Shown: piece by piece, positions 1-38,715 of the stretch
How positions within the stretch are numbered: the first letter of the stretch is position 1
How the letters are laid out: every line of letters starts with the position of its first letter
Assembly: GCA_002778535.1 (NCBI GenBank)
Contig: PFBP01000039.1
Coordinates: forward strand, 5,695-44,409
Direction of reading: 5' to 3'
DNA: 38,715 nucleotides
Source of the DNA: Candidatus Kuenenbacteria bacterium CG10_big_fil_rev_8_21_14_0_10_36_11
Lineage (GTDB): Bacteria > Patescibacteriota > Patescibacteriia > UBA2196
Made by a program: the position numbers and the translations under genes
The notes under the pieces: generated by a model
Databases searched by the model: none
The model's input: the letters and a program-made list of their open reading frames with translations, nothing else
What the model was told of the DNA's origin: nothing

Positions 1-37
1 AAAATGAAAATAACAAAATTTAATTTTAAATAAAAAT

Positions 38-196
38 ATGTTAGTTTTTTTAGACGATTCAGGCGATCCTGGTTTTAAATTAGATCAAGGTTCAACCAGT
101 CATTTTGTTATAGCCATGGTCTGTTTTGACGATGAACTGGAAGCGGAGAAAACAGCCATTGCCATTAAAGAACTTAAAAGGGAATTAAAATTTAGC
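38..196 (+). pseudogene. DUF3800-family gene, N-terminal fragment only
   Basis: ORF 38..493 opens MLVFLDDSGDPGFKLDQGSTSHFVIAMV, the characteristic DUF3800 N-terminus. After about residue 53 the translation runs through GC-rich hairpins and a terminator (348..415) and loses protein-like character. Full-length family members are much longer. Confidence 0.45.
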
Positions 197-199
197 GAA

Positions 200-298
200 C
201 AGAAAAGAGCCCAAAAAGGGCCTTTTCCAACCACGTCCCTATGTCCCATGTCGGGACCACGCCACCATCCGGTGACAGTTCAGGATACAGGTTTTTGT
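200..298 (-). ncRNA. Candidate small RNA of unknown class
   Basis: Lies downstream of a minus-strand TTGACA-N18-TATACT promoter (305..334). Ends in a weak GGCCC-UUUUU-GGGCU hairpin followed by CUUUUCUG (200..222). Internal GUCCC/GGGAC and CACC/GGUG stems are present. No match to any RNA family I can recognise. Confidence 0.2.
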
Positions 299-304
299 AA
301 TTTC

Positions 305-334
305 AGTATAGCATATTATTTTAAATCCTGTCAA
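305..334 (-). promoter_or_regulatory. Sigma70-like promoter TTGACA-N18-TATACT (minus strand)
   Basis: The reverse complement of 305..334 reads ttgacaggatttaaaataatatgctatact. Confidence 0.35.
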
Positions 335-347
335 ATCAAGTTATCCA

Positions 348-370
348 CCGCCCAAATCGGGCGGTTTTTT
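348..370 (+). terminator. Rho-independent terminator
   Basis: Stem CCGCCC / GGGCGG with loop AAATC, followed by TTTTTT. Confidence 0.55.
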
Positions 371-375
371 ATTTG

Positions 376-415
376 TCCCCTCCTTTTCAAGGAGGGGAGA
401 CACGACGAAGTCGTG
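376..415. repeat. GC-rich hairpin pair (TCCCCTCC-ttttcaa-GGAGGGGA, then CACGAC-gaa-GTCGTG)
   Basis: Two perfect short hairpins stand out compositionally from the AT-rich surroundings. They are translated as PLLFKEGRHDEVV in the spurious tail of ORF 38..493. Confidence 0.5.
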
Positions 416-534
416 ACAGGGGTGGTTATAATGGGGCGGTTATTTTTGGTTAACATTAGCCGTTTGAAAAAGTCAAGTGCTAATTATGAATAAATTAAAT
501 AAAATATCCAAATTAATTTATTCTATTTTTTACC

Positions 535-563
535 TTGACTTTTTCAAAAATCAATGCTAAAAT
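535..563 (+). promoter_or_regulatory. Sigma70-like promoter TTGACT-N17-TAAAAT with TGc extended -10
   Basis: ttgact ttttcaaaaatcaatgc taaaat, located upstream of sppA. Confidence 0.45.
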
Positions 564-718
564 CAAGGCATATGAGCGTATATCAAAAAATTATAAATGA
601 ATTTATTTTAGGGTCTTGTCTAGCAAATTAATGATATAATGCTAGATATGCTCATTAAATATAGCCAATTAAGTGATTACAAAATAAAAAAGTTTTTAAA
701 CTTACTGGTATTGCAGTT

Positions 719-1516
719 TTGGTTTTTATAGTAATTTCCTTTTGTGTTGGGTTGTTTTTCATTTTTATTGGCGATGATAGTGAAGAAATCACTGCTGAAG
801 AATCTGCAGAACAAGAAAATTGCAATGTCTATGGCGTTGTTTTGCATGGCGAATTGGTTACCTATATTCCTCAAAATGATTTTAATGAGAGCGGCTCTGT
901 AATAACTGATAAAGTTGCTTCAGAGGATTTGGTTTATTACATTGACCAAGCGGAAAAAGATGAAAAAATTAAAGCCATTGTTTTAGAAATAGATTCTTAC
1001 GGCGGCGGGCCGGTGGCTGATGAAGAAGTGGCTAATGCTTTGAAAAGAGCGACTAAACCAACCGTGGCTTTAATTAGAAGCGCTGGTTTGTCCGCGGCTT
1101 ATTATGCCGCCACTGGCGCCGATGTTATTTTTGCGGCCAAAGAATCAGATGTCGGCAGTATCGGCGTCACTCTTTCATATCTGGATTATGCTAAACAAAA
1201 CCAAAATAATGGCGCAACTTTTAATCAGATAAGTTCTGGAAAATACAAGGACTTGATGAACCCTGATAAACTGCTCACTGACGAAGAGAAATCTTTACTT
1301 ATGAGAGATGTTGAAATCATAAAAAAAAATTTTATTAAAGCGGTGGCAGAGAACAGAAAATTAGATATTAACAAAGTTAGGGTATTGGCTGATGGTTCTT
1401 CAATGCTTGGTGAGATGGCTTTGAAAAATGGTTTGATTGATAGGATTGGCGGGTATTATGAAGTTAAAGAATATTTAAAAGAACAGATTGGAGAAGAGGT
1501 GGAGATTTGCTGGTAA
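719..1516 (+). CDS. sppA: Signal peptide peptidase SppA (S49 family, 36K type)
   Basis: Motifs IKAIVLEIDSYGGGPVA, IRSAGLSAAYYAATGAD and DVGSIGV, plus an N-terminal TM anchor. The start is uncertain: TTG 719 is the only plausible in-frame start after the stop at 674, and there is no ATG. Confidence 0.8.
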   Translation: MVFIVISFCVGLFFIFIGDDSEEITAEESAEQENCNVYGVVLHGELVTYIPQNDFNESGSVITDKVASEDLVYYIDQAEKDEKIKAIVLEIDSYGGGPVADEEVANALKRATKPTVALIRSAGLSAAYYAATGADVIFAAKESDVGSIGVTLSYLDYAKQNQNNGATFNQISSGKYKDLMNPDKLLTDEEKSLLMRDVEIIKKNFIKAVAENRKLDINKVRVLADGSSMLGEMALKNGLIDRIGGYYEVKEYLKEQIGEEVEICW

Positions 1517-1576
1517 AATAATTTTAAAAAATTCTTCATTATTTGAGGGATTTTTTTGTTGGATGATAAAGATTTT

Positions 1577-1607
1577 TCTGGATCCTGACTTTCGTCAGGA
1601 TGACAAA
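1577..1607. repeat. Hairpin repeat family A (tctGGATCCTGAC-tttc-GTCAGGATGACaaa)
   Basis: Reverse complement of the copy at 16967..16997. A partial second unit (gagcgggaatgataa) lies at 1611..1625. Intergenic between sppA and mrdA. Confidence 0.8.
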
Positions 1608-1685
1608 CAAGAGCGGGAATGATAATAAAATTTCCTTGTTTTTATCTGCTAAAATGCTAATATGTTAATAAGTTAAAATGTTTTT

Positions 1686-3614
1686 ATGACTAATCATTTT
1701 GCCACGCCAGAAGATTTATTAAAAACTTCAAAAAAATATCATGCTGAAAGCAATCAAGCGGGCGGTGATGGTTTTTTTATGGATAAAAAATACACTGGCA
1801 GTGTCAGCCGGCTGGCTTTAGCGCCTAAAGTTAGATTTTCTTTTTTAATGATTGTCTTGGCAGTTTTTTTGCTTTGGGCAAGGGTTTTTTATTTGCAGAT
1901 TAATAAGGGCGTGGAGTTTCGCGGCGAGGCCGAAGGCAATCGCATCAGAAGCGAAATTGTTCTGGGACCGCGCGGTTTGTTTTATGATCGCCATCGCATG
2001 CCCTTGACTGTTAACCAGCCGCAGTTCAGTTTGGTGTTAGAAAGAAATTATTTGGTTCAAGCTTTGAGGGACAAAATTTTTAACAGGCAGGAGCTGGTTC
2101 AAAAAATAGTTTTAGCCACTGGTCTTCAAGAGAAAGCAGTCAGAGAAAAAGTGGTACGATTTCTGGATAATGAAAATGGCCCGGCTCTTGATTTTGAACT
2201 TGATTATAATAAAGCCATGGTTTTTAAAGCCGGCAGCCAGGAATCGCTTGACTGGCAATTAGAAATAAGATCAGAACGGCAATATCTTGATGGTTATAGT
2301 TTAGGCCACATTTTGGGTTATTTGGGCCGCGTTGACCCGGTTGAATGGCCGCAACTCAAAAAAAATAATTATCAGTTCACTGATTTAATCGGGCAGGCTG
2401 GTTTGGAAAAACAATATGAAAAAGAATTGCGTGGCGAACCAGGCCGGCTTGATCATGAAGTGAATGCCAAAGGAGAAGAAATTAAAATTTTAGGACAAGA
2501 GCCAACTGTGCCTGGGGCTGATTTAATTTTAACTTTGGATTATGAGTTGACAAAAAAAATAAGTGAAATTTTAGGCCAAACAATTGCGCAGCTTAATTTA
2601 AACAAAGCCGCGGCTGTAGTTATTGATCCAAGCAACGGAGAGATTTTGGCTCTGGTTTCTCTGCCAGCGTTTGATAATAATCTTTTTACCAAACCAGCTT
2701 TGCATAATCAAGCATTAGATGCTCTTTTCAGCAACAAAAATCAGCCCATGTTTAACCGGGTCATTGCTGGCGAATATCCATCTGGCTCTACTATTAAACC
2801 AATGATTGCCGCGGCTGGTTTAGAGGAAGGATTGATTGCTAAAAATACCAAAGTTTTGAGTGTAGGTGGCTTGAGAATTGATAAATGGTTTTTTCCTGAT
2901 TGGAAAGCTGGGGGACATGGCATTACTAATGTGATTAAGGCCTTGGCCGAATCAGTAAATACTTTTTTTTATTATTTAGGCGGTGGCTATGAAGATTTCA
3001 AAGGTCTGGGTTTGGAAAAAATCGTGTCTTATGCTAAATTATTTGGTTTTGGCAGTGCATTAGGCATAGATCTGCCAGGAGAACAGGCAGGTTTTTTGCC
3101 AACTAAAGAATGGAAGGAACAGACTAAAAATGAGGCTTGGTATATTGGCGACACTTATCATTTATCAATTGGACAGGGTGATGTTTTGGTGACACCATTG
3201 CAGATAGCGAGTATGACTGCCACTATTGCTAATGGCGGCAAGGTCTATGAGCCGCATTTAGTCAAAGAAATTTTTTATTCAAAAATTAATAAAAAACAAA
3301 TTATTGAACCAAAAATTATCAGAAGCGATTTTATAAAAACAGAAAATTTAGATATTGTGCGCCAGGGCATGCGCCAGGCAGTCTTGAATGGTTCTGCCCG
3401 CGCCTTGGTTGATTTAAATTTTTCCACCGCGGCCAAAACAGGCACAGCCCAAGTTGGAGGAAATAATAGCCCGCACGCCTGGCTGACTGTTTTCGCGCCT
3501 TATGAAGCGCCGGAAATTGCTTTAACTGTTCTTATTGAAAATGGACAGGAAGGTTCTCTTACTGCTCTGCCAGCGGCTAAAGAAATTTTGGCTTGGTATT
3601 TTGGAAGAAAGTAG
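1686..3614 (+). CDS. mrdA: Penicillin-binding protein 2 / peptidoglycan D,D-transpeptidase
   Basis: SxxK (GSTIKP), SxN (SVN) and KTG (KTGTAQ) motifs in the correct order. N-terminal TM helix and PBP dimerisation region. Confidence 0.85.
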   Translation: MTNHFATPEDLLKTSKKYHAESNQAGGDGFFMDKKYTGSVSRLALAPKVRFSFLMIVLAVFLLWARVFYLQINKGVEFRGEAEGNRIRSEIVLGPRGLFYDRHRMPLTVNQPQFSLVLERNYLVQALRDKIFNRQELVQKIVLATGLQEKAVREKVVRFLDNENGPALDFELDYNKAMVFKAGSQESLDWQLEIRSERQYLDGYSLGHILGYLGRVDPVEWPQLKKNNYQFTDLIGQAGLEKQYEKELRGEPGRLDHEVNAKGEEIKILGQEPTVPGADLILTLDYELTKKISEILGQTIAQLNLNKAAAVVIDPSNGEILALVSLPAFDNNLFTKPALHNQALDALFSNKNQPMFNRVIAGEYPSGSTIKPMIAAAGLEEGLIAKNTKVLSVGGLRIDKWFFPDWKAGGHGITNVIKALAESVNTFFYYLGGGYEDFKGLGLEKIVSYAKLFGFGSALGIDLPGEQAGFLPTKEWKEQTKNEAWYIGDTYHLSIGQGDVLVTPLQIASMTATIANGGKVYEPHLVKEIFYSKINKKQIIEPKIIRSDFIKTENLDIVRQGMRQAVLNGSARALVDLNFSTAAKTGTAQVGGNNSPHAWLTVFAPYEAPEIALTVLIENGQEGSLTALPAAKEILAWYFGRK

Positions 3615-3624
3615 GGACAGGCTA

Positions 3625-3652
3625 TTAGGCTGGGTTTTAAAACCCAGCCTAA
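3625..3652. repeat. Palindrome family B, perfect 28-mer TTAGGCTGGGTTTTAAAACCCAGCCTAA
   Basis: Perfect palindrome 11 nt after the mrdA stop. Probably acts as a terminator hairpin. Related copies at 19207, 22879 and 17469. Confidence 0.8.
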
Positions 3653-3670
3653 AATATTTACCTATTTCGC

Positions 3671-3699
3671 TTGACAAGATATTTCACATCTTGTATCTT
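3671..3699 (+). promoter_or_regulatory. Sigma70-like promoter TTGACA-N17-TATCTT
   Basis: ttgaca agatatttcacatcttg tatctt, 35 nt upstream of the greA ATG. Confidence 0.5.
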
Positions 3700-3733
3700 G
3701 TATGTTATACACAAATTAAACCATAATAATTTT

Positions 3734-4204
3734 ATGTCTCAAGAGCAAACATATATTACAAAAGAAGGCCTGGATAAATTAAAACAGGAATTGCATGAAT
3801 TAGTCCAAGTTAAAAGAAAAGAGGTGATTGCGAAAATTGAACAAGCCAAAGAATTTGGCGATTTAAGCGAGAACGCGGAATACCATGCGGCCAGAGACGA
3901 ACAAGCTTTTATTGAAGGCAGAATTGCCGAATTAAATAGTATTTTAAAAAATATTACTATTATTGAAGAAACCAAATCTTGCGGTTTAGTTTTGGTTGGT
4001 TCAAAAATTAGAATTATTGATGAAGATAATAAGATGGCGAAAGAATATAAAATAGTCGGTTCTGAAGAAGCTGATCCGACCCAGGGCCTAATCTCTAATG
4101 AATCGCCAATCGGACGGGCTTTCCTTGGCAAGAAAGCAGGCGATATAGTAGAAATTCAAACGCCTAGAGGTTGTTTAAAATACAAGATTACTGAAATTGT
4201 TTGA
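3734..4204 (+). CDS. greA: Transcription elongation factor GreA
   Basis: MSQEQTYITKEGLDKLKQELHEL followed by GDLSENAEYHAARDEQ (acidic coiled-coil tip), with a C-terminal FKBP-like domain. ATG 3734 is preferred to the track start 3671, which overlaps the promoter. Confidence 0.9.
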   Translation: MSQEQTYITKEGLDKLKQELHELVQVKRKEVIAKIEQAKEFGDLSENAEYHAARDEQAFIEGRIAELNSILKNITIIEETKSCGLVLVGSKIRIIDEDNKMAKEYKIVGSEEADPTQGLISNESPIGRAFLGKKAGDIVEIQTPRGCLKYKITEIV

Positions 4205-4296
4205 CAAATCGCGGCTATCGGTTATACTTTTTAATAAAATTATTTTTTTAAAGACGTTTCGCAGAATTAAACTGCGAAAAATAATTTAATTTGTTT

Positions 4297-4449
4297 ATGA
4301 AAATCAAGGAATGCCGTTATTGTGGCATGCCTCTTGATGAGGAGGCCACGGATAAAATTTGCGACTATTGCCGTAATGACGAGGCCAGAGAAATGATCAA
4401 TTTGAGCGATGGCGAGGATGAAGAAGAAATGACATTGGAAGAATTTTAA
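4297..4449 (+). CDS. Small zinc-ribbon protein with acidic tail (50 aa)
   Basis: Manual translation: MKIKECRYCGMPLDEEATDKICDYCRNDEAREMINLSDGEDEEEMTLEEF. It has two CxxC pairs and is followed directly by a strong terminator. It is below the track size cut-off, so the opposite-strand ORF 4267..4452 is probably its shadow. Confidence 0.55.
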   Translation: MKIKECRYCGMPLDEEATDKICDYCRNDEAREMINLSDGEDEEEMTLEEF

Positions 4450-4453
4450 CAAA

Positions 4454-4486
4454 CCAAAACCCCGTTTAAACGGGGTTTTGGTTTTG
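4454..4486 (+). terminator. Rho-independent terminator
   Basis: CCAAAACCCCG-tttaaa-CGGGGTTTTGG followed by TTTTGG. Confidence 0.7.
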
Positions 4487-4524
4487 GTGGACAGAAAGCT
4501 GGTAAAAGATTACAATAGAATTAT

Positions 4525-6021
4525 ATGTTATCTTACCGTACACTTGAAATTATACCAGGAATCACTCTTTGGCTGACATTTATGACCGCTATTGTTTTAT
4601 CGTTTATCAAACCATTATGGGTGATTTATTTTATTTTGCTTTATGATTTATACTGGCTGATACGCATTATGTATTTTGTGCTTTATCTGTTTGTGGGTTT
4701 AAAAAGGTATCGGGCGGTTAATAAAACCAACTGGTTAACTGAAATTAAAAAAATAGGCGGCTATGAAAAATATTATCATTTAATAATCTTGCCGACTAAA
4801 GTTGAAAGTTATCAGGTTTTACGAGATACTCTTTTGGGTTTGGCGCACGCGGATTATGATACGAAAAAATTTATTGTTATTCTTTCTCGCGAATGCGGCG
4901 CGAGCGCTGGTCAATGTTTTGAAGATCAGTTCAGAGAAACTGCTAATCTTTTGCATCAGGAATTTGACGAAAAATTTTATCAGTTATTTGATATTATTCA
5001 TCCTTCGCCGCCGGCGACGGAACTGCGTGGCAAAGGTTCCAATGCCACTTGGGCCGTGAAGAAAATCAAAGCAGAGTTTATTGACCCCAATCATATTCCA
5101 GAGGAAAATATTATTGTTTCCAATTTTGATTCAGATACTTATGTTTATCCGCAATATTTTTCCAGACTAATGTATTTGTGGCTGACAGCGGATAATCCGC
5201 ATCATCATTCTTATCAGCCTTTGACTCTTTATAATAATAATATCTGGGACGCGTCGTCATTTGCGCGCGTGGTAGCCAATTCTACCACCTTCTGGCTCAT
5301 GGCTGATAAGGCCCGGCCAGAAAGATTGTTCACTTTTTCTTCGCATAGTATGAGTTTTAAAACATTAGTCGCGGTTGGCTATTGGGCAACAGATATTGTG
5401 ACCGAAGATTCGCGCATTTTTCTGCAGTGTTTTGAACATTATAACGGCGATTATTCTACGATTCCAATGTACGTGCCTATTTCTATGGACACTGTCATGG
5501 GCGAAACAATCTGGCAGACAATCAAAGGCCAGTATAAGCAAATGAGGCGCTGGGCATGGTCAGTAGAACATTTTCCCTGGATGATCACGCGCTTTAGCAG
5601 AAACAAAAATATTCCCTGGTTAAAAAAAATCAGATATTTATTCAATCAGACAGAAGGGCAATTTTCTTGGGCAACTGGGCCGGTTTTTATGTTGATTCTC
5701 GGCCGTTTGCCTTTGTACATTGCTTCATACCAAGGTTTAGAAAATGTGATTGTGCAGAATGCGCCGTTTGTAATGGAAACCATCATGGCCCTGGCCATGA
5801 TTGGCGTAATTTTTTCCGCCATTGTTAATGTGTATTTTTTGCCAGAGCGGCCGGCCCGATGCAAAAAAATTAAATGGCTGGCCATGGTCGCGCAATGGTT
5901 TTTACTGCCCATTACCATGATCGCGTTTGGTTCTGTGCCAGCAACTGACGCGCAAACAAGACTCATGCTTGGCGGTAAATTCAGATTAGGATTTGATGTA
6001 ACAATGAAACATAGGAAGTAG
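4525..6021 (+). CDS. Membrane-embedded family-2 glycosyltransferase (processive, cellulose-synthase-like)
   Basis: N- and C-terminal TM helices, an NFDSDTY (DxD-like) motif, and QMRRW, which matches the Q(Q/R)xRW signature of processive GT2 enzymes. Confidence 0.65.
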   Translation: MLSYRTLEIIPGITLWLTFMTAIVLSFIKPLWVIYFILLYDLYWLIRIMYFVLYLFVGLKRYRAVNKTNWLTEIKKIGGYEKYYHLIILPTKVESYQVLRDTLLGLAHADYDTKKFIVILSRECGASAGQCFEDQFRETANLLHQEFDEKFYQLFDIIHPSPPATELRGKGSNATWAVKKIKAEFIDPNHIPEENIIVSNFDSDTYVYPQYFSRLMYLWLTADNPHHHSYQPLTLYNNNIWDASSFARVVANSTTFWLMADKARPERLFTFSSHSMSFKTLVAVGYWATDIVTEDSRIFLQCFEHYNGDYSTIPMYVPISMDTVMGETIWQTIKGQYKQMRRWAWSVEHFPWMITRFSRNKNIPWLKKIRYLFNQTEGQFSWATGPVFMLILGRLPLYIASYQGLENVIVQNAPFVMETIMALAMIGVIFSAIVNVYFLPERPARCKKIKWLAMVAQWFLLPITMIAFGSVPATDAQTRLMLGGKFRLGFDVTMKHRK

Positions 6022-6026
6022 TAAAT

Positions 6027-6078
6027 AAATTACTAATTTCTAATTACTAAAAAAATTTAATTTAGAAATTAGAAATTT
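6027..6078. repeat. Inverted 7-nt-period arrays (aattact/aatttct/aattact ... tagaaat/tagaaat)
   Basis: taatttctaa pairs with ttagaaatta across an A-rich loop. Lies between the GT2 stop and tRNA-Gln. Same heptamer-array class as the copies inside CDSs. Confidence 0.6.
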
Positions 6079-6091
6079 GATATTTTATTAT

Positions 6092-6165
6092 TCGGGGATC
6101 GTCTAATGGCAGGACATCAGGCTCTGAACCTGAGAATCGAGGTCCGAATCCTTGTCCCCGAGCCA
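6092..6165 (+). tRNA. tRNA-Gln (anticodon CUG), CCA encoded
   Basis: Hand-folded cloverleaf. Acceptor TCGGGGA/TCCCCGA with U1-A72 (typical of bacterial tRNA-Gln). D stem GTCT/GGAC. Anticodon stem TCAGG/CCTGA with loop CU-CUG-AA. T stem CGAGG/CCTTG with loop TCCGAAT. Discriminator G followed by CCA. Confidence 0.9.
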
Positions 6166-6279
6166 AATTTTAATGTGAAGTAAATTTTTAATTTTTCAGT
6201 TTGGGCTTTATTATATTTGTTGTCATTTTACGTTTTTATTGAATTTTGCTATACTAATATGTAGTGGACAATTTATTAA

Positions 6280-8226
6280 ATGGAAAATAAAAATATGCAC
6301 TCCAACAAACCAAAAAATAGTGAGGTTGATGCCTACACTTACATAAAAGAGGAATTAGAAAAACTTGGTTGGAATGTTAAAAATCCCGCTAGATTTTTAG
6401 AAGGAGAAGTTTATAAGCAAAATGAAGTAATGGCTAACGATGAACTTAAAAAATGTCTTGGCAGAGATATGCCAGAGGCAGTTGTTAAATTAAAAGAAAA
6501 TTTTTTTTGGGTTATTGAAAGTAAAAGAAATAAAAAGGATATTAGTAAAGCGCTTGATGAGGCAAAAAATCAATATGCTAAAAAAATAAATCAAAGCAAA
6601 CAAATAAAATGCGTTTTGATTTCTGGAGTTGCTGGTAACGGTAGCGATGGTTTTGTTGTAGAGAATCAAGTTTTAAAAGATGGTTTGTGGAAAACAATTT
6701 TATTTGAAGAAAAAAAGACAAAAAATATTTTACTTTCAAAGAAACAGATCGACTTTATTTTTAATAAAGAAAAAAAAGAAATTTTGGAAAATAAAAATGA
6801 AATTCTTTATAAAAATCTTCCAGATGTTCCAGAAGAAAAATATATTGAAGTTGCGGAAGATATAAATGAACTTCTGCATAATTACGGAATTAATAAAAAC
6901 AAAAGGGCAAGATTTATTGCGGGTCTTGTCTTGGCATACTCCGCAGGGGAGATTGAAAGGCAAACAGAAAATACAATAACGCTCGTCAAAAATATAAATA
7001 ATTTAATAGAACAAAAATTAATTGAAGTTGAAAAACCAAATTTTCTTAATTTTCTAATATTGGAAGTTCCGCCAGTTAGAGAAAATCATAATAAATACAG
7101 GCAAGCAATAAAAGAAACATTAAATAAATTAGATACTCTTGATATTAAAAACGCAATGAATTCCGGCAGGGATATTTTAGGAGAGTTTTATGGAAAATTT
7201 TTGAAATATGGAAATGGAGCTAAAGAAATTGGAATTGTTTTGACCCCAAGACACATAACCAAATTTGCCGCTCGGGTTTTAAATATCAGTTCAAATGATT
7301 TTGTTTTGGACCCTGCTTGTGGTTCCTCGGGATTTTTAGTTTCTTCCTTTGATTATGTTAAAGCAAATTCAAATATAAACGAAATTGATAAATTTAAAAA
7401 TTACAATCTTTTTGGCATTGAACAAGAAGATGAAGTTGTCGCGCTGGCTCTTGTCAATATGATTTTTAGAGGGGACGGAAGGAATAATATGAGTCCTGGA
7501 AATTGTTTTTATAAAAATATTTTTAAAACGACAAAAAATGGAAATTTAACTGGCGAATTTAAACTTGAACAAGAGTATGTCCATGAAAACAAAAATCCAA
7601 TAATTACAAAAGTATTGATGAATCCGCCGTTTGCGCTTAAAAACTCAAAAGAAAAAGAAAAAGATTTTATTAATTATGCTTTATTACAAATGCAGGATAA
7701 TGGAATTTTATTTGCAATTGTGCCAATTTCTGTGATGGTTGAGGGCAGTGGCAAAATATGGAGGAAAGAATTATTAGAAAACCATACATTATTATCAGTT
7801 ATAACTTTTCCAGAAGATCTTTTTTACCCCGTAAGCGTTGGCACGGTTGGCATCTTTATTAAAAAAGGCATTCCTCATAATTTTGGAAAACAAAATGTTT
7901 ATTTTGCAAGAACAATAAGCGATGGGTTTAGAAAGAAAAAAGGGAAAAGAATTTTTAATGAAAATTTTGAAAACAAGCTTGAAGAAGTGGTGGATGAATT
8001 AAAAGCATTTCTTGTAAATCAAAACTTAAATCTTAAAGATGTGCCGGAATTAAAAAGGATATGCTTACTAGATAAATTTGATACTGGTATTGAATTGGTA
8101 CCAGAAGCGTATATTGAAAGCAAAATCCCTACCTTAAACGAAATAGAAAGCGGAGTTGAAGAAATGATAAAGGAAGCTCTTGCATTTAAAATTAAATACT
8201 CTGATAAACTTGAAGGTAAAAAATAG
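6280..8226 (+). CDS. Fused PD-(D/E)xK nuclease-like N-domain and gamma-class N6-adenine DNA methyltransferase (type IIB BcgI-A-like or HsdM-like)
   Basis: The N-terminus has GWNV...GRDMPEAVVKLKENFFWVIESKRNKKD, an HsdR_N-type PE...ExK motif. Methylase motif I (VLDPACGSSGFLV, preceded by LTPRHI) comes before motif IV (NPPF). Visibly more AT-rich than its neighbours. Confidence 0.7.
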   Translation: MENKNMHSNKPKNSEVDAYTYIKEELEKLGWNVKNPARFLEGEVYKQNEVMANDELKKCLGRDMPEAVVKLKENFFWVIESKRNKKDISKALDEAKNQYAKKINQSKQIKCVLISGVAGNGSDGFVVENQVLKDGLWKTILFEEKKTKNILLSKKQIDFIFNKEKKEILENKNEILYKNLPDVPEEKYIEVAEDINELLHNYGINKNKRARFIAGLVLAYSAGEIERQTENTITLVKNINNLIEQKLIEVEKPNFLNFLILEVPPVRENHNKYRQAIKETLNKLDTLDIKNAMNSGRDILGEFYGKFLKYGNGAKEIGIVLTPRHITKFAARVLNISSNDFVLDPACGSSGFLVSSFDYVKANSNINEIDKFKNYNLFGIEQEDEVVALALVNMIFRGDGRNNMSPGNCFYKNIFKTTKNGNLTGEFKLEQEYVHENKNPIITKVLMNPPFALKNSKEKEKDFINYALLQMQDNGILFAIVPISVMVEGSGKIWRKELLENHTLLSVITFPEDLFYPVSVGTVGIFIKKGIPHNFGKQNVYFARTISDGFRKKKGKRIFNENFENKLEEVVDELKAFLVNQNLNLKDVPELKRICLLDKFDTGIELVPEAYIESKIPTLNEIESGVEEMIKEALAFKIKYSDKLEGKK

Positions 8227-8228
8227 CT

Positions 8229-9164
8229 ATGATAACAACAATCGGACAATTATTTAAAATAGAATACGGACAAAAAGAATACCACAATAAAGAGTGGCTT
8301 GAAGGAACTGAAGGAAAAAATATTTTGGTTTCATCAAGAGGCGATGATAGCGGAGTTTTTGGTTTTTTTGAAATTGAAAATAAATTTAAGGCACCAGTCA
8401 TAACAGTTCAGGGATATGGAACAATTGGGCAAGCATTTGTCCAAGAATATGATTGTTCGGTAGACGATCATCTTTTGGTTTTGATTCCAAAGGATAAATT
8501 AACTATGGAGGAATTATATCAAGTTGCTTTCCAAATTAGATTAGATAAATGGAGATATAGATACGGCAGAGGAATTACCCCTGATAGGTTATCAATTCAA
8601 AAAATTAGTTTGATAGAAAGTAAATTAAGTTATGATAAACTTTCCAAAAAATTTCTTCCTGAAAAAAGCAAAAAGATAAAAGTTTTGGAAAATAAAAATG
8701 TTAAGTTAATCAAAGTTAATGATCTGTGTGATATTCAAAAAAAAACAGCTTTGCCTCAAAACGCTTTAGAAGAAAACGGCACGCCCTATGTAACTACAAC
8801 CTCAAAAAATAATGGTATTTCTAATTTCGTAAATGAAGAACCAAATACTAAAGCAAAATGTTTAACAGTGGCTCTTAATGGTAGTGTTGGGGAAACATTT
8901 TTTCAATTTGATGATTTTATCACAAGTGGCGATAATGCTGTTCTCACTCTGAAAGAGAAGTATAACCCCTACTTGTTATTTTATATTGGGGCAATGATAA
9001 AAAATCATCAGTGGAGATATAATTATTACAGAAAATTAAATCTTTCAAAATTGAAAAAAATGACGATTCCCACTCCGTACAAAAAAGGGAATATAGATAT
9101 TGATTATATTGAAAAAATTACTAAAAATTCTTATGGATTTGAGGAGTTAAAAAAGTTTTTTTAG
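8229..9164 (+). CDS. Restriction-modification specificity subunit (HsdS / BcgI-B-like, two target-recognition halves)
   Basis: Starts 2 nt after the methylase stop. Has two similar halves (about aa 1-130 and 160-300), each with a (V/T)x(Q/L)GxxG-type block and an FxQ... block, joined by a K-rich linker. No HsdR-type helicase gene is nearby. Confidence 0.55.
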   Translation: MITTIGQLFKIEYGQKEYHNKEWLEGTEGKNILVSSRGDDSGVFGFFEIENKFKAPVITVQGYGTIGQAFVQEYDCSVDDHLLVLIPKDKLTMEELYQVAFQIRLDKWRYRYGRGITPDRLSIQKISLIESKLSYDKLSKKFLPEKSKKIKVLENKNVKLIKVNDLCDIQKKTALPQNALEENGTPYVTTTSKNNGISNFVNEEPNTKAKCLTVALNGSVGETFFQFDDFITSGDNAVLTLKEKYNPYLLFYIGAMIKNHQWRYNYYRKLNLSKLKKMTIPTPYKKGNIDIDYIEKITKNSYGFEELKKFF

Positions 9165-9242
9165 GCTATGCATCAGTTTCGTTGGCACAAAATTTAGTGA
9201 CAAGTTGTTCAAAATAGACACTTTGGACTCTAATCCTACTCC

Positions 9243-9270
9243 TTGACTTTTTTCCCTAATTTGCTATAAT
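9243..9270 (+). promoter_or_regulatory. Near-consensus promoter TTGACT-N16-TGcTATAAT
   Basis: ttgact tttttccctaatttgc tataat with a TG extended -10 element. Followed by a leader of about 100 nt before ATG 9374. Confidence 0.6.
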
Positions 9271-9373
9271 GACACTGACAAAGAATCCTTAGTATAAAAG
9301 CAGGGATTTTTTGCTTAAAGGTCGTTGCTAAATTAATTTAAAGCCTTTTGGGAGGAAAAAGGCCAGTAATCAT

Positions 9374-9700
9374 ATGATGCTATTATTTTTCATTGGCATC
9401 GTAGAGATGCTGATTGCCACACTTTGGACCGCTCTGGTGACCAAGGCAAAGGTCTTGGCTTCTGGGTTTGTGACTTTTATCAATATCTTTATCTGGTATT
9501 ATGTTTTAGAAACTGTTATTAAAGATATTAATAATTGGCAGTTGATTGTGATTTACGCTTTTGGTTGCGCCATTGGCACTATTATTGGCACCTGGATTTT
9601 TTCCTGGTTGGAAAATAACAAAGAGCAGGTGTTGGGGAAGTGGCAGACTTTTTTAAGGAAAATTAATTTTTTCCAAAAAAAGAATCGCGAGAACATATGA
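9374..9700 (+). CDS. Small membrane protein, DUF5698 / UPF0316-N-like
   Basis: GIVEMLIATLWTALVTKAKVLASGFVTFINIFIWYYVL...YAFGCAIGTIIG resembles the three-TM N-domain of UPF0316 proteins. Confidence 0.55.
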   Translation: MMLLFFIGIVEMLIATLWTALVTKAKVLASGFVTFINIFIWYYVLETVIKDINNWQLIVIYAFGCAIGTIIGTWIFSWLENNKEQVLGKWQTFLRKINFFQKKNRENI

Positions 9701-9744
9701 TAAAAGACGATGTTCCAAATAGTGCGGACGACTATCCGCCTAAT

Positions 9745-9780
9745 TAAAACCGCCGATTGGCCAATGCCAAAAGGCGGTTT
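9745..9780 (+). terminator. Hairpin AAAACCGCC-N18-GGCGGTTTT
   Basis: 9-bp stem with a large loop. The T-run is short, so this is a weak terminator call. Confidence 0.35.
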
Positions 9781-9813
9781 TAAATTTGAGAAAAGAATGA
9801 TATACTATAATTT

Positions 9814-10443
9814 ATGATAACAACCTTGATTGATTTTTTAGTCCAATTAGTTATTAATATTATTGCCACCACCGGTTATGCGGGTGTTTTTTTGTTAATG
9901 CTTTTAGAATCATGCGGCGTGCCAGCACCTTCGGAAGCCATTATGCCTTTTGCCGGGTTTTTGGTGGCGGCTCACCAATTTTCTTTTTGGCTCACAGTTT
10001 TAATCGGCGTTCTTGGCAATCTGGCTGGTTCTTTGTTGGCTTATTTCATTGGCTTAAAAGGCGGACGACCATTGGTGGAAAAATATGGCCGTTATATTTT
10101 AATTTCTAAACATGATTTAGATAAAGCTGATTTGTGGTTTCAAAAAAGAGGAGAGCTGACCGTGTTTATCGGTCGTTTATTGCCAGTGGTGCGCACCTAT
10201 ATTTCTTTTCCAGCCGGTATTGCCAAAATGAATTTAAAGAAGTTTTCGCTTTATACTTTTATCGGCGCGTTTATCTGGTCAGCGCTTTTTTGTTACCTGG
10301 GCGTTAAGCTCGGCGCTAATTGGGAAATAATCCGGACTAAATTGCATAATTTTGATTTAGCAATTTTAGCTTTAGTGATTATAGTGATCGTTTGGTTTTT
10401 TTATAGACACTGGAAAAAAAGAAACAAAATAATTAAGGTTTAA
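9814..10443 (+). CDS. dedA: DedA-family (SNARE-associated) membrane protein
   Basis: [30 protein letters not shown] and [16 protein letters not shown] are hallmark DedA motifs. Confidence 0.85.
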
Positions 10444-10448
10444 CTTTT

Positions 10449-10631
10449 ATGCTTTGTCAAATTCAAAAAAATCTTAAAAAATGTAATTGCACTTATGAAT
10501 TCTGTCCTCGCAAAGGCCGCTGTTGTTTGTGTGTCGCTTATCATCAAAAGCGGCACGAATTGCCGGCTTGTTATTTTGACGCTAAAAAAGAAAAAACTTA
10601 TGATAGGAGTTTAGAAAATTATTTGGTTTGA
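10449..10631 (+). CDS. Small Cys-rich protein (DUF6485-like)
   Basis: [32 protein letters not shown]. The Cys pattern matches, from memory, a conserved small cytoplasmic protein family. Lies 5 nt after dedA. Confidence 0.5.
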
Positions 10632-10733
10632 CATTTTTATTTTTTTGTCATATACTTTTTTTGCAGATTAAAACTGCTGTGAAATATTTTCCTGGCGGTT
10701 TTTTTAAACTTTAAAAATAATATAATAATGAGT

Positions 10734-10763
10734 GGATCCCGTGTCAAGCACGGGATGACAAAA
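10734..10763. repeat. Hairpin repeat family A variant (GGATCCCGTG-tcaag-CACGGGATGACaaaa)
   Basis: Has the family's GGATCC / GATGAC ends with a different, compensated stem. Lies in the typA 5' region, 20 nt before the ATG. Confidence 0.7.
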
Positions 10764-10782
10764 AAGAGAATAATCTAATTTT

Positions 10783-12573
10783 ATGGATATTAGAAATATC
10801 GCTATTATCGCCCATGTAGACCATGGCAAAACAACTTTAACAGACGCTTTGATGCGCCAGACAGGCATGGCTGAAGAAGGGTTTAGCATGGATTCAAACG
10901 CTCTGGAACAGGAGCGCGGGATTACGATTTATTCCAAAAACACTTCTTTGTTTTATAAAAATACTAAAATAAATATTGTGGACACACCTGGCCATGCGGA
11001 TTTTGGTTCTGAAGTAGAACGAGTGCTTCGTTCCATTGATTCAGTGCTTTTAGTGGTTGATGCGCAAGAAGGGCCAATGCCGCAGACAAAATTTGTCTTA
11101 AAAAAATCATTGGAGTTGGGCATTAAACCAATTGTAGTGATCAATAAAATTGATAAACCAGCGGCTAATCCAGCGCAGGCGGAAGAAGAAGTTTTAGAAT
11201 TATTTATGGATTTAGGCGCGAGCGATGAGCAAATAAATTTTACTACTATTTATGCTGTTGGAAAAACCGGTGTGGCAAGTAAAAGTTTAACTGAACAAGG
11301 CAAGGATTTGACCCCGCTTTTGGATGTAATTTTAGAAACTGTGCCAGTGGCATCTGGTAGAGAAAAAGAAAGCCAGCCATTAACTGCTCAGCCATTTAAT
11401 TTAGGTTATGATAATTTTCTTGGGCGTTTGGCAGTAGCCAGAATTTATACTGGCAAAATTAAAAACGGACAAAATGTATTTGTAAAAACAAACTCTGGCG
11501 AAACTCGCGTTGGTAAAATTACTAAACTTTTTACTTTTAGCGGTTTAGAAAAAAAAGTAGTTGAAGAAGCAGCAGCCGGTGACATTGTTTTAATTGCCGG
11601 TCTGCCAGATATTTTTATTGGCGAAACAATTTGTGAAAATGAAAAACAGGAAAGTTTGCCAGCTATTAAAATTGATGAGCCAACAATTTCTTTGGATTTT
11701 TTGGTTAATAATTCTCCTTTTGCTGGTCAGGAAGGCAAGTTTGTGACTATTCGCCAAATTAAAGAACGGTTAGAAAAAGAATTAGAAATTAATGTGGGAT
11801 TAAAAATAGATTTTTCACCAATTGATCATTACAAAATTTATGGTCGTGGAGAATTGCACATTGCGATATTATTAGAAAATATGAGACGGGAAGGTTATGA
11901 AATGCAGGTCTCTCAACCGCAAGTTATTATTAAAGAAATAGACGGAGAAAAATTAGAGCCATACGAAGAGGTAACAATTTTGGTGCCGGATAAAATGTCT
12001 GGCATAGTGATTGAAAAGATGTCAAAAAGAAAAGGCAAAATGCAGGACTTGCGACCAGAGCATGGCCAGACAAAAATGATTTTTGAAATTCCAACGCGCG
12101 GACTTTTGGGTTATCGCGGAGAATTTATTATTGATACACGCGGCGAAGGGTTATTGTATAGTCGCGTGACAGATTTTAAGCCGTATGCTGGTGCAATTGA
12201 AAAGCGCGATGTTGGTTCTATGATTTCTATGGCTACTGGCAAAACCTTAGCTTATTCTTTGGCGAATTTACAAAACCGCGGCGATCTTTTTATTAATCCA
12301 AACGAAGAGGTCTACGAAGGCATGGTGATTGGCAATGTGTCTAAAGGCAATGATATGGATGTTAATCCAATTAAGGGCAAGCATTTAACAAATATGCGCA
12401 GTTCTAATTCTGACGAAGCGATTCAATTAACACCGGCTGTATCTTTGACTTTAGAGCGCGGTTTGGAAATTATGGCTGAAGATGAATATCTGGAAGTCAC
12501 ACCAAAAAATGTGCGCTTGCGCAAACAATATCTGACTGGGCTGGAAAGAATTAGAATGAAAAGAAAAAAGTAA
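10783..12573 (+). CDS. typA: Translational GTPase TypA/BipA
   Basis: AHVDHGKTTL, DTPGHADF and NKID G-motifs, with TypA-type domain order and length. Confidence 0.9.
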   Translation: MDIRNIAIIAHVDHGKTTLTDALMRQTGMAEEGFSMDSNALEQERGITIYSKNTSLFYKNTKINIVDTPGHADFGSEVERVLRSIDSVLLVVDAQEGPMPQTKFVLKKSLELGIKPIVVINKIDKPAANPAQAEEEVLELFMDLGASDEQINFTTIYAVGKTGVASKSLTEQGKDLTPLLDVILETVPVASGREKESQPLTAQPFNLGYDNFLGRLAVARIYTGKIKNGQNVFVKTNSGETRVGKITKLFTFSGLEKKVVEEAAAGDIVLIAGLPDIFIGETICENEKQESLPAIKIDEPTISLDFLVNNSPFAGQEGKFVTIRQIKERLEKELEINVGLKIDFSPIDHYKIYGRGELHIAILLENMRREGYEMQVSQPQVIIKEIDGEKLEPYEEVTILVPDKMSGIVIEKMSKRKGKMQDLRPEHGQTKMIFEIPTRGLLGYRGEFIIDTRGEGLLYSRVTDFKPYAGAIEKRDVGSMISMATGKTLAYSLANLQNRGDLFINPNEEVYEGMVIGNVSKGNDMDVNPIKGKHLTNMRSSNSDEAIQLTPAVSLTLERGLEIMAEDEYLEVTPKNVRLRKQYLTGLERIRMKRKK

Positions 12574-12670
12574 AATCATTTTAACATAGTAATAAAAAAA
12601 ATAGGTTGAGGCCTGTTTTTTTGATTCTTTTTTGTTTGCTTGTTTATTTTTTAGATGATATAATGATAAT

Positions 12671-13900
12671 ATGAAAAACTATTTAGATAGAATTTTAGAA
12701 ATTAGCAAGCCATACTTAAAAGATGTTTTTGGCGTTGAAAAAAATCAGGAATTTATTAAAAAAATTGCCATAGTAAAAAAAATAAAAAATAGACAAGAAA
12801 TAATTACAAAATTTTCAGAGATTTATATTAATTTTATTAAAGAAATTTATCAGGAACAATATAAAAATACCAATAAAGAATTGATTAAGTTTATTGCGCA
12901 AAAAGATGATGGCGTTAAACTTGTTTGGGGGGATTGTTTCAATGTATTAAGAGGTATGAATTCTGAATCAGTTCATTTAATTGTAACTTCGCCACCATAT
13001 TATAATGCCAGAGAATATTCCCAGTGGAATGATTTGCATGACTATTTGAAAGATATGCGAAAAATTATTGCTGAGTGTTATCGCGTTCTAGATAACCATC
13101 GAGTTTTTGTTTTTAATGTCGGAGATATTTTTGATAATGATAATTTAAACACTAAGTCCGTTTGGGGCAAAAGACGGTTACCACTCGGTGCTTATTTTAT
13201 AAAAATTTTTGAGGAAGAGGGTTTTACTTTTGTGGATGATTTTATTTGGGACAAAGGCGAAGTGCAAAGCGAACGTCACAAGAACGGCGATAAACCATAT
13301 CCTTTTTATCAATACCCCATAAATTGTTATGAACATATTTTGATTTTTCATAAACATCGTTTGGATAATACGCGCTATCCTTGCCCTGTGTGTGGAACTC
13401 TGAAAGTTAACGGCAATACCCAGTCAGAAATTGGACTTCGCAGTTGGGAGTGTAAAAATTTAGGATGTTTTGAAAGAAGTAAAAGCAATCGCGGCAAAAG
13501 ATTTTCTTTAAAAACATTAATGACTCAATCAAGTCAAAAATCAGAGTTTGCGATACCAGAGGAATTTGTTAAAAAGTGGCGTCGTGATATAATTAAATTC
13601 AGTCCAGTAATAAAAATAAATAGCAAAGGAGAAAATTTATTAGGTCATACTGCCCCTTTCCCAGTAGAAATTCCAGAATTTGCAATAAAAATGTTTTCTT
13701 ACCCAGGCGATTTAATTTTGGATCCTTTTGGCGGCAGCTTTACCTCCGTGATAGTGGCTAAAAAATTAAAAAGAATTGGTGTGGGTATTGAATTAAATAA
13801 AGAAATGTTTAGAGATGCAAGTATTAAAAATATTCAAAACAATTTTCAACCGGTCTTATTTAATGGCAAAACATTAAAAATTTCAGAATTTAATTTTTAA
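12671..13900 (+). CDS. Beta-class N4-cytosine/N6-adenine DNA methyltransferase with zinc-ribbon insert
   Basis: Motif IV (IVTSPPYYNAREY) lies N-terminal and motif I (LDPFGGSFTS) C-terminal, with HTAPFP just before motif I. A CPVC...CKNLGC ribbon sits in the intervening region. AT-richer than its flanks. Confidence 0.8.
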   Translation: MKNYLDRILEISKPYLKDVFGVEKNQEFIKKIAIVKKIKNRQEIITKFSEIYINFIKEIYQEQYKNTNKELIKFIAQKDDGVKLVWGDCFNVLRGMNSESVHLIVTSPPYYNAREYSQWNDLHDYLKDMRKIIAECYRVLDNHRVFVFNVGDIFDNDNLNTKSVWGKRRLPLGAYFIKIFEEEGFTFVDDFIWDKGEVQSERHKNGDKPYPFYQYPINCYEHILIFHKHRLDNTRYPCPVCGTLKVNGNTQSEIGLRSWECKNLGCFERSKSNRGKRFSLKTLMTQSSQKSEFAIPEEFVKKWRRDIIKFSPVIKINSKGENLLGHTAPFPVEIPEFAIKMFSYPGDLILDPFGGSFTSVIVAKKLKRIGVGIELNKEMFRDASIKNIQNNFQPVLFNGKTLKISEFNF

Positions 13901-13910
13901 TAAAAATAAT

Positions 13911-14645
13911 ATGCCTAACAAAAAAAGAGTTAGAACTACCATTGACTTAAACACAAAACATTTTTCTCGCTATGGAGAATTTTTAGTTTCTTTTGAATTG
14001 TCAAAACATGGCTGGAATGTTTATAGCCCTGTTTATGATGAGTATATTGATTTTATTATTCATAAACATGTTTGTCATGATTGCGGATTAAATTGGAATT
14101 TGACGCCAGCGTTGGTGTGTAAAAAATGTGGCAAGGATTTTTCTAAAACGCAAAAAAATAACATCATTGCCAAAAAAATTTGTTTAAAATGCAAAAAAGA
14201 AATGATTGGCAATAAAAAGAATTGTCCTAAATGTCAGAGCGAAGAATTATTTAATATGCCAACTTGCGATAAGTGTGGCGGAGAAGTAGAAATGAGGGAA
14301 CATGCTTGCGGTTGCGGCAGTAAAAATTATGAAACAAAATTCCGCACCATTCAAGTCAAAAGTTCACGAGTAGAGTCAAAAGATGGCAAGTCAAAAAATA
14401 CTTATGCGGTAGATATGAAGCCAAGGGATTTAATTAAAGATAAAACCCATTTTTATATTTGGTGTTTAGTTGATAATAATGATAAGTCGCATTTTTTGGT
14501 CTTATCAGTAGAGGACTTTAAAAAAAATATGGGTGAATCAATGAAAGGGATTTCATTTTTTAAAGATCAAGATCGCCAGCATTTTAGCACTAATGACTTT
14601 GGTAAATGGAAAATATTTTTAAATAAATTTTACAAATTAGAGTAG
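13911..14645 (+). CDS. Putative restriction endonuclease: PD-(D/E)xK-like core split by three zinc ribbons
   Basis: GEFLVSFEL (E23), YIDFII (D47) and TIQVKSS (Q148-x-K150) fit the nuclease core. Between D and QxK are five CxxC pairs plus CGC (aa 55-135). Lies 10 nt downstream of the methylase on the same strand, and a terminator follows. Confidence 0.45.
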   Translation: MPNKKRVRTTIDLNTKHFSRYGEFLVSFELSKHGWNVYSPVYDEYIDFIIHKHVCHDCGLNWNLTPALVCKKCGKDFSKTQKNNIIAKKICLKCKKEMIGNKKNCPKCQSEELFNMPTCDKCGGEVEMREHACGCGSKNYETKFRTIQVKSSRVESKDGKSKNTYAVDMKPRDLIKDKTHFYIWCLVDNNDKSHFLVLSVEDFKKNMGESMKGISFFKDQDRQHFSTNDFGKWKIFLNKFYKLE

Positions 14646-14653
14646 AAAAAAAC

Positions 14654-14678
14654 AGCCAGAAAAATCTGGCTTTTTTTT
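14654..14678 (+). terminator. Rho-independent terminator (A-run upstream, so potentially bidirectional)
   Basis: AGCCAGA-aaaa-TCTGGCT followed by TTTTTTT. Confidence 0.7.
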
Positions 14679-14693
14679 GTTTTAATTGTCTCT

Positions 14694-16646
14694 ATGCTTT
14701 TTTATCCTGAAAATGTCAAAATAAATTATGAACAGGAATTGAACCAAGAACAATTGCGGGTGGTCAAAAATGGCGACGGCCCGTGTTTAGTTTTAGCTGG
14801 CGCTGGTTCTGGCAAAACAAGAACTTTGATTTATCGCGTCGCCTATTTATTAGAAAAAGGCGTGCCAGCCAACAGAATTTTATTAGTGACTTTTACCAAT
14901 AAGGCAGCCAATGAGATGCTGACGCGGGTTGAGAAAATTTTAAAATATCAGCCGACAGGGCTTTGGGGCGGCACTTTTCATAGCGTGGCTAACCGGATTT
15001 TACGGCTTTTTAGCAAGCACCTTGATTTGACGCCTAATTTTAATATCTTAGATCAGGAGGATTCTAAAAATTTAGTTAAAAATTGTTTCAAAGAATTGAA
15101 TCTGCCAGCTGATAAACATTTTCCTAAAAGCGATTTGATTCATAAAATAATTAGTTTGGCCGCGAATTTTAATCAGCCCATAGAAAAAATTATTGCGCGC
15201 AAGTTTGATAATTTAACTGATCGCTATCTGCCGTATATTTTACAAATCAGTCAGGAATATGTTGAGAAAAAGAAACGCGCGCATGCCCTTGATTTTGACG
15301 ATTTATTATTTTATTGGAACAAACTTTTGGAAGAAAAACCGCAGGTCAGGGAAAAATTAGCCCATCAATTCCAGTATATTTTGGTTGATGAATATCAGGA
15401 TACAAATCACATCCAAGGGCAAATCGTTAAAAATTTAGCTGGCGCAGAAAAAAATATTTTAGTCGTAGGTGATGACGCGCAAAGCATTTATTCTTTTCGT
15501 GGAGCCGATGTTAATAATATTTTGAAATTTCCTGAAGAATTTCCCAATTGTCAGATTTTCAAATTAGAAACAAATTATCGTTCCACGCCGGAAATTTTGG
15601 CTTTGGCAAATCATAGCATTAAGCAAAATAAAAAGCAGTTTAAAAAAGACTTAAAAACAAATAAAGAAAATTTTGTTAAGCCAATGGTCATTGGTTTAAT
15701 TGATACTGAAGCAGAAGCAAATTTCATTATTTCGGAAATTTTGCGTCTGCATGATGAAGAAGGTTTAAAATGGCAGGACATAGCGATTTTATTCCGTTCG
15801 CATTTTCAATCATTGGAAACAGAAATGGTATTTAACAAAGAAGGCGTGCCTTATGAAATGCGAGGGGGTTTAAGATTTTTTGAGCAGGCGCATGTAAAAG
15901 ATGTTTTGGCTTATCTCAAAGTCATTGCTAATCATAAAGACGAAATTGCCTGGCAGAGGCTCTTGCTTTTGCAAGCTGGCATTGGTGATGTTAATGCCAG
16001 AAAAGTTTTTATCGTGGCCAGAGAATTAAAAGATTTGGCTGATGTTTTGGCTTTTGATTTTAGTTTAGTTTTGCCAAATAAAGTTTTTGAAGCCTGGCGC
16101 GGGCTGGCGCATATTCTCAAAGCGCTTTTAGCAACTGATAAAACTTTAGTCAATGAGTTAATTAAAATAGTTTTACACTCTGATTATTTAGAATATCTTA
16201 AAGCCAATTATGATAATGCAGAAGAGAGAAGCGATGATTTAAAAGAATTAGTTGTGTTTGCGGGCAAGTATGATTCTTTGTCTGATTTTTTAGCTGATGT
16301 CGCGCTGTCGGAAAATTTTAAAAAAAATAAAGCAGGGGAGAATAAAAAAGAAGATGCAGTGATTTTGTCCACAATTCATCAGGCCAAGGGCTTGGAATGG
16401 GACACGGTTTTTGTTTTGGGATTAGTTGACGGCCAGTTTCCTCATGCTAAAATTTTTCAAAATCCTATTGAAATTGAAGAAGAGCGGCGGCTGTTTTATG
16501 TGGCAACAACGCGCGCGGAAAACAGATTATATCTGACTTATTCGGTGTTTAATAATTATGGCGCCACAGTAAATAAGCCCTCGCAATTTATTCGCGAATT
16601 ACCAGAGGAAGTGTATGAAAAAATGACAGAAAATGCTATAATATAA
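14694..16646 (+). CDS. uvrD: UvrD/PcrA/Rep-family superfamily-1 DNA helicase
   Basis: AGAGSGKT (motif I), DEYQDT (II), TNYRS, TIHQAKGLEWD (V) and YVATTRA (VI). Confidence 0.85.
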   Translation: MLFYPENVKINYEQELNQEQLRVVKNGDGPCLVLAGAGSGKTRTLIYRVAYLLEKGVPANRILLVTFTNKAANEMLTRVEKILKYQPTGLWGGTFHSVANRILRLFSKHLDLTPNFNILDQEDSKNLVKNCFKELNLPADKHFPKSDLIHKIISLAANFNQPIEKIIARKFDNLTDRYLPYILQISQEYVEKKKRAHALDFDDLLFYWNKLLEEKPQVREKLAHQFQYILVDEYQDTNHIQGQIVKNLAGAEKNILVVGDDAQSIYSFRGADVNNILKFPEEFPNCQIFKLETNYRSTPEILALANHSIKQNKKQFKKDLKTNKENFVKPMVIGLIDTEAEANFIISEILRLHDEEGLKWQDIAILFRSHFQSLETEMVFNKEGVPYEMRGGLRFFEQAHVKDVLAYLKVIANHKDEIAWQRLLLLQAGIGDVNARKVFIVARELKDLADVLAFDFSLVLPNKVFEAWRGLAHILKALLATDKTLVNELIKIVLHSDYLEYLKANYDNAEERSDDLKELVVFAGKYDSLSDFLADVALSENFKKNKAGENKKEDAVILSTIHQAKGLEWDTVFVLGLVDGQFPHAKIFQNPIEIEEERRLFYVATTRAENRLYLTYSVFNNYGATVNKPSQFIRELPEEVYEKMTENAII

Positions 16647-16650
16647 TCCT

Positions 16651-16941
16651 ATGGACCAACCAAACCAAAACCAATCATTAGAGCAATTGCTCTTAAAAAT
16701 TTATGAGAATACGGAAAAAACCCGCAAGTATATTTTGTGGGGCAGAGTGATGTCTTTTATTTATTTGATTTTAATTATTTTGCCTTTGATTTTAGCTGTG
16801 ATTTATTTGCCGCCATTGATTCAAAATATCGTGGCGCCGTATAAAGAGTTATTAGGCGACGATCCAAAAGCGAAAAATTTGCTTCAGCAATTAGACAAAT
16901 TGCAAACTGGCGGACTTGATTTAGAGGGGTTGATGAAGTAA
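16651..16941 (+). CDS. Small single-TM protein, unknown function
   Basis: Hydrophobic core VMSFIYLILIILPLILAVIYLPPL. Starts 4 nt after uvrD. No recognisable motif. Confidence 0.45.
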   Translation: MDQPNQNQSLEQLLLKIYENTEKTRKYILWGRVMSFIYLILIILPLILAVIYLPPLIQNIVAPYKELLGDDPKAKNLLQQLDKLQTGGLDLEGLMK

Positions 16942-16966
16942 AGTAAGGGTTTTTGTGTTTGCTTTA

Positions 16967-16997
16967 TTGTCATCCTGACGAAAGTCAGGATCCAGAA
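16967..16997. repeat. Hairpin repeat family A (ttGTCATCCTGAC-gaaa-GTCAGGATCCagaa)
   Basis: Perfect 10-bp stem followed by a T-run (aattttttttg), so it is likely used as the terminator of 16651..16941. Confidence 0.8.
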
Positions 16998-17056
16998 TTT
17001 TTTTTGTGTTTTTATTTGTTTGTGTTATACTTCAAATATAATTATCCACAACTATT

Positions 17057-17392
17057 ATGGAAAATATAGATTTTAACAATTTAGCCACAAAAGAAGATCT
17101 AAAGTCAGAAATTGATAAAGTTAGACAAGATATGGCCACTAAAGATGATCTTAAAGCTATTCGTAATGATTTAAGCAAGGTTTTTGTTGAATTAGATACA
17201 AAAATTGATCAAAAAACAGAAGCGTTATTTGAAATGATAGGTGATTTTAAAAATGAAATGCTTGAAAATTTTGATAAACAAGGAAAGATTTTAGAAAAAT
17301 TAGATTCAGAAACTGCCGCGCACTCTACATCATATCAAGAACATAAAGAAACCTTAGATCAGCATGAAGAAATTTTGGATGATCATGAATAA
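17057..17392 (+). CDS. Small coiled-coil protein, unknown function
   Basis: Repeated TKEDLK / TKDDLK heptad-like segments, no TM helix, and an acidic HEE-rich C-terminus. Confidence 0.5.
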   Translation: MENIDFNNLATKEDLKSEIDKVRQDMATKDDLKAIRNDLSKVFVELDTKIDQKTEALFEMIGDFKNEMLENFDKQGKILEKLDSETAAHSTSYQEHKETLDQHEEILDDHE

Positions 17393-17468
17393 AGAATTGC
17401 TGTTTTAGAATTAAAACCAGCAATGTAGAGAACAATTTTTTTGTTATTTGTGAATGATAAATTTGTGT

Positions 17469-17499
17469 AGGCAGGTTTCAAACCTGCCTTTGTTTTTCT
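17469..17499 (+). terminator. Terminator hairpin AGGCAGGTTT-c-AAACCTGCCT plus T-run (family B-like)
   Basis: 10-bp stem followed by ttgtttttctc. Confidence 0.65.
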
Positions 17500-17605
17500 C
17501 TAACCTTAGCCAAAAACTATACTTATCCACACCCATCAAAAACCGCGCGGGGATTGTTTATTCATTTGACAACTCATTTCCAATGGTCTACTATTTAAGT
17601 ATATT

Positions 17606-18247
17606 ATGAGAAATAGTTCCATATCTAAAATCAAAGAAATTATGTCTTTGGCAGAACAGCTGCCTTGTTTTAGTTTGGCTGATTTGGTTACCATAGAAAA
17701 AGACAAACATTATCTAAAAATTTTATTTTCCCGCTATGCCAAAGCTGGCAAAGTCATCAGATTAAAAAAAGGATTTTATGTAACCAAAGAATATTTTGAT
17801 AAAATGGAAAAAACCGGCCAGGTATCTTTTTATTTAGAATTTATCGCTCATATTTTGTACCAACCATCTTATTTAAGCTTGGATTATGTGCTTTATGAAC
17901 ACAATATTTTAACCGAAATACCCCGCAATTTCACTTTAATAACAAAAAATAAAACAACCCATCTTGTTAATCAGTTTGGCAATTTTTTTTATCACAAAAT
18001 TCAGGATAAACTGTTTGACGGCTTTGAAGTTAATAAAAAAAATAATCTGACAACCGCCAAAGCAACTAAAGCTAAATCTTTATTTGATTTTCTTTATTTA
18101 AGAAAAAATATTTTAAATAATAAAAAAGCAGGGGCAGAATTAAGGTTGAATCTGGATAATTTTAAGAAGAAAGATTGGCAGGAGTTTAAAAAATATCTCA
18201 AAGTTGAAAATTCCAAAAAAATGAAGCAAATTTTTACTTATTTTTAA
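17606..18247 (+). CDS. abiEi: AbiEi-family type IV antitoxin / transcriptional regulator
   Basis: The N-terminal winged-helix-like FSLADLVTIEKDKHYLKILFSRYAKAGKVIRLKKGFYV is typical of AbiEi. It immediately precedes an AbiEii gene. Confidence 0.7.
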   Translation: MRNSSISKIKEIMSLAEQLPCFSLADLVTIEKDKHYLKILFSRYAKAGKVIRLKKGFYVTKEYFDKMEKTGQVSFYLEFIAHILYQPSYLSLDYVLYEHNILTEIPRNFTLITKNKTTHLVNQFGNFFYHKIQDKLFDGFEVNKKNNLTTAKATKAKSLFDFLYLRKNILNNKKAGAELRLNLDNFKKKDWQEFKKYLKVENSKKMKQIFTYF

Positions 18248-18251
18248 AAAT

Positions 18252-19079
18252 ATGACATCAATAAAAAACGACCTGAAAAATTTAATTGCGGAAAACAACA
18301 GACACACTGACACATTTCAGAGAAATTTACTAAAAGAGCATTTGCAGATTTTGGTTTTGGATTTTATTTATAGCCATCCCAAATACAGCGAATTGATTTT
18401 TTACGGCGGCTCTTGCTTGGCGCATTGTTTTGGCTTGCAAAGATTATCAGAAGATTTGGATTTTGTAGATTTGAGAAATAAAATTAAATTAGCTAAACTG
18501 GCAAAAGATCTGGAAAACTATTTTAACCAAAGCACAGATTTGCCAATAAAAATAACAGTGCAGAAATTCCGCCTTTATTTAAAATTTCCAATTCTCAAAG
18601 AATTAGATTTAGCCAAAGGCAATGATTCTGATTTTTTATTTTTAAAAGTGGAAATTTTCCAGAAGTTTAATTTTTGCGCCAAATATCAGACAGAAATAAT
18701 TCCTTTATTTAAAGCTGATAAAAGCATACTCATAAAAACTTTTGATTTGCCGACTTTAATGGCTACAAAAATCAGAGCGATATTAAATCGTATTTGGGAA
18801 AAAACAGATAAAACCGGCCGAATAATTGCGGTTGTGAAAGGCAGAGATTATTTTGATTTGATGTGGTATTTGGAAAAGAAAATTAAACCAAACTTTGATT
18901 GCCTGGAGATAAAAAATTTAGCTGAGTTAAAAGCAAAGTTGCTTAAAAAAGTAAATATGCTTGATGAAAAAAGTATTCAGTATGATTTAGAGGCGTTGAT
19001 TGATAATATTGATTTTGTAAAAAAATTAAGCAGAAACATTAAGGATATTTTAAAAAGAGAGATTCAAAAATATAAATAG
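18252..19079 (+). CDS. abiEii: AbiEii/AbiGii-family nucleotidyltransferase toxin (DUF1814)
   Basis: LLKEHLQILVLDFIY...LIFYGGSCLAHCFGLQRLSEDLDFVD matches the family's LKEYLQ / FKGGTAL / RxSEDLDF signature. There is a 4-nt gap from abiEi. Confidence 0.8.
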   Translation: MTSIKNDLKNLIAENNRHTDTFQRNLLKEHLQILVLDFIYSHPKYSELIFYGGSCLAHCFGLQRLSEDLDFVDLRNKIKLAKLAKDLENYFNQSTDLPIKITVQKFRLYLKFPILKELDLAKGNDSDFLFLKVEIFQKFNFCAKYQTEIIPLFKADKSILIKTFDLPTLMATKIRAILNRIWEKTDKTGRIIAVVKGRDYFDLMWYLEKKIKPNFDCLEIKNLAELKAKLLKKVNMLDEKSIQYDLEALIDNIDFVKKLSRNIKDILKREIQKYK

Positions 19080-19147
19080 ACAGCAATAATAAAACAGAGA
19101 ACAAAAATTTTTTGACAATTCCCTAAAAATTCGCTACATTGAGGTTG

Positions 19148-21286
19148 ATGAAGTTAATTAAAACACTTTGTTTACAGCTTTTAGACTGGGTTGGGGTTAG
19201 GCTCGGTTTTAAAACCAAGCCTAATCCTCAGTCGAAGTTTTGGTTCTCAAAAACCGCGCGCGGATTCTTTTTTTCCAGCCTGGTTTTTTTTATTTTGGCA
19301 ATTTTAATTTATCCCTCGGCCACTCATGTTTTTCGCTTTAAAAACAAAGTTTTTGGCGAAAAAATAATTGCCATTCAAAGACAAACTGGCTATCCAAAAT
19401 TAGCCAATTATTTTTTATCATCTGACCAGAATTTTGATTATCAAAAATTAGCCAGTTATGACACAGTGATTTTGCCCATTGACACGCAAATTTATAATCC
19501 GGAATTTTTTGTTTATGCGAGAGATTATAATCCTGATATTATCATTCTCGCTTATACGCCTTCGCAAAGCGTTAATGTTAATGCACTTAATGACCAAAAT
19601 AGTTTTAATTATAAATTAAACGCTCAAATCAAAGACGAATGGCTGCTTAAAGATTCTAATCATAATCTTATTTCTTCCTGGTCTGGTTTGAAAAATATCA
19701 ATGTTAATTCTGACTGGAATAATTGGCTGCCAGAATTTGTGCAGGCAGAAGTATTAAGCAATGGTTTTTGGGACGGGATTTTTTATGATATGGTTGATAA
19801 AACCATAAATTGGACAAATAACGGCGATATTGATTTGGATAATAATGGCATTAAAGATGAAGCTGATTATGCTAACAAACTTTGGCAAAATGGTTTTACT
19901 AAACTTTTGCAAAAATCGCGCGCAATTTTTGGCCAAGAAAAAATTATTGTTTTAAATGGCGCGATTGACGAGTCTTGGCTGCAATTTGTCAATGGTATAA
20001 TGTTTGAAAATTTTCCAACACCATGGCTTGGCAATAGCTGGCAAAATTCAATGAATCTTTTAAAAAAATATCAGGCCATGGTGCCGGCTGGGCAAAAAGT
20101 TTTTATTATCAATAATTTAGGATTGGACAGCAATTTTAAAAAAATCCGTTTTGATTTAATTTCCGCCTTGTTTGAAGATGTTTATTTTTCATCTGACCAA
20201 AGCGTGGAGATTCATGAAGATTTGCGCTGGTATGATGAATATGATGTTAATCTTGGCGCAGCCTTAAATAAACCGTATAATTTATTGAACACCAATGTTG
20301 TTCAATATTCAGCCAGTATTTGGCGCCGTGATTTCACTAACGGAATCACTATTTTGAATGTTACTCAAAAAGAACAGACCATAAATTTAACTGACGGAAT
20401 TTATGAAAAAATTCGCGGCCAAGAAAATCAAATTAACAATGGCCAGATAGTTAATCAAATAACTTTAGCGCCAACCGAAGGCGTGGTGCTATTGAGAAAA
20501 TTAGAGCTTTTAAAAAATGTGGCTTTTAATAACGGCGTTTTTGTTAGAATATTTAATAATAAGTCAGAAGTTAAAAGAACAGGTTTTTATTCTTATGATC
20601 CGGCCGTGGCTGGTGGCAGAGAAATGATTTTGATTGATGTTGATCATGACAATGAATTGGAAAAAATTATCGCGCATAACGGCGAGATTCGCGTGATAAA
20701 AAAAAGCGGCCTGATTATGAGTTCTTTTTATCCATATACTAAAAATTATCAAAAAGGCGCACATCTGGCTTTAGCTGATTTAAATAATGACGGACAATTG
20801 GAAATAGTGACTGGCGCTTATCAGGGCGGGGGTCCGCACATTAGAATTTTTGATTTACAAGGCCAGCTTATCAATGTTGGCTGGTTTGCTTTTGATAAAA
20901 ATAATCGCGGTGGAGTGAGTGTCGCTCTTGGCGATATTAATAATGACGGAGAGCAAGAAATTATTGCTGGCGCTGGCAAAGGTTTGGAACCGCAAGTTAA
21001 AATTTTTAGTCTAACTGGTAAATTATTAAAGACATTCTTGGCTTATGATAAAAATTTTAAAGGCGGGGTTAATGTGGCAAGCGCTGATTTGAACAATGAC
21101 AAGATAAATGAGATAATTACTGGCGCGGGCGCTTCTGGTGGCCCGCATGTCAGAATTTTTAATGGGCAGGGAGTTAATTTGGGAATGGATTTTTTTGCCT
21201 TTGATAAAAACAAAAGACAAGGCGTGCGCGTGGGTGCTGGCGATATTGATGATGACGGGCAAATAGAAATTTTGGGAATGAACTAA
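19148..21286 (+). CDS. Membrane-anchored surface protein: glycoside-hydrolase-like (GHL15-type) domain plus FG-GAP/VCBS repeats
   Basis: The C-terminal half has at least five units of DxNxDGxxEI(I/V)TGAGxGGGPH(I/V)RIF. The N-terminal part (YDTVILPID...WDGIFYDMVD) resembles a putative TIM-barrel GHL family. ATG 19148 is chosen because the promoter TTGACA-N17-TACATT (19112..19140) overlaps the track start 19139. Confidence 0.7.
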   Translation: MKLIKTLCLQLLDWVGVRLGFKTKPNPQSKFWFSKTARGFFFSSLVFFILAILIYPSATHVFRFKNKVFGEKIIAIQRQTGYPKLANYFLSSDQNFDYQKLASYDTVILPIDTQIYNPEFFVYARDYNPDIIILAYTPSQSVNVNALNDQNSFNYKLNAQIKDEWLLKDSNHNLISSWSGLKNINVNSDWNNWLPEFVQAEVLSNGFWDGIFYDMVDKTINWTNNGDIDLDNNGIKDEADYANKLWQNGFTKLLQKSRAIFGQEKIIVLNGAIDESWLQFVNGIMFENFPTPWLGNSWQNSMNLLKKYQAMVPAGQKVFIINNLGLDSNFKKIRFDLISALFEDVYFSSDQSVEIHEDLRWYDEYDVNLGAALNKPYNLLNTNVVQYSASIWRRDFTNGITILNVTQKEQTINLTDGIYEKIRGQENQINNGQIVNQITLAPTEGVVLLRKLELLKNVAFNNGVFVRIFNNKSEVKRTGFYSYDPAVAGGREMILIDVDHDNELEKIIAHNGEIRVIKKSGLIMSSFYPYTKNYQKGAHLALADLNNDGQLEIVTGAYQGGGPHIRIFDLQGQLINVGWFAFDKNNRGGVSVALGDINNDGEQEIIAGAGKGLEPQVKIFSLTGKLLKTFLAYDKNFKGGVNVASADLNNDKINEIITGAGASGGPHVRIFNGQGVNLGMDFFAFDKNKRQGVRVGAGDIDDDGQIEILGMN
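19207..19234. repeat. Palindrome family B copy (TTAGGCTCGGTTTTAAAACCAAGCCTAA), one stem mismatch
   Basis: Lies inside the predicted N-terminal tail of 19148..21286 and is translated VRLGFKTKPN. Confidence 0.75.
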
Positions 21287-21295
21287 AACTTCCCT

Positions 21296-21395
21296 TTGTC
21301 GTCCACGCGCAAGCGGGGATCTCGTGGAATTACTAAAGTGCTGGGATTCCCGCTAGAGCCTGCCCCCAACTTTGATTGGGAGCGGGAATGACAGA
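21296..21395. repeat. Compound, degenerate family A elements
   Basis: ttgtcgtccacgcgcaagcggggatctcgtggaat is followed by ggattcccgct...agcgggaatgaca, with a nested CCCAA/TTGGG hairpin. Intergenic. Confidence 0.55.
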
Positions 21396-21413
21396 TACTT
21401 AAATCTAAAAATT

Positions 21414-22178
21414 ATGAAAAAAATAACTGACTTAACCAAACAAGGACAAATAATTTCTACGGAACAAAATGTTCCTTTGACTCAGCCGTCAATTTATATC
21501 CGCACACTGAACATTATGGCTGCGCCTTTTAAAAAGCGCTATGAGCGGCATTACAAGATTTCTAAAAAACATCTTGTGATAGATTTGATTTTTGTAATTT
21601 TGATTCTGGCCTTGGCGATCTTTAATATCTATCTTTTAACGCAAAAATTTCCTTTACCCGACTTTTCTATCAGTTTTAATCAACAAGAAACCCTTGTTGA
21701 GCCAGAAAATAAATCAGAACCAGCGGTCGCGTTATCTGAAATTGCTTTGACAGCTGAAGCGCTTTATTTTAATGATGAAGGCGATCAATTGGGTTTGGGC
21801 GCTTGGCCTCCGAAGATTGGAGAGACGTCCAATTTAGTTATCAGCATTAATTTAGAAACAACTTCTGGTAATTGGGAAAATATAAAATTTCAAGCTAAAT
21901 TGCCAAAAAATATTACTTGGATTAAAAGTTCTTCCGTAAATAAAGGCGCGGCGATTGTATATGATGTTAATAAAAATACAATTTTTTGGAATATTGATTC
22001 TTTAATGTTTAATGAAAATGCTAATGCGGTTTTTAATTTAGAATTCACACCAACGGCTGATGCAGTTGGTAAAAAAATATTGCTTTTGGAAAATATTTTT
22101 GCCAACGGATTTAATAAAGAAAGTGATAAAGAATTTTCTGCTAGTGCTAAGAATTTATATTCGCTAGTCGTACAATAA
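21414..22178 (+). CDS. Single-TM anchored protein, unknown function
   Basis: ATG 21414 (MKKITDL) is preferred, because the longer track ORF begins inside the repeat. TM segment LVIDLIFVILILALAIFNIYLL, then a beta-rich ectodomain. Confidence 0.5.
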   Translation: MKKITDLTKQGQIISTEQNVPLTQPSIYIRTLNIMAAPFKKRYERHYKISKKHLVIDLIFVILILALAIFNIYLLTQKFPLPDFSISFNQQETLVEPENKSEPAVALSEIALTAEALYFNDEGDQLGLGAWPPKIGETSNLVISINLETTSGNWENIKFQAKLPKNITWIKSSSVNKGAAIVYDVNKNTIFWNIDSLMFNENANAVFNLEFTPTADAVGKKILLLENIFANGFNKESDKEFSASAKNLYSLVVQ

Positions 22179-22871
22179 ATGAATATTCAAGATAACAATA
22201 TTTTTATTATTTTACCTGCTTTTAATGAAGCGCAAAATATCAGCGCCACGCTTAATGATTTGTTAAAATATAATTATCAGATTATTGTGGTTGACGATGG
22301 TTCAAAAGATAATACCTCTGAATTAGCCAAAAAATTTCCTGTAAAAATTTTGCGCCACGAAATCAATCGCGGTCAAGGCGCTGCTTTGGCCACTGGCACG
22401 ATTTACGCTTTAAAAAATGGTGCTGAAATTATCGCACACTTTGACGCAGACGGCCAATTTTTAGCGGAAGAAATTAGTTTACTAATAGAGCCAATTATTA
22501 AAGATCAGGCAGATATTGTTCTTGGCACGAGATTTCACACTAACCAAAAAATTAGCACTAATTCCAAAATGCCTTGGCTTAAAAGAAAAATAATTCATCC
22601 TTGCGCCAGATTTCTTAATTATTTTTTTACTGGGCTTAAGTTAACTGATGTTCATTGCGGATTAAGAGCCATGAACAGATTAGCGGCTGAAAAAATACAA
22701 ATTTATCAGGATGGCATGGCACATAACACGGAAATTGTGGCCCAAATCAAAAAGCAGCATCTGCGTTATCAAGAAATTCCAGCTACAGTGATTTATAAAA
22801 AATTCGGCCAGGGAATTGGCGGAGGAATCAGAATATTAAAAGAACTAATAATTAGTAAAATTATAAATTAA
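22179..22871 (+). CDS. Family-2 glycosyltransferase, polyprenyl-phosphate sugar synthase-like (DPM1/GtrB type)
   Basis: IILPAFNEAQNI, VVDDGSKDNT and DADGQ motifs. Short soluble GT2. Its start abuts the preceding stop. Confidence 0.8.
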   Translation: MNIQDNNIFIILPAFNEAQNISATLNDLLKYNYQIIVVDDGSKDNTSELAKKFPVKILRHEINRGQGAALATGTIYALKNGAEIIAHFDADGQFLAEEISLLIEPIIKDQADIVLGTRFHTNQKISTNSKMPWLKRKIIHPCARFLNYFFTGLKLTDVHCGLRAMNRLAAEKIQIYQDGMAHNTEIVAQIKKQHLRYQEIPATVIYKKFGQGIGGGIRILKELIISKIIN

Positions 22872-22878
22872 ATAAATG

Positions 22879-22908
22879 GTTAAACTGGGTTTTAAAACCC
22901 AGTTTAAC
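22879..22908. repeat. Palindrome family B, perfect 30-mer GTTAAACTGGGTTTTAAAACCCAGTTTAAC
   Basis: Perfect palindrome between the GT2 stop and the DUF2304 start. Confidence 0.8.
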
Positions 22909-22924
22909 TGAATCAGTTAAGCTT

Positions 22925-23263
22925 ATGCTTATCCAAATTGTCATTTCCATTTTTGCTTTTTTCGCGCTCATAAAAATTATTGCCAGATTTAAAAAACAGG
23001 AATTAAAAAATTCAGAACTTTTTATCTGGGTTTTATTTTGGCTTGCTGTGGCGGCCTTAGTTTGGGTGCCTAATTCATTAACTAAATTGGCCAATATTTT
23101 TGGCATTGGCCGCGGCGCTGATTTGATTTTTTATGCCAGCATTGTTGTTTTGTTTTATATTTTATTCAGGATTTATCTGCGTTTGGAAAAAATAGAAAGA
23201 AATATTACAAAGATAGTGAAAAAAAATGCGCTGGATGAAATGGATAAGAAATATTTTTTTTAG
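22925..23263 (+). CDS. DUF2304 small membrane protein (usual partner of GT2)
   Basis: Three or four TM helices. LANIFGIGRGADLIFY and the C-terminal IVKKNALDE resemble the DUF2304 pattern. Confidence 0.6.
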   Translation: MLIQIVISIFAFFALIKIIARFKKQELKNSELFIWVLFWLAVAALVWVPNSLTKLANIFGIGRGADLIFYASIVVLFYILFRIYLRLEKIERNITKIVKKNALDEMDKKYFF

Positions 23264-23280
23264 TTGTCATCTTTATTTTT

Positions 23281-23358
23281 TTGTCATCCTGAACTTGATT
23301 CAGGATCCAGAAATTCTTAAAATTTTTTCTGGATTCCTGCTTTCGCAGGAATGACAAA
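23281..23358. repeat. Two family A hairpins arranged head-to-head
   Basis: ttGTCATCCTGAActtgaTTCAGGATCCagaa (23281..23312) and tctGGATTCCTGCtttcGCAGGAATGACaaa (23328..23358) are in opposite orientation with different, internally compensated stems. Confidence 0.8.
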
Positions 23359-23366
23359 TAATTATT

Positions 23367-25331
23367 ATGCCAGAACTTGTTTCTGTTATTCTGCCAGTTT
23401 ATAAACCACAGTTGGAATATTTAAAAAGAGCTATTCAAAGCATACTCAATCAAACACATGCTGATTTTGAACTGATTATTATTGAAGATCCAAGTGAATT
23501 TACTGGCCAGGAAATAATTAAAAGTTTTAATGATAAAAGAATTAAATATGTTTTAAATCAAGAGAGAACGAATTTTGCCAGTCAAATCAATCATGGGCTT
23601 AAATTGGCGCGCGGTAATTTTATTGCCAGGATGGATGCCGATGATTTGTCTCGGCCAGAAAGATTAGAAAAGCAACTTTATTTTTTGTTGGCTCACCAAG
23701 AAATCAGTGCGGTTGGTTCTAATTTAATTGTGATTGATGAACAGGATAAAATCATTGGACAAAGAATTTATCCGGATGATTCTGTTTCAATTGCTAAAAA
23801 AATGTGCATGAAAAATGTTATGGCCCATTCCGCAGTAATGTTTAAAAAAAATGATATTTTAACAGTTGGCGGTTACCAGTCAGAGTTTGGCACTTTAGCT
23901 GATTATGATCTTTGGGCCAGGATGATTTTGGCTGGTTATAAATTTTATAATCTTCAGGAATTTTTATTGCAATATCGTCTGCATCAGGGCGCGACTAAAA
24001 AATATTTTTTAAAAAATCAATTGAGCGATACTCTGCACATCAAGCAGAAATATTTTCGCTGGAAAAAAGATTGGAATTCTAGTGCAAAAATTAGATATTG
24101 GCTAGAAAAAATTTTGTTATTTATGCCAAACAAATTTATCTATTGGCTGTTTGTGAAAACAAATATTGTTAAAACTCAAAATTCAAATATCAAAAGTCAA
24201 ATAGATAATATGCGCATTGCTTATATTTCGCCAGTTTTTCCGCCTTTATCAGCTGGCATGGGCACAGCCTGTTTTTATACAGCTGACAAAATTGGACAGG
24301 AGCATGAAGCCACTGTTTTTTTGGCTAACCGCAGAGTAAATTATCAAACTGGCCATTATCAAATTAAGTTATTTAAACCTTGGTTCAGTTTTGGTTATGC
24401 TGATTTCGCTCCACAATTATTCTGGCGATTAAAAAATTTTGATATTATTCATCATTACTATCCATATTTTGGCGTAGCTGAATTTTTATGTTTTTTTAAA
24501 AAGATATTTCATAAAAAATTTCCTAAAATCGTTTTTCATTATCAAATGGATATGGTAGGCAAGGGAATGAGTAAATTTGTCAATCAATTGCATAAAATTT
24601 TTATTGCTCCCTGGCTTTTTAAAATTGCAGATGCTGTTTTTGTGTTATCAGAAGATTATGCTAAAAATTGCGATATTAAAAAATATTATTTTAAATATCC
24701 TGAAAAATTTTATGTCGTACCCAATGGCGTTGATATTGATAAGTTTAAAATTCAAGAGGAAATAAATTTAAAAGCAACTGGCAAGATTATTTTCACTGCC
24801 CAAGCATTAGATAAAGCGCATTTTTTTAAAGGCATTGATGTTTTGATTGAAGCGATAAAAATCATTGACCGCCCTGATGTCAAATTAGTGATTGCCGGCG
24901 ACGGAGATTTAAAAGAATATTATCAAAATTTGGTGAACAAATTTAGTGTTCAAGAAAATGTTTCTTTTTTGGGTCAAATCAGCCATGACCAACTGCCAAA
25001 GTATTATAATGCAGCAACATTAGTCGCGGTGCCATCAGTTAAAAAAACAGAAAGTTTTAGTGTTACTGCAGTTGAAGCAATGGCTTCTTGTAAACCAGTC
25101 ATAGTTTCTGATTTGCCAGGACTTAGAGTGACGCCTGAAAATAATATTTCTGGTTTGTTGGTTAAACCAGGGGATGTCAATGACTTGGCTAATAAAATTT
25201 TGTTTTTTGTTAATAATCCAGAAAAAGCATTGGCCTTTGGACAAGCAGGCAGAAAGCGAGCAGAAGAATTATATGATTGGAATAAAATTTGCGAGAAAAT
25301 AGAAAAAATTTATCAAGAAATAATTGTATGA
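23367..25331 (+). CDS. Bifunctional glycosyltransferase, GT2 (N) fused to GT4 (C)
   Basis: The N-terminal part has VILPVYKPQ, IIIEDPS and RMDADD motifs (GT-A). From MRIAYISPVFPPLSAGMG onward there is a GT-B/GT4 domain with the E-x7-E region (SVTAVEAMASCKPVIVSD). No stop separates the two domains. Confidence 0.75.
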   Translation: MPELVSVILPVYKPQLEYLKRAIQSILNQTHADFELIIIEDPSEFTGQEIIKSFNDKRIKYVLNQERTNFASQINHGLKLARGNFIARMDADDLSRPERLEKQLYFLLAHQEISAVGSNLIVIDEQDKIIGQRIYPDDSVSIAKKMCMKNVMAHSAVMFKKNDILTVGGYQSEFGTLADYDLWARMILAGYKFYNLQEFLLQYRLHQGATKKYFLKNQLSDTLHIKQKYFRWKKDWNSSAKIRYWLEKILLFMPNKFIYWLFVKTNIVKTQNSNIKSQIDNMRIAYISPVFPPLSAGMGTACFYTADKIGQEHEATVFLANRRVNYQTGHYQIKLFKPWFSFGYADFAPQLFWRLKNFDIIHHYYPYFGVAEFLCFFKKIFHKKFPKIVFHYQMDMVGKGMSKFVNQLHKIFIAPWLFKIADAVFVLSEDYAKNCDIKKYYFKYPEKFYVVPNGVDIDKFKIQEEINLKATGKIIFTAQALDKAHFFKGIDVLIEAIKIIDRPDVKLVIAGDGDLKEYYQNLVNKFSVQENVSFLGQISHDQLPKYYNAATLVAVPSVKKTESFSVTAVEAMASCKPVIVSDLPGLRVTPENNISGLLVKPGDVNDLANKILFFVNNPEKALAFGQAGRKRAEELYDWNKICEKIEKIYQEIIV

Positions 25332-26548
25332 AAAAATTTTGTTTGATCACTTCTGTTTTCGCGCCGTATAATAAGGGCGGAGCTGAAACAGTGGTTAATA
25401 ATATTGTGGCTGGTTTTAAAAAAGACAACCAGGATATTTTTGTTATTACCTCGGGCGAATTTCAAGGGCTTAAAAGTTTTTGGCCACGGAAATATTTGGA
25501 AAACGGCTTAACTATTTATCGTTTTTATCCTTTAAATATTTTTTCTTATCTCAATATCAATAATTATGGAAAAAAACATTTTTGGCGCTTAATTTGGCAC
25601 GGGTTTGATATGTTTAATTTACATTCTTATTTTATGATTAAGCGCATTTTAAAACAGGAAAAACCAGAGGTTGTAATGACGCACATGCTGAAAGGCATTG
25701 GCTACTTGACTTGTCGGGCTGTTAAAAGTTTGCGGATAAAAAATATTCATACTCTGCACGAGGTGCAATTAGCCACGCCCTCGGGCCTAATTTTAAAAGG
25801 CGAGGAAAATTCCTGGCAACATAATTTTTTTTTAACTAAGTTTTATCAATTATTTAATCGCTGGCTTTTTAAGAGTCCAGATATCATTATTTCTTCTTCC
25901 AAATTTCTTTTAGATTTTTATAACCAAAGAAATTTTTTTCCGCATTCAAAAAAAATTATTCTTACTAATCCTGTCAATATAAAAATACAGGATGATAAAA
26001 ACATAAAAGCAAAAGATTATAATAATTTTAATTTTCTATTTTTAGGACAGATTGAAAAATATAAAGGCGTTTTATTGCTTATCAATGTTTTTAAAAAAAT
26101 GTTAAAAGAAACATCAGGATTAGAAAAAAGAAAACTCATCATTGTTGGCGTTGGTTCAGCATTAAGAGAGGCTCAACAATTAGCCGGGAATAATTCACAG
26201 ATAGAATTTATGGGCTATGTGCCTAATCAGGAATTAGGCCAGATTTTTGCTTTAGCAGACGCCACAGTCGTGCCTTCGCTCTGTTATGAAAATTCGCCAA
26301 CAGTAATTTTTGAAAGTTTATCCTATGGTGTGCCAGTGCTCGCGGCCCGCATCGGCGGCATTGAATTTATTAAAGATGATTATAACGGTTTTACTTTTGA
26401 AGCCGGTGACGAAGCGGATTTGTTAAAAATTTTAAAATTTGTTTTGCAAAATAAAAACAGACTCGCTGAGCTTTCCTTAAATTGCTGCGAGTCGGTTAAA
26501 GAAATAGGCGTAGAAAATTATATTAAAAAACTTGAAGAATTGATTTAG
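25328..26548 (+). CDS. Family-4 (group 1) glycosyltransferase
   Basis: MKKFCLITSVFAPYNKGGAETVV...SPTVIFESLSYGVPVLAARIGG. ATG 25328 overlaps the upstream TGA in an ATGA arrangement, suggesting translational coupling. Confidence 0.8.
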   Translation: MKKFCLITSVFAPYNKGGAETVVNNIVAGFKKDNQDIFVITSGEFQGLKSFWPRKYLENGLTIYRFYPLNIFSYLNINNYGKKHFWRLIWHGFDMFNLHSYFMIKRILKQEKPEVVMTHMLKGIGYLTCRAVKSLRIKNIHTLHEVQLATPSGLILKGEENSWQHNFFLTKFYQLFNRWLFKSPDIIISSSKFLLDFYNQRNFFPHSKKIILTNPVNIKIQDDKNIKAKDYNNFNFLFLGQIEKYKGVLLLINVFKKMLKETSGLEKRKLIIVGVGSALREAQQLAGNNSQIEFMGYVPNQELGQIFALADATVVPSLCYENSPTVIFESLSYGVPVLAARIGGIEFIKDDYNGFTFEAGDEADLLKILKFVLQNKNRLAELSLNCCESVKEIGVENYIKKLEELI

Positions 26549-26560
26549 TAATTTTGTATT

Positions 26561-27928
26561 ATGAAAATTAATAAAACCAAAATTTACAAGACGGTCATTT
26601 TTATTTTTTTTGCTTTGTTGTTTATTTTTCGGCTTAATAATGCGTTGAATTACAATTCTTATTGGGGTTATGACGGGGCTAAGCACATGGAATATATTGA
26701 TACTATTGAAGATAAACACAGATTACCAACATTTGGAGAAAATTATTTGGCCTGGCATGAGCCATTATATTATTTTATTTTTGCTATTTTAGGTTTTATT
26801 TATAAATTTATTTCCGGTAATAACGATTTTATTTTAATGATTAAATTTTTACAGATTATTACCGCGTGCTTAGATGTTGTTTTTTTATTTATTTTTTATA
26901 AAACTATTGGTTATCTAACAAAAAGCAAATTTGTTAAATTGGCAACTTTATTGTCCGTTGGTTTTTTTACCCCCCTCATCATAGTTAATAATTATTTAAC
27001 CAACGAATTATTTTTATTTTGGTTAATAATTTTGTGTTTCTATTTTATTGTTAAATTTGAAATGATTGGTTGGAATTATTCAAAAATAATTTTATTATCA
27101 ATTCTATCTGCTTTAGCTTTATTAACCAAACTTTCAGCTTTGATTTTTATTAGTTCTTTGATAATTTGGTTTTTTTATCAAGCAATATATTTTAAAAAAA
27201 ATATGTATTTTAAATATTTGTTATTGTTTATTGGGATAGTGTTTGTTTTAAATTTACCTTGGCAAATTTATCGGGCTAAAAATTTTGGCGGCGTTTTAAC
27301 CATTAATAATTATGAATTTTTGCAAAAGAATAAACTGTCAAAAGCGAAAGATATTCCAGATAATTTCTTTTTTAATTTTAATTTTGATATTTTTAAAAAT
27401 CCGTTTTGGCAAACAAGTAGAAGTTCATTTTGGTCAATTATTTTTGCACAACTTTTGGTGGATTATGATAATATTGGCGGAAATGTTGATTTAAACAATC
27501 TCCGACAGGAAATAATGACAGGCAATGGTCGTTATATTTGCAACAAAATTTTTTCCTTTGCTAAATTTAATTTAGTTTTAGGAATATTTTTTATTTTAAC
27601 ATTATTATTTGGTTATTTTTCAGAAATAATAAAGATTATTAAAAATAAATTGTATCCAGATATTTATTCTTTTTTAGTGATATTTGTTACTATGTCTTTT
27701 TTAGGTTTGATATACAATGTAATAAAAAATCCCTTTATTGAAAGAGGAACTTTAAAAATTATTTTTATTTTATCTTCTTGGCCTTGGTTATTTTTTTTAG
27801 GTTATAAAAACATAGATGATATTTTACAAAACAAAAAATTAAAATATTGGTGGATTTTTATCGGCTTAATAATCGTTGTTTATAGTTATGTGTCTTTGAA
27901 TATTAATTGGGTGTCAAATTATCAATAA
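26561..27928 (+). CDS. Polytopic membrane protein, GT-C (ArnT/PMT-like) glycosyltransferase candidate
   Basis: About a dozen hydrophobic segments. The first-loop region YWGYDGAKHMEYI...WHEPLYYF resembles ArnT/PMT_2-type enzymes. Confidence 0.5.
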   Translation: MKINKTKIYKTVIFIFFALLFIFRLNNALNYNSYWGYDGAKHMEYIDTIEDKHRLPTFGENYLAWHEPLYYFIFAILGFIYKFISGNNDFILMIKFLQIITACLDVVFLFIFYKTIGYLTKSKFVKLATLLSVGFFTPLIIVNNYLTNELFLFWLIILCFYFIVKFEMIGWNYSKIILLSILSALALLTKLSALIFISSLIIWFFYQAIYFKKNMYFKYLLLFIGIVFVLNLPWQIYRAKNFGGVLTINNYEFLQKNKLSKAKDIPDNFFFNFNFDIFKNPFWQTSRSSFWSIIFAQLLVDYDNIGGNVDLNNLRQEIMTGNGRYICNKIFSFAKFNLVLGIFFILTLLFGYFSEIIKIIKNKLYPDIYSFLVIFVTMSFLGLIYNVIKNPFIERGTLKIIFILSSWPWLFFLGYKNIDDILQNKKLKYWWIFIGLIIVVYSYVSLNINWVSNYQ

Positions 27929-29505
27929 TATATTTTTTTAAGCAAGTAAAGTTTTATTTTTTTAAACAGGAAATAATTATAATATTCTTTTTCCGCAACT
28001 ATTTTATAATTTGGTAATTCTGAAAAAGAAATCATATATTCTCTCGTGTTTTTAGGAAATAATCTGTTAATATACCAGGGTCTTGTCAAATCAATTAAAA
28101 TCGGAATTTTTTTCATTATGTCGTAAGTGTATTGGCCATTAAGTTCATAACCGCCATCTATTTGATAAGAAAATTTATTTTTAGTTGTCTCTTGATAAAA
28201 ATAACTCCTGATTCTGTTCCAGTCCATATAATTTCTTTGAAGGGAAACGGAGAAGAAAGCAAAAAGTAATAAAAATGTTATTGGTAAAATAAAATCGTGA
28301 TTTGTTATTTTTTCTGTTTTTGTAGAGACTATTAAAATAAAAATTAACGGCAGTAATAACAAATAATAGCGGTCAAAACTTATAAAAACTAAAATAAGTG
28401 TTAATTGCAAAATAAAATTTATAAGAATAAACTTTAAAAAAGTATCAGCCAATATTTTTTTATAGTTAGTAATAAAAAACAAAATTAAAAAAACGCCGCC
28501 CAAAGAAGCTAATACATTAACTATAATTTTTAGTGTGTTCGTAAAAATAATTGGCGGCGTGCCAGACATTACTTCGGTGTTTGGCCCCAAACCAAAATTA
28601 TTAATGATGTTTTGATTATAAGGAAAATTTACACCAAGGAGATTATTAAAACTAAGCAGAAAAATAAAAAATATTAAAATTATAAAAAAAATTTTTTTTA
28701 TAAAAAAATTTTTCTGATAAATAAGTAATAATGGCAAAGAAAATAAACCTAAATATTGAATAGAATAAAAAAACCATTGGCAGGCATTTTTAAGTAAATT
28801 TTTTTCTAAAAGATGAGTTTGCCCTTCACTGATGTTTATATTGTTTTTAAATAAAATATAACCGAGCGCACAAAAAAATGTTGTTATTAAAATAGCGGTT
28901 AAAAAACTTTTTTGAAACATCACTTTTTTATGTGACAATAAGAAAATTAATATTAAAGAAATTAATAATAAAATACCGTTTTGTCTGATAAAAAAAGCTA
29001 TCACGATCGCTAAAAGACCACCCAAGAGATTAATATTTTTTAAGGTTTTAAAATATTTTGAAAATTGCCACAAAGAAAAAAGATAAAAAAATAAAAAAGG
29101 TATATCAGTTAAAAAAGTAAAAGAAGTGTTTATAAAAATCGGATTAAATAAAAATAAAAGACAGGCAAAAAGATTTATTTTTTTATCAACATTATTTTTT
29201 TCTAAAATTAAATACAAAAGAATTACAGCTGAAATTGAAAACAATAAAGTTGACAATCTCAAAAAGTTATAAGAAAAACCAGTAAAAAAGCTTATTATAA
29301 AACCATAAAAAGTTTGCGCGATTAAGATGGGGCCGGTAAACTCATAAAAATCTAATTTATGATCATACAACAAACTTTGAACAGTATGACCATAGACCCA
29401 GTCATCATTTAAAGGAAAATTCCCGTGTGGATTAACTAACAAAACAACCACCATAAAAATAGCAATAATAATTATTAAAGGTTTAAAGTAATTTTTCATA
29501 ATCAT
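27922..29505 (-). CDS. Polytopic membrane protein, GT-C (ArnT/PMT-like) glycosyltransferase candidate
   Basis: NFPLNDDWVYGH first-loop acidic motif followed by many TM helices. Its 3' end overlaps the convergent gene by 7 nt. Confidence 0.5.
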   Translation of the reverse strand: MIMKNYFKPLIIIIAIFMVVVLLVNPHGNFPLNDDWVYGHTVQSLLYDHKLDFYEFTGPILIAQTFYGFIISFFTGFSYNFLRLSTLLFSISAVILLYLILEKNNVDKKINLFACLLFLFNPIFINTSFTFLTDIPFLFFYLFSLWQFSKYFKTLKNINLLGGLLAIVIAFFIRQNGILLLISLILIFLLSHKKVMFQKSFLTAILITTFFCALGYILFKNNINISEGQTHLLEKNLLKNACQWFFYSIQYLGLFSLPLLLIYQKNFFIKKIFFIILIFFIFLLSFNNLLGVNFPYNQNIINNFGLGPNTEVMSGTPPIIFTNTLKIIVNVLASLGGVFLILFFITNYKKILADTFLKFILINFILQLTLILVFISFDRYYLLLLPLIFILIVSTKTEKITNHDFILPITFLLLFAFFSVSLQRNYMDWNRIRSYFYQETTKNKFSYQIDGGYELNGQYTYDIMKKIPILIDLTRPWYINRLFPKNTREYMISFSELPNYKIVAEKEYYNYFLFKKIKLYLLKKIYY

Positions 29506-29506
29506 G

Positions 29507-31693
29507 TTATTTCCTCACAAATTTAAACACCCACACTTTGCCATTTTCTAAATTCAATGTTTCATCAGCCACGGCCTCAAGCCGCGGTTTTATTTTTTTC
29601 AAATTAAACCAATAATCAGGCAGGTATAAATAGATGATATTGGCGCCAGTTAAATCCATGGCTTCTTTTGCCACTTGAGGGTCAATTAGCTCGTCATAAG
29701 CCATTTTAGCGTAGATCTTGTATAATTTTCCGCCAGTTGGAATTGAGTAAAAGAAATATTTATGGTCAAAATAGCGGAACCCGAACTCTGTCAAAGCCGC
29801 GGCGCCGATTTGTTGATTGGCTAAAACAACATAAGGTTCTTTGGTAATTTCATCAAGATATTTTACGGCCTGAAAATCATGGATTGAAGTATTAAACCCG
29901 CGATTTAACATATACACATCTTGCCGTGGATAGGAAAAATACAATGAAAAAGTTGCGCCTGCAGATATTATTAGAATTAATGTTGTCATTCCGACCCCAC
30001 TTTTCGCGAAAGGCGGGAGAGGAATCCAGTCGCACTTAATAATGTGTCTTATTATTTTCCACGCACCAAACATTGCCAAAGGTATTAAAAAATAAATTCC
30101 TAAATTAAAAATGCGCCAGCTAAAATCTCCGCGTTCATAATCAATTAAGAACGGGAAACTAATAAAAGAAAAAACAAAGAAAGAATTTATCAGTAGAATT
30201 ATAAAGATTTGCAAAAATATGTTGCTGCTATTTTTTAAATAGCCATTATACATTATACATAATACATTATTCATCTTGTGCCAGACATTGAACTTCCGCC
30301 AACCATAAACTGCTAATCCAATTATGACAACAAAAAGCATTACTGGCTGCCAAAGAAAATAAGCCACAGTTTTACAAAGATGAACAAAATTAGTGTTCAA
30401 GAATAAGTCTGGCGAGAAACGGAAAAGATTATGATAAAAATTTGTTAAATTAAAATTATTGGTTATTTCAATTTGGTTTAGAAGTGAGATTTTAGAAAAT
30501 GTGAAAAATACAAGTGGAAATAAAAATAAAAGTAATAAAGTAATAAAGTAATAAAGTATTTTTTTAATTTTGTTTTTTAAGAATAACAAGATGCAAAAAA
30601 TAAGCGCAGCTACGCCAGCTAATGGGTGGATAAATAAAATGGCTAAAGATAATAAAAAAAGTAATCCGTAATTGGTAATTGGTAATTGGTAATTGGTAAT
30701 TAGGAATTTAAAACCTAAAAACGCTATAACAATTACTAATAAATCTGCTAAATTTTGGGGCGTGGTAAAAGTAAAAATAGAGAAGGGAATCAGTAGAAAA
30801 ATGTATAATGTATTATGTATAATGTATAATGGGAAATTTAATTTTTTAAAAGCAGAAAAAATTGTCGCTGGCAATAATATTGAAGCTAATAAAGGTACTA
30901 AATTTTTATCAATTATAACATGAGAAATTTGGAAGATTTTGGTTAAAAAAATTACCAAAGAATATTGGCCTAAATAATAGAAATTTTTAGGCAAAATAAA
31001 ACCGAAATCCAAGATATGTTTTTCTGTGGCCTCATGAATAAACGGGTCATAGCCAAAGCCAAGCGGGAAAATAATATTGGCTAAGTTAAAAGAAAATAAT
31101 AAGTGCAAGCTGGTTAAAATTAAAGTGTAAATTGATTTTAATTTTGTGCTTAAATAAATTAGAACTGCGGTAGCTAAAAAATAAGCAATGAAAAAAGTTT
31201 TTGGCACAAAAATCCAAGGCGTGCGTACTGCTTCTAAAGTGGCACCTGATTTAAGCAAAAAATAAGCGGCGGATAAAAAAATTAAATAAAGCGCGGGTAA
31301 AAAGTAATTAATGATTAGTGATTGGTGATTAGTAATTTTTAAATCAAAAATTTTCAGTATTGATTTGTCTGTGACAAATGATTTTTTCCACTGAGATAGT
31401 AACAACAAAACACTGCTTACAAAGATAATGAAACTAGCCACTATTAAATCATTAAGTTTATAAAAATAATAAACCACAGTTAAAGCAATAATTGTAATTG
31501 ATAAAAATGTTAAGAAGCCAAACAGCCATTGCTCGCCAGAAAAATTGTTTTTAAACAAAATTTTACCTAATGAAAGACTGCTTAAAATAATAAAAATTAA
31601 ACCAAAAATAACCCCAAGAATAGCGGAGTGTATCAGTAAAATATTTAAGGTTAAAATCAGGGTTGAAACAAGATTTAAGGCAATTAATTTCAT
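29507..31693 (-). CDS. Large polytopic membrane protein with C-terminal soluble domain, unknown function (possibly GT-C-like)
   Basis: Uninterrupted 728-aa ORF with more than 15 hydrophobic segments. Its stop lies 1 nt from the start of the downstream gene, so the two look like an operon. It contains at least five in-frame repeat insertions. Confidence 0.6.
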   Translation of the reverse strand: MKLIALNLVSTLILTLNILLIHSAILGVIFGLIFIILSSLSLGKILFKNNFSGEQWLFGFLTFLSITIIALTVVYYFYKLNDLIVASFIIFVSSVLLLLSQWKKSFVTDKSILKIFDLKITNHQSLIINYFLPALYLIFLSAAYFLLKSGATLEAVRTPWIFVPKTFFIAYFLATAVLIYLSTKLKSIYTLILTSLHLLFSFNLANIIFPLGFGYDPFIHEATEKHILDFGFILPKNFYYLGQYSLVIFLTKIFQISHVIIDKNLVPLLASILLPATIFSAFKKLNFPLYIIHNTLYIFLLIPFSIFTFTTPQNLADLLVIVIAFLGFKFLITNYQLPITNYGLLFLLSLAILFIHPLAGVAALIFCILLFLKNKIKKILYYFITLLLLFLFPLVFFTFSKISLLNQIEITNNFNLTNFYHNLFRFSPDLFLNTNFVHLCKTVAYFLWQPVMLFVVIIGLAVYGWRKFNVWHKMNNVLCIMYNGYLKNSSNIFLQIFIILLINSFFVFSFISFPFLIDYERGDFSWRIFNLGIYFLIPLAMFGAWKIIRHIIKCDWIPLPPFAKSGVGMTTLILIISAGATFSLYFSYPRQDVYMLNRGFNTSIHDFQAVKYLDEITKEPYVVLANQQIGAAALTEFGFRYFDHKYFFYSIPTGGKLYKIYAKMAYDELIDPQVAKEAMDLTGANIIYLYLPDYWFNLKKIKPRLEAVADETLNLENGKVWVFKFVRK
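29983..30029. repeat. Degenerate family A element inside a CDS
   Basis: ttgtcattccgaccccacttttcgcgaaaggcgggagaggaatccag, translated on the minus strand as WIPLPPFAKSGVGMTT. Confidence 0.55.
30243..30274. repeat. Left arm of intragenic inverted repeat (7-nt-period cattata array)
   Basis: ccattatacattatacataatacattattcat matches the reverse complement of 30801..30832 at 31 of 32 positions (first 28 identical). Confidence 0.85.
30531..30558. repeat. 9-nt-period tandem array (agtaataaa x3)
   Basis: agtaataaagtaataaagtaataaagta, in frame and translated YYFITLL. Confidence 0.6.
30661..30709. repeat. 7-nt-period tandem array (gtaattg, 4 perfect plus 3 degenerate units) inside a CDS
   Basis: gtaatcc gtaattg x4 gtaatta ggaattt, translated on the minus strand as KFLITNYQLPITNYGLL. 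Confidence 0.85.
30801..30832. repeat. Right arm of intragenic inverted repeat
   Basis: atgtataatgtattatgtataatgtataatgg; see 30243..30274. Confidence 0.85.
31304..31338. repeat. Degenerate 7-nt-period array inside a CDS
   Basis: gtaatta atgatta gtgattg gtgatta gtaattt, translated KITNHQSLI. Confidence 0.65.
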
Positions 31694-31784
31694 GCTTGTA
31701 TTTTAAATGAAAAAAATAATTAAAGCAATTTTTTATTTTGTGCTATAATAAGATTGGAAATGATATTGTGGTGTGGATAAAATT

Positions 31785-34514
31785 ATGACAGAAATTTTAG
31801 TTAAAAAAAGAGGCCGGCCTAAAAAGCAGTTGTTAGAAAAAAAAGAATCCCCCTCAAAAAATATCCAAGAGAATTGGACAGATGATTTTGTGTTCCCAAT
31901 TTTTTCTGAAACTAAAAAAAGCATTAATCAAAAACAGTCGCCGTATATTTTGGATCTTAAACATCAACAAGAAAAAAAAGAAGTAAAAAATTTGCCAGCC
32001 GCGCCAGTTTTTAATCCTGACAATTGGTTTAGCAATTTTCCAGTTGCCAGCGACAACCGCGCTTCAGATTTAGAAAACTTAGGTTATCATCATTATCATA
32101 AAAATAATTTTGATTCACCCGCTGAACCAAGCCATTATGAACAAAAAATAACTTATCACCGGCCTGATAAATATAGATATAAAAATAATTTGAAGCTTAA
32201 TCTAAGCCAGGGACTCATGGCTAACGCGCCGCAAGCTTCCGGAATCTTACTATTTTTTAAGAAATTTTTTGTTTTCAGAATCATGGGTTTTATTTTGTAT
32301 TATTTCTGGCAAATCATTGCTTTTCCTTTTAGGATGTTGGATTTTTTAGTTGACCGCACCCTAAAAGCAATTTGGCATCTTATCAAAGGAATTTTTTTGG
32401 GAATCATTAATTTGTTTATTTTGACTTTGGTTAATTTTAAAAAACTTTTCATGCTTGGTTTGCCAGCCAGGCATTCCGAGGTTAATTTTTCTTTATCGCG
32501 CCCGTCCAAAAGAATTTTTAAACCATTAGTTACATTCTTTTTAGCCGCCTTAATAATTATTATTCCTTTTCAAATTATTAATCTCAAACAAAAATCAACT
32601 CTTATTAAAGGCCAAGTCCTTGGCCAATCACTGGCCGGTTTTGAAGCTTTGAAAGAAGCGTCGTTAAAAAGCAATGATTTTGATTTTTCCGGCGCCGCGG
32701 CCGCTTTTGAACAGGCATATTTTAATTTTTCTTTAGCAGAAAGTTATCTTAATAATTTAGACGGTTTTAGCCAAGAAGTTTTGCGCTTTTTGCCAGCTGG
32801 AAAAAACGGGGAAAATTTAATTATAATTGGCCAGTTGTCAGCCAAAATTGGCGCTGATATTACTGAGCTTGGAAAAGATATAGATAATCAGGAATCTGGG
32901 GCTGGCCTTTTGAACAAGGTAATAGCTATGCAAAACGCATTGAATAAAATAGAGCCGAATTTTTTAGAATTAAAAAATCGAGTCCAGGATATTGACCAAG
33001 AATTTGTTGCCCAATATTTAGATGAGACAGCCGAGAAAAGAATAATTTTATTCCAATCTGCTTTGCCGGCTCTGGCTGATAATTTTGAAAAGATAAAAGG
33101 TCTCACTGATTTTTTAGCGAATTTTTTAGGACTTAATGAAACGAAAAATTATTTGTTTATTTTTGAGAATAATAATGAAATCAGGCCGACTGGTGGCTTT
33201 ATGGGTTCTTTTGCTTTGGCAGAAATTAAAAACGGCGAAATTGCGCGTCTTGAGGTGCCGGGCGGCGGTTTTTATGATTTGAAAGCAGGTAATCAAATTT
33301 TGGTTGAAGCGCCAAAGCCGTTTCAATTGTTCGCGCCGACCTGGCAGATTTGGAATGCTAATTGGTTCCCTGATTGGCCAGCATCAGCGGAAAAAATTGC
33401 CTGGTTTTATGAAAAATCAGTTAATGGCATCACAGTTGACGGAGTGATTACTTTGACCCCAAATGTGCTGGAAGATTTATTAAAAATAACCGGTCCGATT
33501 AAAATGCCGACATACAATAAAATTATTAGCTCGGAAAATTTGGTCAGGGAATTGCAAGAAGCAGTGGAATTGGAATATGATAAAACAGAAAATCAGCCTA
33601 AAAAAATTATCAGCGATCTGATGCCAATGATTTTAGCTAAGATTTTTAATTTAAAAACAAACGAAGCCATGCCGTTTCTGGCTTTGATCAATAAAAATGT
33701 GGCAGAAAAAAATATTTTGCTTTGGTTTAGAGATGAGGCAATGGAGCAAGTGGCGCAAAATTTTTCCGCGGCTGGACAAATTAAAAATAACGACAAGGAC
33801 TTTTTAATGGTTGTGCACACAAACATTGGCGGCGGTAAAACCGACCGCGTGATAAAAAACAAAATCAATCATGAAGTAAATATCGGACTGAATGGCAAAA
33901 TAACTGATATGGTAACTTTAACAAGAAAACATGAGGGAGACCCAGATGATATTTTTGAAAAACAAAATAATGTGGATTATGTGAGATTTTATGTGCCAGC
34001 CGGGAGCAGGTTGATTTCTGCTAATGGCTTTGATGTAATAAATTCAAATTTATTTAAAACGCCTGATTCTGATGATATCTCAAAAGATAAAGATTTGGCA
34101 GACATAGAAAAAAATCCAATGATTGATGAAAATTCTAACACGAGAATTACAGAAGAATTCAATAAAACTGTTTTTGGTAATTGGCTCATGGTTAAGCCTG
34201 GCGAGGAAAAAACTGTTATTTTAACTTATGAATTGCCTTTTAAATTTTCAATTGAAAAAAAAGATAATTTCTGGCAGAAAATTACCGCGGTTTTTAATAG
34301 AGAAAATAAAAATTCTGAAACTGAAAATTATAGTTTGATTATTCAAAAACAGCCGGGTGTCATGGAAACAGAATTTACAAGCAGAATAAGTTTGCTGCCT
34401 GGCAGCCAGGTTGAAAATATGAATGGCAAGAATAATCTGGAAAATAATAACGGCGCGATTATTTATCAAGATGATTTAAAAACAGACGGGTATTATGAAA
34501 TTGAGGTGAAATAA
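31785..34514 (+). CDS. DUF4012-domain membrane protein with N-terminal AT-hook-like motif
   Basis: NNNEIRPTGGFMGSFA is the DUF4012 signature. TM segments lie at about aa 150-270. ATG 31785 (MTEILVKKRGRPKK) is preferred to GTG 31773. Confidence 0.75.
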   Translation: MTEILVKKRGRPKKQLLEKKESPSKNIQENWTDDFVFPIFSETKKSINQKQSPYILDLKHQQEKKEVKNLPAAPVFNPDNWFSNFPVASDNRASDLENLGYHHYHKNNFDSPAEPSHYEQKITYHRPDKYRYKNNLKLNLSQGLMANAPQASGILLFFKKFFVFRIMGFILYYFWQIIAFPFRMLDFLVDRTLKAIWHLIKGIFLGIINLFILTLVNFKKLFMLGLPARHSEVNFSLSRPSKRIFKPLVTFFLAALIIIIPFQIINLKQKSTLIKGQVLGQSLAGFEALKEASLKSNDFDFSGAAAAFEQAYFNFSLAESYLNNLDGFSQEVLRFLPAGKNGENLIIIGQLSAKIGADITELGKDIDNQESGAGLLNKVIAMQNALNKIEPNFLELKNRVQDIDQEFVAQYLDETAEKRIILFQSALPALADNFEKIKGLTDFLANFLGLNETKNYLFIFENNNEIRPTGGFMGSFALAEIKNGEIARLEVPGGGFYDLKAGNQILVEAPKPFQLFAPTWQIWNANWFPDWPASAEKIAWFYEKSVNGITVDGVITLTPNVLEDLLKITGPIKMPTYNKIISSENLVRELQEAVELEYDKTENQPKKIISDLMPMILAKIFNLKTNEAMPFLALINKNVAEKNILLWFRDEAMEQVAQNFSAAGQIKNNDKDFLMVVHTNIGGGKTDRVIKNKINHEVNIGLNGKITDMVTLTRKHEGDPDDIFEKQNNVDYVRFYVPAGSRLISANGFDVINSNLFKTPDSDDISKDKDLADIEKNPMIDENSNTRITEEFNKTVFGNWLMVKPGEEKTVILTYELPFKFSIEKKDNFWQKITAVFNRENKNSETENYSLIIQKQPGVMETEFTSRISLLPGSQVENMNGKNNLENNNGAIIYQDDLKTDGYYEIEVK

Positions 34515-34665
34515 ATTGCGGGAAAACATTTATGCTTGACTTTTTTAGGCGAGTTTGATAATCTGCTCTGAAACAATAAAGCACTTTGTCCTTCACATAA
34601 ATACACAAGAGCCATCAATCGGCTCTGTTTTTTTTCTTAAAAATCAATGGTATAATGGAGCTATT

Positions 34666-35616
34666 ATGCCAGACAATATTATTAAAATTCTTAATGTTAA
34701 AATAAATGCTTTGGCCAAAGCAGAGATTTTGGAGCGGATAAAAAATTTACTACTTTCAGAATCGTTTGAACAATGCCAATTAGTTACCACTAACCCGGAA
34801 TTTATTATTTCAGCGCAAAAGGACGAGGAATTTAAAAATATTATTAATAATTCATGGCTTTCAGTAGCAGATGGTTATGGAATTCGGCTGGCAGCAAAAT
34901 ATAATTCAGAAATTCAGAAATTGAGAAATTTAGAAATTAAGGGAAATAACCCAATAATTATGTCATCCTCGCGAAAGCGAGGATCCCGTGGAATTTTATG
35001 TGGTTTATTTTTTGGCCTTAAAATCGCTTGGTGGGGAATATTGAAAAAGGACGAGAAATTAGATATAATTAAAGAAACAATTACTGGCACTGATTTGATA
35101 CCTGAAATAGCTGGAATTATGAATTATGAATTAGGAATCATGAATAAAAAGGTTTTTCTCCTTGGTGGTTATGGAGATGTGCCGCGACTGGCGGCGGAAA
35201 AATTGCAATCAATTTATTCTGTAGGGGCAATTCATGGATTGTCCCCACAGGACCGTGTATATATTTCCAATAATACGCCCTTACAAATTAAATACGCACC
35301 GTTTGAGGTAAATAACATTATTGAAAAAATAAATCTTTTTCAGCCAGCGGTTTTATTTGTTGCCCTGAATCACCCGCGGGCGCAGAAATGGATTAATGAA
35401 AATTTACAAAAAATGCCGTCAGTAAAATTGGCGATTGGTGTTGGCGGCGCGTTTGATTATATTTCTGGAAAAATAAAAAGAGCCCCCAAAAATTGGCAAG
35501 GATCGTTTGAATGGCTGTATCGTCTTTTCTACCAGCCGAAAAGATGGAAAAGAATTTGGCAGGCAAGTATAGTGTTTCCATGGGGAGTGTTTAGAAGAGT
35601 TATTTATAAAAATTAA
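34666..35616 (+). CDS. tagA: WecB/TagA/CpsF-family (GT26) glycosyltransferase carrying four in-frame repeat insertions
   Basis: Family blocks VTTNPEFI, ADGYGI, ITGTDL, VFLLGG, PRAQKW, IGVGGAFDYISGKIKRAP and EWLYRL are all present in order. ATG 34666 follows GGAG and a TGgTATAAT element. Confidence 0.8.
   Translation: MPDNIIKILNVKINALAKAEILERIKNLLLSESFEQCQLVTTNPEFIISAQKDEEFKNIINNSWLSVADGYGIRLAAKYNSEIQKLRNLEIKGNNPIIMSSSRKRGSRGILCGLFFGLKIAWWGILKKDEKLDIIKETITGTDLIPEIAGIMNYELGIMNKKVFLLGGYGDVPRLAAEKLQSIYSVGAIHGLSPQDRVYISNNTPLQIKYAPFEVNNIIEKINLFQPAVLFVALNHPRAQKWINENLQKMPSVKLAIGVGGAFDYISGKIKRAPKNWQGSFEWLYRLFYQPKRWKRIWQASIVFPWGVFRRVIYKN
34903..34942. repeat. 8-nt-period array (aattcaga x5, degenerating) inside tagA
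   Basis: aattcaga aattcaga aattgaga aatttaga aattaagg, translated NSEIQKLRNLEIKG. Confidence 0.75.
34960..34994. repeat. Family A hairpin inside tagA (atGTCATCCTCGCgaaaGCGAGGATCCcgtggaat)
   Basis: Perfect stem CCTCGC/GCGAGG with the family's GTCATCC / GGATCC ends. Translated MSSSRKRGSRG. Confidence 0.8.
35114..35148. repeat. 7-nt-period array (gaattat x2, gaattag, gaatcat, gaataaa) inside tagA
   Basis: Translated IMNYELGIMNK, immediately before the conserved VFLLGG block. Confidence 0.75.
35221..35248. repeat. Palindrome family C, degenerate copy inside tagA
   Basis: GTAGGGGCAATTCATGGATTGTCCCCAC differs at 3 positions from the perfect copy at 37854. Translated VGAIHGLSP. Confidence 0.75.
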
Positions 35617-35625
35617 ATCTAAATT

Positions 35626-36478
35626 ATGAAAGATCAAAATGACAATATAAATATAAAAATAGTGATTGGGGATAGTAGAAAAATGGACGCAGTGAAAAAT
35701 AACAGCGTGAATTTAATTATAACTTCGCCGCCGTATTTTAATGCTAAAGAATATAGTAAAGATTATTCCGGTAAGGATTTGGGCAATATTGATGATTATG
35801 AATTATGGAAAAAAGAGATAAAAAAAGTTTGGAAAGAATGTTTTAGAGTATTACAGCCTGGCAGAAAAATGTTTATAAATATAATGAACTTGCCATTATC
35901 TAATGAAAATAATAATGGCAATGGTTTTAGAACACTTAATATTGTAGGTCATATTATTGATATGTGCGAGGAGATTGGTTTTATTTTTAAAAGAGAAATT
36001 ATCTGGCATAAAACAAATGGAGTGAGAGCTAATTTTGGCACTTATCCATATCCGGGTGGCATACTTATAAATAATATGCATGAGCAAATTTTAGAATTTG
36101 ATAAACCAAATGGCAATGGCTCAAAATATGAGCATCTTTCAAAAGAAATAAAAGAGGCCTCCAAATTAACAAAAATTTTTTGGTTAAGTTTAAAAAATTC
36201 TGATGTTTGGTTAATGAAACCATATAAAAGCGGTTCACGGGAAACATCTGGCGCCGTTTCCTTTGGAATTGCCGTTGCGTCTCATAAAAGCATATTCTTA
36301 TATTTCAGAAATTATATTAGATCCTTTTGGTGGTATGGGCACGACGGCCAAGGCAGCTATACGAGAAAAAAGAAGTTGTATTATTTATGAAATAAATAAA
36401 GATTTCTTACCTTTAATTAAAAATAATTTAAATGACACTTTATTTGATAATTCAATTATAGAGGTCATTTATAAATAA
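35626..36478 (+). pseudogene. Beta-class SPPY DNA methyltransferase interrupted by a +1 frameshift
   Basis: Frame 1 (35626..36390) carries IITSPPYFNAKEY and SDVWLMKP. Frame 2 (open from 36218, track ORF 36263..36478) carries HLAPFPLELPLRLI and ILDPFGGMGTT. The frame switch must lie within 36223..36244. Confidence 0.7.
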
Positions 36479-36482
36479 AAAT

Positions 36483-37382
36483 ATGGATGGCAAAACAACT
36501 TATGCACAATCAAGCGATATAAAATCAAGAACCTATTTAGAATATCGCAAGGATATGAAGAAAAAAGTAATTGTTGAGCTGGAACTTTTATCTTGGCTGC
36601 AAAGAGTAGTAAAAAGCGATTTTGATGATAAAACTGCCAAAATTAAAAAGGGCGGCGGAGATGCTTTTATTTGGTTTTTAAGAAAAGGTGGTATCACAAG
36701 AGAGCCAGATTATGAAGTGTTTGGAAAAAATAATTTTAAAATAGAATTGCAGTATGGTCAGGAAATAAATAAAAAAAGCATTTCTGAGGATTTAGAAAAA
36801 ATATGGAAAATCATTAACTTTAAATTGCAGGTTTTGGATTTTCAACACCAACTGATAGACATTACCAAAGACCGTTTATCTTTTTTATTACAACAGGTTG
36901 TTGATGAAGAAAAGATTGTTAGTATTATACCCAATAATTTAGAAAGCTTTTTTAGAATTTGTTTTATTTTAGATAATATAAATAAAATTCCAAAAAATTC
37001 CAGCCTCTGGTTAATTTATTTATTAAGTTTTATTTCTAAAAAAACCACTACGGAAGAATTATATAAAATTTTATATTGCATTGATTTTCTTTATTCAAAA
37101 ATAGAATTAAAGAAAAATGAATTAGACAAATTGGTAGAAGCCACCATGAGTTGTCAAAAATTATTAAGTAAATATGAACAAAACAATGGCATTTATAAGT
37201 CAAATATAAAAATTTCGCCAATAGATGAAATTAGATATGCTTTATTTTCCATAAATTTATTAGAAGATTTAACACAAGACATAATTCATTATTATAAAAT
37301 AGATAAATTATCTCCAATACAAAAAATTTATCAAACAATCAATGATTTAGAAAAAATAATTAAACACATAAATAATCAATAA
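36483..37382 (+). CDS. Putative cognate restriction endonuclease (PD...E-x-Q variant), otherwise uncharacterised
   Basis: Starts 4 nt after the methylase stop. VELELL...REPDYEVFGKNNFKIELQYG fits E / PD / ExQ spacing. The C-terminal 200 aa are helical and low-complexity. Confidence 0.35.
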   Translation: MDGKTTYAQSSDIKSRTYLEYRKDMKKKVIVELELLSWLQRVVKSDFDDKTAKIKKGGGDAFIWFLRKGGITREPDYEVFGKNNFKIELQYGQEINKKSISEDLEKIWKIINFKLQVLDFQHQLIDITKDRLSFLLQQVVDEEKIVSIIPNNLESFFRICFILDNINKIPKNSSLWLIYLLSFISKKTTTEELYKILYCIDFLYSKIELKKNELDKLVEATMSCQKLLSKYEQNNGIYKSNIKISPIDEIRYALFSINLLEDLTQDIIHYYKIDKLSPIQKIYQTINDLEKIIKHINNQ

Positions 37383-37397
37383 AGTTGGTTTATTTTT

Positions 37398-38715
37398 ATG
37401 TCTCATAAATCAATTAAAACCCGTTTTGCTCCGAGCCCGACCGGTGATTTGCATATTGGCGGTTTGCGCACCGCGCTTTTTGCTTATCTTTTTGCCAAAA
37501 AAAATAATGGCCAATTTTTTTTGCGCATTGAGGACACCGACCAAGATCGCTACAAAGAGGGGAGTGTGGAATCAATTTTAGAGGGCTTAAAATGGGCTGG
37601 GCTTAAATATGATAATGAAATAATTTACCAGTCAAAGCGTACGGAAGTTTATCAAAAATATGCCGCTGAATTGATTGAAAAAGGCCATGCTTATTATTGT
37701 TTTTGCACTCCAGAGGATTTAGAAAAAATGCGCACTGAACAAAGCGCTGACGGCCAAACAGCCACCCGTTATGACCGCCGCTGTTTGAAATTATCAAAAG
37801 AAGCAGTGGCAGAAAAATTAAAATCACAAATTCCTCATGTGATTCGATTAAATGTAGGGGCAATTCATGAATTGCCCCTACAACAGAATGGCGGAATCAT
37901 TTCTTTTAATGATCTGGTTCGTGGCAAAATTGAATTTAATCTTAAAGACATTGACGACCAAGTCCTTTTAAAATCCGACGGTTTTCCCACTTATCATTTA
38001 GCCAATGTGGTTGACGATCACGAAATGGAAATTACGCATGTGATCCGCGCAGAAGAATGGCTGCCTTCCACGCCCAAGCACATTATTTTGTATAATATGT
38101 TCGGCTGGCAGATTCCCAAATTCGCCCATCTGTCAATGATTTTAGCGCCGGATAAATCCAAACTTTCCAAGCGCCATGGCGCTACCTCGGTTTTAGAATT
38201 TAAAAATCTTGGCTACTTGCCCGAAGCAGTTGTGAACTACATCGCGCTTTTGGGCTGGAATCCTGGCACTGAACAGGAAATTTTTTCACTCAAAGAATTG
38301 AAACAGGCCTTTGATTTGGAAAAGGTCAACAAAGCCGGCGCGATTTTTGACATTGAAAAATTAAACTGGTTGAATGGATATTATATTCGGCAGAAAAATT
38401 TGGACGAACTAACAGAATTATGTCTGCCATATTTGAATACAGAAAACACAGAAAACAAAAAAACACAGAAAACACAATCTGAATATTTAAAAAAAGTCGT
38501 AGCTTTGGAACAAGAAAGATTAAAAAAAATAAGTGACATTGGGGAGCGCACCAAATACTTTTTCCAGCGTCCCGAGTTTGATCCGAAAATGCTGATCTGG
38601 CGGAAGTCTACCCTGGCTGATGCAAAAGAAAAATTGCAATTTTTAGCCGCTGAACTAGAAAAAGTGCCTGATGAAAACTGGACAAGAAGCGCTTTAGAAC
38701 AATTTATCAAAGGAT
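37398..38715 (+). CDS. gltX: Glutamyl-tRNA synthetase, 3' end beyond the window
   Basis: Manual translation from ATG 37398: MSHKSIKTRFAPSPTGDLHIGGLRTALFAYLFAKK...FLRIEDTDQDR. It has the HIGG motif and KLSKRHG (KMSKS-type). It is not in the ORF track because no stop is reached. Confidence 0.9.
   Translation, partial: MSHKSIKTRFAPSPTGDLHIGGLRTALFAYLFAKKNNGQFFLRIEDTDQDRYKEGSVESILEGLKWAGLKYDNEIIYQSKRTEVYQKYAAELIEKGHAYYCFCTPEDLEKMRTEQSADGQTATRYDRRCLKLSKEAVAEKLKSQIPHVIRLNVGAIHELPLQQNGGIISFNDLVRGKIEFNLKDIDDQVLLKSDGFPTYHLANVVDDHEMEITHVIRAEEWLPSTPKHIILYNMFGWQIPKFAHLSMILAPDKSKLSKRHGATSVLEFKNLGYLPEAVVNYIALLGWNPGTEQEIFSLKELKQAFDLEKVNKAGAIFDIEKLNWLNGYYIRQKNLDELTELCLPYLNTENTENKKTQKTQSEYLKKVVALEQERLKKISDIGERTKYFFQRPEFDPKMLIWRKSTLADAKEKLQFLAAELEKVPDENWTRSALEQFIKG
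37854..37881. repeat. Palindrome family C, perfect 28-mer GTAGGGGCAATTCATGAATTGCCCCTAC inside gltX
   Basis: Perfect palindrome, codon-aligned, translated VGAIHELPL. Confidence 0.9.
38439..38476. repeat. 9-nt-period array (acagaaaac) inside gltX
   Basis: acagaaaac acagaaaac aaaaaaac acagaaaac aca, translated TENTENKKTQKTQ. Confidence 0.75.

Follow-up and report, generated by a model that had tools for sequence, protein, structure and literature searches.

The analysed window, a stretch of 38,715 nucleotides from Candidatus Kuenenbacteria bacterium CG10_big_fil_rev_8_21_14_0_10_36_11 (contig PFBP01000039.1), contains a two-gene unit in which a DNA methyltransferase gene is followed by the gene of a predicted restriction endonuclease (Table 1). 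The unit is closed by a terminator-like hairpin (14654..14671) with a 7-bp stem, including four G-C pairs, followed by TTTTTTTT. A preliminary description of this DNA had placed a 244-aa ORF 10 nt past an SPPY methylase, with a terminator behind it, and both the coordinates and the hairpin were confirmed. No C-protein-like gene was found in the window, and no second conserved small gene was seen beside the nuclease in the examined loci of the pair.

Table 1. Features of the methylase–nuclease unit in the window.
Feature	Position	Strand	Details and basis
Methyltransferase gene, beta-class N4/N6, SPPY motif IV	12671..13900	+	409 aa; predicted cognate modification enzyme; PF01555
Methylase Cys4 motif, C238-x2-C241...C261-x4-C266	13382..13468	+	Variable region
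Intergenic gap, methylase to nuclease	13901-13910		Exactly 10 nt
Predicted restriction endonuclease gene	13911..14645	+	244 aa plus stop; ATG start; ORF call
N-terminal half of predicted PD-(D/E)xK core, residues 1-54	13911..14072	+	Model secondary structure; conservation; phrog_5018 match to residues 14-52
Insert, residues 55-139 (85 residues)	14073..14327	+	Three CxxC...CxxC (or CxC) units; Cys count, conservation, model
Predicted ribbon 1: C55, C58, C70, C73	14073..14129	+	All four Cys invariant; mean pairwise identity 0.70, most conserved
Predicted ribbon 2: C91, C94, C105, C108	14181..14234	+	Cys conserved; mean pairwise identity 0.52, most variable
Predicted ribbon 3: C119, C122, C133, C135	14265..14315	+	Mean pairwise identity 0.58
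C-terminal half of predicted core, residues 140-244	14328..14642	+	Conservation, model; Q148-x-K150 in strand 140-153
Intrinsic-terminator-like hairpin and T-run	14654..14679	+	Closes the two-gene unit; sequence reading

The motifs GEFLVSFEL (with E23), YIDFII (D47) and TIQVKSS (Q148-x-K150) occupy exactly the positions described earlier. Homologues of the nuclease retain the residues singled out there (E23, D47 and K150): none of the 40 compared departs from D47, Q148 or K150, and E23 is almost always kept. In the full-length AlphaFold model (pLDDT 84), the N-terminal half comprises helix 15-32, bearing E23 and the invariant E29, strand 36-38, and strand 48-55, directly preceded by D47. The C-terminal half comprises strand 140-153, more strands and helix 200-211, and strands 48-55 and 140-153 flank the insert. 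The tail of the protein carries the conserved motif SFFKDQDRQHF...GKW.

Foldseek alignments of the full model with the 116-residue Hjc and with the SPARDA DREN nuclease extend over ~220 columns and thus bridge the insert. The best PDB match of the full-length model was SPARDA DREN (E 0.016), no better value being reached because the insert disturbs the alignment. The fold search was repeated with a relative that lacks the insert (model pLDDT 87), for which the top matches were SPARDA DREN (E 8e-5) and I-Ssp6803I (E 2e-4), then Hjc, EcoRV and PvuII, in agreement with the former characterisation of the fold as Hjc/homing-endonuclease-like. After deletion of the insert in silico, the window protein aligned in a single stretch with phrog_5018 (E 3e-12) and with PF11645 (E 8e-4; 19.9 bits vs. 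the Pfam cut-off of 26.1), the only Pfam family matched by the insert-deleted protein. Viral fold matches were PD(D/E)XK endonucleases and resolvases. The bridging alignments and the one-stretch alignments of the insert-deleted protein indicate that the two half-cores reassemble, as had been proposed, and support the view that they represent one predicted PD-(D/E)xK domain split by the insert.

No family of Pfam, NCBIfam or PADLOC covers the nuclease, and the curated restriction-enzyme models of PADLOC and NCBIfam match neither it nor 10 diverse relatives. PF14280 (DUF4365) was matched by the window protein neither in full nor with the insert deleted; the insert-free relative P0159 scored 27.9 bits with DUF4365 (cut-off 24.3) and showed weaker matches to PDDEXK_5, UPF0102 and Mrr_cat. 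A sequence search of the PDB with the full protein and with the insert-free profile yielded spurious Cys-rich matches or nothing.

As for the insert, 12 of the 13 Cys residues of the nuclease are located within residues 55-139 and one in the other 159 residues. Eleven of the 12 are invariant and the twelfth is >90% conserved among the 40 homologues, which argues that the clustering is not due to chance. All motifs listed in the preliminary description were found in the ORF, namely, CHDC (55), CKKC (70), CLKC (91), CPKC (105), CDKC (119) and CGC (133), and the Cys spacings are C55x2C58-11-C70x2C73, C91x2C94-10-C105x2C108 and C119x2C122-10-C133xC135. The distance from D47 to Q148 is 101 residues vs. 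13-18 in insert-free relatives; the earlier estimate of about 100 intervening residues, with enough Cys for three ribbons, was accurate. According to the AlphaFold model, strands are predicted between the ribbon knuckles (insert pLDDT 81-92), and Foldseek local matches of the insert included L40e, reverse gyrase and MCM zinc modules. The Pfam matches of the window protein to DZR_2 (21.7 vs. 27 bits) and DZR (18 vs. 27.3) were both below cut-off, and a PF18912 match is precomputed for some homologues. The insert is predicted to form three Cys4 zinc ribbons that project from the hairpin's distal end.

As HNH sites frequently come with CxxC...CxxC pairs (PMC4081073), the Cys-rich segment could itself be taken for an HNH (beta-beta-alpha-metal) active site with non-catalytic flanks. 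This reading is scarcely credible and was rejected owing to the absence of a conserved His in residues 55-139, where a single Asn, N101 of a 'GN' turn, is nearly invariant. In addition, relatives carry 0, 1, about 3 or about 4 ribbons, and the Cys-free ones keep the E/D/QxK residues.

The methylase matches PF01555 (N6_N4_Mtase) with E 3e-38. Its SPPY motif (residues 107-110) precedes DPFGGSFT (residues 351-358), i.e., motif IV stands before motif I, which by sequence reading is the beta-class order. By rule of thumb, the SPPY motif makes N4-methylcytosine the predicted product; M.PvuII is a beta-class SPPY N4-cytosine methylase like the predicted partner here. The PADLOC profile MTase_II PDLC03236 matched the methylase with E 7e-94; it has 912 positions, the length of M.BslI, and by this length it is probably the M.BslI profile. 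An orthologue with 74% identity (P0214) is named 'Modification methylase BslI' by a source. The methylase thus appears M.BslI-like, with M.BslI as its closest named relative, although it has 409 aa and not 912. M.BslI itself is reportedly a beta-group N4-cytosine methylase.

The CxxC...CxxxxC motif noted earlier in the variable region of the methylase was also found: C238, C241, C261 and C266 are invariant in 27 distinct gene pairs, and the partner methylases of the relatives with one and with four ribbons keep the motif too. The 409-aa methylase is a complete stand-alone enzyme that has a variable region of its own. This speaks against a reading in which the 244-aa protein retains a nuclease-like fold but has lost catalysis and binds DNA for the methylase, as a specificity or regulatory subunit. 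Such a role would suit the resemblance of the ribbon array to a DNA-binding module and the substitutions at QxK in some insert-free relatives (R for K150 in two, C for Q148 in one). As D47, Q148 and K150 never vary, and E23 hardly does, in a clade that reaches many phyla, such an inactive subunit is considered very improbable.

A total of 187 nuclease homologues (64-83% identity), all without a name, were found across bacterial and archaeal phyla. No named relative was present among the 30 representatives looked up, all of which were unnamed or 'hypothetical' and none of which came from UniProt. In the readable loci with a full-length nuclease homologue, a methylase orthologue (57-77% identical) directly adjoins the nuclease in every case (36/36), in tandem or convergent order, which is in favour of the preliminary reading. 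The divergence of the methylase and that of the nuclease are correlated (r = 0.63). The nuclease gene of the 4-ribbon relative P0129 overlaps at its start with a 76-aa HTH_3/HTH_31 gene (loci L047-L049), and the methylase gene is convergent, forming a classic C-R/M layout.

These data were used to weigh two further readings. In one, the nuclease would be modification-dependent (type IIM/IV-like), directed against foreign modified DNA and merely co-located with the methylase; the modification-dependent enzymes DpnI, NhoI and Eco15I (N-terminal domain), which gave weak fold matches, point in this direction. However, all of these matches had E >0.1, the nuclease is strictly paired, one to one, with members of one methylase family and diverges together with them, which is the signature of a cognate pair, and the C-R/M layout of P0129 does not fit, which leaves this reading highly improbable.

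In the other, the protein would be a methylase-associated nuclease that does not restrict, for example, a Vsr-like mismatch-repair enzyme acting on damage where DNA is methylated, or a homing-type nuclease that travels selfishly with the methylase. Vsr, a small nuclease resembling restriction enzymes, contains a structural zinc and has its gene beside that of a methylase; its partners are C5-cytosine methylases, whereas the partner here is an SPPY amino-methylase. The review PMC4081073 connects Vsr, as a variant site, with Cys4-Zn motifs. The best relatives of the core include the homing endonuclease I-Ssp6803I/PF11645 and junction resolvases, but no intron or intein context was seen. Overlap of a C-protein-like gene with the nuclease start, as in P0129, is a hallmark of toxic restriction genes. 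In addition, C119 is lost (C119Y) in P0106 only, and it is in this lineage, the only one with a broken methylase, that the partner gene has a premature stop; a damaged zinc site next to a broken methylase is expected if the unprotected nuclease is harmful. A non-restricting nuclease therefore seems improbable.

The family was found in CPR bacteria, Bacteroidota, Cloacimonadota, Nitrospiraceae, Altarchaeum, Pacearchaeota and Methanosarcinales, and its gene neighbourhood differs each time among these taxa. In the syntenic locus of a close relative of the host (L050; TypA 90% identical), an unrelated ORF occupies the slot of the pair. Judging from these sequence comparisons, the pair is most likely a mobile cassette acquired horizontally between housekeeping genes. 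Protein searches of phage and plasmid records returned nothing related to the nuclease and, for the methylase, distant and partial relatives only (<45% identity), from which no specificity can be transferred. No methylase was seen beside insert-free relatives, whose neighbours include a HEPN gene in one case and an HsdS-like fragment in another; the restriction role may thus be confined to the ribbon-bearing clades.

The preliminary description did not recognise the architecture among characterised type II enzymes, but partial precedents exist in the hairpin zinc of R.DpnI and the Zn(Cys)4 motifs of R.BslI. The catalytic domain of R.DpnI (PDB 4kyw; PMC3424567) is, as predicted for the window nuclease, a PD-(D/E)xK domain with a structural Cys4 zinc, and in both the helix upstream bears a conserved Glu. 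Two of its zinc ligands are located in the hairpin between D and ExK, the same loop that holds the insert in the window nuclease (PMC3424567). In contrast, R.DpnI has one zinc, bound by two short CxxC motifs with the other two ligands before D, and not three autonomous ribbons; it is also methyl-dependent, monomeric and equipped with a winged-helix domain. Its fold match to the window nuclease is weak (E 0.15), and the two have no sequence similarity.

SPARDA DREN/DUF4365 (PF14280; PDB 9qcc, 9jt2, 9vx6), the best fold match of both models, shares with the window nuclease the Q-x-K form of the catalytic motif (PMC10810196). In the DUF4365 nuclease TmuRE, Q-x-K was proposed as the active site, and Q62A/K64A was built as an inactive mutant (PMC10810196). 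DREN differs in its fusion to APAZ, its activation by a short Argonaute, its non-specific degradation of DNA, and the lack of a zinc insert and of a methylase partner. I-Ssp6803I (PF11645 PDDEXK_5; PDB 2ost) matched the model of the insert-free relative with TM 0.57-0.67 normalised to the target and is similar to the window nuclease in core size (about 140-150 residues), but it is intron-encoded, recognises a long target and lacks both zinc and a methylase. Archaeal Hjc and the PvuII/EcoRV-type enzymes have the minimal PD-(D/E)xK fold in common with the window protein (weak match, E 0.01-0.1) and differ in the absence of zinc modules.

The BslI system (CCN7GG) resembles the present pair in its methylase, whose name the orthologue bears, and in the Cys4 structural motifs of R.BslI, which require Zn2+ (PMC4081073). 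R.BslI is built from two subunits (alpha2beta2), whereas a single 244-aa ORF followed by a terminator is present here. No fold was assigned to BslIA and BslIB in a 2008 classification (PMC2441816).

An attempt to derive the target site from palindrome avoidance failed: GATC (0.38), GGCC (0.43) and CTAG (0.44) are depleted in the host, but such depletion is generic among prokaryotes and system-free control genomes were lacking. CC-N7-GG is as frequent in host DNA as other spacings (ratio 0.95), a count that says little for or against a BslI-type site.

The methylases paired with 1-, about 3- and about 4-ribbon nucleases are 59-66% identical, and their zinc motif is common to all. Since ribbon number varies while the methylase changes so little, the ribbons are unlikely to be the sole determinant of specificity. 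The earlier idea that they read the target, a predicted role only, is somewhat weakened. They are most likely an accessory DNA-gripping or subunit-contact arm and not the sole reader of the sequence.

Taken together, the two genes quite probably constitute a type II restriction-modification cassette with the 244-aa protein as the endonuclease. In the scheme that we infer for catalysis, zinc binding, oligomeric state, methylation type, target sequence and ribbon role, the methylase would mark the host copies of the target sequence and the 244-aa protein, as the matching endonuclease, would cut unmethylated DNA. Its core is a small PD-(D/E)xK domain like those of DUF4365/DREN and I-Ssp6803I. Mg2+ binding and cleavage would fall to E23 (first helix), D47 (where the second strand begins) and Q148-x-K150 (third strand), and the hairpin that links the D strand to the QxK strand is lengthened by the 85 residues of the three predicted Cys4 ribbons.

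A broader reading, which we regard as doubtful, joins the relatives into one picture. A minimal restriction core would carry a ribbon arm of variable copy number (0, 1, about 3 or about 4 ribbons in the catalytic hairpin, an extra unit in a second loop of one relative or a C-terminal array in others) beside a near-constant methylase. The arm could act as a tunable clamp or ruler, e.g., spanning the unspecified spacer of a bipartite CCN7GG-like site, or as a dimerisation element. R.BslI could then be a split version, with a zinc-bearing N-terminal half and a QxK-bearing C-terminal half.

The nuclease most likely represents an unannotated family, an uncommon version of a familiar type of system and not a new kind, and the understanding of restriction-modification in general is unchanged by the finding. 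For about 190 'hypothetical proteins' outside curated families, mostly from uncultivated bacteria and archaea, it provides a fold, a predicted active site and a probable role. The window protein is a candidate new restriction enzyme whose partner is a probable N4-cytosine methylase, and the pair could be cloned and characterised. A possible route to the classification of R.BslI is offered as well. The natural series from 0 to about 4 ribbons on one core, with near-identical methylases, lends itself to asking what nested zinc modules add to a restriction enzyme.

Twelve of the thirteen cysteines of the window nuclease lie in residues 55–139 (the insert, six Cys motifs, ribbons 1–3 counted from the N-terminal side), whereas the other 159 residues contain only one. 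When residues 55–139 were deleted in silico, the remaining sequence gave continuous alignments to positions 3–125 of 134 of phrog_5018 (E 3e-12) and, below the cut-off, to positions 2–115 of 138 of PF11645/PDDEXK_5 (E 8e-4). By these alignments, the nuclease core is one domain split by the insert. The coordinates of the genes and of other features are collected in the table.

Coordinates of features in the window and in loci with related sequences
Feature	Sequence	Positions	Strand	Remarks
Extended -10 element	window	12656-12664		
Methylase ORF	window	12671..13900	+	PF01555 N6_N4 methylase match, E 3e-38
Nuclease ORF	window	13911..14645	+	244 aa
Hairpin with T-run closing the gene pair	window	14654..14671 (hairpin)		3' of nuclease
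Methylase	L008	3767-4942		
Nuclease	L008	5001-5762		
169-aa ORF	L050	7971-8480		acidic, unrelated; between TypA and UvrD-like helicase
Methylase of P0129, 640 aa	L047	4919-6841	-	also in L048, L049
Pair with AbiEii-type genes	L004	1-3174		Pacearchaeota contig
Insert-free relative	L043	434-1788		
Insert-free relative	L045	3-797		

The gene layout of the preliminary description was found in full: the nuclease ORF, 10 nt between the methylase stop codon and the nuclease start, a beta-class methylase, and the closing hairpin with its T-run. In the methylase, SPPY (residues 107–110) stands ahead of the AdoMet motif DPFGGSFT (351–358), the beta-class order. E23, D47, Q148-x-K150 and the Cys motifs are likewise at the places it named. 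Six nucleotides separate a perfect extended -10 element (TGATATAAT) from the methylase ATG; the element is absent from the promoter-scan list because no -35 hexamer fits. Its position suggests that the operon transcript has no leader or almost none.

When 1.84 billion cluster representatives were searched exhaustively with a profile, 71 relatives came up. The distance from the "ID" aspartate to the QxK glutamine sorts them into discrete classes: 13–18 residues without Cys (12 proteins, about 115–430 aa); 37–54 residues with 3–5 Cys, usually four, corresponding to one ribbon (11 proteins); 98–121 residues with 9–15 Cys (three proteins besides that of the window, which has 101 residues); and 132–145 residues with 16 Cys (P0129 and P0134). 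P0129 has an additional Cys-rich insert in a second loop, and Cys-rich arrays lie C-terminal to the core in five relatives. In the latter (P0135, P0141, P0142, P0154 and P0161; 369–486 aa), the core is N-terminal, followed by 10–21 Cys in CxxC pairs; the hairpin insert is absent in P0135 and P0142 and contains one ribbon in the other three. This is another way to join core and ribbons. Since zinc ribbons recur with the core in three different positions, they are arguably functionally useful to it. In P0124 and P0156, "KIIAKK" just past ribbon 1 runs straight into "NYTTKFRSVQVKSS", so that nature has cleanly deleted ribbons 2 and 3. Both proteins have a frameshifted tail, and the N-terminus of P0156 is a methylase fragment (HLMVTSPPYF). 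Rearrangement and decay appear to have affected both copies. Among insert-free relatives, P0159 passes the Pfam DUF4365 cut-off (27.9 vs 24.3 bits), with weaker matches to PDDEXK_5, UPF0102/YraN and Mrr_cat; it is the insert-free relatives that connect the core with known nuclease families.

The AlphaFold2 model of the window nuclease (mean pLDDT 84, pTM 0.70) shows helix 15–32, strands 36–38 and 48–55, five short strands within the insert, and then a long strand 140–153, three further strands and helix 200–211. D47 is just ahead of the second strand and Q148/K150 are in the C-terminal half of strand 140–153, the third of the core; in the model, this is the geometry expected for an antiparallel D/ExK pair. 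According to the predicted secondary structure, the insert would emerge at the distal end of the hairpin. Foldseek comparison of the full model with the PDB gave weak matches only (best E 0.016), and the recurring full-length ones were PD-(D/E)xK proteins, namely, the SPARDA nuclease domain DREN (DUF4365 type), DpnI, NhoI, PvuII and Hjc. With Hjc and DREN, the alignments are ~220 columns long and therefore cross the insert. The ribbons matched locally the zinc modules of L40e, reverse gyrase and MCM. The model of the insert-free P0128 (pLDDT 87, pTM 0.81) gave clear PDB matches to DREN (E 8e-5) and the homing endonuclease I-Ssp6803I (E 2e-4, TM up to 0.67), followed by Hjc, EcoRV and PvuII, and matched PD(D/E)XK endonucleases and resolvases in a viral library. 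A precedent for Q-x-K is the DUF4365 nuclease TmuRE, where alignment indicated Q62 and K64 as the active site and the Q62A/K64A mutant was an inactive control by design (PMC10810196).

Among 5.8 billion proteins searched, 187 were nuclease homologues; the best 120 are 64–83% identical to the window nuclease and are called "hypothetical protein" wherever the source gives a name. Their hosts include CPR bacteria, WOR-3, Deltaproteobacteria, Clostridia, Altiarchaeales and Pacearchaeota. Among 40 aligned homologues, D47, Q148, K150, E29, D43, E44 and 11 of the 12 insert cysteines are invariant, E23 and C119 are each more than 90% conserved, and the C-terminal motif SF(F/L)KDQDRQHF...GKW is likewise fixed. 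Mean pairwise identity is higher in the flanking core (0.84 and 0.73) than in ribbons 1, 2 and 3 (0.70, 0.52 and 0.58). No family in Pfam, NCBIfam or PADLOC covers the flanks of the insert, and the insert gave only sub-threshold double-zinc-ribbon matches there. None of 30 relatives looked up was named or had a UniProt source, and no curated nuclease model matched the window nuclease or the relatives tested.

As for genomic context, exact-protein look-ups together with 185,579 scanned species genomes gave 41 loci; the family is rare, since the scan by itself gave only 31. Each of the 36 loci whose homologue is full-length has an orthologue of the window methylase (57–77% identical) directly adjoining the nuclease; the other loci are contig-end truncations or gene remnants. 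The order is mostly tandem, methylase then nuclease, often with overlapping ORFs; in Pacearchaeota, Nitrospiraceae, Deltaproteobacteria and others, it is convergent, the nuclease being followed by an opposite-strand methylase. Pairwise divergence of the two proteins is correlated (r = 0.63, 351 pairs), and methylase C238, C241, C261 and C266 are invariant. Taken together, fold, sequence, conservation and context support the proposed restriction nuclease with a PD-(D/E)xK core split by three zinc ribbons, its activity being predicted.

Each lineage has its own neighbourhood, consisting of housekeeping genes, transposases or AbiE-type defence genes. The L004 pair adjoins two AbiEii-type toxin genes with their partners and therefore lies within a defence-gene cluster. 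In the window, it sits between TypA/BipA-like GTPase and UvrD-like helicase genes. A close relative of the host (locus L050; TypA 90%, helicase 74% identical) has an unrelated ORF in this slot; homology is lost just past the TypA stop codon and regained at the helicase start codon. The pair was present in none of 80 TypA loci. The gap between the TypA and helicase genes seems to be a hot spot of variable cargo.

The ribbons had also been proposed as target readers, an idea that finds no support here and is mildly disfavoured. Nucleases with one, three and four ribbons, 33% or less identical to each other, pair with methylases that are 56–65% identical overall and 56–66% in the zinc-bearing variable region 231–300, all keeping YPCPxCG...SWECKN..CF.RS..NRGKRFSL. 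These methylases likely have a common specificity; if so, ribbon number does not set specificity, and a clamp, spacer-spanning or subunit-contact role would be more likely than direct base reading. Previously, insertions in PD-(D/E)xK cores were reviewed as usually tuning substrate binding or protein contacts (PMC3424549), and Cys4-Zn motifs of restriction enzymes as often structural (PMC4081073).

Both type II restriction-modification pairs and the PD-(D/E)xK superfamily are already known. The nearest architectural precedent is R.DpnI, whose PD-(D/E)xK domain binds a single Cys4 zinc; the hairpin between D53 and E64-x-K66 supplies two of its ligands (PMC3424567). At the system level it is BslI: a 74% identical methylase orthologue carries the source name "Modification methylase BslI", and the best PADLOC profile of the window methylase (E 7e-94) has 912 positions, the length of M.BslI. 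R.BslI (CCNNNNN|NNGG) is an alpha2beta2 enzyme requiring Zn2+ for its Cys4 motifs (PMC4081073), and both subunits were without an assigned fold in a 2008 classification (PMC2441816). R.BslI has two subunits, unlike the window nuclease.

Palindromes were counted over 258 kb, comprising the window and 29 host loci. Observed/expected ratios were 0.38 for GATC (low in 30 of 30 loci), 0.43 for GGCC and 0.44 for CTAG, and the 6-mers GATATC (0.55) and CATATG (0.36) were likewise low. The many restriction systems of these organisms probably account for this strong, general depletion, which cannot be ascribed to the present pair.

In loci L007 and L008, the methylase has an in-frame premature stop (L008) and further breaks (L007); the nuclease ORF is intact and carries C119Y, the sole zinc-ligand loss in the 40-sequence alignment. 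Such a change beside a broken methylase would be expected where a methylase can decay only once its nuclease has been disabled. This single case may represent a decaying pair whose nuclease was disabled first.

In more distant clades, one-ribbon P0158 overlaps the 3' end of an orthologous methylase (408 aa, 59% identical). The start of four-ribbon P0129 is overlapped by a 76-aa HTH_3 gene, and its methylase, 66% identical to that of the window in the catalytic part, is convergent; this is the classic controller-nuclease/methylase layout. The methylase has a complete LexA-like module (LexA_DNA_bind and Peptidase_S24) N-terminal to the orthologous N4/N6 methylase, and L047–L049 also have a separate C-protein-like HTH gene. 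Through fusion to a self-cleaving LexA-type repressor, the system could be coupled to the SOS response. No methylase was seen adjacent to insert-free relatives in the loci examined, the remaining contigs being too short. P0159 adjoins a HEPN-domain gene, and P0128, in which R replaces the catalytic K, is just downstream of the apparent C-terminal end of an HsdS-like type I specificity subunit. The minimal, insert-free domain may serve other defence contexts. The window nuclease itself represents an unannotated family with an unusual nested, copy-number-variable architecture inside a well-known kind of system.

Follow-up and report, generated by a model that had tools for sequence, protein, structure and literature searches.

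In-frame REP-type hairpins and short tandem arrays at variable sites of a tagA/wecG gene in Patescibacteria

Rickettsia palindromic elements reportedly occur within protein-coding genes, and those of the classical RPE-1 type measure ~100-150 bp and encode 30-50 residues. In Nostoc, hairpin modules of 21-27 nt, the SDRs, are said to occur together with heptameric STRR repeats. Phase-variable simple-sequence repeats occur in glycosyltransferase genes of Haemophilus, Neisseria and Campylobacter.

The CGTC-1 class of REPs is defined by a CGTC tag that is often TGTC, an 8-bp stem beginning with AT, a 4-nt loop and a short unpaired CCA-type tail (Di Nocera 2013, PMC3733652). It includes R. conorii RPE-6 and Neisseria dRS3, and the intragenic R. 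conorii copies are translated as SFPRKRES, VIPAKAGI and CHSRESGNP (PMC3733652). CGTC repeats were listed for five phyla, Patescibacteria not among them, and the same study concluded that the mobilising enzyme of the CGTC REP superfamily is not known (PMC3733652). GTAG-tagged REPs (Nunvar 2010; Bertels & Rainey 2011; Ton-Hoang 2012; Di Nocera 2013) are dispersed, short, GC-rich palindromes starting with GTAG as an unpaired end tag, found in Cyanobacteria, Chloroflexi and PVC bacteria, occasionally inside genes where they are translated into VGA... peptides. Both GTAG and CGTC REPs have thus already been described inside genes outside Patescibacteria (Di Nocera 2013, PMC3733652). The literature that we searched yielded no earlier description of REPs or palindromic insertions in Patescibacteria/CPR. 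An earlier sequence-only reading of the locus analysed here likewise knew of none in this lineage; the kind of element itself is not new.

The DNA analysed is a single stretch of 38,715 nt (38.7 kb), termed the window throughout, from a tiny groundwater bacterium of the Patescibacteria with an AT-rich genome. The earlier reading had described four in-frame repeat insertions from different families in its tagA/wecG gene. All four features, numbered (i) to (iv), are present at the coordinates given there and exceed chance according to TRF, shuffled sequences, folding or a 25/28 match (Table 1). They occupy three variable positions of the protein, designated sites A for (i) and (ii), B for (iii) and C for (iv).

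Table 1. Coordinates of the tagA/wecG gene, its repeat-derived and native segments, and related repeats in the window
Feature	Position	Strand	Basis
GT26 WecG/TagA/CpsF glycosyltransferase CDS, 316 aa, intact	34666..35616	+	Pfam, TIGRFAM, AF2, Foldseek, strain comparison
(i) Imperfect 8-nt tandem array AATTCAGA x4.5-5, translated NSEIQKLRNLEIKG, residues 80-93 (site A)	34903..34942	+	TRF and repeat search
(ii) CGTC-1-type REP hairpin, translated (M)SSSRKRGSR, residues 99-108 (site A)	34961..34987	+	Stem, folding, family copies
Native clade-specific block GLKIAWWGILKKDEKLDIIKETITGTDL, residues 117-144	35014..35097	+	Fixed length, conserved motifs, pLDDT
(iii) 7-nt array GAATTAT x4.6, translated GIMNYELGIMNK, residues 150-161 (site B)	35114..35148	+	TRF
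Lineage-specific block at site C, SIYSVGAIHGLSPQDRVYIS, ~20 residues over the 7-8-residue baseline, contains (iv)	35209..35268	+	Alignments
(iv) Decayed 28-nt GTAG...CTAC palindrome GTAGGGGCAATTCATGGATTGTCCCCAC, translated VGAIHGLSP	35221..35248	+	Match to gltX copy
Perfect 30-nt palindrome of the (iv) family in gltX, 28-mer GTAGGGGCAATTCATGAATTGCCCCTAC flanked by T/A, read in frame as VGAIHELPLQ	37853..37882	+	Sequence
9-nt array ACAGAAAAC x4.3 in gltX, translated NTENTENKKTQKTQ	38439..38476	+	TRF
CGTC-1-type copy TGTC-ATCCTGAC-GAAA-GTCAGGAT-CCAGAA, intergenic	1579..1604	-	Sequence
CGTC-type copy with 5-nt loop, TGTC-ATCCCGTG-CTTGA-CACGGGAT-CCA, intergenic	10734..10760	-	Sequence
CGTC-1-type copy, core identical to the 1579-1604 copy, intergenic	16968..16993	+	Sequence
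Longer family member with the same termini, GTCATTCC...GGAATCC	21344..21392	-	Sequence
Intergenic inverted dimer formed by CGTC-type copies at 23283-23308 (+) and 23331-23355 (-)	23283..23355	.	Sequence

The tagA product matches PF03808 with 115.9 bits against a cut-off of 27.4 (E 2e-33, Pfam), the match beginning only at residue 134, and scores 94.5 with TIGR00696, above the cut-off of 69. Its scores for the TarA/TagA equivalogs (UDP-ManNAc transferase) stay below their cut-offs (NF041710, 104.6 vs 350; NF002980, 85.9 vs 323; NCBIfam), and hence no substrate was assigned. The AF2 model has a mean pLDDT of 88.5, falling only at residues 91-110 and 181-200, and shows the GT-E TagA fold, with Foldseek matches to 5wb4, 5wfg, 7mpk and 7n41 (E ~1e-11, TM 0.82-0.87 on the target; 0.84 for 5wb4 and 7mpk). 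As the earlier reading had noted, the frame and the downstream conserved blocks are unbroken, and the alignment retains the conserved columns and all family-invariant residues. Two assemblies, L001 and L002, represent one 97 %-identical sister strain. Between the window and L001, tagA differs at 24 synonymous and 7 non-synonymous positions when one divergent patch is left out, and codons 1-143, (i) and (ii) included, show 11 synonymous vs 0 non-synonymous changes against the sister strain. The gene is functional and under purifying selection. It lies within a cell-envelope glycan cluster, in which a neighbouring methyltransferase gene looks frameshifted.

The stretch between the DG-G and GTDL blocks is overlong, as previously remarked: 59 residues separate AAKY from ITGTDL vs ~8 in canonical relatives. 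Its attribution to inserted repeats stands only in part, for (i) and (ii), because a native block of fixed length, GLKIAWWG...ITGTDL, makes up ~28 of the ~51 extra residues from ADG to GTDL. This block is 27/28 aa long in 60 homologues, conserves the AWWG, KLD and ITGTDL motifs, and is modelled with pLDDT 89-95 as the second helix of a helical hairpin (AF2). It is native to a whole clade of Patescibacteria and does not consist of repeat DNA.

Element (ii) comprises a TGTC tag (34961-34964), a perfect 8-bp stem ATCCTCGC/GCGAGGAT (34965-34972 / 34977-34984), a GAAA loop and a CCC tail. As RNA it is predicted to fold at -16.2 kcal/mol (z = -4.2), a value reached by 0 of 200 shuffles. The 38.7 kb hold seven hairpin copies of the family, one inverted dimer included, and only the tagA copy is intragenic. 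Common to the copies are the TGTC tag, a GAAA loop, a CC(A) tail and an 8-bp stem that starts with AT and varies from copy to copy by paired changes. Judged by its sequence features, (ii) fits the published CGTC-1 class: its tag is the allowed TGTC form, with (T)GTC in the six other window copies as well, its AT-starting stem encloses 4 nt, and the family is dispersed in multiple copies within the window. Like CGTC-1 REPs, these hairpins are mostly intergenic, some forming inverted dimers and some lying wholly inside ORFs. Moreover, SSSRKRGS in the window and VIPAKAGI and CHPERS in relatives correspond to the same three peptide frames as in R. conorii. Two differences are the host, a member of the Patescibacteria (CPR), and the tail, which is CCC in tagA rather than CCA; the other window copies have CCA(GAA). 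The likeness to Rickettsia palindromic elements drawn by the earlier reading was thus apt, since (ii) has the tag, stem and loop of the class of R. conorii RPE-6. A CRISPR repeat was rejected as the identity of the hairpins for want of array spacing, and a terminator because the flanks are inconsistent with one.

Copies of the exact 25-mer of this family, and likewise of the exact 28-mer of the palindrome described below, were found in >120 unrelated contigs each. Of the metagenome copies of the 25-mer, 128 had complete flanking sequence; GTC is preceded by T in 78 of these and by C in 43, and the next base 3' of the 25-mer is A in 104/128. Stop-free stretches of at least 200 codons enclose 38 of 129 metagenome copies, a number from which no intragenic fraction is claimed since many of these contigs are GC-rich and such stretches arise there by chance.

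Element (iv) agrees with the perfect gltX palindrome GTAGGGGCAATTCATGAATTGCCCCTAC (37854-37881) at 25 of 28 positions, with a chance expectation of 0, and its counterpart in strain L001 agrees at 26/28. It still folds (-18.7 kcal/mol, z = -3.5). With GTAG at one end of a 20-40-bp palindrome, GTAGGGGC...GCCCCTAC, the module resembles the GTAG-tagged REPs: it is short, GC-rich, dispersed, present in Cyanobacteria, Chloroflexi and PVC bacteria, and occasionally intragenic, yielding VGA... peptides. Unlike in these REPs, GTAG is not an unpaired tag and pairs with the terminal CTAC, so that the whole 28-mer is a perfect palindrome. Additionally, there are only two copies in the window, and no transposase or RAYT was seen among the ORFs scanned in its 38.7 kb. 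The 28-mer has a single open frame (frame 2 contains TAG and frame 3 TGA), which both window copies use; an intragenic variant in L055, with TGA changed to CGA, is read in another frame. Both observations fit a selection filter. As an argument for translation over excision, use of the open frame within long ORFs is partly circular and was not counted.

Exact copies of the 28-mer span more than 10 phyla and are common in Nostoc and other cyanobacteria, often nested there in larger repeats. As with the SDR and STRR repeats of Nostoc, hairpin-type mobile modules of <30 nt stand here beside heptanucleotide tandem repeats; a paper citing that work, in contrast, reports SDRs only from Nostocaceae. 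In other genomes, a 7/8-nt array lies <=60 nt away from 7/137 copies of the 28-mer vs 2.4 % of random positions, an enrichment of about 2-fold that is borderline and was therefore not counted as evidence of linkage.

Intragenic repeats are not confined to tagA, on which the earlier reading had focused; gltX and a gene for a 728-aa membrane protein in the window carry similar ones. The gltX palindrome site is empty in L003, L005 and L007, three relatives with 55-60 % identical TagA, and holds a different perfect palindrome in L001, the net gain being +30 nt in the window and +27 nt in L001. At a second gltX hot spot, the position of the 9-nt array, relatives carry CGTC-type hairpins. The 728-aa gene contains two perfect arrays (30529-30558 and 30668-30701), and the copy number of its ITNYQLP heptamer array varies between orthologues in multiples of 21 nt.

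The window contains seven 7/8-nt arrays of at least 3.5 copies, vs a mean of 0.03 and a maximum of 1 in 60 dinucleotide-preserving shuffles. Folding predicted no RNA structure for the arrays, (i) included. TRF places (i) at 34903-34938 (AATTCAGA x4.5, 92 % matches), a separate repeat search extending it to 34942, and (iii) at 35114-35145 with 88 % matches. Both are local tandem arrays and belong to no dispersed family; of the four postulated insertions from different families, it is (ii) and (iv) that are dispersed hairpins. Element (i) is nonetheless lineage-specific, as had been proposed, and is one filling of a hypervariable site A: it is identical in strain L001 and absent from L003 and L005, which read YLDLIKN/NKKN there, and orthologues L006 and L007 have other 7-nt arrays at this site (ATTTCGG x4 and TCCTTAT x4-5, respectively).

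The case of (iii) is different. Codon alignment shows the same heptamer register, length and residues (RIMNCESGIMNKK and similar) in L003, L005, L006 and L007, at 55-60 % identity. Since these relatives share the position, the array is ancestral to the subclade and its interpretation as a recent insertion was rejected; shared residues in relatives were what the sequence-only reading itself had named as the mark of native sequence. Only against the distant-homologue baseline is (iii) derived (14 aa there vs 18 here). In L001 and L002, site B is instead covered by a divergent patch of ~75 nt with unrelated sequence.

Orthologues with empty sites, which the earlier reading had called for, exist: site A lacks (i) and (ii) in L003 and L005, and site C lacks (iv) in L003 and L007. 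Among 5.8 billion proteins no orthologue of 70-90 % identity with an empty site was found, as matches jump from 92 % to 60 %; insertion is consequently deduced from the relatives at 55-60 %. The three sites vary widely in 60 clade members (A 8-37, B 10-62, C 2-30) and are nearly fixed in length in 60 more distant homologues (A 4, B 14, C 8). Different orthologues hold different hairpins or arrays at sites A, B and C, among them other GTAG-type or CGTC-type hairpins at site C. The expectation that the inserts map to surface loops is borne out by the predicted structure for the two hairpins, (ii) falling in the low-pLDDT tip formed by residues 91-110 and (iv) in the site C block with pLDDT 62-70. 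It does not extend to (i), which is modelled as a helix continuation with pLDDT ~88 and is therefore not simply a disordered loop; the (iii) region reaches pLDDT 89-95.

Rickettsia palindromic elements offer a parallel: there too, a small genome has selfish palindromic DNA in frame within working genes, at places on the protein surface where it is compatible with function. The modules differ from the RPE-1 type in measuring only 25-30 nt and encoding 9-10 residues, and in having 7-8-nt arrays beside them. A further difference from Rickettsia is that the same orthologous sites have been struck repeatedly by different families.

Several readings of these data can be weighed. It is hardly conceivable that the locus is an assembly chimera or a decaying pseudogene with a clean tagA elsewhere: no support for this was found apart from the frameshifted appearance of the neighbouring methyltransferase gene, an independent ENA contig encodes a 100 % identical protein (P0001), and (i), (ii) and (iv) recur with nearly the same bases in both sister-strain assemblies, which excludes an assembly artefact. 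The intact ORF with its invariant residues, the 24:7 ratio and the confident fold speak against decay. Nor is there much to recommend the view that nothing was inserted and that native, fast-evolving low-complexity loops resemble repeats by chance or composition. The AT-rich genome and the native status of the AWWG block (in the clade) and of (iii) (in the subclade) agree with it, and at the subclade level it accounts better for (iii). It is refuted for (i), (ii) and (iv) by the 25/28 match, the seven tagged hairpins, the empty sites, the exact 25-mers and 28-mers in unrelated contigs and the excess of arrays, >200-fold over shuffles; as a general account it is highly improbable. Only slightly less so is phase variation, in which the 7-/8-nt arrays would act as contingency tracts switching tagA and neighbouring envelope genes by frame shift. 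Non-triplet units inside genes of an envelope-glycan cluster recall the contingency loci of Haemophilus, Neisseria and Campylobacter glycosyltransferase genes, and the two perfect arrays and variable ITNYQLP copy number of the 728-aa gene point the same way. Unlike contingency tracts, the tagA arrays are imperfect, short (~4.5 units) and conserved in frame. L001 and L002 share array (i) unchanged with the window, and (iii) keeps its register across the 55-60 % relatives. Unit number is not polymorphic between close strains, the (iii) site differing by replacement. Every observed allele is in frame, the ITNYQLP differences included.

Also unlikely, although to a lesser degree, is that the hairpins are GC-rich stem-loops retained in the CDS as signals at the RNA or DNA level, which might affect the stability or processing of the mRNA, make ribosomes pause or bind a protein. 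Their strong folds relative to shuffles, the paired (compensatory) stem changes within the family and the fact that two strains differ in the perfect palindrome they carry at one gltX site would suit such a role, and many REPs are, in the view of Di Nocera et al., RNA elements that are transcribed (PMC3733652). In the sense RNA, two of the three changed positions of (iv) remain compatible with G·U pairing; with only three substitutions, this was dropped as a sign of RNA-level selection. However, orthologues work with empty sites or unrelated fillings, (iv) is decaying (three mismatches here, two in L001), and paired changes may arise by arm-to-arm template switching or by replacement with another family member, no selection being required. 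Somewhat less doubtful is a reading in which 25-30-nt CGTC and GTAG hairpins and the 7-8-nt arrays are actively and repeatedly targeted to the same housekeeping-gene positions by hairpin- or single-strand-dependent mobilisation, spread recently between phyla by horizontal transfer, and keep their symmetry by arm-to-arm copying. Copies of the 25-mer and 28-mer, identical base for base, come from contigs of 33-70 % GC in more than 10 phyla, and targeting, not only a selection filter, could explain why the same sites are filled again and again.

The most probable explanation is that the gene was shaped by neutral or selfish mini-repeats and by replication slippage, selection sparing only those copies that lack stop codons, keep the frame and sit at permissive sites. 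TagA of one Patescibacteria clade would have three positions that tolerate extra residues: the tip of the clade-specific helical hairpin (site A), the loop that leads from a helix into the FLLGG strand (site B) and the loop after the AEKL helix (site C). Small REP-type hairpins from mostly intergenic families would have been inserted, a CGTC-1-type element at site A and the 28-nt GTAG...CTAC palindrome at site C, presumably by a RAYT-like or another single-strand- or hairpin-dependent process. Slippage during replication would have amplified 7-8-nt units into the 8-nt array at A and, long ago, the 7-nt array at B. Selection would then keep only stop-free copies that restore the frame in permissive surface regions, and the inserts would be translated with no benefit to the enzyme; we infer their neutrality along with their translation. 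Because neither a 25-nt nor a 28-nt module preserves the frame alone, we have to assume additional bases or deletions. Net gains as observed preserve it (+69 nt at site A, +30/+27 nt in gltX), which argues against intron-like excision. That one gltX site holds a perfect palindrome both in the window and in L001, yet not the same one, suggests that something maintains symmetry. Pure neutrality alone does not explain this, and template-switch correction of quasi-palindromes would.

The CGTC- and GTAG-tagged REP superfamilies reach the reduced genomes of the Candidate Phyla Radiation, where they are not only intergenic and are probably translated inside essential genes (tagA, gltX). Consequently, a measurable part of the odd low-complexity peptides and insertions in CPR proteins, such as VGAIHELPL, SSSRKRGS/VIPAKAGIQ and NYELGIM-type heptads, would be repeat DNA, with effects on annotation, HMM coverage, alignments, phylogenies and structure prediction. 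The recurrent filling of three sites across 60 orthologues provides a natural map of TagA insertion tolerance. The identity of modules across phyla bears on how tiny elements move, CGTC REPs having no known dedicated transposase; were the targeting reading true, these would rank among the smallest known modules of mobile DNA. If the inserts are translated, tryptic peptides are expected across them, for example GNNPIIMSSSR and one across VGAIHGLSPQDR.

The sequence-only reading had placed four in-frame repeats in tagA, a GT26 WecG/TagA gene: an 8-nt array (i), a hairpin (ii), a 7-nt array (iii) and a decayed 28-nt palindrome (iv), and all four are present where it had put them. Arrays of 7/8-nt units with 3.5 copies or more number seven in the window; 60 dinucleotide-preserving shuffles average 0.03. 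Hairpins (ii) and (iv) fold far more strongly than shuffles (z = -4.2 and -3.5, respectively). No structure is predicted for the arrays. Feature (iv) matches a perfect palindrome of gltX, GTAGGGGCAATTCATGAATTGCCCCTAC, at 25 of 28 positions where chance predicts none. All four features stand above chance expectation.

Coordinates of the repeat features and the three variable sites of tagA (lengths in residues)
Feature	Position	Strand	Remarks
tagA CDS	34666..35616	+	316-aa protein
Array (i)	34903-34938/42	+	AATTCAGA x4.5, tandem-repeat detection
Hairpin (ii)	34961-34987	+	in tagA
Perfect 8-bp stem of (ii)	34965-34984	+	ATCCTCGC-GAAA-GCGAGGAT
Array (iii)	35114-35145	+	GAATTAT x4.6, tandem-repeat detection
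Palindrome (iv)	35221-35248		in tagA
gltX palindrome	37854-37881		perfect
Site A			between AAKY and GLKIAWWG; clade 8-37, mode 16; distant 4 in 51/60; window 37
Site B			between ITGTDL and KxFLLGG; clade 10-62, mode 14; distant 14 in 55/60; window 18
Site C			between AEKL and IxYxxFE; clade 2-30, mode 8; distant 8 in 49/60; window 27
(ii)-family copy	1579-1604	-	intergenic
(ii)-family copy	10734-10760	-	intergenic
(ii)-family copy	16968-16993	+	intergenic
(ii)-family copy	21344-21392	-	intergenic
(ii)-family copy	23283-23308	+	intergenic, inverted dimer with next
(ii)-family copy	23331-23355	-	intergenic, inverted dimer with previous
728-aa gene	29507..31693	-	membrane protein
Array in 728-aa gene	30244-30274
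Array in 728-aa gene	30529-30558
Array in 728-aa gene	30668-30701
Array in 728-aa gene	30800-30831
Array in 728-aa gene	31303-31337
GGGTTTTAAAACCC-centred palindrome	3625-3652
GGGTTTTAAAACCC-centred palindrome	19194-19227
GGGTTTTAAAACCC-centred palindrome	22879-22908
GGGTTTTAAAACCC-centred palindrome	4451-4484		additional copy

The gene lies in AT-rich DNA (GC 22-43 %) whose best protein matches are to Patescibacteria/Kuenenbacteria, within an envelope-glycan cluster of GT2, GT4, PMT_2-like and DUF4012 genes. Its product matches Pfam PF03808 (WecG/TagA/CpsF; E 2e-33) and passes the TIGR00696 superfamily cut-off, while the TarA and WecG equivalog cut-offs are not reached. Owing to the inserts and a block particular to the clade, the Pfam and NCBIfam profile matches start only at about residue 134 (134 for Pfam); the domain's N-terminal third therefore goes unreported, and domain-coverage filters would under-call this protein. 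An AlphaFold2 model built from 37 homologues (mean pLDDT 88.5) superposes on the TagA/TarA structures 5wb4, 5wfg, 7mpk and 7n41 (target TM 0.82-0.87, E ~1e-11), and the family-invariant residues (T41, N43, P44, E45, D69, G70, R272, E282, W283 and others) are all retained. Against a 97 %-identical sister strain, tagA shows 24 synonymous and 7 non-synonymous differences when one divergent patch is left out, with 11 and 0, respectively, in codons 1-143, which span (i) and (ii). By these codon counts tagA is under purifying selection, and it is a functional gene. An identical protein is encoded on an independent ENA contig, and (i), (ii) and (iv) recur nearly base for base in two separate assemblies of the sister strain (L001 and L002, Rifle groundwater), which excludes an assembly artefact; taken together, artefact or pseudogene is scarcely credible.

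Alignments of 37 and then 120 homologues (60 clade members and 60 more distant), with codon alignments for the DNA of six orthologues, revealed three variable sites in tagA. Site A is minimal (YLDLIKN/NKKN) in the orthologues L003 and L005, and the 69 nt that the window adds comprise array (i) and hairpin (ii) with a 20-nt spacer between them. Other relatives fill it differently, with ATTTCGG x4 in L006, TCCTTAT x4-5 in L007, a pair of GTAGGAACACGGCA... palindrome arms in L008 and the peptide CRDARSRVST in protein P0003. The sequence-only reading had contrasted about 55 residues between the DG-G and (V/I)xG-DL blocks with a handful in the family; an excess does exist, but more than half of it is native rather than inserted. 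This native segment, GLKIAWWG...KLD...ITGTDL, follows site A, keeps a constant length (27/28 aa) in 60 homologues and is modelled as helix two of a helical hairpin (pLDDT 89-95).

Site C (baseline 7-8 residues) is empty in L003 and L007, so that orthologues with empty sites exist for both A and C. The window carries there a surplus block of ~60 nt that includes (iv), L006 and L008 carry the GTAG-type palindromes GGGGCGAATAATTATTCGCCCCTAC and GTAGAAACGCGCCATGGCGCGTCTCTG, and further orthologues carry CGTC-type hairpins (VIPS....SRNP). The model's pLDDT drops only at residues 91-110 and 181-200, the peptides of (ii) and (iv). At site B, array (iii) is no recent insertion: the heptamers occupy an identical register in L003, L005, L006 and L007 (in L005, A-GAATTAT-GAATTGT-GAATCTG-GAATTAT-GAAT), and the encoded residues (RIMNCESGIMNKK or close variants) are conserved in a segment modelled at pLDDT 89-95. 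Array (iii) is therefore an old feature of the subclade. In the sister strain the site falls in a divergent patch, sharply bounded and ~75 nt long, whose sequence (EICIITESTKSHNK) is unrelated. CGTC-type hairpins occur at site B in L008 (AIPAKAGIS) and in P0006, P0010 and P0020 (SVIPA.EPES...GMT).

Hairpin (ii) is the sole intragenic member of seven copies in the window, all built from (T)GTC, AT(T)CC, a stem that varies, a loop that is usually GAAA, GG(A)AT and CCAGAA; their stems are distinguished by paired changes. CGTC-tagged REPs carry CGTC as their terminal motif, "changed to TGTC ... in many repeats", with 4-nt loops in family 1 and short CCA tails (Di Nocera et al. 2013, PMC3733652). 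By sequence (ii) would be classed as CGTC-1, an exact fit but for the tail, which is CCC in the tagA copy. CGTC-1 corresponds to RPE-6 in R. conorii, where intragenic copies are translated SFPRKRES, VIPAKAGI and CHSRESGNP (PMC3733652), the same three frames as in the window (SSSRKRGS) and its relatives (VIPAKAGI, CHPERS). Of the seven hairpins, three have an array no more than 50 nt away, which is suggestive only: (i) lies 20 nt from (ii), an 8-nt array TGCTAAAA x4.2 (1647-1680) 43 nt and a 10-nt array TTTTTATGTG x2.3 (16999-17021) 6 nt from intergenic copies.

Palindrome (iv) and the gltX copy both start with GTAG and end with CTAC. GTAG-tagged REPs are known from Cyanobacteria, Chloroflexi and PVC bacteria (PMC3733652); (iv) would be of this type with one deviation, the tag being paired here and unpaired in the published elements. 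The sequence GTAGGGGCAAT-N6-ATTGCCCCTAC occurs at at least 120 loci in species-representative genomes; among the matches listed, hosts include Cyanobacteria, Patescibacteria, Omnitrophota, Planctomycetota, Chloroflexota, Nitrospirota, Deltaproteobacteria, Zixibacteria, Spirochaetota and others, the centre TCATGA is identical in 109 of 122 copies, and most copies are intergenic or in short ORFs, frequently embedded in larger repeats or longer palindromes, with a few in long ORFs. The exact 25-mer of (ii) is found on >120 metagenome contigs of 33 to 70 % GC. That the 25-mer and the 28-mer are identical base for base across many phyla is striking, yet in line with the statement that some REP families "reside in multiple species". 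Stop codons, as read from the sequence, close two frames of the 28-mer (TAG in frame 2, TGA in frame 3), and both window copies use the single open one; contig L055 has a variant with CGA in place of TGA, which lies in a 1728-codon ORF in a different frame.

In gltX the palindrome is translated VGAIHELPLQ (net gain +30 nt), and its site is empty (LKIPT/GQTKF) in L003, L005 and L007. The sister strain carries at this site (L001 4513-4540 versus window 37853-37882) a different perfect 28-nt palindrome, GTAGGGACAGGTCTAGACCTGTCCCTAC (+27 nt), which differs from the window's at four mirror-image position pairs. A second hot spot (38439-38476) holds a 9-nt array in the window and CGTC-type hairpins in relatives. 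The remaining five 7/8-nt arrays of the window, including the perfect AAAGTAAT x3.8 and GTAATTG x4.9, lie in frame in a 728-aa multi-pass membrane-protein gene without a Pfam match; of its ITNYQLP heptad array the L006 orthologue has a longer version (4 x 21 nt) and L007 has none.

The reading that these data support best, and which we consider probable, is that small REP-type hairpins frequently arise and slippage frequently generates 7-8-nt arrays in this clade, and that selection would retain a copy only where the structure is permissive and only if it restores the frame and brings no stop codon, the inserts being translated and neutral. The layout of the repeats, their family features, the empty and recurrently filled sites, the purifying selection and the placement in the structure are shown; hairpin movement, slippage and the lack of insert function are inferred; no transposase is visible in the 38.7-kb window, and none is known to mobilise CGTC REPs (PMC3733652). 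That the sequence is native throughout would suit the fixed-length block of site A and the old array (iii); given the empty sites at A, C and gltX, we regard it as highly improbable.

At the gltX site with two different palindromes, either symmetry is actively maintained or a different family member has taken over the site. Template switching from arm to arm, which corrects quasi-palindromes, can explain the two palindromes, as can such a replacement; selection for the hairpin would account for them equally well. Functional RNA or DNA hairpins, to which the strong folding of (ii) and (iv) would also speak, are nonetheless unlikely as a general account beside translated, selection-filtered inserts. 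Phase variation through the 7- and 8-nt arrays, with array (iii) in one register across four orthologues, appears very unlikely.

REPs and RPEs inside protein-coding genes are of a known kind, and REPs "entirely located within ORFs" have been reported (PMC3733652). In the literature searched we found no description of such REPs in Patescibacteria, of hairpins co-occurring with non-triplet tandem arrays inside ORFs, or of repeated independent filling of three orthologous sites by different families.

Genome contigs L009-L128 (e.g., L031, L054, L082, L088, L105; also L009, L053, L086, L019, L071) show the 28-mer in further settings. Larger repeats of Nostoc genomes repeatedly hold the exact 28-mer at the same point, as in CAAGTACGAAAT-[28-mer]-GGTAAATCAAGG and AAACTACACGC-[28-mer]-C..AAAAA..AGG, and in Chamaesiphon and Pseudanabaena flanks of variable sequence lengthen the palindrome by 10-12 bp. 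The 28-mer is also present on nine viral-labelled contigs. A contig with a viral label, L133 (IMGVR_UViG_3300029959_001594), has seven exact copies in 14.8 kb and could be either an element-carrying phage or a piece of host DNA rich in REPs.

Divergence from L001 is mosaic across 33300-38715, with tagA ~97 % and gltX only ~84 % identical; besides the bounded patch at site B, tagA has changes clustered near 35515-35535. This pattern suggests recombination tracts. Between tagA and gltX (35626-36478, 36483-37382) lie an N6/N4 DNA methyltransferase seemingly split by a frameshift (Pfam profile 1-158 in one ORF, 169-220 in an overlapping one) and a 299-aa ORF without known function, which may be the remnant of a restriction-modification insertion; gltX directly follows tagA in L003, L005 and L007. 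The 728-aa gene adjoins DUF4012 and PMT_2-like genes and encodes a WIP...GMT (CGTC-type) peptide near 29988-30025. GGGTTTTAAAACCC forms the centre of a further palindrome family (TTAGGCTGGGTTTTAAAACCCAGCCTAA and GTTAAACTGGGTTTTAAAACCCAGTTTAAC), which could be a third family of hairpin repeats or a terminator-like element; two of its copies directly follow gene ends.

Follow-up and report, generated by a model that had tools for sequence, protein, structure and literature searches.

TnpA_REP subclass 2.4 (Quentin, Siguier, Chandler & Fichant 2018, BMC Genomics 19:475) is equivalent to RAYT group 4 (Bertels et al. 2017, PMC5581495). The published sections devoted to this subclass describe double-foot REPs with a 5′ GT[AG]G and a 3′ C[TC]AC foot and a stem bottom made up of three G-C pairs, together with transposases that carry NH[IFV]H, WQ, and YIxNNP motifs and a variable insert after the HuH (PMC6006769). 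The same sections place the REPs on either side of the tnpA_REP gene and in frame inside it, and give a distribution over Cyanobacteria, Bacteroidetes, and scattered phyla (PMC6006769). Intragenic GTAG REPs are also known already, some of them translated and, in loops or linkers, presumed to be neutral (Di Nocera, De Gregorio & Rocco 2013, BMC Genomics 14:522, PMC3733652). These repeats are linked to RAYTs and occur in Cyanobacteria, Chloroflexi, the PVC group, and Proteobacteria; RPE-4 and RPE-6 are REPs of the CGTC type, with no known transposase (PMC3733652). On single-stranded DNA, GTAG plus a hairpin is the binding site of the E. coli TnpA_REP, which cleaves and rejoins the strand close to it (Ton-Hoang et al. 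2012, PMC3333891; Messing et al. 2012, PMC3479197). A perfectly palindromic REP is neither bound nor cleaved by this enzyme, and the cut falls between C and T (PMC3333891; PMC3479197). No RAYT has been shown to transpose a REP in vivo (PMC6006769; PMC8266576).

The locus considered here is a 28-nt palindrome inside gltX of a Patescibacteria (CPR) genome, within a stretch of 38,715 nucleotides that we call the window. It resembles subclass 2.4 in its feet, its GGG stem bottom, the Y1 motifs of the associated proteins, the REPs that flank and lie in frame inside their genes, and the cyanobacteria-rich scatter of carriers, as far as these are set out for the subclass (PMC6006769). It differs in its host, in residing in an aminoacyl-tRNA synthetase gene, and in having no RAYT on the contigs searched. 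The 28-mer itself is matched by the described features, but the sections on the subclass mention neither identity of a 28-mer across phyla nor the swapping of variants at one codon (PMC6006769). With the GTAG superfamily the palindrome shares short, G-C-rich, GTAG-tagged stem-loops, intragenic copies, and the RAYT link; there, however, the tag is unpaired, at one end, and on stems of mostly 6-9 bp, whereas here both ends are tagged and paired in a stem of 13-14 bp (PMC3733652). GTAG families are also mostly species- or genus-specific, in contrast to the one sequence found here in many phyla (PMC3733652).

The likeness to IS200/IS605 peel-and-paste elements comprises a Y1/HuH enzyme, a single-stranded DNA hairpin with a guide or foot, and cleavage and rejoining without target duplication. 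Rickettsia palindromic elements, reportedly noted by Ogata and colleagues in 2000, are said to lie in frame in protein genes of a reduced genome, essential ones included. They add a surface peptide while function is preserved, and RPE-1 is about 100-150 bp long and found in Rickettsia only. The resemblance ends with in-frame residence, as the present element measures 28 nt, occurs in many phyla, and has no sequence relationship to these elements. The SDR of Nostoc, which Elhai and colleagues reportedly described in 2008, are said to be repeats of 21-27 nt that look mobile and occur in heterocystous cyanobacteria; some form hairpins, and the repeats are said to insert precisely into other repeats and genes. 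These repeats, SDR5 included, are likened to the palindrome by description and not by sequence.

The palindrome and its setting in GluRS

The sequence GTAGGGGCAATTCATGAATTGCCCCTAC is a perfect palindrome that lies in frame within gltX (Table 1). Its first base is 456 nt (3 × 152) from the ATG at 37398, and it is read GTA GGG GCA ATT CAT GAA TTG CCC CTA, giving VGAIHELPL as the initial annotation had stated. The remaining frames run into TAG (frame 2) and TGA (frame 3) and the opposite strand is identical by symmetry, which agrees with the earlier claim of a single stop-free frame on both strands. The element has GTAG…CTAC feet, above which the stem begins with three G-C pairs in a row (GTAG-GGG…CCC-CTAC), and it is predicted to form a stem both as single-stranded DNA (-14.1 kcal/mol, z = -6.3) and as RNA (minimum free energy -26.2 kcal/mol in a 68-nt context, z = -4.6). 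The mRNA hairpin of 12-14 bp suggested at the outset is reproduced by folding, with a predicted stem of 13 bp and a 4-nt loop. Rfam yields no match on the palindrome at E ≤ 1. The arms abut and were missed by an inverted-repeat tool run with its default seed; the palindrome was located by a pattern search and a script. Two window matches to the 28-mer are found at ≤3 mismatches, versus none in 100 dinucleotide shuffles. The two copies stand alone, 2.6 kb from one another, unlike the regularly spaced array of a CRISPR repeat.

Table 1. Coordinates of the features discussed, numbered along the window.
Feature	Position	Strand	Basis
Double-foot REP, perfect 28 nt (foot GTAG, stem bottom GGG, centre GCAATTCATGAATTGC, CCC, foot CTAC)	37854..37881	.	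Sequence read, cross-phylum conservation, hairpin energies, published definition
Probable net insert, 24 nt, 8 codons GAIHELPL	37857..37880	.	L121 ortholog and empty relatives
GluRS residues 153-166 (VGAIHELPLQQNGG), enlarged inter-strand loop	37854..37895	+	AlphaFold2 model, T. thermophilus gap
gltX, glutamate--tRNA ligase, cut by window end	37398..38715	+	PF00749 and PF19269 on full-length homologs; Thermus thermophilus alignment
Decayed REP copy, 3 mismatches, symmetry lost	35221..35248	.	Pattern search, same frame in tagA
WecG/TagA/CpsF-family glycosyltransferase, second-copy host	34666..35616	+	PF03808, E 2e-33

The second copy, GTAGGGGCAATTCATGGATTGTCCCCAC, is read VGAIHGLSP in an ORF of the WecG/TagA family that likely starts at the ATG at 34666 (MPDNIIK), so that both coding copies in the window use one frame, as had been noted. 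The tagA copy is common to the window and related contigs (L122, L124-L126) and bears 2-3 mismatches in every carrier; two others (L127 and L129) are without the 17-19-residue block of tagA that holds it. As its symmetry is lost in all carriers, selection does not maintain the hairpin after it has settled in a gene, and we regard this copy as an older, decaying passenger.

Alignment with the Thermus thermophilus GluRS (1J09/1G59) places a 9-residue gap exactly at the palindrome peptide, and most Patescibacteria GluRS are about 10 residues shorter in this loop, in keeping with the earlier estimate of some nine additional residues. At least 105 of 120 GluRS homologs have a short loop of the form KVP-xG-ET, and relatives with an empty site encode K-V-P as AAA GTG/GTC CCC. 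In the AlphaFold2 model (mean pLDDT 93), strands 148-151 and 167-172 bracket a short helix (153-158) and a loop; confidence falls to a pLDDT of ~78-81 in the insert region, versus ≥96 on both sides. The structure mapping that had been proposed as a check places the insert in a lower-confidence excursion between two strands. Other GluRS relatives hold 20-45 extra residues in the same loop, encoded by different small palindromes, which marks the loop after strand 148-151 as an insertion-tolerant site.

The initial annotation had described a codon-aligned insertion of 28 nt. The segment is indeed in frame and absent from close relatives, but an insertion of 28 nt would break the reading frame, and comparison with empty sites favors a net gain of 24 nt. 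Removal of 24 nt from the filled ortholog on L121 restores AAT GTA CCA GAT (N V P D); on this one ortholog comparison, the gene probably gained a net 24 nt (8 codons) within GTA-C. Its boundaries are ambiguous within the overlap, and a unit TAGGGG…CCCC at 37855-37878 would be equally possible. Joined flanks and BLAST on the loci examined returned filled sites only, with no empty allele of the exact gltX site. A metagenome scan with the window flanks and a gap of 0-30 nt gave one match, also filled, with no presence/absence polymorphism. The filled allele is identical in four independent assemblies (L124 from ENA, L125 and L130 from JGI, and L126 from NCBI, GCA_002771275.1), which excludes an assembly artefact.

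Dispersal and the associated transposase family

Reference genomes, isolates included, contain the 22-nt core of the palindrome in at least 120 stretches, which come from ~18 phylum-level groups among the matches listed. Carriers include Cyanobacteria, Chloroflexota, Planctomycetota, Omnitrophota, Nitrospirota, Zixibacteria, and Patescibacteria, as well as Bacteroidota/Balneolota, Spirochaetota, Deltaproteobacteria, and others. Among the 123 copies in the matches listed, GTA precedes the core in 109-114 and TAC follows it in 114-119, with no conservation beyond; the GTAG/CTAC feet are kept in ~90%. The 28-mer is identical to the letter across phyla, and the associated transposases are only 44-58% identical. 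Two copies were seen in the 38.7-kb window, and one variant on a sister contig (L126, at 7030). On viral contigs, nine stretches contain the 28-mer with only two RAYT-like genes; phages do not look like the main vehicle. Neither the exact sequence nor the AIHELPL peptide turned up in a literature search, and the palindrome sequence is absent from the supplementary files of Di Nocera 2013.

In-frame copies in other phyla occupy linkers of real genes. Five copies in Pfam-recognized genes (GltB, SelA, transaldolase, a ResIII helicase, and an S8 peptidase) are all read in the V/A-GAIHELPL frame, as are those within RAYT-like genes. The initial annotation had named coding copies in all frames as evidence against its view that such an element survives in coding DNA only in its open frame. 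The view is supported by this uniform frame, by the dispersal of the repeat, and by relatives without the segment.

ORFs of 180-220 residues from the Y1 (IS200-like) transposase family lie at six of the 120 listed loci (L011, L017, L069, L071, L098, and L105), spanning five phyla. They match PF01797 (Y1_Tnp) with E of 2e-5 to 2e-8, and their best NCBIfam match is NF047646, the REP-associated tyrosine transposase, at 60-70 bits against a curated cut-off of 80. The best PDB match of the family profile is the E. coli TnpA_REP (4ER8, E 4.6e-6), which is reached by the profile only; a single RAYT-like protein searched against the PDB gave no match. In L011, palindromes at 1838 and 2444 bracket the transposase ORF (1855-2439), and the gene is bracketed in the same way in L071 and L098. 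At L017, L069, L071, L098, and L105 the palindrome lies in frame inside the transposase gene, directly after the HuH motif. A RAYT-like gene flanked by the REP is seen in other phyla at L011, L017, L071, and L098.

A peptide V/R-GAIHE[LS]PL follows the HuH motif in most of the best 120 homologs from a profile search; this search was word-seeded with the motif present in four of six queries, and thereby favored holders of GAIHELPL. A phmmer survey started from a family member without the motif is unbiased in this respect, and its best 149 representatives show many other post-HuH peptides of the form V-G-A-x4-P-L or R-G-x4-A-P-T. The aligned proteins, 180-200 residues long, share PNH[FIVLM]H, WQRNYYEH, and YIxxNP, the last being YIVNNP in L017 and YIINNP in L011, with 54 to 281 residues between HuH and W. 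All of the features given for subclass 2.4 proteins (NH[IFV]H, WQ, YIxNNP, ~194 residues, and a variable segment after the HuH) are found in this family. WQRNYYE was considered as the catalytic Tyr motif and rejected, since the published alignment treats it as the W motif and assigns the catalytic Tyr to YIxNNP (PMC6006769). Neither the window nor the ~110 kb of Patescibacteria contigs examined (L004, L063, L102, and L121-L130), a small fraction of any genome, yielded a RAYT-like ORF; L140 and L141 were scanned for palindromes only.

Origin of the gltX palindrome

We consider the gltX palindrome to be a double-foot REP of the RAYT group 4/TnpA_REP subclass 2.4 type, carried as a passenger in a permissive loop, and assign this reading a probability of roughly 0.8. 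As such, it is a clear example of a known phenomenon and not a new one. By analogy with the published family, RAYT group 4/TnpA_REP subclass 2.4 is also the probable class of the mobilizing enzyme. With feet at both ends, either DNA strand presents the same 5′-GTAG-hairpin, and one copy would have landed in the Val-Pro/Gln codon pair of gltX (GTA-C), most likely with a net gain of 24 nt. The route may have been RAYT-mediated peel-and-paste of a single strand. The insert would have been retained because the loop is permissive and the codon phase gives the only stop-free frame; we infer that it is neutral, a passenger and not a functional part of GluRS. Among the E. coli cleavage sites, one overlaps CTAC, and a foot-internal cut with a unit of 24 nt would be compatible with this. 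That enzyme requires a stem mismatch, whereas the stem here is perfect and one of the two cuts that we postulate would fall between G and T and not between C and T. As that enzyme rejects a perfect palindrome and has a different cut, its detailed chemistry is not simply transferable to group 4, for which we know of no biochemistry.

The less ordinary aspects of the case are the variant palindromes at one codon, the cross-phylum identity of the 28-mer, and the lack of a RAYT on the Patescibacteria contigs searched. The 28-mer belongs to a superfamily of perfect GTAG-N20-CTAC palindromes of 28 nt, whose variants are mirrored (compensatory) and nearly all of which, among those listed, keep the GGG stem bottom. 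Two related carriers, L121 and L122, hold different perfect 28-nt palindromes at the very gltX codon occupied in the window, so that the centres across related carriers are GCAATTCATGAATTGC, ACAGGTCTAGACCTGT, and GCGTATTGCAATACGC. The three carriers form a clade with 80-87% identity, an Asn preceding the Val in all of them, and one insertion point. These shared traits, together with the frequency of mirrored double changes in the superfamily, would suit a single insertion that later diverged in situ while its arms were matched by hairpin-templated (template-switch) repair. We nevertheless think this unlikely. The window variant equals the widespread 28-mer letter for letter, the palindrome of L121 is found unchanged in a Zixibacteria RAYT gene (L017) and its peptide in many RAYT proteins, and that of L122 has a close counterpart in L004, another Patescibacteria genome. 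Drift is not expected to reach pre-existing family members three times.

A perfect palindrome at an orthologous site in three lineages despite different sequence, with a strong RNA fold, could also be read as a hairpin kept for a function in gltX, such as slowing of the ribosome, an mRNA site for an RNase or regulator, or a DNA-level signal. This is very unlikely, however, as most GluRS genes of the clade are without the palindrome, the tagA copy has decayed in every carrier, and Rfam offers no match. The three variants moreover belong to families seen elsewhere, which replacement by mobile copies fits better.

The arrangement G-TA-[22 nt]-TA-C and the 24-nt gain would fit a 22-bp element with a 2-bp TA duplication, as expected of a minimal MITE whose abutted 11-bp TIRs (GGGGCAATTCA/TGAATTGCCCC) entered a GTAC site through a TA-duplicating, IS630/Tc1-like DDE transposase. 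Such an origin is highly improbable: all-against-all clustering of ORFs from the 120 listed loci reveals no recurrent DDE transposase beside the copies, and the family that does recur at palindrome-dense loci is the Y1 transposase, whose gene is both flanked and invaded by the element. REPs are defined by GTAG/CTAC feet as their recognition tag, and variants freely alter the supposed TIR but keep GTAG, GGG, and the 28-nt length. Finally, an origin as native coding sequence, or as an artefact of assembly or adaptors, is favored by the intact reading frame only and can be dismissed, since identical DNA is intergenic in unrelated phyla and isolates, most GluRS lack it, and the four assemblies agree.

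Possible exchange of copies, and use in annotation

The double-foot REP reading may be taken further, to an actively exchanging, frame-neutral cassette of eight codons. We find this extension rather doubtful. If true, a 28-nt unit with a 4-nt overlap (GTA-C) would make insertion and excision always frame-preserving and let the element settle in coding DNA where genomes are gene-dense, as in Patescibacteria. The three gltX occupants would then be the trace of several rounds of precise excision and re-insertion, each at a restored GTAC, and the identity of the 28-mer would reflect either a constraint much tighter than the one acting on the enzyme or independent horizontal spread. The empty sites, the three occupants of one codon, and the decaying copy constitute a natural series for testing the mobility of group 4 RAYT elements.

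REPs of the RAYT type extend to the reduced genomes of Patescibacteria, where a gene as essential as that of an aminoacyl-tRNA synthetase can house them. We note that VGAxxxxPL or RGxxxxAPT peptides in conserved proteins or small hypothetical ORFs mark REP DNA and not protein function, and that spurious families and false alignment insertions are avoided when such peptides are recognized.

The gltX palindrome and its site in GluRS

The initial annotation had placed a perfect 28-nt palindrome in frame within gltX, and the sequence and the ORF phase agree with this placement. It begins 456 nt (152 codons) downstream of the ATG. Two stretches of the window match it with at most three mismatches, compared with none in dinucleotide-preserving shuffles (n=100); the window G+C content is ~33%. 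The second match lies in a WecG/TagA-family gene. Only one frame of the palindrome is stop-free, as had been proposed: the remaining two run into TAG and TGA, and the symmetry of the element gives the same result on the opposite strand. Both window copies use this frame. The closest GluRS relatives are labelled Candidatus Kuenenbacteria or Patescibacteria, and the filled gltX allele is identical in four independent assemblies, which supports the insertion at the assembly level.

Features of the window, in window coordinates
Feature	Positions	Sequence	Reading or location
Second-family palindrome	376-398	TCCCCTCCTTTTCAAGGAGGGGA	within ORF 38-493
Hairpin	3625-3652		directly past an ORF end
Hairpin	4451-4484		directly past an ORF end
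G+C-rich patch	21288-21387	..CGTCCACGCGCAAGCGGGGATCTCGTGG.., ..GGGATTCCCGCTAGAGCCTGCCCCCAAC..	between ORFs 19139-21286 and 21372-22178
Hairpin	22879-22908		directly past an ORF end
tagA	34666-35616		
Further tagA palindrome	34962-34991	GTCATCCTCGCGAAAGCGAGGATCC(CGTGG)	..MSSSRKRGSRG..
tagA copy	35221-35248	GTAGGGGCAATTCATGGATTGTCCCCAC	VGAIHGLSP
gltX	37398-38715		ATG at 37398; continues past window end
gltX palindrome	37854-37881	GTAGGGGCAATTCATGAATTGCCCCTAC	VGAIHELPL

Among the 120 best GluRS homologs, ~105 carry a short turn, ...HVIRLKVP-xG-ETEFTDLIRG..., and VGAIHELPLQQNGG is limited to sequences that are 98-100% identical. Alignment with Thermus GluRS (1J09/1G59) leaves a 9-residue gap exactly at the insert, bearing out the earlier estimate of about nine extra residues. 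In the AlphaFold2 model of full-length GluRS (mean pLDDT 93), residues 153-166 form a short helix and loop between strands 148-151 and 167-172, and pLDDT drops there to ~78-81. Other GluRS relatives accommodate 20-45 additional residues in the same turn. In the two relatives examined, other small palindromes rich in G+C (such as CCTTCTCCTTCTAAAGGAGAAGG, CTCCCCCTTTCGAAGGGGGAG and CCCCTCCTTCGAAAGGAGGGG) code for them. Judged by these sequences, the turn is a sink for small palindromic repeats, and the element is an insertion into a permissive GluRS loop.

A second family of small G+C-rich palindromes is built on CCCCTCCTT...AAGGAGGGG, a pattern that resembles an anti-Shine-Dalgarno paired with a Shine-Dalgarno sequence. 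Besides the window member, sites are found in the collected loci L140 (~10478-10500) and L141 (~10473-10493 and ~10562-10582). Several copies occupy the same GluRS loop in two relatives, yielding PSPSKGEG / PPFEGG / PLLRKEG-type peptides.

A dispersed repeat and an associated transposase

The 22-nt core of the palindrome occurs in at least 120 stretches of a one-genome-per-species collection. Hosts among the matches listed include cyanobacteria (Nostoc, Chamaesiphon, Pseudanabaena, Tychonema, Tolypothrix), Chloroflexota, Planctomycetota, Omnitrophota, Nitrospirota, Nitrospinota, Zixibacteria, Acidobacteriota, Spirochaetota, Desulfobacterota, Coxiellaceae, Pedobacter, Balneolaceae/Gracilimonas, Ignavibacteria, Binatia, Sumerlaeota and three Patescibacteria loci; some hosts are cultured isolates. 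The three bases flanking the core are GTA in 109-114 and TAC in 114-119 of 123 copies, and conservation ends immediately outside them, which makes the 28-mer the exact unit; it is identical letter for letter across phyla. In 0.94 Mb of collected locus DNA, perfect 28-nt GTAG-N20-CTAC palindromes form a superfamily in which arm changes come in mirrored pairs (for example GTAGGGGTAATTCATGAATTACCCCTAC, GTAGTGGCAATTCATGAATTGCCACTAC, GTAGGGGCGTATTGCAATACGCCCCTAC).

Most copies are intergenic. Stop-free stretches of at least 150 codons house 16 of the 123, with five recognised genes among them: glutamate synthase (in the linker from GATase_2 to the central domain), SelA (between the N-terminal and catalytic domains), transaldolase (three copies), a ResIII helicase and an S8 peptidase. 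All five read (V/A)GAIHELPL. Together with the dispersal of the element and its lack of a counterpart in most GluRS, this shared frame supports the original interpretation of insertion with a tolerated frame. The transaldolase-family ORF (L051 2-1432, Omnitrophica RIFCSPLOWO2_12_FULL_44_17) contains VGAIHELPLP, VGAIHELPLR and AGAIHELPLQ in frame.

Several other features of individual copies were observed. A longer, copy-specific inverted repeat (at least 6 extra bp) is centred exactly on the element in 14 of 94 full copies (~15%; loci include L010, L011, L012, L018, L025, L042, L060, L071 and L073), and 51% of copies have complementary bases at the first flanking position, versus ~25% expected. 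Both figures suggest a preference for the middle of an existing palindrome or hairpin loop. Nostoc copies adjoin another repeat, ACTTACGCAAAA(C/G)TACACGC. An IMG/VR 'viral' contig (L135, 14.8 kb, 60% G+C) holds seven exact 28-mers, mostly outside long ORFs; several have common flanks (cgcagagaacgc...; ...cgtaaatcctgt), suggesting that they belong to a larger composite repeat. The sister contig of the window (L126 7030-7057, NCBI GCA_002771275.1) carries a family member with an A+T-rich centre, GTAGGGAACAAAAATTTTTGTTCCCTAC, in intergenic DNA 18 nt past an RRM_1 gene.

All-against-all ORF clustering of 120 loci reveals one family common to six palindrome-dense loci from five phyla. Its members (180-220 residues) match Pfam Y1_Tnp (IS200-like); the best NCBIfam match is 'REP-associated tyrosine transposase' (RAYT; 60-70 bits against a cut-off of 80), and the best PDB match of the family profile is E. 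coli TnpA_REP (4ER8). In L011, palindromes at 1838 and 2444 bracket the transposase ORF (1855-2439), and in L071 and L098 copies lie on both sides of the gene and inside it. The core directly follows the HuH motif in frame in L069, L071, L098 and L105 (...VMPNHFHAIVEIVAAGAIHELPLP...), and L017 has the variant GTAGGGGCGTATTGCAATACGCCCCTAC at the same spot in a different frame (RGVLQYAPT). Transposases with an internal 28-mer are only 44-58% identical to one another, although the 28-mer is letter-perfect.

Searching with a profile gave 8000 homologs, of which many bear the label 'REP element-mobilizing transposase RayT'; VGAIHE[LS]PL stands at the post-HuH position in most of the best 120, often with HELPL/HESPL iterations after it. 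As this search favoured the GAIHELPL motif, a second was run without a word index from a member lacking the motif, giving 29,516 hits. In the best 149 of these, the HuH-to-W segment spans 54 to 281 residues and typically starts V-G-A-x4-P-L or R-G-x4-A-P-T (VGAYCNTPL, VGATGRSPL, VGAGLKPAPT, VGAQRAAPL, VGATHASPL, RGTACRAPT, GRMQYAPT), which are frames 1 and 3 of GTAGGGGC-N12-GCCCCTAC. Neither the window nor the other Patescibacteria contigs scanned for a RAYT-like ORF yielded one. In the RAYT-like proteins P0126, P0136, P0138, P0171, P0206 and others, the post-HuH segment contains long HELPL / HESPI / HELPI runs, corresponding to up to ~12 15-nt iterations of the half palindrome (CATGAATTGCCCCTA); L134 and L138 repeat the same half-unit at the DNA level.

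TnpA_Y1 subclass 2.4 (Quentin et al. 2018, PMC6006769) corresponds to RAYT group 4 (Bertels et al. 2017, PMC5581495). As defined there, the subclass has the motifs NH[IFV]H (HuH), WQ (W) and YIxNNP (Y), a mean length of 194 residues and a highly variable insert after HuH; it occurs abundantly in Cyanobacteria and Bacteroidetes and is scattered over other phyla. Its repetitive extragenic palindromes (REPs) are either of a 'canonical long' type, whose stem has three G-C pairs at its base, or of a 'double foot' type bearing 5' GT[AG]G and 3' C[TC]AC, and REPs also occur in frame inside the tnpA_REP gene itself. The palindrome and RAYT-like family described here share all of these features. GTAG REPs within ORFs had been catalogued before, with the argument that loops and linkers can tolerate them (Di Nocera et al. 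2013, PMC3733652). The gltX copy is therefore a fresh instance of a known system: a double-foot REP of RAYT group 4 type, carried as a passenger by a permissive loop of GluRS. Less ordinary are its residence in one of the Patescibacteria and in an essential gene, the apparent swapping of variants at a single codon, and a 28-mer that is the same across phyla.

Insertion, probable replacement and decay

Empty orthologous sites read AAA GTG CCC, AAA GTC CCC or AAA ATG CCT (K-V/M-P), and the 80%-identical ortholog in the related contig L121 reads AAT GTA[GGGGCGTATTGCAATACGCCCCTA]CCA GAT. A 28-nt gain would break the frame; dropping the bracketed 24 nt from L121 gives N-V-P-D, in register with K-V-P, from which we infer that gltX gained a net 24 nt (8 codons) within GTA|C. 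The same removal in the window gives N-V-Q-Q. Any 24-nt insertion would keep the reading frame, and at the GTA-C.. codon phase the element would be read in its sole open frame. The E. coli enzyme TnpA_REP works on single-stranded DNA and requires both GTAG and the hairpin; one of its cleavage sites overlaps CTAC (PMC3333891; PMC3479197), which by analogy makes a cut inside each foot plausible. However, the E. coli enzyme rejects perfect stems and cuts at C|T, so the group 4 chemistry can only be inferred.

At the same gltX codon, three related lineages each have their own perfect 28-mer: GCAATTCATGAATTGC in the window, ACAGGTCTAGACCTGT in L122 (87% identity) and GCGTATTGCAATACGC in L121 (80% identity). 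All three variants are members of families found at other loci, so the resident copy seems likelier to have been replaced than to have drifted. Excision restoring GTAC followed by re-insertion, or conversion from other copies, could account for the replacement.

The tagA copy is common to all close relatives and has lost symmetry at 2-3 positions; more distant relatives lack the 17-19-residue block that contains it. A resident copy thus decays as ordinary coding sequence does, which speaks against the hairpin having a local function. The segment around the further tagA palindrome also looks like an insertion, and this palindrome appears to resemble a repeat family known from many metagenomic ORFs. 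The window and L122 show mosaic relatedness: outside a short divergent stretch at ~residues 142-158 and the C-terminal end, their TagA proteins are nearly identical, whereas GluRS, encoded only 1.8 kb from tagA, matches at 87% identity. This discrepancy suggests recombination between lineages in this region.

The perfect intergenic hairpins of 28-34 nt elsewhere in the window (for example AAACCAAAACCCCGTTTAAACGGGGTTTTGGTTT) are unrelated to the GTAG family and are probably terminators. The G+C-rich patch may be another small-repeat cluster.
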